Assembly (NCBI RefSeq): GCF_003334385.1
Contig: NZ_QOWN01000074.1
Reading direction: 5' to 3' (one strand)
Source: Escherichia coli
GTDB taxonomy: Bacteria > Pseudomonadota > Gammaproteobacteria > Enterobacterales > Enterobacteriaceae
DNA: 7,017 bases
Shown: positions 1-7,017 of the stretch, piece by piece
Layout: each line of letters opens with the position of its first letter
How positions within the stretch are numbered: the stretch's first letter is position 1
The notes under the pieces: generated by a model
What the model saw: the letters and a program-made list of their open reading frames with translations, nothing else
What the model was told of the DNA's origin: nothing
Database searches by the model: none
Position numbers and translations under genes: made by a program

Positions 1-55
1 TGTTCAGGCTGGCGTCAGTGGAATGAAGTCTGGTGAGTGAGATGATGAGTGAGAC

Positions 56-253
56 TCACCGGTTCTGGTGCTGAAGCTGCAGTTGGCGCAGGGTACGGAT
101 ATCCTCTCTGGCCTGTTCGATACAGGGCAACAGTGCTGCTGAATCCGTTTTATCCTCATTGTTGTCAAAGATAATTCCCGATTCGCAGTCGATATTGTCC
201 TGCAGCCACGCAATCAGAATATCCAGTGCGGTTTCCGTGGTTAATGATTTCAT
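56..253 (-). CDS. DUF957-like small protein (about 65 aa), last gene of the CbtA/CbeA-associated module
   Basis: Track ORF 56..298 (-). Protein from the internal Met (MKSLTTETALDILIAWLQDNIDCESGIIFDNNEDKTD...) matches my memory of small DUF957 proteins found downstream of cbtA-type loci. Start placed at ATG 251-253 because an AGGAA Shine-Dalgarno-like motif lies about 5 nt upstream and the longer form (start 298) would overlap the upstream gene by 34 nt. Stop TGA at 56-58. Confidence 0.7.
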   Translation of the reverse strand: MKSLTTETALDILIAWLQDNIDCESGIIFDNNEDKTDSAALLPCIEQAREDIRTLRQLQLQHQNR

Positions 254-264
254 GTTGTTCCTGG

Positions 265-753
265 TTACCAGTTGAAAGTGGGTAAACCCGGCAGGCATTC
301 AGCGCTGGCATCCAGATGAATGAGACTGACGCCATAACGTCGGGTAAGTGTGATAACCAGACGACGGAACGTTTTTGACAGCCCCAGGCGTTTAAGCCGC
401 AGAACCGGATATGACCACGCATCGGTACGTAACAGATATCCGCTACCTGTGAAATGAATCCATTCTGATTCACCAACGTCACTGGTCTGATGCGACAGCG
501 AGTACAGCCAGGCGTTATCCTTTTCCGTGATATGTGCGGTACTGCAGCGTATGCCGGCAAGGGTTGCAAACGGTGGTAGTGTGCAGGTTGACTGTTGGTC
601 GGATTCCTCCACCACGCGGAGTGAATAACCGTTTTCAGCGACCTTGTTAATCAGTTCAGTGAGATTAACACCATCGACGTCAACGACAATTCGCCCCATG
701 TTCAGTGCCTGCACATTAATTCTGTCGGCTTCCAGCATCAGGGAAAGTTTCAT
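265..753 (-). CDS. DUF5983-like hypothetical protein (162 aa), encoded immediately downstream of the CbtA-family toxin
   Basis: Track ORF 265..753 (-), [29 protein letters not shown]... Its ATG (751-753) overlaps the toxin stop TGA (750-752) as ATGA, implying translational coupling. Position and size match the gene usually following cbtA paralogs. Family name is from memory. Confidence 0.75.
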
Positions 754-1124
754 CGTTTCTCCGGATGCTTACCCAGGGTAATGTTATTTACCGTTCTGTA
801 ATTGTCGCGGGTCATCAGGCCGGTCGCCCGGCGAGCCCGGAGGATATCAATACTGTTTATTAACTGAGAGCGGGGACAAGTGCTGAATCCCGGCTGGTCG
901 GTACGCACCAGCGCGTATTTTTCCACGAGAAAATTCACCGCATCACACAGTGAAATGCCAGCTTCAATATGCTGCTCAATCACACGTTCATCGGCGAACG
1001 GTGTGTCATTCAGTGTAAGGCCGTAATGCTGGCCCAGTAGTCGGGAGAGCAGAGTCTGCCAGATGGTGACGGGAGACGGGCAGCTCGATGCCTCCCGTAC
1101 GTGTGTATCGGGTAATGTTTTCAT
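750..1124 (-). CDS. cbtA: CbtA-family toxin (YeeV/YkfI/YpjF paralog group; type IV TA toxin that inhibits FtsZ/MreB polymerisation), 124 aa
   Basis: Track ORF 750..1124 (-). Protein MKTLP...[64 protein letters not shown]...[17 protein letters not shown] is near-identical over most of its length to E. coli K-12 YeeV/CbtA as I recall it. Shine-Dalgarno-like AGGAAA about 11 nt upstream of the ATG. I cannot tell which paralog it is, so the symbol is a family-level label. Confidence 0.92.
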
Positions 1125-1213
1125 ACTGAAGGTTTTCCTGATATGCAGAGATGAAAAATGGAAAAGTGGCGTGGTGAAAGCACCAGGCCGGAGCAGAAGG
1201 TTATTCCGGTGGT

Positions 1214-1582
1214 TTACTTTTTCGTTTCGGGCGTCGGATAAACAGCCAGATAAACGTAACCACCGCTACCGAGAGTGTCAGCTTTGCAGGTCAGACCTTT
1301 TGCATACAGCGTGACGGTATGCTGATGGCGGGGATTCAGTTCACCGCTGGTGAGCATGAGTTCCAGTTGTTTCATCAGCAGCGGAAAGGCCTGGTCCAGG
1401 TGGTACGCATCTGCATCGCTGAACAGGCCTCTGATACCGGCGCGGTCGGCAAGGTAATGCAGGCGGTTACCCTCCTGCACCAGACGGGCGCCGAAACAGG
1501 GCGTCACTGTGCAGGGTAGTCCCCACCAGGGATGGTCGTCATTGTCATCGGGATGCGTTGTCCCGGAAAGTGTGTCTGACAC
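1214..1582 (-). CDS. cbeA: CbeA-family antitoxin (YeeU/YafW/YfjZ paralog group), 122 aa, GTG start
   Basis: Within track ORF 1214..1690 (-). Sequence from [52 protein letters not shown]...[31 protein letters not shown] matches K-12 YeeU/CbeA as I recall it (K-12 begins MSDTLPGTT). The GTG at 1580-1582 aligns to the K-12 start and has a GAGGA Shine-Dalgarno about 7 nt upstream. The in-frame ATG at 1688-1690 (158-aa form) lacks a convincing RBS. An 89-bp spacer separates it from the toxin gene. Confidence 0.88.
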
Positions 1583-1744
1583 GATAAAATCCTCACAGAA
1601 AATCGGTGAATGATAGTTTAACGATGACGGGTCAGCCGGCGCGCAGACCGGCTTCGGTAAAGGTGTATTCGTTGATGAGCAGGACCTCATCCACAGCGGC
1701 GTCTGAGCTCAGCCAGTCGTACTCGTTTTCCGGGTGACGGAACA

Positions 1745-1966
1745 TCAGTTCAGGGTGACGCTCATCAGCCGGACATACGGACCAAAACTGTCCTTACGGC
1801 GTTCTGCAAACACGGCCAGCACACCGGGAATATCCTGCACTTCACGACCGGTATACGCTTCAGCACTGCCGTGCCAGCGGTATTTGCCGGTACAGAACGG
1901 AAAAAGACGGGATGCCGGATGCTGACGGTGAATACGCATGGCTTCGCCACGGGTGATGATTTTCAT
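1745..1966 (-). CDS. DUF987 small protein (YeeT/YkfH/YpjJ family), 73 aa
   Basis: Track ORF 1745..1966 (-), MKIITRGEAMRIHRQHPASRLFPFCTGKYRWHGSAEAYTGREVQDIPGVLAVFAERRKDSFGPYVRLMSVTLN. Matches my memory of YeeT-type proteins and sits between the radC-like gene and the antitoxin as in K-12 cryptic prophages. AGAGG motif about 10 nt upstream of the ATG. Confidence 0.85.
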   Translation of the reverse strand: MKIITRGEAMRIHRQHPASRLFPFCTGKYRWHGSAEAYTGREVQDIPGVLAVFAERRKDSFGPYVRLMSVTLN

Positions 1967-2028
1967 AGTGGGATACCTCTGAAGACAGAAGATAAAAGTG
2001 AAAACAGGTGTGATGTGGTTGTAACGGG

Positions 2029-2505
2029 TTAAAGCAGACCATGTTCGGCAAAGGAGAAAACCTGGCTGCCACCGATTATCAGATGGTCCGGCACCCGGAT
2101 ATCCACCAGGCCCAGTGCCTGTACCAGACGTTCCGTGATAAGGCGGTCTGCCTTGCTGGGTGTGACTTCACCGGACGGGTGATTGTGTGCCAGCACCACA
2201 GCAGCGGCATTGTGATACAGGGCGCGTTTAATCACTTCCCGGGGATGGACTTCCGTGCGGTTGATGGTGCCGGTGAAGAGGGTTTCACCGGCAATCAGCT
2301 GATTCTGGTTGTTCAGATACAGCACCCGGAACTCTTCACGCTCCAGTCCCGCCATGTTCAGAATCAGCCATTCCCGTGCCGCATGCGTGGAGGTGAAGGC
2401 CACGCCGGGTTCATGAAGATGGCGGTCCAGGGTTTTCAGGGCCCGCTGAATGAGGCTGCGCTCGCCGGGCGTCATGTTTCCGGGCAGAAAGGAAAGCTGT
2501 TGCAT
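2029..2505 (-). CDS. RadC-like JAB/JAMM-domain protein (YeeS/YkfG/YfjY family), 158 aa
   Basis: Track ORF 2029..2520 (-). Contains the JAMM metal-binding signature ...AAVVLAHNHPSGEVTPSKADRLIT... (H-x-H-P-S-G ... D), intact. Start chosen at the second ATG (2503-2505, MQQLSFLPG...) because GGAGA lies about 9 nt upstream and the resulting length matches K-12 paralogs. The first ATG (2518-2520) directly abuts the upstream stop and is an alternative. Confidence 0.88.
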   Translation of the reverse strand: MQQLSFLPGNMTPGERSLIQRALKTLDRHLHEPGVAFTSTHAAREWLILNMAGLEREEFRVLYLNNQNQLIAGETLFTGTINRTEVHPREVIKRALYHNAAAVVLAHNHPSGEVTPSKADRLITERLVQALGLVDIRVPDHLIIGGSQVFSFAEHGLL

Positions 2506-2520
2506 TGTACTTCTCTCCAT

Positions 2521-3006
2521 TCAGTCGATGATGCGCATAATGGCGCTGCATTCCGGATGCTGCAGGGCGTAATCCCGCAGCCGGTAATAATGGACCGTCA
2601 TGGCATAACACTCCGTACGACAGGCATGATGACTGTACGTCATCAGACAGGCAGCAATGCCGGCAGCTTCCGGACTCATTTCAGCGCGGTTACCGTTCAT
2701 GGCATTGAACAGTACCCATGTTTCGTCATCATCGTCATCCGGTTCGGGTGCCATAAATGCCCCGCCGTTGTTCAGGGTGTACAGATTCCAGATACCACCG
2801 CAGTAGTCTTCACACAGACGGTCCATCCAGCCGAAGACACGGGGCTCCAGGGTCACCCACTGTGGAATGAGGCCAAAGTGCTGCGGCCAGAAGCTGATGC
2901 GCTGTTCATCAGGGACTATGGTGGCAACCAACTGAGGCTGGTCATTCCCTGATGCAGCGGTTACGGAAACAGAAGATGTGGTGGAATTATGTGAAATGGT
3001 TTTCAT
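2521..3006 (-). CDS. Antirestriction protein, ArdB/KlcA-like (YfjX/YafX family), 161 aa
   Basis: Track ORF 2521..3006 (-), with AAGGAG Shine-Dalgarno 8 nt upstream of the ATG. Contains an acidic run PEPDDDDDETW and the motif FGWMDRLCEDYCGGIWNLYTLNNGGAFMAPE that I associate with this family. Sits immediately upstream of the radC-like gene, as antirestriction genes do in CP4-type islands. Family call is from memory and gene order. Confidence 0.75.
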   Translation of the reverse strand: MKTISHNSTTSSVSVTAASGNDQPQLVATIVPDEQRISFWPQHFGLIPQWVTLEPRVFGWMDRLCEDYCGGIWNLYTLNNGGAFMAPEPDDDDDETWVLFNAMNGNRAEMSPEAAGIAACLMTYSHHACRTECYAMTVHYYRLRDYALQHPECSAIMRIID

Positions 3007-3060
3007 GAAATGACTCCTTAAAGGACAAATAAATGCGTGGTTTTCAGGGTAATGGCTGAA

Positions 3061-3879
3061 TCAGCGCAGGCTCTCCAGCAGGGTTTCCGCCATCACCCAC
3101 AATGCGCGGTTGAGCTTAATGTCAGTGTCAATGCTGTGAATGGCACGGGTATGGATACGTTTTCCTTTAGCGCTGCGACCTGAAATTCCGCCTTTCAGCA
3201 TATTCTCCTGAATGGTCTGATAAGCACTCCACAGGTCCTTACCGTAATCCTCCCGGCGTCGTGGCGTCAGAATGTCGGCGGTGGTGACGGGCTGATGTTC
3301 GTCACCATAACGGTAAGTCAGTGCCGCCTGTGCCAGCGCCTGGCGTGCCGGTGGCGGCAGAATCAGCGACTGCATGGCATCACGCTTTTCCTCAATCCGG
3401 TCAAACACGCCCACCACCTTGTAAGCCCCTTCAATGACTCTGTCCACCACATTTCCCCGGTGCGGAACACGCACTTCCCCCAGAGACTGACCACAGACGC
3501 ATCCGTTCTGGCAGACGAACCTGAAGTAACCCGGCAGCATCTGGTAGCTGGAGGTACCGTCATGAGAGTTGAGCAGAATAATTTCAGGGACATGTTCTCC
3601 GTTTATCTCTCCGGCCCGCCGCAGACGCAGCATGTGTTTTGTGTATCCCCGGCGGCCCGGGTCGCGCACACGGGTCTGGCAGGCGAAGAATGGCTGAAAG
3701 CCTTCCCGCTGCAGGCTTTCCAGTACGGTGATGGTGGGGATGTACGTATAGTTCTGGCTTCGGGACGTGTGTTTATCTTCCCCGAAAATCCCCGGCACAT
3801 AGTGCATCAGTTCTTCGTGTGTCAGCGGACGGTCACGGCGTATCTGGTTCGCATAACCAAAACGACTGGCTAGTCGCAT
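3061..3879 (-). CDS. DUF932 domain protein (YfjQ/YafZ family), 272 aa
   Basis: Track ORF 3061..3879 (-), MRLASRFGYANQIRRDRPLTHEELMHYVPGIFGEDKH...SHDGTSSYQMLPG...KLNRALWVMAETLLESLR. Closely resembles K-12 YafZ/YfjQ as I recall them. Strong AAGGAG Shine-Dalgarno 5-6 nt upstream of the ATG at 3877-3879. Stop TGA at 3061-3063. Confidence 0.85.
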   Translation of the reverse strand: MRLASRFGYANQIRRDRPLTHEELMHYVPGIFGEDKHTSRSQNYTYIPTITVLESLQREGFQPFFACQTRVRDPGRRGYTKHMLRLRRAGEINGEHVPEIILLNSHDGTSSYQMLPGYFRFVCQNGCVCGQSLGEVRVPHRGNVVDRVIEGAYKVVGVFDRIEEKRDAMQSLILPPPARQALAQAALTYRYGDEHQPVTTADILTPRRREDYGKDLWSAYQTIQENMLKGGISGRSAKGKRIHTRAIHSIDTDIKLNRALWVMAETLLESLR

Positions 3880-3916
3880 AATTTGCTCCTTATCGGTGGT
3901 TAAGATTTACTGGTGT

Positions 3917-3955
3917 AATAAATGAAAAAGCCACGTCTCCCGGAGAAGACGCGGC
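3917..3955 (-). terminator. Rho-independent terminator downstream of the DUF905 gene
   Basis: On the minus strand: GCCGCGTCT-TCTCCGGG-AGACGTGGC (9-bp stem with one G.U pair, plus-strand 3930-3955) followed by TTTTTCATTTATT (plus-strand 3917-3929). Lies in the intergenic region between the DUF905 stop (3979) and the DUF932 start (3879). Confidence 0.6.
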
Positions 3956-3978
3956 CTGATGGGTGAAATGAATGACGT

Positions 3979-4212
3979 TTATTGTCTGAGAAGACCGTCA
4001 CTGGCGAGCCGCGTATTAAGCACCTTTCCGGCATCGGGTTCAGAATTCCGGCAGCGCCAGCGTCGCTGACCTTCCGCGTTGCGGATAACCCGACGGAAAT
4101 GCATTCCCGGGTCATCCTGGATAAACACATTGCGGTAAGCGGTTATGACAGCAACCGCCTGCCCGTATGAGAAAGATCCTTCAGCCAGGACATACTCTGT
4201 GTAACCCGGCAT
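3979..4212 (-). CDS. DUF905-like small protein (YkfF-like), 77 aa
   Basis: Track ORF 3979..4212 (-). Motif [29 protein letters not shown] resembles the conserved core I recall for DUF905 proteins in K-12 cryptic prophages. AGGAG Shine-Dalgarno about 9 nt upstream of the ATG. Flanked by terminators on both sides. Confidence 0.72.
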
Positions 4213-4225
4213 ATCTGTTTTCTCC

Positions 4226-4266
4226 TGATAAATAAAAAGCCTCTGCCACGCGTTGTGACAGAGGCT
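4226..4266 (-). terminator. Rho-independent terminator downstream of the signal-peptide protein gene
   Basis: On the minus strand: AGCCTCTG-t-CAC-aacgc-GTG-g-CAGAGGCT (plus-strand 4238-4266), a GC-rich stem of 8+3 bp, followed by TTTTATTTATCA (plus-strand 4226-4237). Located 25 nt after the stop of the 4291..4746 gene and 25 nt before the DUF905 start. Confidence 0.65.
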
Positions 4267-4290
4267 GAAGCATGAAACTGACTTCAGGGA

Positions 4291-4746
4291 TCAGTTAACG
4301 TTTTTTCCGGAAACGGTAATCAGCAGTGGATGGTAGTCCTGGGGATTGAAAACCGATAACGGCAGACTGACACGATGGCCGTTACTTTCTTCAGTTGCTT
4401 TGATGATTTCGGTTGTGGCGACATTTTCCACGCACTCCGTTTCCAGAAATGCGTCTGTGGTTCGCGTGGCATTACTGTCACCAAAAGCTTCCGTTTCCAT
4501 TTTTCTGGTCACCAGCGTCTGACCATATTTGTCTTTGAGTTGCAGAGTGATGGTGAGGGGGCCAAATCCTTCATCGTTTCCGCCATTATCCAGCCGGAAC
4601 TGGTAAGCACAAATATTTCCCGGGAGCCATATCGTATCTGTATTGCGTATACTGATGTAACGTTGATCCTGTGCCCGGAGTGGGGCAGACCACGTTAACC
4701 CCAGAATGAAGGCGGTAATCATGCAGGTTTTGAACAGGTGAATCAT
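4291..4746 (-). CDS. Small secreted/periplasmic protein of unknown function, 151 aa, with predicted Sec signal peptide
   Basis: Track ORF 4291..4746 (-). N-terminus MIHLFKTCMITAFILGLTWSAPLRA/QDQ has a typical n-h-c signal peptide with an AxA-like cleavage site and no lipobox. Mature part has two Cys (possible disulfide). GAGAGG Shine-Dalgarno about 8 nt upstream of the ATG. Lies 75 bp downstream of the large membrane protein gene with no terminator between them. I recognise no family. Confidence 0.65.
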   Translation of the reverse strand: MIHLFKTCMITAFILGLTWSAPLRAQDQRYISIRNTDTIWLPGNICAYQFRLDNGGNDEGFGPLTITLQLKDKYGQTLVTRKMETEAFGDSNATRTTDAFLETECVENVATTEIIKATEESNGHRVSLPLSVFNPQDYHPLLITVSGKNVN

Positions 4747-4821
4747 GGTATTTACCTCTCTGAGTCATGACGATGACACTGACAAATCAGGTAATAAAGC
4801 GTAAAAGGCGCAGAATAGCCG

Positions 4822-7017
4822 TTATGCCGGTAACTCCGGGGGTAATGCTTCTTCCAGTCGGTTAACCATATTGCCGAGATGGGATGCATCATATTCCATG
4901 ACGGGGCGTTGCCTGATGATACTGACCACCAGTGGTTTGATTAACATATTGGTCGCGGCCCGTTGTTGTATACCGGCGGCGAAAATGATCTCCAGAGCAT
5001 TCTGATCGATAACACGGGCCAGATTCTCGTTCAGATTTTCAATCTCATGTCCGGTCAGCAGGAAACTGCCGGCAAGCCATGTCACCTGCTCCTGAATCAT
5101 TGCCAGAATTTTGACGCGATCTTCTTCAACCAGCGCTCCGGCAATTTTTCCTGATACAGCGGAGGCAATCATTCCCCCCAGAACACCGCCAACCACACGC
5201 CCTGTCAGTGCACCAAATGGTCCCAGTGGACTGAACAGTATTCCGCCCGCCACTGACCCGACAGCACCACCTGCCACACCGGAAGATGCCACGGCAAGAT
5301 TCCTGATGAACTGCGTACCGGAGATCCGTCCCCGCAACATTTTGATCATGTCAGGGCCGGTTGTGACAGCTACCAGTGCCAGAGATGTCACCAGCGTACC
5401 CTTCATTACTTTGTTCAGGGCACTGATATTTCCTGCACCGTTCCCCTTCTGAAGAGCCAGTCGGACAGTCGGGCTGGCAGTCGAAAAATCAATGTGCTTC
5501 AGCATACCCTGAACAACACTGAGCCGGTGGAGTTGCTGGGTTGTGACGTAGACAGCCAGTGTGCGGGTGAAGGTTTTTCCTGCCTGGACAGCAGCTGTCT
5601 GCAGGGCAGCATCGCGATCGCCGGTGCTGAGCCAGAAGACCGATGCCGTCAGGGCAAAACTGATCCCTCCGGCCGCCAGACTGACAACCGAACCCTCGGC
5701 AATATCATAAGTGACCGATTCGATGGTCCCGAACCGGGTGATATTACGGGCCTGAGTATAAGTCAGATGTCCCCGACGAATCAGCCGGGACGCTTCTGCG
5801 GGATCGGTTACACCGGGTACTTTACCTTCGCGGATCTTATTCCTCATGGTTTCAACAGCGCCGGCATACTGATCACGGGGGACTTCCAGTTGCATGGGGC
5901 CATTATTTCCCATGTAACGATACTGTCCGTTTTGTCCGTCGAATGCCGCACCGACGCTACGGGCTGCAGTTGAACAATATTTCGTCTGGATTTCTGTTCC
6001 GCTGACCAGTCTGTCTGCTCCATTTCTGGCATTATTATCACCGAGGATCCGTGCGTTTTTCAGACGGACTCTGTCGACAATATGGTTTCCCCGTTCAGCG
6101 GCAAACCCATGTCCCTGCCCTCCGGAAGCAAACATTTTCTCATTTGTACTCCAGGTTTCCGGCAGTTTCATGAGAATCAGACCATTCGCCGTTGCATCGG
6201 AAATAAAGCTGTTGTAAGGGCGTTCATAAATTTCCTGACACAGTGTTTCTGTTTCGCGACAAAGAGAGGAGCAGTACCATTCCGGATCCGGCTTATGATT
6301 TTCCGGGGCATGATGTACTTCTGTCAGCCCGCAGGAGGCACAGATACGAAGCTCATCCACGTGATGGAATGATACAAAACGGCGACCTTCTGAAAAGGGA
6401 TACCAGTCACCGCCGTCCAGGCAACGATCGAGAAAATCGTCATTCGCTTCCGGTGATAAATTCAGGCGGTTCCGGAAGAGCGTTTTCAGTTCATCAGGTG
6501 TGAATGACAGGTTCTCTTTCAACTGTTCGTTAAACCCTGCCATGTTTCTTTCATACCAGGCATTGTTCAGTAACCAGTTTCCGTCTGCCAGTTCAAATTC
6601 CCTCAGCTCTCCCCGGGAAATCCGTTGAGAAATGAGCGTCAGCCAGATGCGCTCCGTCAGTGAGTCAGGAAGGCTGTAATCGTTTTGCAAACTGGTCAGC
6701 CACGATTTACTGTTGAGCACCGGTTGTTCTTCCAGTGTCTGGCTGATGGCACAGGTCAGTTTTTTCAGCGCCTGGATCTGGCTGGCCGCCCATAGCAGCG
6801 TCACTAATGCAGCCAGCCAGTACAACAACCCGCCCCACCACATCAGTGACGGTGAAATATCGTACTGTAACGCGATCAATGGTGCGCATGCAGAACACGC
6901 CATAAGGAAAAAGGCAGTATAAAAACAGCAGTAATACCCGTTAATTTCCTTGCTGATATCTTCTGGTGTGATCCCGTTCTGCTGAATGTTTTTGATCTGC
7001 AGGGGAACAGCCAGCAG
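4822..7017 (-). CDS. Large membrane protein of unknown function, 5'-truncated at the window edge (>=731 codons visible)
   Basis: Track ORF 4822..6903 (-) of 693 aa; the same frame stays open from 6904 to 7017 by my manual translation (...LLAVPLQIKNIQQNGITPEDISKEINGYYCCFYTAFFL-MACSAC...), so the true start is outside the window. Predicted N-terminal hydrophobic helices (6772..6843 and upstream). Cys cluster C-x2-C...C-x3-C...C at about 6238..6342. Further hydrophobic segments and a glycine-zipper-rich stretch SGVAGGAVGSVAGGILFSPLGPFGALTGRVVGGVLGGMIASAVSGKIAG at about 5134..5301. Stop TAA at 4822-4824. Occupies the slot held by YeeR/YfjW-type membrane proteins or Ag43 in K-12 islands, but I cannot confirm homology to those. 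Confidence 0.7.
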   Translation of the reverse strand: MLAVPLQIKNIQQNGITPEDISKEINGYYCCFYTAFFLMACSACAPLIALQYDISPSLMWWGGLLYWLAALVTLLWAASQIQALKKLTCAISQTLEEQPVLNSKSWLTSLQNDYSLPDSLTERIWLTLISQRISRGELREFELADGNWLLNNAWYERNMAGFNEQLKENLSFTPDELKTLFRNRLNLSPEANDDFLDRCLDGGDWYPFSEGRRFVSFHHVDELRICASCGLTEVHHAPENHKPDPEWYCSSLCRETETLCQEIYERPYNSFISDATANGLILMKLPETWSTNEKMFASGGQGHGFAAERGNHIVDRVRLKNARILGDNNARNGADRLVSGTEIQTKYCSTAARSVGAAFDGQNGQYRYMGNNGPMQLEVPRDQYAGAVETMRNKIREGKVPGVTDPAEASRLIRRGHLTYTQARNITRFGTIESVTYDIAEGSVVSLAAGGISFALTASVFWLSTGDRDAALQTAAVQAGKTFTRTLAVYVTTQQLHRLSVVQGMLKHIDFSTASPTVRLALQKGNGAGNISALNKVMKGTLVTSLALVAVTTGPDMIKMLRGRISGTQFIRNLAVASSGVAGGAVGSVAGGILFSPLGPFGALTGRVVGGVLGGMIASAVSGKIAGALVEEDRVKILAMIQEQVTWLAGSFLLTGHEIENLNENLARVIDQNALEIIFAAGIQQRAATNMLIKPLVVSIIRQRPVMEYDASHLGNMVNRLEEALPPELPA

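Follow-up and report, generated by a model that had tools for sequence, protein, structure and literature searches.

Described relatives of the locus reported here lie in the Escherichia coli K-12 islands CP4-44, CP4-57 and CP4-6. In CP4-44 the gene order is yeeR-yeeS-yeeT-cbeA-cbtA-yeeW, and CbtA/CbeA is an experimentally characterized toxin-antitoxin pair. F65 of the K-12 toxin has been mapped to FtsZ binding and R15 to MreB binding, an R15C substitution loses MreB binding, and all three K-12 toxins act on identical surfaces of both FtsZ and MreB (PMC5624674). The yfjXY-ypjJ-yfjZ-ypjF genes of CP4-57 have been described as one operon (PMC10846083). The ArdB protein of a CFT073 island (PDB 2wj9) blocks type I restriction in vivo, where it counters the four main type I families; no inhibition was found in vitro (PMC2836571). 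In one sampled IncF plasmid, the leading-region genes run ssb, DUF905 (YubL-like), psiB, hok, DUF932, SLT transglycosylase, traM. The presumed role of such a region is early establishment in the recipient.

The window, which is the whole stretch of 7017 bases analysed here, is E. coli DNA and contains eight uninterrupted ORFs between positions 56 and 3879, all on the minus strand. We give a probability of roughly 0.65 to the reading that this is an intact end-cassette of the tRNA-linked (P4-integrase-type) islands of E. coli, belonging to the CP4-44 group, and that it serves the mobile element and not the cell. Such cassettes are already known and annotated in thousands of genomes, and the present copy is an ordinary one, not a new finding.

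Gene content, boundaries and relation to the K-12 islands

The genes run in the order DUF932, ArdB/KlcA antirestriction, RadC-like JAMM, DUF987, CbeA, CbtA, DUF5983 and 'DUF957'. The features of the region are as follows.

1..21, minus strand: first part (5' arm, loop) of a terminator-like hairpin after DUF957, truncated at the window edge
56..253, minus strand: 'DUF957' small protein, 65 aa (RefSeq name; own AGGA Shine-Dalgarno motif and ATG)
265..753, minus strand: DUF5983 protein, 162 aa, N- and C-terminal domains (Pfam DUF5983_N, 2.4e-27; DUF5983 C-terminal, 1.1e-19)
750..1124, minus strand: CbtA/YeeV cytoskeleton-binding toxin, 124 aa (Pfam CbtA_toxin PF06755, 1.3e-59, full-length model match)
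1214..1582, minus strand: CbeA/YeeU type IV antitoxin, 122 aa, GTG start (Pfam CbeA_antitoxin PF06154, 5.7e-51)
1632..1744, minus strand: 3' stump (last ~37 codons and stop) left by deletion of a 214-aa gene (aligned to locus L007 of strain S13, 3070-3795)
1745..1966, minus strand: DUF987 protein, 73 aa, YeeT paralogue (Pfam DUF987, 4e-38; 97% identity to YeeT)
2029..2505, minus strand: RadC-like JAB/JAMM metalloprotease, 158 aa (Pfam RadC PF04002, 8.8e-43)
2521..3006, minus strand: ArdB/KlcA-family antirestriction protein, 161 aa (Pfam Antirestrict PF03230, 1.3e-35)
3061..3879, minus strand: DUF932 protein, 272 aa, whose gene opens the unit (Pfam DUF932, 4.3e-50)
3918..3957, minus strand: intrinsic-terminator-like hairpin, 13-bp stem, with TTTCATTTAT tail, between DUF905 and DUF932

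An earlier note on this DNA had claimed eight genes in canonical order with uninterrupted frames, and the ORFs bear this out, seven of the eight with Pfam matches (E 1e-20 to 1e-59, concatenated proteins searched) that are far beyond chance. The Shine-Dalgarno motifs that it had proposed for every gene are likewise present: AAGGAG precedes DUF932 and ArdB, GGAGAG the RadC-like gene, GAGGA CbeA, GGAG DUF5983 and AGGA DUF957, with weaker motifs before DUF987 (AGAGG) and CbtA (AGGAA). Its description of the module as complete, with every gene intact, holds for the eight open frames. The cassette is not complete, because a 214-aa gene has been deleted and a DUF4942 gene, found after DUF957 in other islands, survives as no more than a 150-nt fragment in EH41, a strain with 99.7% identical DNA across the window. 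The 162-nt spacer between DUF987 and CbeA is the 3' remnant of the 214-aa gene, which is intact at this position in two other copies (L007 and L012) and has no match in Pfam, PDB or PADLOC.

The hairpin at 3918..3957 (dG -22.6 kcal/mol, z -5.6), whose tail motif was found twice against 0.03 expected, is a predicted, terminator-like upstream boundary of the eight-gene unit. Beyond DUF957 the complete hairpin can be read in EH41 as GCCAGCC-TGAACA-GGGCTGGC plus ATTTTCATTTAT; it folds more weakly (MFE -16.8 kcal/mol for a 61-nt stretch, z -2.6). The eight genes most likely form one transcription unit of ~3.9 kb between terminator-like hairpins. A search upstream of DUF932 gave no sigma-70-like promoter, and promoter-like sites are no commoner than chance.

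Assignment to the CP4-type modules, also made in the earlier note, is borne out by paralogue comparison, CP4-44 being the closest K-12 relative (88-97% aa identity). Paralogue group, order and strand are the same (YeeS 97%, YeeT 97%, CbeA 92% and CbtA 88% aa identity), and both have Ag43 and a YeeR-like gene on the upstream side. K-12 CP4-44 is, however, a cut-down version: it lacks IrmA, DUF905, DUF932 and ArdB in tblastn searches, yeeR lies directly before yeeS and overlaps it, YeeW is a 64-aa truncation and DUF957 is only a broken remnant, whereas all eight genes are intact in the window. CP4-57 (yfjX-yfjY-ypjJ-yfjZ-ypjF, lfgABCDE) and CP4-6 (yafX-ykfG-ykfH-yafW-ykfI) share with the window the order of a five-gene core, comprising ArdB, RadC-like, DUF987, antitoxin and toxin genes. 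Identity to these sets is just 60-82% (aa), several genes part DUF932 from ArdB, and DUF5983/DUF957 are lacking downstream.

Predicted proteins of the cassette

The DUF932 family comprises 5338 cluster representatives. The AF2 model of the window protein (pLDDT 93.3) has no PDB neighbour in a structure search. A homologue with 62% aa identity, the F 'protein 32'-like leading-region protein, adjoins oriT/traM in an IncF plasmid; homologues occur in at least 5000 records of plasmids, of which 89% are conjugative. ArdB/KlcA homologues are found in 4724 plasmid records (76% conjugative). The window ArdB matches PDB 2wj9 (1.4e-100) and KlcA (2kmg, 8.4e-21), consistent with the ArdB/KlcA fold, and is nearly identical over 161 residues to ArdB (ORF14) of CFT073 pathogenicity island II, the protein alone being compared. 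Antirestriction is predicted for it from this near-identity.

The RadC-like protein shows 97% aa identity to K-12 YeeS and 77% to YfjY/LfgB, and could also start from an ATG at 2520, directly next to the end of ArdB. It passes the cut-off of TIGR00608 (150.2 bits against 133.85) and matches PDB 2qlc (5.7e-25). Retention of the JAMM signature, as previously noted, is confirmed by the translation aligned to 2qlc, in which the site is complete (E90...H107-N-H109-x7-S117-x2-D120). A full-length chromosomal RadC is ruled out, as only positions 88-211 of the ~212-residue RadC equivalog profile are matched, the N-terminal region being unmatched, and the score of 160.1 falls below the 180-bit cut-off. 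By these profile matches the protein is a short, JAB-only form of mobile elements.

CbeA lies directly upstream of CbtA on the same strand, with an 89-nt gap, and matches PDB 2h28 (YeeU; 3.7e-76). Its GTG start is that annotated in RefSeq relatives; a 158-aa form from an ATG at 1690 is an artefact of the open upstream frame. In CbtA, F65 is conserved and position 15 is Cys, the residue with which the K-12 R15C mutant loses MreB binding and which speaks against MreB as a target; Cys15 is, however, also native in K-12 YkfI and YpjF, which like K-12 CbtA act on both FtsZ and MreB. Domain content and gene order identify the two as a predicted type IV toxin-antitoxin pair.

DUF5983 begins 4 nt before cbtA ends, in a shared ATGA. 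The overlap is -4 nt in seven of the nine E. coli copies compared and in a Klebsiella plasmid copy, and -1 nt in the other two. The 'DUF957' ORF has no Pfam match even at E<=10 in the current library, and its label comes only from the RefSeq name of the corresponding EH41 protein. The ORF is a real gene, with a dN/dS of 0.13 across the nine E. coli copies and 72% aa identity to the Klebsiella plasmid copy (pN 0.16, pS 0.64). The earlier claim that DUF957 is present calls for one correction, to the family label. An alternative 80-aa form from 298 would overlap DUF5983.

A -1 programmed ribosomal frameshift from DUF5983 into the downstream small ORF has been hypothesized for AntiFam ANF00264 (bioRxiv 10.64898/2026.06.09.728211). 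If ANF00264 is the DUF957 family, the present comparison does not support this: the DUF5983-DUF957 spacer is 11, 16, 17, 19 or 29 nt, the relative frame varies among copies, the slippery heptamer GGGTTTA is present in only three of 10 copies, and the 'DUF957' ATG and purine-rich Shine-Dalgarno motif are conserved across the copies compared. 'DUF957', which has lost its Pfam model, may be the family in question, filed as spurious by AntiFam.

Distribution, island context and selection

At least 80% of the cassette length is covered in 4263 of 5426 complete genomes, at 15114 places in all. The sub-blocks cbeA-cbtA (13509 places), DUF5983-DUF957 (12610) and DUF932-ArdB (13140) occur near 1:1:1, and copy number across complete genomes is ~13,000-15,000. 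Paralogous copies per genome have a median of three and a maximum of 16-18, always at island ends.

The mobile-island setting put forward in the earlier note finds its evidence in the flanks of a relative; the 7017-base window itself has no integrase, tRNA or repeat. In EH41 the leuX tRNA is followed by an integrase, ~90 kb of cargo and then the cassette, which occupies the distal end of the leuX island; an imperfect direct repeat of the 3' end of the tRNA lies ~0.5 kb beyond DUF957. This island is an IS-ridden mosaic with many IS elements and pseudogenes. Other copies of the cassette lie beside tRNA-Ser and thrW.

All eight frames are open in nine of nine sampled E. coli copies (the window and eight diverged copies), and dN/dS among these copies is 0.07-0.24 across the genes, including 0.07 for DUF987 and 0.24 for DUF5983 (0.07-0.27 with a Klebsiella plasmid copy taken in). 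The Klebsiella quasipneumoniae IncHI2A conjugative plasmid p17277A_477 carries the same eight genes, intact and in the same order, with DUF905 in front; ArdB is flanked there by two additional short ORFs, of 84 and 72 aa, and the DUF5983-DUF957 spacer is 29 nt. Here aa identity to the window is 58-75%, with synonymous sites near saturation (per gene, pN 0.16-0.28, pS 0.61-0.75). Purifying selection acts on every one of the eight genes. That the cassette is maintained rather than decayed, as the earlier note had proposed, is supported by these sequence comparisons.

Proposed function of the cassette

In its entry half, DUF932, ArdB and the RadC-like JAMM protein, with DUF905 in front, resemble leading-region genes of conjugative plasmids and would help incoming island DNA to survive in a new host. 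CbeA-CbtA would make up the addiction half together with DUF5983, whose translation is coupled to that of cbtA, and the small protein 'DUF957' that comes next; CbtA would bind FtsZ and MreB, halting division and elongation, and CbeA would counteract it. Homologues of DUF932 (62% aa identity) and DUF905 (46%) in the IncF leading region favour a role in entry and establishment combined with toxin-antitoxin addiction. Roles for DUF932, DUF987, DUF5983 and DUF957, and activity of the window copy, are putative. The cassette may work like a leading region but is not one. A conjugative-plasmid leading region proper is ruled out: neither the window nor the DNA within 20 kb in EH41 has an oriT or any ssb, psiB or tra gene, and only homologues of DUF932, DUF905 and ArdB are shared. 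The sampled IncF stretch has no match to ArdB, RadC, DUF987, CbeA, CbtA, DUF5983 or DUF957, and its toxin system is hok-type, whereas that of the island cassette is type IV.

It seems rather unlikely that the cassette is a domesticated module, its genes kept for the bacterium under stress and not for island transfer or maintenance. The RadC-like protease might then degrade a host antitoxin and so turn on RpoS, or CbtA might slow growth. The CP4-57 protein YfjY/LfgB is reported to shield K-12 against H2O2, acid and heat and to degrade MqsA, which represses its operon (PMC10846083); these data, however, concern a 77% identical paralogue in one laboratory strain. Purifying selection fits host benefit equally well. 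Several paralogous copies per genome at island ends, and the presence of the whole cassette on conjugative plasmids, where homologues of DUF932, DUF905 and ArdB are concentrated, are better explained by selection at the level of the element.

Less probable still is hitch-hiking, in which selection acts on cbeA-cbtA alone and the genes beside it are carried along through linkage, recent spread and gene conversion among paralogues. Identity does vary by block (in L007 and L011, DUF932 is 99.6% identical and DUF5983 only 83-85%), which indicates recombination between paralogues, and the K-12 toxins function without DUF5983/DUF957. Each gene is nevertheless constrained on its own, and linkage alone would not have prevented nonsense and frameshift mutations over the distance to the Klebsiella copy. 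That the region is a decaying cryptic remnant, an inert fossil with chance open frames in the source strain, is very improbable: the losses in K-12 CP4-44, the deletion scar in the window and the DUF4942 fragment, IS elements and pseudogenes of EH41 would fit it, but it is largely refuted by the open frames in E. coli and Klebsiella, omega well below 1 throughout and the kept JAMM motif and CbtA F65.

The reading of an element-serving end-cassette could be taken further, tentatively and with considerable doubt, in two separate respects. DUF932 may be an unrecognized leading-region establishment or anti-defence protein common to IncF plasmids and E. coli islands, and CbtA/CbeA may be part of a four-gene system with DUF5983 and 'DUF957' as selected partners. 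In such a system DUF5983 and 'DUF957' could, for example, be a sensor or regulator that times release of the toxin.

Gene content and boundaries

The minus strand of the window encodes, at positions 56–3879, eight uninterrupted ORFs in the order DUF932, ArdB/KlcA-like antirestriction protein, RadC-like JAMM protease, DUF987, CbeA, CbtA, DUF5983 and 'DUF957'. This agrees with the earlier note, whose observation of eight intact genes in this order is confirmed as a whole. Seven of the eight family labels were supported when the concatenated products were scanned with Pfam (see table). The eighth ORF (56–253) had no Pfam match, either concatenated or scanned alone, and the label 'DUF957' is taken solely from the RefSeq annotation of its counterpart in EH41, an E. 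coli strain 99.7% identical over the window.

Table. Cassette genes in order of transcription: Pfam match (E-value); dN/dS; amino acid identity to the K-12 CP4-44 counterpart where listed
DUF932: DUF932 (4.3e-50); 0.12
ArdB: Antirestrict (1.3e-35); 0.23
RadC-like: RadC (8.8e-43); 0.13; YeeS, 97%
DUF987: DUF987 (4e-38); 0.07; YeeT, 97%
CbeA: CbeA_antitoxin (5.7e-51); 0.22; 92%
CbtA: CbtA_toxin (1.3e-59); 0.14; 88%
DUF5983: DUF5983_N (2.4e-27) and DUF5983 C-terminal (1.1e-19); 0.24
'DUF957': none; 0.13

Three starts in the raw ORF list were corrected: CbeA to a GTG at 1582, which gives 122 aa, like YeeU; the RadC-like protein to an ATG at 2505; and DUF957 to an ATG at 253. A Shine–Dalgarno motif precedes all eight genes and is strong in six, and the JAMM site of the RadC-like protein is complete (E90, H107-x-H109-x7-S117-x2-D120), both as previously claimed. 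RadC models were the sole NCBIfam matches, and the protein belongs to the RadC subfamily (150.2 bits, cut-off 133.85). Against the full-length RadC equivalog, the protein aligns only to the C-terminal 124 positions and scores below the cut-off; it is therefore of the short, mobile-element form. None of nine proteins matched a PADLOC defence model, and no Rfam family matched anywhere in the window at E ≤ 1.

The features flanking or interrupting the eight genes are as follows (all minus strand).
1–21: 5' arm and loop only of a terminator-like hairpin 3' of DUF957, complete in EH41, with the tail ATTTTCATTTAT
1632–1744: 3' stump (last ~37 codons and stop) of a 214-aa gene, in the 162-nt DUF987–CbeA spacer
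3918–3957: strong terminator-like hairpin (3928–3957) and tail, 3' of DUF905 (dG -22.6 kcal/mol, z -5.6)
3979–4212: DUF905 gene (PF06006, 1.7e-15), upstream of the cassette
4228–4266: strong terminator-like hairpin (4238–4266) and tail, 3' of IrmA (dG -26.3 kcal/mol, z -7.0)
4291–4746: gene for IrmA, interleukin receptor mimic protein A (PF18673, 9.6e-36), upstream of DUF905
4822 to beyond 7017: 3' 2.2 kb (732 codons) of a YeeR-like gene, cut by the right end of the window

The two internal hairpins, one between IrmA and DUF905 and one between DUF905 and the eight genes, have in common the tail TTTYATTTAT (two occurrences, 0.03 expected). As terminator-like hairpins lie on both sides, the eight genes form a single candidate unit of about 3.9 kb. 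The intergenic spacings, in gene order, are 54, 15, 62, 162, 89, -4 and 11 nt. A promoter scan gave seven consensus sites where 5.8 were expected, none of them 5' of DUF932; this count is not above chance, and no promoter can be named.

Each of the two internal hairpins is followed next by an AGGAG ribosome site. IrmA was found in just two of eight other sampled copies. The YeeR-like gene encodes 838 aa in EH41; its product has glycine-rich hydrophobic stretches and only a weak C19orf12-like Pfam match (E 0.037). Just past the DUF957 stop, a 12-bp insertion relative to EH41, TGAGTGAGATGA (34–45, plus strand), is a near-duplicate of the adjacent TGAGTGAGACTCA; with one adjacent substitution, it is the sole difference from EH41 in the two segments compared, which comprise 320 nt at the start of the window and 418 nt at its end. 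Two antisense ORFs on the plus strand, 2041–2952 (303 aa, opposite ArdB/RadC) and 3295–3873 (192 aa, opposite DUF932), were rejected as genes and regarded as a by-product of codon usage, since they are broken or shortened in three E. coli copies (L009, L012 and L013) and in a Klebsiella copy.

Maintenance and completeness

In eight sampled E. coli copies (L007–L014, 90 to 95% DNA identity), all eight genes are intact. Nei–Gojobori dN/dS values across nine copies, these and the window, lie between 0.07 and 0.24 (see table). An IncHI2A conjugative plasmid of Klebsiella quasipneumoniae carries an intact counterpart of each of the eight genes, in unchanged order and at 58–75% amino acid identity; relative to the window, pS is 0.61–0.75, which is near saturation, and pN is 0.16–0.28. 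The low ratios and the intact Klebsiella copy indicate that every gene, including the four of unassigned role, is constrained as a protein, and the earlier view that the module is not decayed is upheld. The Klebsiella plasmid, p17277A_477 (L020), differs from the E. coli copies in two extra small ORFs that flank ArdB.
L020 9247–9465: extra ORF, 72 aa
L020 9966–10220: extra ORF, 84 aa

The accompanying claim that the module is complete does not stand. A gene encoding 214 aa, intact in strains S13 (L007 3125–3769) and 488 (L012 3123–3767), has lost its 5' part in the window copy through a deletion of ~550 bp. Its product has no match in Pfam, PDB or PADLOC. In addition, six of the eight sampled islands have a DUF4942 gene 3' of DUF957 (four intact, two frameshifted); in EH41 it is just a 150-nt fragment.

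Among the K-12 cryptic prophages, CP4-44 is the nearest relative, and the cassette belongs to its paralogue group; the CP4-6 and CP4-57 proteins are 60–82% identical to those of the cassette. By its gene content CP4-44 is a decayed form: unlike the window, it lacks IrmA, DUF905, DUF932 and ArdB, its DUF5983 protein YeeW is 64 aa, and DUF957 is reduced to a broken remnant.

Prevalence and island setting

The window derives from the E. coli chromosome. It was matched in 5030 of 5426 complete genomes, the best matches being 99.7–99.8% identical across all 7017 bases. At least 80% of the cassette length is covered in 4263 of the 5426, at 15114 places (median three per genome, maximum 16). Counts of the sub-blocks are nearly equal (cbeA–cbtA 13509, DUF5983–DUF957 12610, DUF932–ArdB 13140 places). 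The cassette is an already known and extremely common feature of E. coli, annotated in thousands of genomes.

The proposed mobile-island setting is seen in the relative EH41; the 7017 bases of the window itself contain no tRNA, integrase or border repeat. EH41 has an island of ~90 kb that starts with leuX (tRNA-Leu) and a tyrosine integrase, carries Dpd, fec, Ag43 and numerous IS elements, and holds the cassette at its far end, opposite the integrase. The border at that end, beside nanS, is an imperfect direct repeat matching the 3' end of leuX (L001 19500–19565), ~0.5 kb past DUF957 and to the left of the window. Between this repeat and DUF957, EH41 has just fragments of a DUF4942/methylase-like gene and a regulator. 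Other copies adjoin tRNA-Ser; of the K-12 copies, that of CP4-6 is at thrW and that of CP4-57 is distal in the prophage.

Putative functions of the cassette

ArdB is essentially the same protein as the CFT073 island protein in PDB 2wj9 (E 1.4e-100). [quoted passage not shown] CbtA and CbeA form a type IV toxin–antitoxin pair (PMC5371832), and K-12 CbtA binds FtsZ and MreB independently (PMC5624674). The FtsZ-contact residue F65 is kept in the window allele. Codon 15 of cbtA (1080–1082, minus strand) encodes Cys, and R15C in K-12 CbtA abolishes MreB binding (PMC5624674). Cys15 is shared by YkfI, YpjF and each of the eight further E. coli copies sampled, Arg15 of K-12 CbtA being the exception; no MreB-binding defect can therefore be inferred for the window protein.

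The RadC-like protease is 77% identical to YfjY/LfgB, which is reported to degrade the antitoxin MqsA, and whose gene is reported to be co-transcribed with neighbouring ArdB, DUF987, antitoxin and toxin genes (PMC10846083). The window paralogue may share this role. A function of DUF987 as a DicA antirepressor was rejected, as the paralogues YeeT, YkfH and YpjJ have no effect on DicA (PMC10448788).

The DUF932 family comprises 5338 cluster representatives with invariant residues P29, C123, N125, H140 and G230. Its structure model is confident (pLDDT 93.3) and has no informative neighbour among solved structures; AFDB neighbours include 'F plasmid protein 32-like' proteins. A tblastn search of plasmids recovered a homologue ~62% identical from at least 5000 records, of which 89% are conjugative. 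For ArdB/KlcA, 4724 plasmid records have a homologue, and 76% are conjugative. On the IncF plasmid pfEC.1-3 the order is ssb, DUF905, psiB, hok, DUF932, SLT transglycosylase and traM. This stretch is the leading region, adjoining oriT, and its DUF905 homologue, next to ssb, is 46% identical. More distant DUF932 contexts (ParA–ParB–TopB–methylase; a phage-like contig) gave a mobile-element setting and no fixed partner. The establishment half of the suggested establishment-plus-addiction role therefore fits by analogy with plasmid leading regions, but the cassette is not itself a leading region, because oriT, ssb and psiB are absent.

In most copies the first codon of DUF5983 overlaps the stop of cbtA (ATGA), an arrangement suggestive of translational coupling with the toxin gene. 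The DUF5983 structure model is of low confidence (pLDDT 38.1; available homologues 83–99% identical), and just near-identical E. coli clusters were found among the 120 matches listed. A programmed frameshift has been proposed in a 2026 preprint for AntiFam ANF00264, possibly the family of the DUF957 ORF, which is filed as a spurious frameshifted phage protein and is reported always to adjoin DUF5983 and cbtA (10.64898/2026.06.09.728211). In the window, DUF957 is read in the -1 frame relative to DUF5983, and the canonical heptamer GGGTTTA falls in their 34-nt overlap (265–298, minus strand). Among ten copies, however, the spacer is 11, 16, 17, 19 or 29 nt, the two frames are not in a fixed relation, and the heptamer occurs in just three. 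A conserved programmed -1 frameshift is accordingly not supported, and the heptamer looks accidental. The DUF957 ATG and a purine-rich Shine–Dalgarno motif are conserved across the ten copies, which makes DUF957 a gene with its own translation start and under selective constraint. The ORF thus behaves as a real gene although Pfam no longer has a model for it.

Taken together, the interpretation in the earlier note holds in part. Selection maintains the cassette, and those of its parts that are known would suit a putative role in entry and addiction on behalf of a mobile island. In the strict sense the copy is incomplete, and the island setting is that of a relative. The cassette is among the most frequent accessory gene sets of E. 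coli (~13,000 copies in 5426 genomes). Two of its parts, ArdB and CbtA/CbeA, are already characterized by experiment, and the half that has no assigned function is also under clear purifying selection. DUF932 and DUF905 tie the island ends to plasmid leading regions, and this link provides a concrete, testable hypothesis, that such genes may act in the post-transfer establishment of non-conjugative islands.

Follow-up and report, generated by a model that had tools for sequence, protein, structure and literature searches.

Overlapping cbtA and DUF5983 genes in an Escherichia coli accessory module: a conserved ATGA junction and probable translational coupling

Two gene junctions in a 7,017-nt stretch of Escherichia coli DNA (the whole stretch analysed, hereafter the window) raise the question of what contact between a stop and a start codon says about the translation and the function of neighbouring genes. 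At the first, the stop codon of a cbtA-family toxin gene and the start codon of a DUF5983 gene share the tetranucleotide ATGA; at the second, the stop codon of an antirestriction gene is directly followed by an in-frame ATG of a radC-like gene. In the preliminary description of the window both contacts were read as signs of co-translation, and the first also as a hint of a functional link between the toxin and DUF5983.

Gene content of the window and the ATGA junction

The window represents the accessory module that is conserved in CP4-44-type islands of E. coli, and all of its long open reading frames (ORFs) lie on the minus strand. It is 99.7% identical to chromosomal islands of many E. coli genomes, where the RefSeq gene set is identical and, according to the same annotation, Ag43 and a GTPase are found on one flank. 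The genes are, in minus-strand order:

4291-4746, minus strand: IrmA (Pfam).
3979-4212, minus strand: DUF905 (Pfam).
3061-3879, minus strand: DUF932 (Pfam).
2521-3006, minus strand: antirestriction gene (PF03230; Pfam, PGAP), stop codon TGA at 2523-2521.
2029-2505, minus strand: RadC/JAB gene (Pfam), conserved start ATG at 2505-2503 preceded by GGAGAG at 2518-2513; 2029-2520 when counted from the first in-frame ATG.
1745-1966, minus strand: DUF987 (Pfam).
1214-1582, minus strand: cbeA/yeeU-family antitoxin gene (PF06154, E 3e-51), GTG start according to PGAP, 89-nt gap to cbtA.
750-1124, minus strand: cbtA-family toxin gene, 124 aa (PF06755, E 6.9e-60; PGAP, "TA system toxin CbtA family protein").
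265-753, minus strand: DUF5983/YeeW-like gene, 162 aa; N domain PF25638 (E 1.3e-27), C domain PF19419 (E 6e-20).
56-253, minus strand: DUF957 gene (name from PGAP/RefSeq only), 11 nt past the DUF5983 stop; spacer 254-264 with AGGAA.

The names given earlier to the CbtA toxin, DUF5983, antirestriction and RadC genes were borne out by Pfam. The genes of the toxin and antitoxin families are adjacent with the antitoxin first, as in CbtA/CbeA type IV toxin–antitoxin (TA) systems, and both domains of the DUF5983 (YeeW) family are matched by the 162-aa product. For the DUF957 gene no Pfam or NCBIfam match was found; the NCBIfam search of the window gave matches to RadC only, and the Rfam search of the window gave no RNA family. 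Strong intrinsic-terminator-like hairpins (minus strand, 3928-3957 and 4238-4266; stems of 13 and 12 bp followed by T runs) are positioned after DUF905 and after IrmA, and the transcription unit that contains both junctions therefore probably begins at DUF932 (3879). Upstream of IrmA, a large ORF (4822-6903, minus strand; 693 aa in the window) has as its EH41 counterpart a hypothetical protein annotated with 838 aa; its C-terminal half is hydrophobic and Gly/Ala-rich, and the Pfam search gave no significant match (best: C19orf12-like, E 0.022).

The features of the first junction are the following; the minus-strand sequence reads CCGGAGAAACGATGAAACTT.

750-753, minus strand: ATGA stop/start overlap, formed by the cbtA TGA (752-750) and the DUF5983 ATG (753-751); TCAT on the plus strand.
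759-762, minus strand: Shine–Dalgarno (SD)-like GGAG inside the last cbtA codons, 5 nt upstream of the DUF5983 ATG.

Direct reading of the sequence and the PGAP annotation agree on the overlap, as described before, and zero intergenic space is left between the two genes. Reading back from the DUF5983 ATG, an in-frame TAA is reached after 18 nt and no start codon is passed, so that ATG 753-751 is the first possible start of this gene; the protein is conserved from Met1 on, the pattern MK(L/I)S(L/M)xxEAD...N..ALN being common across genera. The anti-SD duplex of GGAG (762-759) was calculated at -6.6 kcal/mol, and the SD thus lies within the 3' end of the upstream gene. A pattern scan near the junction revealed no promoter and one weak terminator-like match inside cbtA (954-934; 3 G-C pairs).

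The overlap is not new: RefSeq already records it for thousands of E. coli genomes, among them K-12, and RefSeq/PGAP annotate it both in near-identical genomes and at K-12 cbtA/yeeW. The cbtA-DUF5983 segment has ~14,600 occurrences and was found in 5,056 of 5,426 complete E. coli genomes. The K-12 CP4-44 CbtA/CbeA (YeeV/YeeU) locus has the same families in the same order (cbeA, 89-nt gap, cbtA, ATGA, yeeW) with the same 4-nt overlap; it differs in that K-12 yeeW is truncated to a remnant of 64 aa, whereas the gene of the window is intact, with 162 aa and two domains.

Conservation of the overlap and translation of DUF5983

Among 2,987 unidirectional gene pairs of E. coli, no distance class is commoner than -4 (ATGA), and distances of -8 to +6 nt account for 24% of the pairs (PMC10666635). 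The nine junctions of the module comprise one at -4, the others being +78, +99, +54, +15, +62, +162, +89 and +11 nt; since this distance is more frequent in E. coli than any other, a single ATGA among nine does not exceed the genomic background. Tight operon junctions in bacteria take the form of a 4-nt ATGA overlap by default, and as it stands the finding matters little. What goes beyond chance is not the single ATGA but its conservation across genera and through changes of the start codon.

Homologous junctions (25) were compared: the window, six diverged copies from E. coli, one metagenomic contig, and 17 genome-collection loci (E. albertii, Mixta, Tenebrionibacter, Winslowiella, Cedecea, Erwinia, Rouxiella, Citrobacter-type and others), the non-Escherichia loci among the latter showing 55-66% protein identity. 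The 4-nt overlap of the toxin TGA with the DUF5983 start is kept in 22 of the 25, namely 19 with NTGA at the aligned start and 3 with ATGATGA, in which it is the upstream ATG that takes part in the overlap. The exceptions are L006, with a 10-nt overlap after an A-to-C change, and two Citrobacter-type loci (L020, L022) with a +13-nt spacer containing GGAG. The overlap is retained while the start codon varies: besides ATG, GTG occurs (Cedecea), as does TTG (Winslowiella, Erwinia, Rouxiella). Of the 25 junctions, 23 have an SD-like motif (<= -4.4 kcal/mol); the C-terminal tail of the toxin, which encodes it, is not conserved in amino-acid sequence. Among E. coli paralogues dN/dS of DUF5983 is 0.20-0.27, a value of purifying selection that marks it as a real gene. 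Stop and start being each under selection, the overlap is partly frozen by a double constraint, and its conservation is accordingly weaker evidence of selection on coupling than it looks. The Erwinia piriflorinigrans gene (L025, 4001-4504; TTG start, weak SD) carries in its N domain a 5-residue tandem duplication, DELIIDELIN.

The junction is rather likely to be an ordinary tight operon junction at which translation of DUF5983 is coupled to that of cbtA by termination-reinitiation. A ribosome terminating at the cbtA UGA would stay on the mRNA and would reinitiate, aided by the embedded SD, at the AUG one base upstream of the UGA, whereby DUF5983 synthesis would be tied to cbtA translation. Such coupling is sequential reinitiation by the terminating ribosome, for which the earlier label of co-translation is the wrong term. 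Four of the five native E. coli ATGA pairs tested were coupled (Huber et al. 2019, PMC6728339), and the efficiency of reinitiation drops steeply as the intergenic distance grows (PMC10666635); with an overlap that is real and conserved, it is reasonable to suppose that DUF5983 is coupled as well. The cbtA/DUF5983 pair resembles the coupled E. coli ATGA pairs hyfH-hyfI, astD-astB, ydbH-ynbE and menD-menH (Huber et al. 2019, 2023) in being co-directional, in the 4-nt ATGA and in the SD within the upstream 3' end; unlike in those pairs, coupling is here inferred only, and no complex between the products is known.

The same arrangement could have arisen by genome compaction only, DUF5983 being initiated de novo at its own SD and ATGA persisting since mutation harms the stop or the start; this explanation is possible, though doubtful. 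The SD of the window is usable for that purpose in strength and distance, those of other E. coli copies are stronger (-9.5 to -12.1 kcal/mol), and one of the five pairs tested by Huber et al., bioBF, is an uncoupled ATGA pair (PMC6728339), although most of the pairs tested there are coupled. Loci L020 and L022 work with the +13-nt spacer, and altogether two lineages departed from the -4 arrangement with both genes retained, which counts against coupling. Initiation de novo is, on the other hand, hard to reconcile with loci L023 and L025, which keep the overlap and full-length DUF5983 ORFs (163 and 168 aa) despite TTG starts and a weak SD only (-3.5 kcal/mol); these two loci are the best comparative argument for reinitiation over de novo initiation.

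A further mechanism depends on the RNA structure predicted for the junction:

734-769, minus strand: predicted local hairpin, arms 734-742 and 761-769; the SD pairs with DUF5983 codons 3-6 and the AUG lies in the loop.

Were the DUF5983 SD hidden in this hairpin, ribosomes finishing cbtA would melt it and new ribosomes would bind. The probability of being unpaired is 0.18 for the SD region, the lowest of 11 module start sites, and pairings of the SD with codons 3-7 are also predicted in L008, L017, L018 and L028; however, RNAalifold on 15 diverged junctions gave no consensus structure, the z-score of the 141-nt fold is only -1.9, no such hairpin is predicted for the other E. coli copies (L002-L006), and pairing of a purine-rich SD with Leu-Ser-Leu codons can be incidental. 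Unmasking is thus improbable; a conserved SD-sequestering hairpin was rejected on the lack of a consensus and its absence from the predictions for the other E. coli copies, and the predicted hairpin 734-769 is better regarded as a feature specific to the window lineage than as the mechanism.

A programmed frameshift at the junction giving a CbtA-DUF5983 fusion protein can practically be dismissed, and was rejected: database proteins that carry the CbtA and DUF5983 domains together do exist (P0003, 279 aa, and a single UniProt entry that bioRxiv 10.64898/2026.06.09.728211 cites), but in-frame stops part the two frames in 25/25 loci, the window sequence has no slippery heptamer upstream of the cbtA stop, and P0003 occurs on a single contig, its sequence past ...NYRTV fitting a deletion that removes the in-frame TAA. 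The latter protein (ENA contig), in which a short deletion in the toxin tail takes out this TAA, is for its occurrence on that contig only ascribed to mutation or assembly error and not to a programmed event.

The antirestriction/RadC junction and the spacers of the module

The second junction reads GAC TGA ATG GAG AGA AGT ACA ATG CAA on the minus strand, TGA 2523-2521 abutting ATG 2520-2518.

2518-2520, minus strand: the RadC ORF's first in-frame ATG, directly after the antirestriction stop; without SD, confined to the window lineage, not the PGAP start; probably unused.

The abutment noted in the preliminary description is therefore there as a string of letters (2523-2518), but this ATG is probably not used as a start of translation. 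When 18 distinct antirestriction/RadC junctions were compared, the abutting ATG was found in three of them, all of the window lineage (L001, L005, L014), and was absent or out of frame in the remaining 15; all 18 have a spacer of 9-17 nt with an SD-like motif, followed by ATG (examples from elsewhere: CCGAAGGAGCAACAG, AAGGGGCCGGAATA, GGGAGGTCAGCC). The anti-SD duplex calculated for the first ATG (2520-2518) is +0.4 kcal/mol, that is, no SD; for the second ATG (2505-2503), with GGAGAG 7 nt upstream, it is -6.4 kcal/mol. The start that PGAP assigns to the JAB/RadC gene is, in every genome examined, the second ATG, 15 nt downstream of the first. With the abutting ATG lineage-specific and devoid of an SD, and the second ATG used by PGAP, the true junction is a 15-nt spacer with GGAGAG; the RadC-like gene most likely starts, by these comparisons, at 2505-2503, 15 nt past the antirestriction stop, and it is this position, not the ATG abutting the stop, that should be taken as its start.

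That the RadC-like protein starts at ATG 2520-2518 and is coupled to the antirestriction gene is very unlikely. This ATG is in frame and directly follows the TGA, and a distance of 0 nt would permit reinitiation; it is nevertheless missing from, or out of frame in, most of the junctions compared, it has no SD, PGAP picks the second ATG, and the extra residues MERST are confined to the window lineage. The coupling of the two genes formerly deduced from the abutment is thus not upheld, the conserved state being a spacer of 9-17 nt that holds its own SD, and the second junction rests on a coincidental ATG.

In E. coli, genes of polycistronic operons that are preceded by a short spacer with an SD are thought to be mostly or probably initiated independently (PMC10666635). 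With a 15-nt spacer and its own SD, RadC is probably initiated largely independently of the antirestriction gene. The spacers of the module, +15 for antirestriction/RadC (9-17 in relatives) and +11 for DUF5983/DUF957, are like the SD-containing spacers of +9 to +12 nt of E. coli polycistronic operons (PMC10666635), the RadC spacer of the window being slightly longer than this main peak.

Near the DUF957 start, some database DUF5983 proteins (P0041, P0058) carry a C-terminal extension, ...QSGNSQHEIINHGNSAGYSDY..., which is an alternative frame across this start and is similar to the tail of the mechanically called ORF 165-569 (window 165-298, minus strand). The extension may correspond to AntiFam ANF00264, discussed in bioRxiv 10.64898/2026.06.09.728211.

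DUF5983 as a putative partner of the toxin

The functional link between the toxin and DUF5983 that was earlier drawn from the overlap is weakened by the distribution of the DUF5983 family. For the complete two-domain protein the association with the toxin is close: of 21 such loci from the genome collection and metagenomes, 20 have a CbtA gene or its remnant immediately upstream, the sole exception being L027, with a gap of ~900 nt to CbtA. A survey of TA systems in E. coli lists CbtA/DUF5983 as a recurrent pair (mBio 2023, PMC10790755), and the arrangement of its "CbtA_toxin/DUF5983" pair, DUF5983 immediately downstream of CbtA, is that of the window; DUF5983 was put there under "partners (antitoxins)" by adjacency only (PMC10790755), and the pairing in the present loci likewise comes from gene position. 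Genes for subunits of heteromeric complexes show a statistical excess of short overlaps (PMC10666635).

The C domain is the conserved core of the family, and genes that consist of this domain only (DUF5983C) are found in contexts other than next to CbtA. Yersinia has the order RadC-DUF5983C-CbtA-CbeA, with a 7-nt overlap between the RadC stop and the DUF5983C ATG and a gap of 80 nt between DUF5983C and the toxin (L035, 3959-5081: ATG at 3968, RadC stop 3972-3974). In these Yersinia spp. loci (L033, L035, L037, L039) the toxin precedes the antitoxin, the reverse of the E. coli order. In Leminorella grimontii (L034, 3940-3960) the DUF5983C ATG (3956-3958) overlaps the TGA of a CbeA-like gene (3957-3959) as ATGA, with CGGAG 11 nt upstream; no CbtA toxin was found in this locus by tblastn, so that DUF5983C occupies the position of the toxin. 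DUF5983C overlaps a DUF3085 gene by 10 nt in Xenorhabdus, and follows a DUF1281 gene beside ArdC in Hafnia and Acerihabitans. On two plasmid-type contigs the DUF5983 C domain is encoded near DUF932 and IncFII RepA or a relaxase, without a TA pair; in these proteins (L009, 3001-3567; L010, 852-1421; 188-189 aa) the C domain is fused to a different N-terminal region, the neighbours are DUF932 and IncFII RepA or NikA/relaxase, and neither CbtA nor CbeA was found nearby. The loci with a C-domain DUF5983 and no CbtA are L009, L010, L034, L036 and L040.

Since C-domain-only genes overlap their upstream neighbour at its stop, whether this is RadC, CbeA or DUF3085, the overlap says little on a partnership of the toxin and DUF5983, and alone it should not be used as an argument for one. 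In the loci compared, the DUF5983 gene tends to overlap whatever gene comes before it, and it belongs to the general antirestriction-rich accessory arrays of mobile elements. Toxicity of CbtA-family proteins and its neutralisation were obtained from cloned TA genes without DUF5983, the constructs containing the two TA genes alone or the TA genes with upstream genes (PMC5371832, PMC6521040). The two-gene assays and the C-domain genes without CbtA do not agree with DUF5983 being a required third TA component; in K-12, moreover, yeeW is the remnant mentioned above. A literature search on yeeW/DUF5983 found no functional study. An AF2 model of CbtA-(GGGGS)6-DUF5983, built on a paired alignment of 16 rows, reached pLDDT 56.5 and pTM 0.36, a result of low confidence that counts neither way.

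It is unlikely that DUF5983/YeeW is a true third component of CbtA-type modules, made in fixed proportion by termination-reinitiation and acting on the toxin or its targets. As such a component DUF5983 may be, e.g., a direct binder or modulator of the toxin, unlike (reportedly) the type IV antitoxin CbeA, and the shuffled arrangements (CbeA-CbtA-DUF5983; RadC-DUF5983C-CbtA-CbeA in Yersinia; CbeA-ATGA-DUF5983C without CbtA in Leminorella) may represent the partner swapping typical of TA evolution. If DUF5983 does modulate CbtA, a widespread and much-copied E. coli TA family gains a third component.

Several loci deserve separate mention. Enterobacterales-type cbtA-DUF5983 modules (L012, L013, L015, L016, L021, L022, L028) were met on contigs labelled Collinsella, Lachnospiraceae or "Chryseobacterium sp. 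18061", those on the Collinsella and Lachnospiraceae contigs with 83-93% identity to the window protein; these labels are probably due to binning contamination or mislabelled assemblies. In E. coli O157:H7 TR01 (L004, 3018-4395) the antitoxin gene is cut by ISEc31, cbtA and DUF5983 being intact; in strain 13E0767 (L003, 2066-2926) cbtA and DUF5983 are both annotated as frameshifted.

Follow-up and report, generated by a model that had tools for sequence, protein, structure and literature searches.

A very probable DUF8835 deletion scar upstream of the GTG-started CbeA-family antitoxin gene in an Escherichia coli island block

The toxin–antitoxin locus and the antitoxin start codon

The stretch of E. 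coli DNA analysed here, referred to as the window (7,017 nucleotides over its full length), carries on its minus strand a CP4-44-like island block with the genes in the order DUF932, antirestriction, JAB/RadC, yeeT, antitoxin, toxin, and DUF5983. The coordinates of these genes and of the smaller features discussed below are collected in Table 1. Similar blocks are present in 4867 of the 5426 complete E. coli genomes, at a median copy number of three per genome. The RefSeq annotation was taken from the locus L001, which is 100% identical to the window, and the base-level inspection covered 20 Escherichia-type loci.

Table 1. Positions of the genes and sequence features of the locus in the window
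Feature	Position	Strand	Remarks
DUF932 gene	3879-3061	minus	
Antirestriction gene	3006-2521	minus	
JAB/RadC gene	2520-2029	minus	
yeeT-like DUF987 gene	1745..1966	minus	Upstream neighbour of the antitoxin gene; L001 annotation; PHROG 14887, E = 2.6e-37
Deletion junction TGATG	1743..1747	minus	yeeT stop TGA overlaps the junction-created ATG by one base
37-aa ORF MFRHPENEYDWLSSDAAVDEVLLINEYTFTEAGLRAG	1632..1745	minus	3' remnant of the 214-aa DUF8835 gene (tblastn); frame differs from that of the antitoxin
Inverted repeat GATGAG-N6-CTCATC	1674..1691	.	By-product of D-E-V-L-L-I codons
Upstream in-frame ATG	1688..1690	minus	Formed by GAT-GAG (Asp-Glu) codons of the DUF8835 remnant; inside the 5' arm of the hairpin
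Non-coding spacer, 49 nt	1583..1631	minus	From the DUF8835 stop to the antitoxin start
Shine-Dalgarno GAGGA	1590..1594	minus	7 nt upstream of GTG; invariant in 9/9 aligned E. coli loci
YeeU/CbeA-family type IV antitoxin CDS, 122 aa, GTG start	1214..1582	minus	RefSeq WP_001315620.1; PF06154; PDB 2h28, 2inw
CbtA-family toxin gene, 124 aa, ATG start	750..1124	minus	L001 annotation WP_000854753.1
DUF5983 gene	753-265	minus	

The next gene downstream of the antitoxin gene, beginning 89 nt past its stop codon, encodes a CbtA-family toxin, an arrangement expected of a member of the YeeU/CbeA family. PF06755 matches the gene found at the toxin position in the loci L047–L049. Taken by its genes, the locus appears to be an ordinary CbtA/CbeA-type (type IV) toxin–antitoxin pair. 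The search of the whole window against Rfam at the gathering threshold gave no match, and only sub-threshold snoRNA noise was seen in bases 1100–2100 at E ≤ 1. The promoter and terminator scan of the same bases returned nothing on the minus strand and no sigma-70-like site.

The earlier note on this DNA had placed the antitoxin start at a GTG codon preceded by a good Shine-Dalgarno sequence and aligned with the start of the K-12 CbeA. All three points were confirmed. The GTG codon occupies positions 1582–1580 of the minus strand, the GAGGA motif at 1594–1590 is separated from it by the 7-nt spacer TTTTATC and forms an anti-Shine-Dalgarno duplex of −6.0 kcal/mol, and the K-12 gene cbeA (b2004) has GTG at the aligned position. 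The motif, the 7-nt spacing, and the position of the start were unchanged in all nine of the aligned E. coli loci, the K-12-type loci having AAGGA at the same spacing as in the window. The start codon itself is ATG instead of GTG in three loci (L002, L005, and L052). When starts were assigned by alignment and Shine-Dalgarno energy, nearly all Escherichia-type loci had GTG; in other genera, TTG was assigned in nine loci and ATG in 16. What is generally known about the strength of start codons makes it plausible that a weak GTG or TTG start may lower the output of the antitoxin, and this would be independent of any upstream ATG.

The limits of the protein domain agree with this start. RefSeq gives exactly 1582–1214 (122 aa, WP_001315620.1) as the antitoxin gene in the identical locus L001. 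PF06154 (CbeA_antitoxin) matched with E = 1.3e-52 over positions 1–100 of the 101 of the model, corresponding to residues 54–153 of the 158-aa open reading frame described below and to residues 18–117 of the 122-aa form, so that the domain begins 17 residues past GTG. The alignments to PDB 2h28 (E = 3e-75) and 2inw (2e-73) begin at residue 38 of the 158-aa frame, which is residue 2 of the 122-aa form, and PDB 2jn7 and 2ea9 matched the antitoxin ORF at 1e-39; the antitoxin is thus a homolog of the solved YeeU and YfjZ structures. The assignment of GTG as the antitoxin start was therefore upheld by its conserved position, spacing, and Shine-Dalgarno sequence, by the annotation of both K-12 and RefSeq, and by the YeeU chains that align from residue 2. 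Since the aligned start codon of K-12 cbeA is likewise GTG, this codon is the reference state and does not set the window apart. The GTG start was already annotated and already known, and the finding is an ordinary one. A literature search found no paper on the translation start of cbeA/yeeU or on initiation-site profiling of the same.

The remnant of the DUF8835 gene between yeeT and the antitoxin gene

The interval between yeeT and the antitoxin gene contains a 37-aa ORF, which matched residues 178–214 of the DUF8835 protein WP_000086755.1 in the tblastn search (84% identity, E = 1.5e-15). In the locus L002, where the gene is intact, the last 37 residues of the protein read LYRQLENEYDWLTSDAAVDEALLINEYTFTEAGLRAG. 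An intact DUF8835 gene is located between yeeT and the antitoxin gene in L002, L051–L053, L019, L025, L030, and L031, and the gene order with intact DUF8835 was also found in Kluyvera, Serratia, Pluralibacter, and Yokenella. When positions 813–1362 of L002 (550 bp) were removed in silico, the junction of the window was reproduced with six mismatches in 110 nt. The lost 550 bp cover the 18-nt spacer between yeeT and DUF8835 together with DUF8835 codons 1–177. The junction of the window is also present in L001, L037–L042, and L050, the variant in L038 being TAATG.

Homology to the DUF8835 family extends to the 37-aa ORF. A full-length protein (~214 aa with the conserved CIWFSGFCxQGxGA core) is not encoded there, the core lying within the deleted codons 1–177. 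We read the 37-aa ORF as a probable pseudogene fragment rather than a working member of the family. The RefSeq name of the family is 'DUF8835 domain-containing protein', and older records use 'antitoxin of toxin-antitoxin stability system'. The DUF8835 protein had no match in Pfam-A or, by phmmer, in the PDB. Its AlphaFold model was confident (pLDDT 87.9), and Foldseek found nothing in the PDB for this model at E ≤ 1e-3. NCBIfam gave no match for DUF8835, the 158-aa ORF, the 37-aa ORF, or YeeT, and the PHROGs search returned only families with unknown function.

The junction ATG overlaps the yeeT stop codon by one base, and the ORF that begins with it is open in all six aligned remnant-type sequences, which diverge by up to 12%. 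Many records list the ORF as a hypothetical protein, and at least 1000 contigs carry its exact sequence. These features would suit translation of the remnant through coupling to the yeeT stop (TGATG), yielding a micro-protein or altering the access of ribosomes to the antitoxin Shine-Dalgarno sequence 49 nt downstream. We nevertheless regard such translation as improbable. No Shine-Dalgarno sequence precedes the start of the 37-aa ORF (−3.0 kcal/mol), and the variable sites in the remnant loci number 7, 9, and 5 at codon positions 1, 2, and 3, which is the pattern expected of decay, with no purifying selection seen. Furthermore, 37 codons remaining open after about 13 substitutions are expected by chance, and much of the divergence may have come by recombination from intact copies. 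As to the effect on the antitoxin, 49 nt is too great a distance for termination–reinitiation coupling to reach the GTG.

A separate group of proteins of 342–343 aa joins DUF8835 to PF06154. A programmed frameshift through the extension frame was considered as their origin and rejected, because these fusions result from a TGA to TTA change together with a deletion of ~39 nt that removes the extension region.

The upstream ATG and the inverted repeat

An in-frame ATG upstream of the GTG had been reported in the earlier note, and it was found at the position given there (1690–1688). The ORF 1214–1690 encodes 158 aa, that is, 36 residues beyond the 122-aa form, and the N-terminal peptides of the longer form would read MRSCSSTNTPLPK... 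Both forms occur in public collections. The exact sequence of the 122-aa form is found on at least 1000 contigs and its 90%-identity cluster has 3814 members; the exact 158-aa form, which comes from GenBank-derived records, is found on 151 contigs and its 90%-identity cluster has 98 members, the accessions listed being all non-RefSeq. There is thus a real annotation inconsistency behind the earlier note, as the same DNA is filed under two antitoxin lengths, 122 aa and 158 aa. The 186-nt stretch from the junction to GTG occurs with at least 99% identity in 1944 chromosome or plasmid records in the set of 5426 E. coli genomes, and the open-frame form is therefore common. The search with this stretch matched 7348 places in all, and E. 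coli GE3 and the ST131 isolate 4433 are among the strains with this allele. Leaky initiation at ATG 1690, if real, would occur widely.

The longer form would be a real isoform if ribosomes also used ATG 1690; the antitoxin would then carry a 36-residue tail, and the choice of start could tune its amount or properties. In favour of this dual initiation are the open frame and the ATG itself, which this allele shares with every sampled locus that has its version of the spacer, the commonness of the allele, and the fact that annotators have called the 158-aa form. We consider it very unlikely, for the reasons given in the following paragraphs.

Only one of the two versions of the 49-nt spacer leaves the frame of the antitoxin open. 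The spacer allele of the window, AAACTATCATTCACC, is open in this frame and was found in all six sampled loci with intact or frameshifted DUF8835 as well as in the window-type remnants, the window and L050. The second allele, AAACCATTCTTA[A/G]CC, places TAA or TAG eight codons ahead of the antitoxin start. Every sampled locus with the CTATCATTCACC spacer (the window, L050, L051, L052, L053, L002, L006, and L043) has an open frame of exactly 42 codons and retains the ATG. Meanwhile, the five other sampled remnant-type loci (L037–L041, four distinct sequences, 87–95% identical to the window) have TAA eight codons upstream of GTG, and in L037 and L041 a second in-frame TAA within the extension arises from an ATC to ATA change. 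In K-12, L003, L004, L005, and L008, the antitoxin frame is closed at −8 by TAG or TAA. The extension is absent from the loci compared outside Escherichia, where the frame closes within 0–26 codons in most loci and the longer open stretches overlap yeeT out of frame. The earlier note had itself proposed a check on the conservation of the extension, and stops in homologs were looked for and found; since the sampled homologs carry in-frame stops in the extension, the idea did not survive that check.

The substitutions in the extension were compared with those in the body of the antitoxin. The 105-nt stretch from ATG to GTG has 12 substitutions among seven ungapped open-frame sequences, and three of these are synonymous and nine nonsynonymous in the frame of the extension, which is 25% synonymous against 25% by chance. 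In the body, 42 synonymous and 29 nonsynonymous substitutions were counted (59% against 24% expected). The contrast between the extension and the body gave a Fisher p of 0.057 with 12 substitutions in the extension. No purifying selection on the amino acids of the extension was seen in these small counts (3 against 9), and the synonymous fraction in its frame equals that of a random one. The comparison of variability between extension and core among the 158-aa database proteins, in which the extension was no more variable, was rejected as a test because that set of proteins is conditioned on the open frame. Open frames of this length are frequent by chance: of the 508 stop-to-stop stretches in the window, 88 reach a length of 42 codons or more. 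The numbers of open codons upstream of other starts are 47 for the toxin, 67 for yeeT, and 38 for the 693-aa gene.

The ATG codon is also poorly placed for initiation. The stretch ahead of ATG 1690 contains no Shine-Dalgarno sequence, with duplex energies of −2.3 kcal/mol in the 20-nt window and +0.4 in the −18..−3 window, against −6.0 for GTG 1582. The codon lies within the stem of a hairpin and in another reading frame: read in the frame of DUF8835, the bases are GTG GAT GAG GTC CTG CTC ATC (V-D-E-V-L-L-I), and ATG 1690 and both arms of the repeat lie inside these codons, one base out of the antitoxin frame. In the 31 DUF8835 homologs compared, Asp196 never varies and Glu197 hardly does, and the ATG triplet is held in place because these two residues are conserved in the other frame. 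Moreover, the tail would lie outside both the Pfam domain and the part of the protein that aligns to the solved YeeU chains. A genuine N-terminal extension, as proposed earlier, is thus not supported, given the in-frame stops in homologs of the same architecture, the missing Shine-Dalgarno sequence, the lack of constraint at the protein level, and the position of the ATG inside an out-of-frame DUF8835 remnant. We infer that ribosomes would initiate only, or almost only, at GTG 1582, and the 158-aa form appears to be an over-extended gene call.

The 6-bp inverted repeat described in the earlier note is indeed present at 1674..1691, and the repeat search extends its arms to 9 nt with 89% complementarity (1671–1679 and 1686–1694). 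It was suggested to be an operator-like palindrome, and a regulatory element for toxin–antitoxin expression could in principle act here either as a protein operator or as an mRNA hairpin. The perfect 6-bp match with a 6-nt loop, the location ~100 nt upstream of the antitoxin start, and the 5' arm, invariant in nine aligned loci, would all be consistent with such an element. However, the constancy of the 5' arm is accounted for by the conserved Asp-Glu codons, and the 3' arm reads CTCATA in L037 and L041 but CTCGTC in L040 while the 5' arm stays the same, so there is no compensation. The loop is shorter by a 1-nt deletion in L043, the E. coli B locus. The DNA repeat is absent from the DUF8835 genes of other genera (47–58% identical), where the protein motif is retained, and at intact loci the repeat lies within coding sequence.

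Shuffle tests showed that the repeat is neither more stable nor more frequent than chance. The hairpin has −9.8 kcal/mol compared with −8.1 ± 2.2 in shuffles (z = −0.75; 44 of the 200 shuffles fold as well), and the window contains 26 perfect 6-bp inverted repeats with 3–12 nt loops compared with 18.0 ± 5.4 in shuffles. There is no promoter-like site nearby on the minus strand, and we know of no reported DNA-binding role of the YeeU fold. In the K-12 paralogs, deletion of the toxin or the antitoxin leaves the mRNA of the partner unchanged, the operon is autoregulated by neither of them, and three upstream genes appear to share their operon (Wen et al. 2017, PMC5371832); antitoxins of the YeeU family are reported not to autoregulate. 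A regulatory role of the repeat is extremely unlikely in our estimate. The suggestion of an operator-like palindrome was abandoned, as one arm varies without compensation, the repeat is absent from distant homologs, and it lies within the remnant of a deleted gene; the palindrome does not appear to be an operator.

Proposed history of the locus and comparison with known loci

We propose that the ancestral arrangement would have had a 214-aa DUF8835 gene between yeeT and the antitoxin gene, and that a deletion of 550 bp would have fused the yeeT stop codon to codon 178 of DUF8835. What would have remained are the last 36 sense codons of DUF8835 with the stop, a junction-born ATG in place of codon 178, and the native 49-nt spacer with the ribosome-binding site of the antitoxin. 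The upstream ATG would then be the A-T-G that arises where the Asp and Glu codons (GAT-GAG) of the remnant meet, shifted by one base from the remnant's frame, and the palindrome would be the DNA of Asp-Glu-Val-Leu-Leu-Ile. The frame of the antitoxin would be open across the scar by happenstance in the allele of the window, and the antitoxin would be translated from GTG 1582, 7 nt downstream of GAGGA, into the 122-aa protein. If the frame of the extension merely happens to be open, it would follow that the 158-aa form is an over-extended call and the palindrome no operator.

The homology and frame of the remnant, the junction, the stops in homologs, the conserved Shine-Dalgarno sequence and start, and the chance-level statistics of the palindrome are direct observations of this study. 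We conclude with high confidence that the 162 nt from yeeT to GTG are a deletion scar and not a leader, that the antitoxin starts at GTG 1582, and that the extension and the operator are unsupported. There is a slim chance that the scar is not inert, and that reinitiation at the junction ATG, or a few starts at ATG 1690, alter the use of the antitoxin Shine-Dalgarno sequence and GTG. If the scar were active, recurrent loss or rearrangement of DUF8835 would retune the antitoxin-to-toxin ratio.

Four kinds of DUF8835 loss or rearrangement are known: the window-type deletion, the K-12-type deletion, the frameshift in E. coli B, and the lineages with a 343-aa DUF8835–YeeU fusion.

For annotation, the 122-aa form starting at GTG is the supportable call, and the 158-aa and 37-aa calls stem from the deletion scar. 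The spacer between yeeT and the antitoxin gene, that of K-12 included, is very probably the wreck of a DUF8835 gene rather than a dedicated regulatory leader, which is relevant to the search for promoters and operators in it. The understanding of how CbtA/CbeA-type systems work is unchanged by this finding.

Compared with known cases, the extension falls, with no difference, into the category of over-extended ORF calls produced by gene prediction that prefers the longest ORF or an ATG. The sole likeness of the repeat to the antitoxin-bound operators of type II toxin–antitoxin systems, such as relBE and mazEF, is that an inverted repeat lies upstream of an antitoxin gene. In contrast to those operators, the repeat of the window is situated in what was once coding sequence rather than in a promoter, it lacks conservation, and the K-12 paralogs of the window antitoxin are not autoregulated (PMC5371832).

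The nearest well-described relative is the CbeA (YeeU)/CbtA (YeeV) locus of K-12 CP4-44, which shares with the window the order yeeS, yeeT, antitoxin, toxin, and a yeeW-like gene. The K-12-type antitoxins are 92% identical to that of the window, which shares the PF06154 domain with CbeA and aligns to the YeeU structure 2h28. The position of GTG and the 7-nt Shine-Dalgarno spacing are the same in both, whereas the motif is AAGGA in K-12 and GAGGA in the window. For K-12 CbeA only, neutralisation of the toxin is known to proceed by action on MreB and FtsZ (PMC5371832 and general knowledge). The two loci differ in what is left of DUF8835. K-12 has an independent, larger deletion after which the first eight codons, ATGAGCAGAATTATCGCCACTACC, remain; its yeeT–cbeA spacer is 73 nt long, compared with 162 nt and the last 36 sense codons in the window. 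The TAG located eight codons upstream of GTG makes an extension impossible in K-12. The K-12 paralogs yfjZ and yafW have spacers of 37 and 18 nt with no DUF8835 remnant, and the published K-12 data cannot address the extension because all three paralogous loci of this strain are without the remnant of the window.

The intact loci, such as that of E. coli GmF052 (L002, with the DUF8835 protein WP_000086755.1), are collinear with the window over the 3' end of DUF8835, the 49-nt spacer, the Shine-Dalgarno sequence, and the antitoxin start, with about 93% identity. The window differs from L002 in the missing 550 bp, in the new junction ATG, and in the antitoxin start codon, which is GTG in the window and ATG in L002. 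In these intact loci, both the out-of-frame ATG and the palindrome already lie inside a whole DUF8835 gene.

Start codons of the antitoxin in other genera

Among the antitoxin homologues of other enterobacterial genera, a start supported by a Shine-Dalgarno sequence could be assigned in 25 loci, and in nine of these it is TTG. Nearly all Escherichia-type loci use GTG. Non-ATG starts appear to be over-represented in antitoxins of the YeeU/CbeA family.

Coordinates of features in the window and in the homologous loci (each locus numbered separately)
Feature	Locus	Position
TTG-start antitoxins	L009, L010, L013, L014, L017, L018, L029, L032, L036	starts near 1459-1510
343-aa DUF8835-antitoxin ORF	L047-L049	1501-2532
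Fusion junction	L048	2135-2165
DUF8835 region with 1-nt deletion in the palindrome loop, E. coli B derivative	L043	369-1012
DUF8835 downstream of antitoxin, Mixta tenebrionis	L029	1459-2474
Region past the end of the match to the window	L042	675-1174 (transposase gene annotated from 705)
Inverted repeat in JAB/RadC gene	window	2268-2293
First eight DUF8835 codons, K-12 MG1655	L044	553-576
Misspelled product name	L002	831-1475
Misspelled product name	L052	1-413

Fusions and other chimeras of DUF8835

In some E. coli, full-length DUF8835 and the YeeU-family antitoxin are fused in frame into a single ORF of 343 aa, which was read in seven contigs, one of them a 4.66-Mb chromosome. The fusion originated by a change of the stop codon from TGA to TTA together with the deletion of approximately 39 nt of the spacer, and the internal GAGGA and GTG are still present in it. 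The locus L054 has the same short spacer as the fusion loci, but its DUF8835 TGA is intact.

In the E. coli B derivative, the loop of the palindrome lacks one nucleotide (GAGG-CCTG). This deletion puts DUF8835 into the upstream frame of the antitoxin, creating a single long open frame that reaches the antitoxin; in RefSeq this DUF8835 is a frameshifted pseudogene.

Other chimeric ORFs with DUF8835 (P0083, P0089, P0099 and P0046) were observed, their types being antirestriction-DUF8835, DUF8835-DUF5983, an internal duplication, and DUF8835 continued into the antitoxin through the upstream "extension" frame. Breakpoints in these islands thus seem to fall often within DUF8835.

Gene order, repeats and database records

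In Mixta tenebrionis, DUF8835 lies directly downstream of the antitoxin, the usual position of the toxin; in the other loci it lies upstream. In strain 602354 (L042), the match to the window ends at locus position 674, 3 bases before the antitoxin GTG; an IS66-family (ISEc47) transposase gene follows and the antitoxin annotation is absent. The JAB/RadC gene of the window carries a perfect 10-bp inverted repeat, TGCCGGTGAA-N6-TTCACCGGCA; no other perfect short-range repeat in the window is as long.

Five short E. coli-type contigs with the antitoxin locus (L004-L007 and L037) belong to assemblies that bear the names Lachnospiraceae, Arthrobacter, Collinsella and Mesorhizobium. These loci are probably contamination; coverage tags of ~0.7-1.5x are given for two of the contigs. 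The RefSeq product name "DUF8835 domain-containing pootine" is a typing error found in at least two records.

The DUF8835 deletion in K-12

The yeeT-cbeA spacer of K-12 MG1655 is 73 nt long and retains the first eight DUF8835 codons (ATGAGCAGAATTATCGCCACTACC), the deletion beginning after them. The loss of DUF8835 in K-12 MG1655 is a separate event from the deletion in the window.

Follow-up and report, generated by a model that had tools for sequence, protein, structure and literature searches.

All genes in the window, the 7,017-nt stretch of Escherichia coli DNA analysed here, are on the minus strand according to the ORF list. In minus-strand order, they encode a YeeR-like protein, IrmA, a DUF905 protein (aec70), a DUF932 protein (aec71), an antirestriction protein, RadC, DUF987 and CbeA/CbtA, with DUF5983 after CbtA. 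One hairpin, T1, lies between irmA and the DUF905 gene and a second one, T2, between the DUF905 and DUF932 genes.

The gene for the YeeR-like membrane protein (6903..4822, 693 aa) is followed by irmA (4291..4746, 151 aa), the last gene of the cargo unit agn43-yeeR-irmA, which was identified from the ORF list and from the RefSeq name 'IrmA family protein' in 100%-identical genomes. The DUF905 gene (3979..4212), of the aec70/YkfF family, had been described in the earlier note as having 77 codons, and this was borne out by the ORF and by a match to Pfam PF06006 (E=1.1e-17); the ORF also matches PDB entry 2HJJ (E=1e-15), the NMR structure of K-12 YkfF. The first gene past T2 encodes the DUF932 protein (3061..3879; named from the ORF list and RefSeq naming in identical genomes) and has the Shine-Dalgarno sequence AAGGAG at 3891..3886, and the antirestriction gene (2521..3006) is intact. 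A search of NCBIfam returned no family for DUF905, DUF932, IrmA or the 693-aa YeeR-like protein.

Positions 3850..4800 match E. coli chromosomes at 100% identity, the RefSeq product names there being IrmA family, DUF905 family and DUF932, and a related copy is present in about 4,340 of 5,426 complete E. coli genomes, at a median of three places per genome. The literature name of the cluster is flu-yeeR-irmA(aec69)-aec70-aec71-yeeS-yeeT (PMC6480617), and therefore the DUF905 gene corresponds to aec70 and the DUF932 gene to aec71. In NZ_CP049845.1, a genome with a 100% match to window positions 3850-4800, an IS66-family insertion splits the antirestriction gene, and yeeR is broken by IS21 and IS66 elements (L001:8210-11157). 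As the antirestriction gene of the window is intact, the window represents a different, less disrupted copy.

Anatomy and strand specificity of T1 and T2

T1 begins 24 nt after the irmA stop codon. Its stem-loop, AGCCTCTGTCAC-AACGC-GTGGCAGAGGCT (4266..4238, minus strand), has a GC-rich stem of 12 bp and a loop of 5 nt, was detected by folding, as an inverted repeat and by its d score, and is followed by the T tract TTTTATTTAT (4237..4228, minus strand). The Shine-Dalgarno sequence of the DUF905 gene, AGGAG (4226..4222, minus strand, read from the sequence), lies 9 nt before the ATG at 4212, and the end of the T1 stem 25 nt upstream of this start codon, the distance given by the earlier note. 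The DUF905 stop codon (3981..3979) is followed at a distance of 21 nt by T2, with the stem-loop AGGCCGCGTCTTC-TCCG-GGAGACGTGGCTT (3957..3928, minus strand) of 13 pairs, G-U included, and a 4-nt loop, detected by fold, d score and covariation. Its T tract (3927..3918, minus strand) reads TTTCATTTAT, or TTTTTCATTTAT if the two closing pairs are left uncounted, within TTT(TT)CATTTAT, and 48 nt separate the end of the T2 stem from the DUF932 ATG (3879).

When folded as RNA, T1 reached -22.2 kcal/mol (z -4.2 against dinucleotide shuffles) and T2 -22.6 kcal/mol (z -6.3). On the plus strand, T2 folded no better than the shuffles (z -0.3), T1 gave a weaker hairpin, and no T tract follows either of them. 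A d'Aubenton-Carafa-type score calculated for both strands of the whole window was positive at two sites only, T1 (d=38) and T2 (d=29), so the claim in the earlier note that hairpins with T tracts lie on both sides of the DUF905 gene holds for the minus strand. A scan of the window with a generic terminator pattern returned 8 sites against 6.3 expected, a count that means nothing by itself, and T1 and T2 were the two with 12-13 pairs.

T1 and T2 combine a stem-loop, a 3′ U-rich tract, a position and direction following a stop codon, and compensatory change, the characters of Rho-independent terminators, and their chance occurrence was considered and rejected. Structurally, they are no different from canonical E. 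coli terminators, with which they share the GC-rich stem of 12-13 bp, the 4-5-nt loop, the 3′ U-rich tract of 8-11 nt, the location just past a stop codon, the single direction and the compensatory evolution of the stem. Their peculiarity is that the next Shine-Dalgarno sequence and ATG come within 15-40 nt, without promoter space. T1 and T2 look like ordinary operon punctuation, with the make-up of standard terminators.

We consider it likely that both elements are canonical Rho-independent terminators for minus-strand transcripts. T1 would end the cargo unit that finishes with irmA, started either from the phase-variable agn43 promoter or from the irmA promoter in the yeeR-irmA gap, and would keep that transcription out of the conserved backbone. 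T2 would halt the transcription that covers the DUF905 gene ahead of the genes for DUF932, antirestriction, RadC, DUF987 and CbeA/CbtA. The distance from T1 or T2 to the start codon that follows is too short for a sigma-70 promoter, so that the DUF905 gene, and probably the DUF932 gene, can be supplied only by terminator leakage or by a promoter overlapping or preceding the hairpin. Both the actual termination at T1 and T2 and this source of DUF905 mRNA are what we infer from the evidence below.

In a predicted fold of the whole irmA-DUF905 gap (4213-4290, minus strand), CAGGAG in the Shine-Dalgarno region of the DUF905 gene pairs with CCCUGA just past the irmA stop codon, forming an outer helix around T1.

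Conservation and covariation of the hairpins

One genome per species was scanned, which yielded 80 DUF905 loci from many Enterobacterales; ORFs were called and neighbouring genes were classed by tblastn. A terminator-like site was defined as a coding-strand hairpin with an energy of -8 kcal/mol or lower and, directly behind it, 5 or more T in 8 nt, and a strong site as one of -12 kcal/mol or better, within up to 60 nt upstream and up to 80 nt downstream of the DUF905 gene. In the island type, where a DUF932 or antirestriction gene follows, 39 of the 47 loci had the upstream site, 42 the downstream site and 34 both. In the plasmid type (ssb, DUF905, ParB-like), weak upstream sites were found at 4 of 28 loci, a downstream site or both sites at none, and a strong site at 0/28; the survey loci are related and so are not independent trials, and the counts are to be read accordingly. 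Elsewhere on the same strand, such sites had a background density of 1.17 per kb, which corresponds to about 0.07 in a 60-nt window, and strong sites clustered within 100 nt on either side of the DUF905 gene and were rare elsewhere. An 8-11-nt T-rich tract follows the hairpins in about 85% of the island loci.

At the upstream position, 27 distinct stems were found, and every one was stable when folded singly. As the MAFFT alignment of the T1-type hairpins was out of register on the 5′ arm, no pair counts are given for them and the own fold of each stem was listed instead. For the T2 family (22 sequences), 93.8% of the cells were paired, and 8 of the 13 pairs had changes on both sides, a level of covariation reached by 0 of 500 shuffles, although this count is no probability because the sequences are related; registers slid along the alignment paired in at most 58% of the cells. 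Exchanges between G-U and G-C were seen at pairs 11-38 and 15-34. The conservation of hairpins at both positions and the covariation of the T2 family are shown directly, as are the anatomy and the strand specificity of T1 and T2.

The hairpin upstream varies with the gene upstream (irmA, Ag43, ykfB or a 150-aa ORF), while its position is constant. In diverged E. coli copies located after an Ag43/Cah gene, another hairpin and T tract precede the DUF905 gene (AGGCCCCGGTCAT..GACCGGGGCT TTTTACTTT), and yet another hairpin does so in copies after the 150-aa ORF. In a third E. coli context, the DUF905 gene starts 5 nt past a 225-aa ORF and the hairpin is absent. T2 was retained, with G-U/G-C exchanges, in all diverged E. 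coli copies examined. In the K-12 CP4-6 island, where ykfB is followed by ykfF (DUF905) and yafX, a hairpin with a T tract is present on both sides of ykfF. The varied stems at a fixed position, the wobble pairs possible only in the coding-strand RNA and the obligatory T tract point to selection for a terminator. In CP4-type islands, DUF905 genes are typically boxed in like this.

Hairpins with T tracts of this kind are also found in K-12 CP4-57 and CP4-6 right before the genes for DUF932 (yfjQ), antirestriction (yfjX, yafX) and DUF905 (ykfF), at L008:8572-8668 (yfjP|yfjQ), L008:15815-15922 (ypjI|yfjX/lfgA), L007:6205-6307 and L007:6542-6630, and there is no promoter space behind them.

T1 also varies among E. 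coli alleles. In two alleles that are about 90-92% identical (L093:601-1022 and L094:601-1023, aligned to window positions 4300..3876), the T1 stem is kept and the T tract carries a 4-nt deletion (GGC----TATTTAT). The loss of four T of the tract in some E. coli alleles means that T1 is not under uniform constraint. The DUF905 gene is frameshifted or truncated in both alleles and frameshifted in L002 too.

The earlier note had regarded DUF905 as cargo that the two terminators insulate from the conserved module. T1 and T2 do flank the gene, but its classification did not stand. In other Enterobacterales, the DUF905 gene is directly beside a DUF932 or antirestriction gene in 47 of the 80 loci; its upstream partner is variable (irmA, Ag43, ykfB, unknown ORFs, DUF932), whereas the downstream partner of the island type is always a DUF932 or antirestriction gene, and at least 5,000 plasmids carry the DUF905 gene in their leading region, with ssb on one side and a ParB-like gene on the other. 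The constant downstream neighbour, the variable upstream partner and the presence in plasmid leading regions make DUF905 part of the conserved backbone, and T1 is the boundary between this backbone and the variable cargo (agn43-yeeR-irmA). Thus, the survey makes the order terminator, Shine-Dalgarno sequence, gene a conserved trait of these islands and places DUF905 in their backbone. An equation of F-plasmid yubM with DUF932 is not supported by the data, as the plasmid gene after DUF905 is ParB-like.

In recombinant E. coli loci, homology begins inside the 3′ arm of T1 (query positions 53-60), and in several of them it extends as far as the final T behind the T2 stem (query position 383). The module junctions therefore coincide with the hairpins, which would suit palindromes that act as DNA, as a protein-binding site, a recombination junction or an ssDNA hairpin in transfer, and the module has relatives in plasmid leading regions, whose DNA arrives in the cell as a single strand. 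We regard such a role as highly improbable, since homology breakpoints at gene boundaries are expected in any case, the T2 pairs that swap between G-U and G-C can wobble only in the coding-strand RNA, T2 folds poorly on the other strand, and a terminator would require exactly this strict link with stop codons and with a T tract behind the stem.

Published expression data and the transcription of DUF905

By RT-PCR in EC958 oxyR, Moriel and colleagues detected a common transcript of agn43, yeeR and irmA but none that joins irmA to the genes downstream, and they reported that the end of the transcript could not be mapped by 3′ RACE (PMC4807369). The best reading of T1 is that it terminates the agn43-yeeR-irmA unit, and it is the obvious candidate for the unmapped end. 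If transcripts do end there, T1 supplies the missing 3′ boundary of this published virulence-associated operon, and offers a simple explanation for the fact that the neighbouring toxin-antitoxin and antirestriction module is not driven by the Ag43 promoter, which is strongly phase-variable.

In K-12, a FliA promoter inside yafY drives ykfB (PMC4183435), and Northern blots detected ykfB RNA but not RNA of ykfF, the DUF905 gene (PMC5389530), a result that fits termination at the equivalent hairpin between ykfB and ykfF. The supplementary tables of a K-12 Term-seq study (PMC7815308) list no 3′ ends for ykfF, ykfB, yafX, yafZ, yfjP, yfjQ, yeeR, yeeS or yfjX, probably because these paralogues are silent. 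The sole nearby entry in those tables is a strong 3′ end antisense to flu, at K-12 coordinate 2,074,672 (minus strand), just past the flu stop codon and 17 nt beyond the flu terminator hairpin read in reverse complement (GGTCCCGGTCATGATGACCGGGACC); this flu hairpin is related to the one preceding the DUF905 gene in the Ag43-adjacent loci L002 and L004.

The gap between yeeR and irmA holds a separate irmA promoter in strain 042 (PMC9431211). Published RNA-seq data for this strain give fold changes in hha-null/hns backgrounds of 3.1/3.9 for flu, 3/3.8 for yeeR and 2.2/2.2 for irmA, compared with 4.9/5.9 for aec70, 5/5.1 for aec71 and about 5 for genes further downstream; irmA is EC042_2244 in this strain and the DUF905 gene EC042_2244A. 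The step from irmA to aec70 fits a unit boundary at T1. As aec70 follows the downstream genes and not irmA, simple read-through from irmA is probably not what feeds the DUF905 gene. These fold changes suggest either that a start sensitive to H-NS/Hha lies between the two genes or that T2 leaks.

Only 15 nt, Shine-Dalgarno sequence included, lie between T1 and the DUF905 start, and every backbone gene that follows a hairpin has its ATG 22-44 nt past it. As no promoter fits into these 15 nt, the DUF905 gene is reachable only by read-through or from a promoter upstream of or overlapping the hairpin, in agreement with the two options, read-through or a promoter within the hairpin region, that the earlier note had named. 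Its further suggestion of a regulated attenuation point was not upheld. Both hairpins persisted in the MFE and centroid folds of 148-nt contexts, in which no competing helix or antiterminator fold appeared, and an Rfam search of the whole window at E<=1 gave zero matches. The space for an attenuator leader is small, with 24 nt from stop codon to stem at T1 and 21 nt at T2. A regulated leader attenuator or riboswitch was rejected on the absence of alternative structures in those contexts and of Rfam matches in the window, together with the short gaps between stop codon and stem.

A scan with the promoter consensus found no site in 3880..4300. With a PWM, the best match near the DUF905 gene was a weak candidate formed by a -35 GTCACA (4259), a 17-nt spacer and a -10 TTTATT (4236..4231), with a score of 7.8, in the top 0.02% of window positions. 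This would place the -35 in the 5′ arm and loop of T1 and the -10 in its T tract, so that the same DNA would end one transcript and start the next, and the different behaviour of aec70 and irmA in strain 042 agrees with such a start. We nevertheless consider it quite unlikely that the DUF905 promoter is embedded in T1, as the candidate -10 is without the near-essential A at position 2 (-11A), T tracts look like -10 hexamers through composition alone, the putative -35 and the candidate as a whole are not conserved in the other T1-type hairpins, and a transcript started there would have a leader of no more than about 12-15 nt.

Related hairpins and known terminator arrangements

Constitutive terminators inside operons set expression ratios in the rpsU-dnaG gap of rpsU-dnaG-rpoD and at the rplL-rpoB attenuator. 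T1 and T2 resemble them as terminators between co-oriented genes with no promoter behind and with dependence on read-through, but the flanking genes may not form one operon here, as the RT-PCR data argue that irmA is not co-transcribed with what follows. A second likeness, in layout only, is to the terminator cascades with processive antitermination (lambda N/Q, RfaH-ops and AlpA-type systems), where serial terminators also precede mobile-element genes without intervening promoters. Unlike in those systems, the analysis revealed neither an antiterminator nor a nut/qut/ops-like site or a loading promoter.

The latter comparison bears on the proposal that the backbone is one long unit with serial terminators before the DUF905, DUF932 and antirestriction genes, expressed only with a processive antiterminator or under special circumstances, for instance on arrival in a new host. 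The 22-44 nt between hairpin and start codon, into which no promoter fits, and the same layout at K-12 yfjP|yfjQ and ypjI|yfjX are in line with it, and a small excisionase/AlpA-like HTH gene is present about 16 kb upstream on the same strand of an identical island. AlpA-type proteins act as antiterminators in other systems. The gene (L096:5272-5478, minus strand, NZ_CP049845.1) encodes 68 aa, is of AlpA-like size and context, and lies beside a YfjI family gene, upstream of the agn43...DUF905 array. However, it scores below the cut-off of the excisionase family, the gene is distant, and the island is mosaic and IS-ridden. Moreover, no antiterminator or loading site was found, matches to the ops (RfaH) element were at chance level (7 against 5.2 expected), and H-NS/Hha derepression alone lifts the expression of all these genes. 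The proposal appears very unlikely on balance, and termination with leakage or an overlapping promoter remains the reading that we prefer.

Two other kinds of element were rejected. REP/BIME sequences occur in hundreds of copies per genome, spread over many unrelated intergenic regions, whereas the present region occurs at a median of 3 per genome, always in DUF905/DUF932 island contexts, and its stems do not match the REP consensus. Frpo/ssi single-strand promoters consist of an imperfect hairpin of about 300 nt with the -35 and -10 in the stem, whereas the T1 and T2 hairpins span 29-30 nt and have no long inverted repeat around them.

In plasmids, the DUF905 gene is flanked by stable covarying hairpins without T tracts, the downstream one being present in 27 of 27 distinct loci with a mean of -18.5 kcal/mol. 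These intercistronic hairpins of leading regions share with T1 and T2 the gene family, the position on both sides of DUF905, the stability and the covariation, but termination is not expected of hairpins that lack the tract, which the island hairpins carry in about 85% of loci. As they flank the same gene without T tracts, hairpins at these places could serve a role other than termination. They might mainly be intercistronic RNA elements, 3′-exonuclease barriers or processing sites, that set the stability of segments of one long backbone transcript, termination being secondary. The presence of such a hairpin in essentially every intergenic gap of the plasmid locus L009 would suit this idea, as would aec70 moving in step with the genes past T2 in strain 042. 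Against it, a stabiliser alone needs no 8-11-nt T-rich tract, and the RT-PCR and Northern data from two loci indicate that transcripts stop at the hairpins. We therefore judge this alternative unlikely, and read the island elements as terminators.

A broader form of the serial arrangement would be that, across Enterobacterales, a row of intrinsic terminators gates the backbone of CP4-type islands, which is homologous to genes of plasmid leading regions, each terminator abutting the ribosome-binding site of the next gene (DUF905, DUF932, antirestriction). Expression would then depend on read-through that is conditional or needs a factor, such as an island-encoded AlpA-like antiterminator, or that takes place just after transfer, and the T-free hairpins of plasmids would be the permissive version. 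We hold this scheme to be very improbable.

In the leading regions of conjugative plasmids, a compact GC-rich hairpin without a T tract is found in nearly every intergenic gap (ssb | DUF905 | ParB-like | psiB). In L009, such hairpins occupy essentially all gaps (495-514, 1908-1928, 3925-3957, 4211-4234 and 6239-6261), and further examples are found in L010-L012 and in the 27 plasmid-type loci among L024-L092. Compensatory changes in the hairpin after the plasmid DUF905 gene include TGCCGGACG/CGTCCGGCA, TGCCGGACA/TGTCCGGCA and GCCCTGCCGGAG/CTCCGCAGGGC.

What the first reader, a model, noticed from the sequence alone, without database searches (positions are those of the whole stretch)
4291..7017. 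Uncharacterised two-gene cargo unit: large multi-pass membrane protein plus small secreted protein
The large protein and the 151-aa signal-peptide protein are co-oriented, 75 bp apart with no terminator between them, and are followed by a strong terminator, so they look like one transcription unit. They sit in the variable cargo slot upstream of the conserved DUF905/DUF932/antirestriction/RadC/CbeA-CbtA module, where islands of this type carry accessory functions. The large protein combines N-terminal transmembrane helices, a cysteine cluster and a C-terminal glycine-zipper membrane region; a secreted partner is unusual for cytoplasmic defence systems. I cannot match either protein to a named family. 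Candidate roles: a membrane-acting abortive-infection or superinfection-exclusion pair, or a toxin/immunity-like pair.
Basis: partly seen in the sequence, partly recalled or inferred. Interest (0 to 1): 0.7.

Follow-up and report, generated by a model that had tools for sequence, protein, structure and literature searches.

The report
Known yeeR–irmA genes, Ag43 operon
The two genes are the already published yeeR and irmA, the last genes of the E. coli antigen-43 operon: IrmA is a solved, secreted cytokine-binding protein, the two are not a functional pair, and only the membrane protein YeeR still lacks a known function.

Summary
The sequence features are real, but both genes lie on the minus strand. 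The large ORF is cut by the window end: the true protein has 838 aa and its first 107 residues are missing.

The small protein is IrmA (Pfam PF18673, about 99% identical to PDB 5EK5). The large one is full-length YeeR (Pfam YeeR_C); K-12 YeeR is its first 507 residues. Together with agn43 just beyond the window, they form the published OxyR-repressed agn43-yeeR-irmA operon of CP4-44-type islands.

The pair is contiguous in about 1797 of 5426 complete E. coli genomes. It is not co-conserved beyond that:
- YeeR homologues in seven other genera lack irmA.
- IrmA homologues in other Enterobacterales islands lack yeeR.
- Published work shows IrmA secretion does not need YeeR.

The parts
4822..7017 (-). 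yeeR, 3' 87% of the gene (codons 108-838 plus stop). The true start lies 321 nt beyond the window end.
   Evidence: The frame is open to the window edge. The full 838-aa CDS is present in 99.9%-identical L001. It is 100% identical to K-12 YeeR over residues 1-507. Homologues carry PF27347 YeeR_C.
6769..7017 (-). YeeR residues 108-190: the last three of about six N-terminal transmembrane helices. The sequence is poorly conserved.
   Evidence: Hydropathy analysis and positive-inside loop charges, AF2 helices and alignment A1.
6349..6726 (-). YeeR residues 205-330: two alpha/beta units with a winged-helix-like order of secondary structure. This is a prediction only.
   Evidence: AF2 model secondary structure at pLDDT 85-90. 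No fold search was done on this part alone.
6238..6342 (-). It is an invariant C-x2-C-x19-C-x3-C zinc-ribbon-type motif (C333, C336, C356, C360, plus C367), 'EWYCSxxCxxTExxC'.
   Evidence: These columns are invariant in the 39-sequence alignment A1.
5704..6126 (-). YeeR residues 405-545: the most conserved domain. It has a predicted restriction-endonuclease-like (PD-(D/E)xK-type) alpha-beta-beta-beta-alpha-beta core. Signature residues are E415 (helix 1), D442 (start of strand 2), Q451-x-K453 (strand 3) and E485 (strand 4).
5128..5703 (-). YeeR residues 546-737: membrane module with TM helix 548-570, a conserved QQLHR helix and a glycine-zipper hairpin (683-737).
   Evidence: Hydropathy, alignment A1, a weak Pfam C19orf12 glycine-zipper hit and a weak PADLOC PDC-M09B hit over 576-731. 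AF2 confidence is low here.
4825..5127 (-). YeeR residues 738-838: C-terminal helical domain with conserved L761, E765, N797, P802 and R811.
   Evidence: Alignment A1 and AF2 helices.
4747..4821 (-). 75-bp yeeR-irmA spacer with the irmA ribosome-binding site (GAGAGG). In EAEC 042 the equivalent spacer holds an irmA promoter.
   Evidence: Sequence. 5' RACE and lacZ fusions in PMC9431211. My consensus scan found no sigma-70-like site here.
4291..4746 (-). irmA, encoding interleukin receptor mimic protein A (151 aa).
   Evidence: Pfam PF18673 at E 2.5e-37. PDB 5EK5 at E 2.8e-83 with one substitution over 128 residues. RefSeq annotates it as 'IrmA family protein'.
4672..4746 (-). IrmA signal peptide (about residues 1-25, MIHLFKTCMITAFILGLTWSAPLRA).
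   Evidence: Sequence. The crystallised mature protein starts at residue 25/26. IrmA is found in culture supernatant (PMC4807369).
4238..4266 (-). Intrinsic terminator ending the operon, 25 nt after the irmA stop codon.
   Evidence: 12-bp stem with 7 G-C pairs, a 5-nt loop and a TTTTTATTTAT tail.

Best explanation
The region holds the two distal genes of the known agn43(flu)-yeeR-irmA operon of a CP4-44-type E. coli genomic island.

Expression (published, not tested here): transcription starts at the phase-variable, OxyR/Dam-controlled agn43 promoter outside the window. It reads through yeeR and irmA and stops at the terminator at 4266-4238. Some strains also fire an irmA promoter in the 75-bp spacer.

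IrmA (shown by identity to the characterised protein): it is exported by its signal peptide and released as a domain-swapped FNIII-like dimer that binds IL-2, IL-4 and IL-10.

YeeR is an unrelated, independently mobile protein, not IrmA's partner (shown by comparative genomics).

Inferred architecture of YeeR: a polytopic inner-membrane protein whose large conserved part faces the cytoplasm. In order, it has six TM helices, two winged-helix-like units, a C4 zinc ribbon, a restriction-endonuclease-like domain with invariant E415/D442/Q451-x-K453, a glycine-zipper membrane module and a C-terminal helical domain.

Proposed function (inference, untested): YeeR is a self-contained conflict or defence protein. 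It would bind or cut invading nucleic acid at the inner face of the membrane, and its glycine-zipper module would oligomerise it or permeabilise the membrane.
For: Identity of the locus:
- IrmA matches Pfam and PDB 5EK5.
- YeeR is 100% identical to K-12 YeeR over residues 1-507.
- Gene order in L001 is GTPase-agn43-yeeR-irmA-DUF905-DUF932-antirestriction-RadC-DUF987-YeeU-CbtA.
- No terminator lies between agn43 and yeeR or between yeeR and irmA; one lies after irmA.
- Co-transcription and OxyR repression are published (PMC4807369; PMC8614746). The separate irmA promoter is published (PMC9431211).

Prevalence in 5426 complete E. coli genomes:
- irmA in 2161, full yeeR in 1801, the two contiguous in 1797.

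Not a pair:
- YeeR homologues occur without irmA.
- IrmA homologues occur without yeeR.
- IrmA secretion is independent of YeeR.

YeeR architecture:
- Alignment invariants, hydropathy and loop charges, and AF2 models.
- E415, D442, Q451 and K453 sit on helix 1, strand 2 and strand 3, as in that fold. They are 99-100% conserved across 129 diverse family members.

Defence association:
- Weak PDC-M09B hits.
- A 68%-identical YeeR lies directly after WYL-PDC-M09A-PDC-M09B and before dndBCDE.
- Core-module genes sit next to WYL or HTH regulators and a partner with a BnzA-like domain on a Lactococcus plasmid.
- Neighbours elsewhere include AbiGi, a TIR effector, HicAB, RES-Xre and integrases.
Against: Weak points of the fold assignment:
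- Foldseek against PDB has no significant hit (best E 0.34).
- No Pfam nuclease family matches even at E<=10.
- The third catalytic position is Gln, not Asp/Glu, so the domain could be non-catalytic.

Weak points of the defence link:
- Homology to PDC-M09B is marginal (hhalign probability 17%).
- PDC-M09 is itself only a candidate system.
- Some YeeR homologues sit in ordinary neighbourhoods, for example Dyella next to bcs/GGDEF and Pseudomonas among metabolic genes.
- I did no statistical enrichment test.
- No paper in the searched library links YeeR to phage.

Other limits:
- AF2 confidence in the glycine-zipper region is low.
- Topology is inferred from hydropathy only.
Confidence: 0.85

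Rival explanations
1. One reading: yeeR and irmA form a dedicated two-component module. It would be a membrane-acting abortive-infection or superinfection-exclusion pair, or a toxin-immunity pair, in which the secreted protein partners the membrane protein.
For: The genes are adjacent and co-oriented, 75 bp apart, with one terminator. They are contiguous in about 1797 E. coli genomes. They are co-transcribed in UPEC.
Against: The two genes are not co-conserved outside the E. coli element. IrmA is released and functional in a strain lacking YeeR and Ag43 (PMC4807369). IrmA is an extracellular cytokine-binding FNIII-like dimer (5EK5). YeeR's conserved domains are predicted to be cytoplasmic. irmA can be transcribed alone.
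Confidence: 0.04
2. YeeR is an accessory factor for Ag43: biogenesis, aggregation or biofilm. It would work with its upstream operon partner rather than in defence.
For: It shares an operon with agn43 and is co-induced in oxyR/gcvB mutants. One distant homologue lies beside a cellulose-synthesis/GGDEF cluster.
Against: YeeR homologues in eight other contexts have no autotransporter next to them. K-12 carries a YeeR truncated at residue 507, yet from general knowledge its Ag43 is functional. The conserved zinc ribbon and nuclease-like domain do not suggest an outer-membrane biogenesis role.
Confidence: 0.07
3. YeeR's conserved domain is a non-catalytic ligand or nucleic-acid sensor, or is not of the endonuclease fold at all. 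The protein would act purely as a regulated membrane-permeabilising or stress protein through its glycine zippers.
For: The signature has Gln in place of the usual acidic residue. Structural scores are modest and there is no sequence match to nuclease families. Every architecture keeps the hydrophobic/Gly-zipper module after the domain. Fusions to Sel1/TPR, FGE-sulfatase-like and zinc-ribbon repeats look like sensor additions.
Against: Conservation of E415, D442, R443, Q451, K453 and E485 is at 99-100% across phyla, which is typical of an active site. From memory and not checked here, D...QxK variants are catalytically active in some PD-(D/E)xK enzymes.
Confidence: 0.25

Closest known systems
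agn43(flu)-yeeR-irmA operon of UPEC CFT073/EC958 and EAEC 042 (Moriel 2016, PMC4807369; Bernabeu 2022, PMC9431211)
   Same: Same genes at about 99% identity. Same order, same spacer and terminator, and the same island backbone downstream.
   Different: Nothing substantive differs. The window simply lacks agn43 and the first 107 codons of yeeR. Which irmA promoter allele the spacer carries was not determined.
IrmA, PDB 5EK5 / Pfam PF18673
   Same: One substitution over the 128 crystallised residues (N vs D at residue 134), plus a signal peptide.
   Different: None detected.
K-12 YeeR (b2001, CP4-44)
   Same: 100% identical over residues 1-507.
   Different: The K-12 allele is a deletion remnant. 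It lacks the end of the nuclease-like domain, the whole glycine-zipper module and the C-terminal domain. The same deletion removed irmA through part of radC (PMC4807369).
PADLOC candidate defence system PDC-M09 (A + B)
   Same: PDC-M09B shares the HG..AE / D-x8-Q-x-K / (V/I)PKD signature in the same order and spacing, followed by a Gly-rich membrane region. A 68%-identical YeeR sits immediately downstream of PDC-M09A-B.
   Different: Similarity is marginal (hmmscan E 3e-6 and 1.5e-5; hhalign probability 17%). YeeR has an extra 400-residue N-terminal part (6 TM helices, winged-helix-like units, zinc ribbon). There is no PDC-M09A partner at the E. coli locus. PDC-M09 has no experimental validation that I could find.
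PD-(D/E)xK (restriction-endonuclease-like) nucleases such as Hjc, VRR-NUC, XisH and the CdiA-CT of Burkholderia pseudomallei
   Same: Predicted alpha-beta-beta-beta-alpha-beta core with Glu on helix 1, Asp at strand 2 and x-K on strand 3.
   Different: Gln replaces the Asp/Glu of the (D/E)xK triad. The domain is embedded in a polytopic membrane protein. There is no significant sequence or Foldseek match.

Membership tests
IrmA family (Pfam PF18673) | Match to the family profile | tested here: met
   E 2.5e-37 over residues 31-134, covering 107 of 109 model positions.
IrmA family (Pfam PF18673) | Sequence identity to the characterised, crystallised IrmA (5EK5) | tested here: met
   E 2.8e-83 with a single substitution over 128 residues.
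IrmA family (Pfam PF18673) | Sec signal peptide and extracellular release | tested here: met
   A hydrophobic N-terminus precedes the start of the crystallised mature chain. Release itself is published, not tested here.
IrmA family (Pfam PF18673) | Binding of IL-2, IL-4 and IL-10 | not testable with these tools
   Published for the near-identical protein (PMC4807369).
YeeR family (Pfam PF27347 YeeR_C; RefSeq 'YeeR family protein') | Identity to E. coli YeeR and family profile on homologues | tested here: met
   100% identity to b2001 over residues 1-507. PF27347 is precomputed on nearly all homologues. RefSeq uses the name 'YeeR family protein'. The Pfam copy available to profile_search lacks this model.
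agn43-yeeR-irmA operon | Gene order agn43, yeeR, irmA on one strand without internal terminators | tested here: met
   L001 annotation and terminator scans. agn43 itself lies outside the window.
agn43-yeeR-irmA operon | Single transcript from the OxyR/Dam-controlled agn43 promoter | not testable with these tools
   Published RT-PCR and RACE (PMC4807369). The strain-dependent separate irmA promoter is in PMC9431211.
PD-(D/E)xK nuclease superfamily (YeeR residues 405-545) | alpha-beta-beta-beta-alpha-beta core fold | tested here: inconclusive
PD-(D/E)xK nuclease superfamily (YeeR residues 405-545) | Catalytic Glu/Asp ... (D/E)xK residues on helix 1, strand 2 and strand 3 | tested here: inconclusive
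   E415, D442 and K453 are invariant and correctly placed, but the middle position is an invariant Gln.
PD-(D/E)xK nuclease superfamily (YeeR residues 405-545) | Metal-dependent nuclease activity | not testable with these tools
   This needs biochemistry.
PADLOC PDC-M09 candidate system | Confident match to the PDC-M09B profile | tested here: inconclusive
   E 3.4e-6 and 1.5e-5 on two partial stretches, against 5e-214 for a true PDC-M09B. hhalign probability is 17%.
PADLOC PDC-M09 candidate system | Adjacent PDC-M09A partner gene | tested here: not met
   The neighbours at the E. coli locus are agn43 and irmA. IrmA has no PADLOC hit.

The most novel reading that the evidence does not exclude
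Full-length YeeR is the founding, experimentally tractable member of a large unstudied family, present in more than 1000 protein clusters from Proteobacteria to Firmicutes. These would be single-protein, membrane-embedded defence factors. A cytoplasm-facing endonuclease-like domain with a D...QxK site would detect or cut incoming phage or plasmid nucleic acid at the membrane, and a glycine-zipper module would execute or scaffold the response. In E. coli it is expressed phase-variably with Ag43, which would tie immunity to the aggregated, biofilm-forming subpopulation.
Probability: 0.3. Interest if true: 0.65.

Novelty: already known. Interest (0 to 1): 0.3.

Why it matters
As a finding it is a rediscovery. 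The operon, its regulation and IrmA's structure and cytokine binding are published, so the 'uncharacterised pair' claim adds nothing.

The useful residue is YeeR. It is present full-length in about a third of complete E. coli genomes, and it is co-expressed with a major biofilm adhesin and a vaccine-candidate immunomodulator. The literature still calls it uncharacterised.

The domain dissection here gives concrete point mutants: C4 zinc ribbon, an invariant E/D/QxK endonuclease-like domain, and a glycine-zipper membrane module shared with a PADLOC candidate system. It also gives a concrete hypothesis, defence at the membrane, for a protein that is easy to test. The common K-12 allele is a truncation, so K-12 knockout data say little about the full protein.

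Tried and rejected
- NCBIfam: no hit for either protein.
- PHROGs: only a weak tape-measure match to the Gly-rich region.
- Sequence search of PDB with YeeR and with the domain profile: nothing meaningful.
- Foldseek of the domain against PDB: not significant.
- Pfam on 29 domain sequences: no nuclease family even at E<=0.1.
- Pfam on 40 diverse family members: only Sel1/TPR, zinc ribbons and glycine-zipper noise.
- PADLOC and NCBIfam on 10 diverse members: uninformative.
- Pairwise BLAST of YeeR against PDC-M09A and PDC-M09B: not significant.
- My guess from memory that K-12 YfjT is an IrmA-family protein: tested and rejected, no similarity.
- Rfam: no RNA family in the window.
- Plasmid and phage collections: YeeR is rare there, apart from mis-filed chromosomes, one Klebsiella plasmid and distant Firmicute copies.
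- Literature searches for PDC-M09 and for YeeR with phage: nothing relevant.
- A search to document QxK variants in TnsA: found nothing, so that point rests on memory.
- The genome-contig scan failed for lack of a slot and its cap was consumed. Neighbourhood evidence therefore rests on about a dozen loci, not on statistics.
Full report
**Observation**

Both ORFs of the finding lie on the minus strand.
- The small one is 4291-4746 (151 aa).
- The large one stops at 4822, and its frame stays open to the last base of the window.
- A megablast of 4200-7017 against complete E. coli genomes gave 99.9% identical matches.
- In one of them (strain 2003-3014, locus L001) the large CDS is 2517 nt / 838 aa, WP_001315618.1.
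- The window therefore lacks residues 1-107.
- The spacer is 75 bp (4747-4821).
- No minus-strand terminator lies between the genes. A 12-bp-stem terminator with a T-run sits at 4266..4238, 25 nt after the small gene.
- Rfam finds no RNA family in the window.

**Identity of the small protein**

It is IrmA.
- Pfam PF18673 matches at E 2.5e-37.
- The solved UPEC IrmA structure 5EK5 matches at E 2.8e-83, with one substitution over 128 residues.
- IrmA is a secreted, domain-swapped FNIII-like dimer that binds IL-2, IL-4 and IL-10. It is also a protective vaccine antigen (PMC4807369).

**Identity of the large protein**

It is full-length YeeR.
- It is 100% identical to K-12 YeeR (b2001) over residues 1-507.
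- The K-12 allele is a deletion remnant, and the same deletion removed irmA through part of radC.
- Homologues carry Pfam PF27347 'YeeR_C'. Recent RefSeq records call it 'YeeR family protein'.

**Context and expression**

- In L001 the order is GTPase, agn43, yeeR, irmA, DUF905, DUF932, antirestriction, RadC/JAB, DUF987, YeeU, CbtA, DUF5983, DUF957, DUF4942.
- The agn43-yeeR gap is 120 bp with no terminator.
- Moriel et al. showed by RT-PCR and 5' RACE that agn43-yeeR-irmA is one OxyR-repressed transcript in EC958 and CFT073. They also showed that IrmA reaches the supernatant in a strain lacking Ag43 and YeeR.
- flu and yeeR are co-induced in oxyR and gcvB mutants of K-12 (PMC8614746).
- Bernabeu et al. 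showed that in EAEC 042 irmA is transcribed from its own promoter in the yeeR-irmA spacer.
- My simple consensus scan found no sigma-70-like site in the spacer. I did not determine which allele this window carries.

**Is it a pair?**

Within E. coli the two genes are tightly linked. Of 5426 complete genomes:
- irmA is present (>=80% coverage) in 2161;
- full-length yeeR is present in 1801;
- the contiguous yeeR-irmA stretch is present in 1797.

Beyond this element the link dissolves.
- YeeR homologues at 37-68% identity have no irmA nearby. They come from Methylomonas, Pseudomonas, other Enterobacteriaceae, Shewanella, Cupriavidus, Dyella, Stenotrophomonas and Herbaspirillum.
- IrmA homologues are confined to Enterobacterales.
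- At about 60% identity, in the two island types with a full upstream context, they follow a WYL/YfjR-like regulator, a 189-aa protein and a YfjS-type lipoprotein. In all three they sit directly upstream of backbone genes (DUF905, DUF932, antirestriction, RadC), with no yeeR.
- irmA therefore travels with the island backbone, while agn43-yeeR is an insertion upstream of it.
- IrmA is extracellular, whereas YeeR's conserved parts are predicted to be cytoplasmic (see below).

Together with YeeR-independent secretion, this argues against a toxin-immunity or defence pair.

**What YeeR looks like**

A 39-sequence alignment (A1), hydropathy with loop charges and AlphaFold2 models (full length pLDDT 76; domain pLDDT 79) give this layout:
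- **Residues 1-190:** six poorly conserved TM helices. N-terminus inside is inferred from positive loops at 50-62 and after 188.
- **Residues 205-330:** two alpha/beta units with a winged-helix-like order of elements. This is a prediction only.
- **Residues 333-367:** From memory, this spacing resembles TRASH/MYM-type zinc fingers; I did not test that.
- **Residues 375-403:** a long helix.
- **Residues 405-545:** the most conserved domain.
- **Residues 546-737:** a TM helix, a conserved QQLHR helix and a glycine-zipper hairpin. Model confidence is low here.
- **Residues 738-838:** a helical C-terminal domain.

**The conserved domain**

A profile of residues 372-548 (alignment A2) was searched against 1.84 billion cluster representatives.
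- It found 1039 proteins at E<=1e-3 and 578 at E<=1e-30.
- These have many architectures and lengths, from Proteobacteria to Firmicutes.
- The domain is nearly always followed by hydrophobic, Gly-rich segments.
- Firmicute copies still score about E 1e-60.
- Across 129 diverse members, E415 is 99% conserved. D442, R443, Q451, K453, Y475, E485 and P487 are 100% conserved.

Structure comparison of the domain model:
- The list is dominated by PD-(D/E)xK nucleases: XisH-like 2okf, VRR-NUC, N.BspD6I, Hjc, a CdiA-CT toxin, NucS, FokI, influenza PA-N, HamA, Can2 and many type II enzymes.
- The predicted order helix(410-424), strand(429-431), strand(443-445), strand(448-452), helix, strand(483-486) is the canonical core.
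- E415 lies on the first helix, D442 at the start of the second strand and Q451-x-K453 on the third.

Against this assignment:
- Foldseek finds nothing significant (best E 0.34, though again EcoT38I and Hjc).
- No Pfam nuclease family matches.
- The usual acidic residue before the lysine is a glutamine.

I rate the fold assignment at about even odds or slightly better. Catalytic activity is open.

**Link to defence**

- PADLOC gives weak YeeR hits to two PDC-M09B models. They cover two collinear stretches: 434-497 and 576-731 in full-length numbering.
- In an enterobacterial island carrying a 68%-identical YeeR, the three genes immediately upstream are a WYL regulator, PDC-M09A (E 3e-120) and PDC-M09B (E 5e-214). 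dndBCDE follows downstream.
- PDC-M09B shows the same signature in the same order and nearly the same spacing: HGEIAE72, D109, Q118-x-K120, P152-K-D.
- Profile-profile comparison supports only a 55-column match, with probability 17% and E 0.0014. Homology is therefore tentative, and YeeR is not a PDC-M09 member.

Other contexts of the core module:
- A conjugative Lactococcus dairy plasmid carries WYL, then the core protein, then a 285-aa partner. The partner's C-terminal part matches the N-terminus of BnzA at E 1e-13.
- A Selenomonas plasmid carries HTH, core, a 284-aa gene and SEL1.
- An Oscillospirales phage carries it between the endolysin and a DNA invertase.
- Cupriavidus has it near AbiGi, DUF4062 and a PDC-M04A-like gene.
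- Methylomonas has it near HicAB, a TIR effector and IS66.
- Pseudomonas has it next to RES-Xre.
- Herbaspirillum has it inside an integrase-bearing element beside a DUF6361/PLD-like cluster.
- Dyella and Stenotrophomonas contexts are uninformative.

This is suggestive but not statistical. The planned genome-wide locus scan could not be run. No paper in the library links YeeR or PDC-M09 to phage defence.

**Mechanism I commit to**

[quoted passage not shown] It is expressed phase-variably under OxyR/Dam and terminates at 4266-4238. IrmA is exported as a cytokine-binding dimer, independently of YeeR.
- **Moderate to low confidence:** YeeR is a self-contained conflict protein anchored in the inner membrane. 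Its cytoplasmic zinc-ribbon and endonuclease-like domains would recognise or cut invading nucleic acid. Its glycine-zipper module would oligomerise it or permeabilise the membrane.
- **Rivals:** They are listed with the tests that would separate them.

**Verdict**

The interpretation as an uncharacterised pair is superseded by the published literature and by comparative genomics. The locus is already known. The only open and moderately interesting question is the function of full-length YeeR, for which this analysis supplies a testable domain model.

Noticed in passing
L005 4761-10523 (same in L006-L008): A four-gene run on one strand: WYL regulator, PDC-M09A, PDC-M09B and a 68%-identical YeeR, with gaps of 0-37 bp, followed by an arsC-like gene and dndBCDE. 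YeeR may be a third component or a paralogous add-on of the PDC-M09 candidate system in some islands.
   Followed up: partly
L018 4940-8780 (Lactococcus plasmid pNCDO184A); L020 5310-9732 (Selenomonas plasmid): Firmicute versions of the YeeR core module lack the N-terminal TM region and zinc ribbon. They sit between a WYL or HTH regulator and a ~285-aa gene. The Lactococcus partner matches the N-terminus of the Bunzi protein BnzA at E 1e-13.
   Followed up: partly
L017 5780-7755 (E. coli K-12 MG1655): K-12 yeeR ends three codons after residue 507 and overlaps yeeS by 4 nt. The widely used K-12 'YeeR' is a truncated fusion-junction product lacking the membrane module, so K-12 knockout phenotypes are not informative about the full protein.
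   Followed up: yes
Hits H14-H21 (for example NZ_CP075006.1, NZ_CP071711.1): In many EHEC/STEC genomes the yeeR-irmA stretch is split by IS600 or another IS3-family element. Sometimes two 'IrmA family protein' annotations result. This fits the published note that IS disruption of this cluster is frequent.
   Followed up: no
L009-L012 6552-7450; L015 6552-7453: IrmA homologues at about 60% identity overlap by 4 nt with an upstream YfjS_YafY lipoprotein gene in CP4-57-like islands that lack yeeR. K-12 YfjT, which occupies the same slot, shows no detectable similarity to IrmA.
   Followed up: yes
window 5440-5442 (YeeR residue 633): The single amino-acid difference between the window's YeeR and WP_001315618.1 is Asn versus Thr at residue 633. 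It falls in a variable loop of the membrane module.
   Followed up: no
window 1214-1690, minus strand: The mechanical ORF for the YeeU/CbeA antitoxin is 158 aa, but RefSeq annotates only a 122-aa CDS in the identical region of L001 (12015-12383). The longer upstream start is probably not used.
   Followed up: no
L019 5401-7353 (Oscillospirales phage IMGVR 15609780): A phage genome carries a 650-aa protein with the YeeR core domain (E 1e-59). It lies between the endolysin and a DNA invertase, a position typical of lysogeny-associated accessory genes.
   Followed up: no

Follow-up and report, generated by a model that had tools for sequence, protein, structure and literature searches.

The glycine-rich stretch at positions 5134-5301 of the window (the whole 7,017 nucleotide stretch of Escherichia coli DNA analysed here) is a genuine and strongly conserved glycine zipper of two predicted helices. 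On the minus strand it translates as NLAVASSGVAGGAVGSVAGGILFSPLGPFGALTGRVVGGVLGGMIASAVSGKIAGA, in frame with a long CDS, and the protein encoded across it is full-length YeeR, of 838 aa (Table 1). A membrane-permeabilising or depolarising effector role for this zipper, as had been proposed in an earlier note on this DNA, is plausible as a hypothesis.

Table 1. Features of yeeR in the window (residues numbered on the 838 aa YeeR).
Feature	Coordinates	Strand	Residues and remarks
yeeR CDS	4822..7017	-	residues 108-838 + stop; gene runs past the window end
Last two of six N-terminal TM helices	6781..6927	-	residues 138-156, 168-186; hydropathy and dGapp scan
Probable tandem winged-helix region	6349..6726	-	~residues 205-330; range inferred from secondary-structure pattern
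Zinc-ribbon-like CxxC...CSxxC...C	6238..6342	-	C333, C336, C356, C360, C367; invariant cysteines
Alpha/beta head of YeeR_C	5704..6141	-	~residues 400-545; pLDDT 90-98; conservation 0.73
Three long pre-zipper helices	5335..5703	-	546-572 hydrophobic, 575-605 amphipathic, 638-668 moderately hydrophobic
Basic pre-zipper motif RGRISGTQFIRN	5299..5334	-	residues 669-680; family consensus RGRISxxQxxKN; majority-residue fraction 0.73
Glycine-zipper helical hairpin (as delimited in the earlier note)	5134..5301	-	residues 680-735
Zipper helix 1	5230..5298	-	residues 681-703; ladder S686-G690-G694-G698
Tight turn PLGPF	5215..5229	-	residues 704-708; P707 near-invariant
Zipper helix 2	5140..5214	-	residues 709-733; ladder G709-G713-G717-G721-A725-S729
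Acidic post-zipper motif LVEED	5119..5133	-	residues 736-740; family consensus FIEDD
C-terminal helical domain	4846..5127	-	~residues 738-831; pLDDT 85-94
Proline-rich ORF	5111..5452	+	113 aa, TTG start, 22 Pro

Identity of the protein

By sequence, the protein is assigned to the YeeR / YeeR_C (PF27347) family, which has a name but no known function. The PF27347 assignment, which covers the cluster of this YeeR and all homologs, is a precomputed one, the model being absent from the Pfam library used for scanning. NCBIfam holds no family matching YeeR or its relatives, and no study of YeeR function turned up in literature searches. Residues 146-838 make up the 693-aa ORF that the window was listed with, and residues 1-107, with about four TM helices, fall outside it. 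The location in the C-terminal half of a large protein given by the earlier note therefore stands, as the 49 residues it quoted are 686-734 of 838, but the protein it described is truncated by the window end.

In NZ_CP029242.1 the gene that immediately follows agn43 is annotated as a hypothetical protein of 838 aa, and the gene order downstream of agn43 matches that of the published operon agn43-yeeR-irmA (PMC4807369). In UPEC, yeeR shares a transcript with the genes for IrmA, a vaccine antigen, and for the phase-variable adhesin Ag43, and YeeR itself is described as uncharacterised (PMC4807369). The K-12 'inner membrane protein YeeR' (b2001, CP4-44 prophage) belongs to the same family and is 100% identical to the YeeR described here across residues 1-507, but it ends at residue 507 and is without the whole helical part, zipper included. 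The K-12 protein is a deletion remnant (PMC6480617).

A conserved two-helix glycine zipper

Glycine accounts for 15 of the 49 residues between 686 and 734 (31%, against 8.7% for the whole of YeeR), and the richest 49-residue glycine segment of the protein begins exactly at residue 686. The repeated small-xxx-small spacings reported earlier are real, as they exceed those of shuffled sequences and as six of the glycines involved do not vary among 31 homologs. Eight GxxxG pairs are seen against 4.0 +/- 1.5 in 20,000 same-residue shuffles (P ~0.009), and 18 small-xxx-small pairs against 13.4 +/- 1.8, again in 20,000 same-residue shuffles (P ~0.011). The periodicity of the glycines thus exceeds the effect of composition.

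Conservation is a stronger argument than periodicity for a real zipper. Six glycines (G690, G694, G698, G713, G717 and G721) do not vary at all among 31 full-length homologs, whose identity goes down to 29%. In a wider-family alignment of 76 sequences, the glycines at 690/691, 694, 698, 709, 713, 717 and 721/722 each occur in 60-73 sequences (66-73 for G690, G694 and G698 of the first helix), and position 702 is a glycine in most relatives. At least two (G/A/S)xxxGxxxG matches are retained in 217 of 225 complete modules.

The pattern described for transmembrane glycine zippers, (G/A/S)xxxGxxxG or GxxxGxxx(G/S/T) (PMC12744356), occurs twice, in S686-G690-G694-G698 and in G709-G713-G717-G721-A725-S729. 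Each of these in-register, conserved ladders lies on a predicted helix of about 23 residues, the two helices being joined by a Pro/Gly turn, and a basic motif precedes the hairpin while an acidic one follows it. Both segments are helical and form a hairpin in two AlphaFold models, with a helix break at 705/707. The label 'glycine zipper' is accordingly well chosen, the pattern being present twice, conserved and carried by two segments predicted to form a helical hairpin. The zipper has the lowest model confidence (pLDDT 55-65), which in a monomer model is compatible with an oligomeric interface but is no proof of one.

The earlier note had also dismissed a proline-rich ORF on the plus strand as spurious, and rightly so, since all 15 of the 15 sense glycine codons (GGN) are read as CCN proline codons in the antisense frame. 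A genuine proline-rich gene on that strand can be rejected, as the ORF is an exact mirror of the glycine codons, lies wholly within a conserved CDS and begins with TTG.

Architecture of YeeR and its constant module

The zipper lies inside a YeeR_C module of about 430 aa that consists of an alpha/beta head, a set of five long helices of marginal hydrophobicity and a tail that is also helical. In the AlphaFold model, the three pre-zipper helices pack against the zipper hairpin, and the five helices form one compact module with the C-terminal helices (pTM 0.77). YeeR ends in -LPA, and most homologs end in -AA. The head is the most conserved part: E415, N418, D422, D442, R443, Q451, K453 and Y454, as well as E485, P487, D489 and Q490, are invariant in the 31 homologs. 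The order of its secondary-structure elements (alpha-beta-beta-beta-alpha-beta) would fit a PD-(D/E)xK-like core, and a fold search with the module model returned nothing below E 0.25.

The N-terminal part evolves faster than the module, with a conservation of 0.34-0.36 against 0.55-0.73. It carries six strong predicted TM helices (hydropathy and dGapp scan), followed by probable winged-helix domains and a zinc-ribbon-like motif. The winged-helix region has Foldseek matches to ESCRT-II and other winged-helix proteins with probabilities of 0.9-0.99 and E values of 0.06 or above, and only winged-helix matches came out of a Foldseek search of the PDB with the full-length model. For the YeeR_C module itself, no significant match was found among solved structures: a PDB sequence search with the single protein gave no match, and Foldseek against the PDB with the improved module model gave nothing below E 0.25.

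The zipper helices are only marginally hydrophobic, with a summed dGapp of about +5 kcal/mol for each. A strongly hydrophobic 19-residue segment is absent from 67 of 75 wider-family proteins, and because most family members are thus without a classical TM helix, the zipper helices do not seem to be ordinary anchors. This scarcity fits a conditionally inserting, oligomerising membrane effector, in line with the membrane effector domain suggested by the earlier note. The loop at 571-645 contains about nine lysine or arginine residues.

Distribution, fusions and gene neighbours

DNA matching yeeR is present in 2,579 of 5,426 complete E. coli genomes; in 1,800 of these, a copy spans 80% or more of the gene segment used as query. 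Phage or plasmid carriage was rejected as an explanation, since only one of 50,697 phage records matched and true plasmids with a match numbered only a handful. Well beyond E. coli, the YeeR_C module is represented by 2,349 cluster representatives spanning Proteobacteria, Firmicutes, Campylobacter, Spirochaetes and others, in which it stands alone or occupies the N-terminal or C-terminal end of the protein. Its fusion partners include Sel1/TPR, FGE-sulfatase, beta-helix, zinc-ribbon and BnzA-N lipid-binding-like domains. One Lactococcus homolog has been named 'glycine zipper family protein' by NCBI; the lactococcal plasmidome paper does not mention a YeeR_C-type gene.

In other phyla the neighbours of YeeR_C genes include WYL regulators, TerB-like genes and Bunzi-related genes. 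One YeeR_C locus adjoins a type III CRISPR locus (Cmr with cas2), and some proteins combine the module with the product of a recurrent partner gene in a single chain. The commonest downstream partner in Firmicutes was considered as a candidate BnzB and turned out not to be BnzB-like. The proteobacterial YeeR genes stand alone in variable regions where toxin-antitoxin modules, IS elements and integrases abound, and no conserved neighbour was found among their loci. The hairpin is integral to a constant module that is combined with many sensor-like domains and with defence-type neighbours. For E. coli YeeR, PADLOC gave only a weak match to PDC-M09B (E 3e-6), an unpublished candidate system of which no mention was found in the literature.

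Comparison with known zippers and defence systems

The glycine-zipper toxins TelE, EsxX, TspA, Tse4 and Tse5 depolarise membranes, some of them from the cytoplasmic side, and stay inactive through sequestration of the zipper until needed (PMC12744356). Zipper toxins of type VII (TelE, EsxX, TspA) and type VI (Tse4, Tse5-CT) secretion systems and the N-terminus of VacA share with YeeR a (G/A/S)xxxGxxxG ladder and marginally hydrophobic helices. No sequence or fold homology to them was detected, and YeeR differs from them in being a resident inner-membrane protein whose zipper is embedded in a large conserved module. Nor does its N-terminus hold a delivery domain, as no LXG, Rhs or PAAR domain was matched in Pfam, NCBIfam or PADLOC. 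No cognate immunity gene was found adjoining yeeR, the neighbours in E. coli being agn43 and irmA.

The Pfam glycine-zipper families (Gly-zipper_Omp PF13488, Gly-zipper_YMGG PF13441 and Rick_17kDa_Anti PF05433) and the SlyB/PCP-type lipoproteins resemble the YeeR zipper as two-helix hairpins of about 45 residues. They are, however, small outer-membrane lipoproteins, whereas YeeR is large, has several domains and belongs to the inner membrane or the cytoplasm. E. coli YeeR had no HMM match to PF13488, PF13441 or PF05433, and relatives of YeeR had only sub-threshold matches to such families (E 0.003-0.2), among them the 'Glycine zipper 2TM domain' (PF05433), and to C19orf12. Weak zipper matches in a PDB profile search to the tape measure 9ki1, Rhs1 6xrr (prePAAR TM segment) and SlyB 7ojf were rejected as homology, being compositional, and PHROGs gave only a weak tape-measure match across the glycine-rich part.

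The sole Pfam-A match of E. coli YeeR is to the C19orf12-like family (PF20721; human MPAN disease gene), with a hmmscan E of 0.014-0.022. In hhalign the two reached a probability of 70% (E 4e-5), over 63 columns only and in a composition-prone comparison. The aligned part takes in the pre-zipper motif (DMIKMLRGRIS against DIMKLLCSLS) and both zipper helices with the GP turn, but stops short of the flanking domains, and the C19orf12 profile holds vertebrate sequences only. YeeR and C19orf12 are at most putative homologs.

A further comparison is with the anti-phage system Bunzi, made up of BnzB and of BnzA, which combines TerB and TM helices with a lipid-binding domain. Bunzi has a proposed role in 'membrane surveillance' (bioRxiv 10.1101/2022.05.11.491447). 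Three BnzA-N-like repeats are found in some YeeR_C proteins, which match PADLOC BnzA with E values of 1e-54 to 1e-58, and some YeeR_C genes have a separate BnzA-N-like gene upstream. TerB-like genes of 135 aa precede two Bunzi-linked YeeR_C genes, one of which is followed by a BnzB-like gene (E 1e-23). YeeR_C itself, however, lies outside the BnzA model, and these links occur only in distant YeeR_C relatives, with no BnzA or BnzB match for E. coli YeeR or its neighbours.

Possible roles of the hairpin

For the stretch, which is the YeeR_C glycine-zipper hairpin of full-length YeeR, the reading we tentatively prefer, with somewhat less than even confidence, is regulated membrane insertion or depolarisation. 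In the resting state the hairpin would be packed against the other helices and thereby auto-inhibited. A signal at the variable part, which in E. coli comprises the six TM helices, the tandem winged helices and the zinc ribbon, would, perhaps with participation of the conserved head, cause the hairpin to insert or rearrange in the inner membrane from the cytoplasmic side. Hairpins could then self-associate via their glycine faces and dissipate the membrane potential, as glycine-zipper toxins do, and YeeR would be a self-contained abortive-infection or exclusion-type protein. The fusion of a constant module to variable sensor-like domains and its links to defence-type genes speak for a membrane effector, as do the conserved motif and its periodicity, the predicted helical hairpin, the weak matches of the zipper to glycine-zipper 2TM families, C19orf12, SlyB, a tape-measure protein and the Rhs prePAAR TM segment, the faster evolution of the N-terminal part, the setting of the proteobacterial genes, the scarcity of classical TM helices in the family and the depolarising action of known zipper toxins. 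Against it, the links to defence rest on distant relatives and, in part, on single loci, E. coli YeeR matches no defence model apart from the weak PDC-M09B one, yeeR is co-transcribed in UPEC with Ag43 and irmA rather than with defence genes (PMC4807369), the dGapp of the zipper helices is marginal and the pLDDT of the zipper is the lowest in the model. The head, the most conserved part, also has catalytic-looking invariant residues; it could itself be the effector, the helices serving only as its tether.

A static helix-packing role comes close to conditional insertion in likelihood. The zipper would then be a permanent packing motif of a stable helical bundle, embedded in the membrane or peripheral to it, that keeps the head at the membrane or makes it oligomerise, without any pore. 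The work would be done by the head, which might be a ligand-binding domain or a PD-(D/E)xK-like nuclease. This agrees with the head being the best conserved part, with E415, D442, Q451 and K453 invariant in an alpha-beta-beta-beta-alpha-beta order, and with winged-helix and zinc-ribbon domains that suggest nucleic-acid binding. Among known folds the module model comes nearest, most likely via its helical part, to Tim22 and Tim17 of the Tim17/22/23 family, along with the TM domains of MgtE and MATE proteins. Tim17 and Tim22 are four-TM bundles that use GxxxG motifs for packing, and such motifs are common in ordinary membrane proteins. A stable bundle is harder to reconcile with the lack of a classical TM helix in most family members and the marginal hydrophobicity of the five helices, and the charged loop at 571-645 would be an awkward periplasmic loop for a four-TM topology. 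That marginal hydrophobicity, the compact AlphaFold module and the overall soluble look of many family proteins would all suit a hairpin forming the Gly/Ala-rich core of a soluble bundle that is never at the membrane, its glycines permitting close packing. This is unlikely, as the similarities of the segment are to membrane proteins and glycine-zipper 2TM families rather than to soluble bundles, its flanking charges are typical of a hairpin with both ends on the same side of a membrane, the family is linked to TerB and BnzA lipid-binding-type 'membrane surveillance' components, and six TM helices anchor E. coli YeeR in the inner membrane. As for a chance or low-complexity glycine-rich linker with no specific function, a glycine-rich composition can inflate profile matches, and those to tape-measure proteins and SlyB are compositional, but the periodicity is above that of composition-preserving shuffles, the segment is predicted to be helical rather than disordered, six glycines are invariant position by position at 29% overall identity and the motif is kept in nearly all modules. 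The conservation data effectively refute such a linker, to which we give almost no credence.

A much broader proposal, which we consider doubtful, is that YeeR_C is the effector module of a large unrecognised anti-phage or anti-plasmid immune family, in which a nuclease-like or ligand-binding head and variable sensors would control a hairpin that depolarises the cell from within. The family would be expressed phase-variably with Ag43 in UPEC, and its hairpin would be anciently related to the human C19orf12 zipper.

Significance

YeeR is a protein of 838 aa with no known function, and about one in two complete E. coli genomes has yeeR DNA. The fact that the K-12 fragment is without the zipper may be one reason why the protein has stayed uncharacterised. 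The analysis supplies concrete residues to mutate, with K-12 as a natural null background. If the zipper merely packs helices, it is nothing out of the ordinary in the structure of a membrane-associated protein. If it is a regulated depolarising zipper, YeeR alone would make up an abortive-infection or exclusion system, and YeeR_C would be a reusable effector across the groups in which the module occurs, from Proteobacteria and Firmicutes to Campylobacter, Spirochaetes and others.

A conserved glycine-zipper hairpin in YeeR

The glycine-rich region that the earlier note had placed in the C-terminal half of the large protein is real: a 49-residue stretch with 15 glycines (31%, versus 8.7% protein-wide) is the protein's top window for glycine content. 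The repeated GxxxG spacing it had described also holds, with 8 pairs where shuffles of the same composition give 4.0 +/- 1.5 (P ~0.009), and the stretch fits the definition of a glycine zipper. Two ladders (S686-G690-G694-G698 and G709-G713-G717-G721-A725-S729) are separated by a PLGPF turn, and both AlphaFold models predict two helices with a break at 705-707. Among 31 full-length homologs (29-67% identity to the query; the named ones are Gamma- and Betaproteobacteria), G690, G694, G698, G713, G717 and G721 show no variation, and P707 is near-invariant. In a wider-family alignment (76 sequences at ~30-35% identity), zipper glycines 690/691, 694, 698, 709, 713, 717 and 721/722 are retained in 60-73 of the 76 sequences, and the hairpin is flanked by basic RGRISxxQxxKN before it and acidic FIEDD after it. 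Of 225 complete modules, 217 retain at least two zipper motifs. These conservation data exclude that the zipper arose by chance or as low-complexity sequence. The proline-rich plus-strand ORF is spurious, as had been proposed, being a codon mirror in which 15/15 sense GGN codons read as CCN in the ORF frame.

Features of the window and of related loci
Feature	Position	Strand	Description
Glycine-zipper hairpin	5134-5301	-	residues 680-735, NLAVASSGVAGGAVGSVAGGILFSPLGPFGALTGRVVGGVLGGMIASAVSGKIAGA
Antisense proline-rich ORF	5111-5452	+	113 aa, 22 Pro
Alpha/beta head	5704-6141	-	invariant E415, N418, D422, D442, R443, Q451, K453, Y454, E485, D489, Q490
YeeR C-terminal tail	4825-4840		ends -LPA in E. 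coli
Island gene string, in order	265-4746	-	DUF5983 gene, cbtA, cbeA, DUF987 gene, radC-like JAB gene, antirestriction gene, DUF932 gene, DUF905 gene, irmA
Proteobacterial YeeR locus			neighbours RES-Xre
Proteobacterial YeeR locus			neighbours HicAB, TIR gene, IS66
Proteobacterial YeeR locus			neighbours HepT-MNT, integrase, transposases
Proteobacterial YeeR locus			neighbours IS elements
Non-proteobacterial small operons	L010:1631-6864; L011:3057-6624; L053:7565-10042; L093:5940-9780		WYL, TerB-like, BnzA-N-like and BnzB-like genes

Every sequence-level match to the zipper is weak and prone to composition effects; the matches comprise Pfam 'Glycine zipper 2TM' families, DUF1269, SlyB, an Rhs prePAAR TM segment, a phage tape-measure protein and C19orf12, and no Pfam glycine-zipper family matched at threshold. 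The best weak match was vertebrate C19orf12, which is mutated in MPAN neurodegeneration (alignments A2 vs A5, hhalign probability 70%, E 4e-5, 63 columns, residues 663-731); this composition-prone likeness takes in the pre-zipper motif as well as the zipper and stops there. YeeR does not belong with the secreted glycine-zipper toxins, to whose families no homology is detectable: unlike them it carries no delivery domain and no immunity gene.

The yeeR gene and its island

The window belongs to a CP4-44-like E. coli island and has every gene on the minus strand. The genes up to irmA, including the toxin-antitoxin pair cbtA/cbeA, form the usual CP4-44/CP4-57-type string; they look mobile-element-derived and unrelated to the zipper. 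After irmA a long CDS leaves the window at 7017, where yeeR is cut (full gene L001:12001-14517), so that residues 108-838 are present and residues 1-107, with about four TM helices, are absent; the listed 693-aa ORF starts at an internal methionine, Met146. A genome of 99.9% identity has this CDS annotated as an 838-aa 'hypothetical protein', with agn43 immediately upstream.

K-12 YeeR is 100% identical to the full protein across residues 1-507. In MG1655 the gene (L095:3780-5312) encodes 510 aa, residues 1-507 being deletion-fused to the yeeS start, and it is a remnant left by deletion (PMC6480617, PMC4807369). It lacks the entire helical part and the zipper, and data on K-12 'YeeR' are therefore uninformative on the zipper. 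DNA matching yeeR occurs in 2,579 of 5,426 complete E. coli genomes, with as many as 5 copies in a genome. A copy spanning 80% or more of the query is present in only 1,800 of the 5,426, so yeeR is often truncated or disrupted, in agreement with published reports of IS insertions and deletions (PMC9431211). YeeR is described as uncharacterised (PMC4807369), and literature searches found no functional study of it.

Architecture of the protein

The N-terminus has six strong TM helices by hydropathy (summed dGapp, the predicted membrane-insertion free energy, ~-2 to +6). A region matching tandem winged-helix proteins follows (ESCRT-II, F93, SelB; Foldseek probability 0.9-0.99, E >= 0.06), its boundaries being inferred from the secondary-structure pattern, and after it an invariant cysteine pattern (C333, C336, C356, C360, C367). 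The C-terminal module is Pfam YeeR_C (PF27347), which makes the protein a member of the YeeR/YeeR_C family. The second AlphaFold model, of the module alone from the 76-sequence alignment, is good overall (pLDDT 83.5, pTM 0.77), with pLDDT of 90-98 in the head, 85-91 in the long helices, only 55-65 in the zipper and 85-94 in the C-terminal helical domain. No solved structure significantly resembles the module, Foldseek returning nothing below E 0.25. The nearest folds of the module model, probably by way of its helices, are Tim22 and Tim17; kinship with the Tim17/22/23 family is at most tentative. The invariant residue set of the head is catalytic-looking, and the order of its secondary-structure elements matches a PD-(D/E)xK-like core, for which fold and profile searches gave no confirmation.

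As for the tail, 69 of 134 full-length YeeR-type homologs (among P0001-P0246) end in -AA (MAA, LAA, IAA, AAA, VAA), ~1% being expected from composition; a further 20 have -VA and 5 have -PA at the end. The -AA type resembles an ssrA-type C-terminal degron, and YeeR level may be set by proteolysis.

Family spread and genomic context

A module profile search gave 2,349 cluster representatives, with E <= 1e-30 for 729. The module lies at the C-terminus of YeeR-type proteins, alone (~480 aa) or at the N-terminus of long proteins; it is fused to Sel1/TPR repeats, an FGE-sulfatase domain, beta-helix repeats, zinc ribbons or three BnzA-N-like repeats (PADLOC BnzA E 1e-54 to 1e-58). Phage genomes hardly ever carry it (1 of 50,697 records), and few true plasmids do.

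No neighbour is conserved among the YeeR genes of Proteobacteria, and neighbour clustering over 80 genome loci, using crude ORF calling, agrees. Four of the five proteobacterial loci examined lie in variable regions adjoining toxin-antitoxin and mobile-element genes, the Dyella locus being the exception. Firmicute-type loci do have common neighbours, several of these links coming from one or two loci each: a WYL regulator in 7 loci (also near the module on Lactococcus conjugative plasmid pNCDO184A, whose homolog NCBI names 'glycine zipper family protein'), small upstream genes (BnzA-N-like, or TerB-like of 135 aa with 43% identity between two loci), a downstream coiled-coil/Sel1 gene in 10 loci, which is fused to the module in homolog P0173 (BLASTP E 1e-42), and a BnzB-like gene in one. 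The non-proteobacterial operons appear to be a hitherto undescribed candidate system related to Bunzi. Bunzi, a defence system validated by experiment, includes a TerB/TM/lipid-binding protein proposed to survey the membrane (bioRxiv 10.1101/2022.05.11.491447); E. coli YeeR does not itself belong to this system. On a single metagenomic contig (L009:1-8045), a type III-B (Cmr) CRISPR locus with cas2 has the gene of the stand-alone YeeR_C protein P0230 (476 aa) immediately downstream, and an unknown gene of 203 aa comes next.

Possible action of the hairpin

The conserved hairpin belongs integrally to a constant module. Variable sensor-like parts accompany this module, as do defence-type genes in distant relatives. 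Summed dGapp, which takes no account of position dependence, is ~+5 kcal/mol for each zipper helix, ~+2.5 for helix 550-568 and ~+6.6 for helix 644-662. Across the wider family, no 19-residue window falls below +0.5 in 67 of 75 proteins (median best window +2.2); most YeeR_C proteins thus lack a classical TM helix, and marginal helices are their sole hydrophobic elements. Judged from sequence, the pattern is that of proteins made soluble or peripheral and inserting conditionally, unlike ordinary anchors; E. coli YeeR, besides, already has six strong anchors apart from the zipper. That the hairpin is purely soluble and buried seems improbable.

We tentatively read the module as an effector, which is quite possible by analogy: the hairpin would be held within the helical bundle until a signal frees it, and would then insert and self-associate in the inner membrane. 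The analogy is with glycine-zipper toxins, which depolarise membranes and in some cases do so from the cytoplasmic side; zipper sequestration keeps such toxins harmless in EsxX-ExiAB and the Tse5 Rhs cage (PMC12744356). The main rival is only somewhat less likely: the zipper would serve permanently for packing or oligomerisation within a scaffold associated with the membrane, leaving the work to the conserved head. The majority-residue fraction is highest in the head (0.73), against 0.58 in the zipper and 0.34-0.36 in the N-terminal half.

Taken alone, the operon context in UPEC, with an adhesin and a secreted immune mimic, is no pointer to defence. The zipper is an expected type of motif; the novelty lies in its setting in a large, structurally unmatched and widely distributed module, and this YeeR_C module may be a defence effector.

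Follow-up and report, generated by a model that had tools for sequence, protein, structure and literature searches.

A conserved cysteine cluster in the Escherichia coli membrane protein YeeR, predicted to form a treble-clef finger ahead of a nuclease-like domain

The stretch of Escherichia coli DNA analyzed here (7,017 nucleotides of contig NZ_QOWN01000074.1, referred to as the window) encodes on its minus strand a cluster of cysteines that most likely represents a small four-Cys treble-clef zinc finger of the FCS/YacG kind, located on the cytoplasmic side of the membrane protein YeeR. The explanation that we consider probable is that this finger is a structural one, and that it belongs to the recognition part of a membrane-anchored, nuclease-like conflict or defence effector. 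According to this proposal, C333 and C336 on a beta-hairpin knuckle, together with C356 and C360 at the start of a helix, would bind one structural Zn2+, and neither the flanking His residues nor C367 would take part in metal binding. The finger and the winged helices that precede it would act together in the recognition of nucleic acid or, possibly, of a protein partner, and in this way they would position or license the nuclease-like domain next to them, in an effector carried on integrative islands. The assignment of the finger and the winged helices to recognition is made because the relatives of YeeR place from one to eight copies of the finger before the same nuclease-like domain. By itself the finger is an ordinary kind of module; the architecture to which it leads, a putative cytoplasmic reader placed before an invariant D...QxK nuclease-like core and held at the membrane, is concrete and testable.

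The cysteine cluster and its conservation

The cluster is carried by YeeR, a protein of 838 residues (WP_072645707.1; RefSeq CDS L001:8566-11082). Residues 1-107 lie past the edge of the window and the reading frame is open right up to this edge; the ATG at 6903 is not the start of the ORF. The yeeR sequence of the window is 99.9% identical to the annotated CDSs, and the protein of the window differs from that of L001 by a single amino-acid change (N633 versus I). The cysteines counted as 188, 191, 211, 215 and 222 from the in-window ATG correspond to C333, C336, C356, C360 and C367 of the full protein; these and the other features of YeeR are listed in Table 1.

Table 1. Features of yeeR and of its product in the window. 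Residue numbers refer to the 838-aa protein.
Feature	Position	Strand	Residues	Remarks
yeeR-like CDS	4822..7017	-	108-838 and stop codon	838-aa inner-membrane protein
Predicted TM5-TM6, last two helices of the N-terminal six-helix bundle	6778..6936	-	135-187	Kyte-Doolittle profile
Two tandem winged-helix domains (predicted)	6364..6771	-	190-325	
Finger, most likely an FCS/YacG-type treble-clef zinc finger	6223..6354	-	329-372	Invariant Cys, [Y/F]-C-S, tandem repeats, AF2, profile matches
Predicted Zn ligands	6340-6342, 6331-6333, 6271-6273, 6259-6261	-	C333, C336, C356, C360	
Fifth Cys	6238-6240	-	C367	Farther along the same predicted helix as C360
Linker, low confidence	6118..6222	-	373-407	386-407 (model 197-218) with pLDDT <50
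Conserved alpha/beta domain, PD-(D/E)xK (Mrr-like) predicted fold	5695..6117	-	408-548	
Candidate active-site residues	6094-6096, 6013-6015, 5986-5988	-	E415, D442, Q451	
Further candidate active-site residues	5980-5982, 5884-5886	-	K453, E485	
C-terminal membrane region	5140..5694	-	549-733	Hydropathy: about four hydrophobic segments, a Gly-zipper hairpin among them
C-terminal soluble tail, probably helical	4825..5139	-	734-838	Acidic, predicted cytoplasmic

Translation of the minus strand from 6238 to 6342 gives CASCGLTEVHHAPENHKPDPEWYCSSLCRETETLC, in which the cysteines follow the pattern C-x2-C-x19-C-x3-C-x6-C. This is the spacing first stated for the cluster, and the string FHHVDELRICASCGLTEVHH quoted along with it was likewise found in the translated minus strand of the window. 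Five of the 13 Cys of YeeR are packed into 35 residues; among 20,000 shuffled YeeR sequences, 1.1% had at least five Cys in 35 residues and 0.045% had the pattern C..C.{12,26}C...C.

A homolog alignment had been suggested as a check on the conservation of the cysteines. When 39 diverse full-length homologs, with identities ranging from 29 to 67%, were aligned, C333, C336, C356 and C360 were invariant (39/39); the flanking His residues, originally noted beside the cluster, are not conserved in this alignment. In a set of 246 proteins the finger module is carried by about 170 relatives, and where the module exists the four Cys are kept in 170/170, 169/170, 175/175 and 173/176 of the cases, a pattern shared invariantly by Gamma- and Betaproteobacteria and by members outside these two classes. 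The fifth Cys, at the position of C367, is retained in 152 of 177 relatives (about 86%). The family motif can be written as C-x2-C-G-x(12-22)-[Y/F]-C-S-x2-C: from a total of 187 finger copies, 167 have the G after CxxC, 174 the Y or F before the third Cys, and 175 the S after it. The second ligand pair of YeeR reads W-Y-C-S-S-L-C and carries the [F/Y]-C-S signature. The loop that separates the two Cys pairs is variable in sequence and also in length, with 13-23 residues and mostly 15-19.

In some relatives the finger is present as 6-8 tandem repeats of 32 aa. Eight tandem copies are found in P0165 and in P0168, six in P0169 and two in P0216, and in these four proteins the tandem fingers are directly upstream of the same conserved nuclease-like domain. 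Given that tandem repeats occur in the relatives, the finger can be regarded as a self-contained module.

Class of the finger and alternative readings of the cluster

The AF2 model has a strand up to C333, then a knuckle and a second strand, and a helix that starts just past C356. DSSP applied to this model placed strands at 330-333 and 339-341 and the helix at 358-372, and the pLDDT of the finger ranges from 71 to 91; a passage of PMC12383448 indicates that predictors of structure may yield confident zinc-finger-like folds. The predicted topology is that of a treble clef: a beta-hairpin knuckle carries the CxxC, and the CxxxC sits where a helix begins. C367 is found seven residues past C360 on the same predicted helix, that is, about two helical turns away, and because of this geometry it is not expected to bind the same ion.

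A profile search of the PDB with the finger retrieved YacG (E 6e-4), with all four Cys placed on the Zn ligands of YacG, followed by L24e (E 0.03) and by the FCS fingers of PHC1 (0.044) and L3MBTL2 (1.1); hhalign of the finger profile against YacG gave a probability of 94%. The finger of the window, scanned by itself against Pfam, matched no family even at E<=10, and from 57 fingers scanned in the same way one matched YacG at E<=0.001 and none matched zf-FCS at this level (six at <=0.1). YacG, the DNA gyrase inhibitor of E. coli (PF03884; 1LV3, 4TMA), has been assigned to the treble-clef and FCS families (PMC4083091). As proposed for the finger of YeeR, it has a single Zn(Cys)4 site, of the form C-x2-C...[F]-C-S-x2-C, and two short strands followed, after a linker, by one helix; all four Cys align. 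However, YacG is a free-standing protein of 65 aa whose C-terminal tail also takes part in gyrase binding, whereas the finger of YeeR is built into a membrane protein as an internal module; moreover, the loop of YacG has 15 residues, in contrast with the longer and variable loop of the YeeR family, which in addition shows a conserved T-E-x2-C extension. The FCS/MYM fingers (zf-FCS PF06467; PHC1 2L8E, L3MBTL2 2W0T) and TRASH/L24e share C-x2-C...[F/Y]-C-S-x2-C with YeeR, and MYM fingers are found in tandem arrays, as in some YeeR relatives. Unlike YeeR, these proteins are mostly eukaryotic or archaeal; their profile matches are weak (E 0.03-1.1), yet they span the whole finger.

The initial suggestion was of a zinc ribbon or a treble clef. 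The treble clef is favored by the position of the C-x3-C at the helix N-terminus in the AF2 model and by the YacG profile, and a classical zinc ribbon with two beta-hairpin knuckles is now very improbable. It is true that a minority of the members match Zn_ribbon_RRN7 (four at E<=0.001) and, weakly, other zinc-ribbon models, and that the relative P0205 has C-x2-C...C-x2-C at the position of the finger; nevertheless, the second pair of YeeR is a C-x3-C that, according to the prediction, lies at the N-terminus of a helix of 15 residues instead of on a hairpin, and the alignments with YacG, L24e and the FCS fingers include all four Cys. That the cluster is not a metal site at all, but a set of disulfides in a periplasmic loop or a product of chance, is hardly credible in view of the rarity of the pattern in shuffled sequences and the invariance of its Cys in such distant bacteria; furthermore, the region is predicted to be cytoplasmic, the winged-helix and nuclease-like folds that flank it are of cytoplasmic kinds, and there are relatives with the finger at the extreme N-terminus, devoid of a signal peptide or an N-terminal membrane segment.

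Other readings accept the metal but assign it a different role. The finger could be a TRASH-type sensor, whose four Cys reversibly bind Cu, Cd, Hg or excess Zn, with occupancy switching the adjacent domain or the membrane part. The TRASH motif was reportedly defined in 2003 by Ettema as C-x2-C-x19-22-C-x3-C, and the spacing C-x2-C-x19-C-x3-C of YeeR fits this definition; the spacing of the family, with its mostly shorter loops, does not. There is also precedent for metal sensing: a role as metal sensors has been proposed or demonstrated for YHS/TRASH domains, and L24e, a single TRASH domain that appears among the profile matches, binds Cd2+ through four equivalent Cys (PMC4626032). Still, the top match is YacG, a protein-binding finger, and fingers of the interaction type (FCS/MYM) are a closer parallel than sensors are to the [Y/F]-C-S signature and to arrays with as many as eight copies. 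Besides, TRASH is tied to metal-handling genes, and no metal-resistance or metal-trafficking genes were found in the nine contexts examined; a sensor of this type is therefore considered unlikely. Quite unlikely too is a redox switch, in which Zn(Cys)4, perhaps with C367 and C455, would lose zinc and form disulfides under oxidative stress, thereby regulating YeeR. In agreement with it, OxyR represses agn43-yeeR-irmA (PMC4807369), and both the fifth Cys and C455, which is next to the candidate catalytic K453, are well conserved (the latter in 200/240); on the other hand, the control of agn43 by OxyR has been described as part of Dam-dependent phase variation and not as a stress response, and in the subfamily lacking the finger C455 is part of a C-x5-C-x3-C triplet, and so is not tied to C367.

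Membrane topology and the nuclease-like domain

The hydropathy profile agrees with the earlier placement of the cluster between N- and C-terminal membrane regions, and the idea of a soluble module between membrane domains also found support, as this module is predicted to be cytoplasmic. Such location is deduced from the loops ahead of the soluble region, whose K+R counts alternate 1.8 / 0.3 / 3.8 / 0.3 across the 39 homologs. The predicted order of YeeR would then be six membrane helices, two winged helices, the zinc finger, a flexible linker, the Mrr-like domain, the Gly-zipper region and a helical tail. The C-terminal membrane region shows weak matches to C19orf12 and to Gly-zipper families and is conserved together with the nuclease-like domain in all architectures; the tail has conserved columns in alignments A1 and A3.

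Searches with the full YeeR gave no useful match in Pfam-A (in a copy that did not include PF27347), NCBIfam or PHROGs; they returned only C19orf12 (E 0.03) and, from the Gly-rich segment, a match to a tape-measure model (E 0.0012). The only matches of a phmmer search against the PDB were to Hsp70 and were taken as chance, and a scan of the window with Rfam gave no match. Almost every homolog, as well as the cluster P0001 at 99% identity, has a precomputed match to the Pfam family PF27347 (YeeR_C).

The nuclease-like domain displays, in its predicted fold, the alpha-beta-beta-beta-alpha-beta core of the PD-(D/E)xK superfamily, in which strand 2 begins with a conserved acidic residue and strand 3 bears a conserved (D/E/Q)-x-K. 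D442 opens the model strand 48-50, and Q451-T-K453 is part of strand 53-57; the assignment of D442 and Q451-x-K453 to the PD-(D/E)xK core was made by secondary-structure elements and not by structural superposition. E415, D442, Q451 and K453 are invariant in all the 239-240 proteins that cover these positions. The comparison suggested by this architecture is with the Mrr-type (Type IV) restriction endonucleases, which have an N-terminal winged helix and a PD-QxK catalytic domain. YeeR differs from them by its approximately 10 predicted membrane helices and by the finger, which separates the winged helices from the catalytic-like domain, and there is no significant sequence or profile similarity between both proteins: with hhalign, the domain against E. 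coli Mrr, used alone or as a profile of 120 sequences, gave a probability below 1% and aligned only IQTK with VQAK, this profile being shallow, with all the 120 Mrr homologs at least 69% identical. No nuclease family was found when 44 members of the domain were individually scanned against Pfam, and a profile search of the PDB with the domain gave nothing significant; a partial match to L7Ae (E 0.025) was taken as chance. The possibility that C367, C455 and two more Cys build another metal site was considered and rejected as a general feature, because the C-x5-C-x3-C triplet is found mainly in relatives without the finger or C367.

Distribution, genomic context and possible role

Of 5426 complete E. 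coli genomes, 2579 contain yeeR-like DNA and 1800 contain at least 80% of yeeR; the gene is located in pathogenicity islands and CP4-type islands. Homologs adjoin HicAB with TIR, RES-Xre, an MmeI-type methylase, HepT/MNT, CBASS and integrases, and among the eight homolog contexts outside E. coli, one has a setting similar to that of an ordinary chromosome; no partner gene is conserved across these eight contexts. None of 10 neighbouring proteins matched a PADLOC model. YeeR itself is matched in residues 576-731 by PDC-M09B, weakly (E 3.5e-6 for the protein of the window); the HMM of PDC-M09B, which belongs to a candidate and unvalidated PADLOC system, consistently though weakly matches the nuclease-like domain and the C-terminal membrane region, and it does so in seven diverse YeeR relatives as well (E down to 1e-6). 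Assignment to the PDC-M09 system would call for a partner component near component B, and no such partner was found in the window.

The view of the protein as a signalling or defence effector rather than a transporter, which had been advanced from the arrangement of its domains, fits with the winged helices, the nuclease-like fold, the Gly-zipper and the contexts in mobile and defence islands. From the predicted domains, YeeR may be a membrane-anchored nuclease instead of a transporter. A bolder reading, possible but doubtful, is that YeeR and approximately 1000 representative relatives constitute a new class of Mrr-like (Type IV-style) nucleases, each a single protein embedded in the membrane, in which interchangeable cytoplasmic readers would sense invading nucleic acid at the inner membrane and trigger its cleavage, damage of the membrane through the Gly-zipper, or both. 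If so, YeeR would be a defence or exclusion factor of E. coli carried on integrative islands, possibly phase-variable with Ag43 where yeeR is co-transcribed with agn43. More generally, should the proposal of a membrane-anchored effector be right, a family of membrane-anchored nucleases would be added to the bacterial conflict systems and a function would be given to a very common island gene of E. coli.

A search of the literature on PF27347, PDC-M09, or YeeR in connection with defence, nuclease or phage retrieved nothing on function, and the papers that define the agn43-yeeR-irmA operon describe YeeR as uncharacterised. The co-transcription of yeeR with agn43 was shown in strain EC958; yeeR thus shares its transcript with the genes for Ag43, an adhesin, and for IrmA, an immune-mimic. 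The putative reader modules, which in YeeR are the two winged helices and the finger, include elsewhere in the family arrays of up to eight fingers, Sel1/TPR repeats and zinc ribbons.

Reading frame and cysteine cluster of YeeR

No stop codon interrupts the yeeR frame between the ATG at 6903 and the window edge upstream of it (6904-7017, minus strand), and the 693-residue ORF that was visible to the preliminary description begins at the internal Met146. For the same DNA (99.9% identity), RefSeq gives a CDS of 838 residues, annotated as a hypothetical protein; this CDS is yeeR. Its start lies 107 codons beyond the window, which holds residues 108-838; therefore, in the full-length numbering, the cluster is formed by C333, C336, C356, C360 and C367. 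A single residue differs from the RefSeq reference copy (WP_072645707.1), N633 versus I (window 5005-5007), in the loop between the predicted TM7 and TM8.

Minus-strand translation of 6238..6342 gives CASCGLTEVHHAPENHKPDPEWYCSSLCRETETLC, in which C-x2-C is followed by 19 residues, C-x3-C, 6 residues and the fifth cysteine; the spacing and the His-rich flanks initially reported are therefore present. These 35 residues hold 5 of the 13 cysteines of YeeR, a density that 1.1% of the shuffled protein sequences (n=20,000) reached; C..C.{12,26}C...C as a pattern turned up in 0.045% of them. The cluster is not a composition effect.

Features in the window and, for the tandem fingers, in homologs
Feature	Position	Strand	Basis
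Cys codons of the YeeR cluster	6340-42, 6331-33, 6271-73, 6259-61, 6238-40	minus	translation
C455, S461, A465 of YeeR	5944-5976	minus	
IrmA family	4291-4746	minus	
DUF905	3979-4212	minus	
DUF932	3061-3879	minus	
Antirestriction	2521-3006	minus	
RadC/JAB	2029-2520	minus	
DUF987	1745-1966	minus	
CbeA	inside ORF 1214-1690	minus	
CbtA	750-1124	minus	
DUF5983	265-753	minus	
Tandem 32-residue finger copies (8, 8, 6 and 2, in this order) of the metagenomic relatives	P0165, P0168, P0169, P0216; L007:8001-10187		

Conservation, predicted fold and predicted location of the finger

A homolog search recovered 414 proteins from Gamma- and Betaproteobacteria, nearly all of them with Pfam PF27347 (YeeR_C). 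In the alignment of 39 full-length homologs (29-67% identity to the query), C333, C336, G337, C356 and C360 are invariant and C367 is kept in 38, so that the possibility that the cysteines were not conserved is clearly refuted; the loop between the pairs varies in length and sequence, and none of the flanking His residues is conserved. A profile run against 1.84 billion representatives extended the family to 1047 relatives; among 246 sequences, where the module is present, the four cysteines are kept in 170/170, 169/170, 175/175 and 173/176, and the fifth in 152/177.

Residues 190-548 were modelled with AlphaFold2 from a 30-sequence alignment (mean pLDDT 82.7). After a strand that ends at C333, the model of the finger region (pLDDT 71-91) has the knuckle C-A-S-C-G, a strand running back, a loop and a helix (358-372); C356 immediately precedes this helix, whose first turn contains C360. 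The predicted topology is that of a treble clef and not of a two-hairpin zinc ribbon; of the two folds offered in the preliminary description the treble clef is favoured, and the zinc ribbon is contradicted by the predicted location of C-x3-C on a helix. C367 lies seven residues (about two turns) past C360 in the same predicted helix, a geometry that would place it too far to share a metal with the other four cysteines.

A profile built from 57 fingers and searched against PDB sequences matched YacG (E 6e-4), whose C9, C12, C28 and C32 align with the four finger cysteines, archaeal L24e (E 0.03), the FCS fingers of PHC1 (E 0.044) and L3MBTL2 (E 1.1), as well as LIM half-domains; with hhalign, the finger and YacG were aligned with 94% probability over 29 columns. 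YacG is described as a treble-clef/FCS finger that consists of two strands, one linker and a single helix and in which four Cys bind one zinc (PMC4083091), and L24e binds Cd2+ through four equivalent cysteines (PMC4626032). Given that per-sequence Pfam scans were weak (at E<=0.001, YacG for 1/57 fingers and zf-FCS for 0/57, with 6 at <=0.1; no Pfam match for the window's own finger), we class it as an FCS/YacG-like treble clef and not as a member of any single Pfam family.

Ahead of the soluble region there are six hydrophobic segments, and the mean K+R content of the successive loops (1.8, 0.3, 3.8 and 0.3 in 39 homologs) alternates in such a way that residues 188-548 are predicted to be cytoplasmic, in agreement with the soluble module between membrane regions proposed initially. 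The loop before the Gly-zipper hairpin is strongly basic (4.15 K+R, 0.15 D+E), from which the C-terminal tail would also be cytoplasmic.

The family motif is C-x2-C-G-x(12-22)-[Y/F]-C-S-x2-C, with G after CxxC in 167 of 187 copies, Y/F before the third cysteine in 174 and S after it in 175. Four metagenomic relatives lack the N-terminal membrane part and carry a finger array directly before the nuclease-like domain, resembling the MYM/FCS finger arrays of eukaryotes; the T-E-x2-C extension that includes the fifth cysteine is present only on the copy adjoining the conserved domain. Other relatives have no finger, and show instead Sel1/TPR repeats, zinc ribbons or other N-termini. Tandem repeats and fingerless relatives together indicate that the finger is an autonomous, repeatable unit defined by four cysteines.

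These data bear on other explanations for the cluster. A non-metal or periplasmic disulfide cluster is contradicted by the conservation, by the predicted topology and by the lack of signal peptides in relatives whose finger arrays are N-terminal; the predicted cytoplasmic site fits thiolate zinc and speaks against disulfides. A TRASH-like metal sensor would agree with the spacing of the finger in the window, but not with the family-wide spacing, the repeat arrays or the gene contexts. For a redox switch, only the control by OxyR and the extra conserved Cys speak.

The nuclease-like domain and a possible role for the finger

A disordered linker sits between the finger and the most conserved stretch of the family, GHGFAAE...DN.KNGADR...IQTKY...PMQLEVP.DQY. 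The domain (residues 408-548) modelled alone with 44 diverse sequences reached a pLDDT of 90.3 and a pTM of 0.84, and in this model E415 belongs to helix 1, D442 opens strand 2 and Q451-x-K453 lies within strand 3. Each of these residues is invariant in all 239-240 proteins covering the site, and in the model they sit where the catalytic residues of the PD-(D/E)xK superfamily fall; E. coli Mrr has GIDG...VQAKRW at equivalent places. Since no sequence or profile method links the domain to Mrr or any other nuclease family, its assignment to a PD-(D/E)xK-like (Mrr-like) nuclease fold, which we consider rather more likely than not, comes from the predicted fold and the motif.

In every architecture this domain is accompanied by the C-terminal membrane/Gly-zipper region and a probably helical tail, and the domain as well as the C-terminal part gave weak matches to the PADLOC candidate PDC-M09B. 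The segments 5140-5694 and 4825-5139 (minus strand) weakly match C19orf12-like glycine-zipper families, with anchor, pore or oligomerisation as candidate roles. C455, right after the candidate catalytic K453, is kept in 200 of 240 proteins, and in a fingerless subfamily of 34 proteins cysteines occupy positions 455, 461 and 465 (C-x5-C-x3-C), perhaps as another metal or redox site within the nuclease-like domain.

The YeeR finger belongs to a well-known class, and treble-clef/FCS fingers bind nucleic acids or proteins (PMC4083091). In the mechanism that we propose, the small treble-clef finger would contain a structural zinc bound by the four cysteines and would be part of a recognition arm that presents or licenses substrate to the PD-(D/E)xK-like domain, with the whole assembly anchored at the inner membrane face. 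The recognition role is put forward because the finger lies between two winged helices and the nuclease-like core, and because its copy number varies in relatives. Candidate outputs are the cleavage of incoming DNA, the cleavage of RNA, or membrane damage by the Gly-zipper. Mrr has the arrangement of winged helix and PD-QxK; the predicted architecture of YeeR appears to be a novel version of this known kind, with an FCS finger inserted between the two elements and the whole embedded in a multi-pass membrane protein. No description of this architecture was found in the literature searched.

Genomic setting of yeeR and its homologs

No partner gene is conserved across the homolog contexts (8 outside E. 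coli). The homolog adjoins HicAB, a CAP12-type TIR protein and IS66 in Methylomonas; HepT/MNT pairs, IS21 and an integrase in Deefgea; CBASS with a Saf_2TM-SAVED effector, an antirestriction gene and an integrase in Alcaligenes; and an integrase and PLD/DUF6361 genes in Herbaspirillum, these four being on integrase-bounded elements, close to known defence or toxin-antitoxin modules. The Serratia homolog is in a CP4-like island with IrmA, another adjoins RES-Xre, P0165 comes right after a gene for a 1187-residue MmeI/Eco57I-type methylase and before a Fic gene, and one is at a seemingly ordinary chromosomal site. This small sample points to a tie with mobile elements and defence islands.

Annotated yeeR has agn43 on one side and an IrmA-family gene on the other. 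The island is CP4-44/CP4-57-like and contains DUF905, DUF932, antirestriction, RadC/JAB, DUF987, CbeA/CbtA and DUF5983 genes as well, and window 265-4746 (minus strand) is an ordinary segment of this type. The other proteins of the window matched no PADLOC model, and Rfam gave no match anywhere in it. A yeeR match is present in 2579 of 5426 complete E. coli genomes, with at least 80% of the gene in 1800. In strain EC958, agn43-yeeR-irmA are co-transcribed and repressed by OxyR, and YeeR was called uncharacterised (PMC4807369, PMC9431211); K-12 has a truncated copy, which a deletion disrupts (PMC4807369). The relative P0152 (510 residues) lacks the entire C-terminal membrane part, its profile match ending at 292/358, inside the nuclease-like domain, and this shortness fits the published K-12 deletion (PMC4807369).

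At 750-753, the end of cbtA, with its stop, and the start of DUF5983 share 4 bases. The annotated CDSs of CbeA (369 nt) and JAB/RadC (477 nt) are shorter than their mechanical ORFs (477 and 492 nt), and the true starts of both genes are probably internal to these ORFs.
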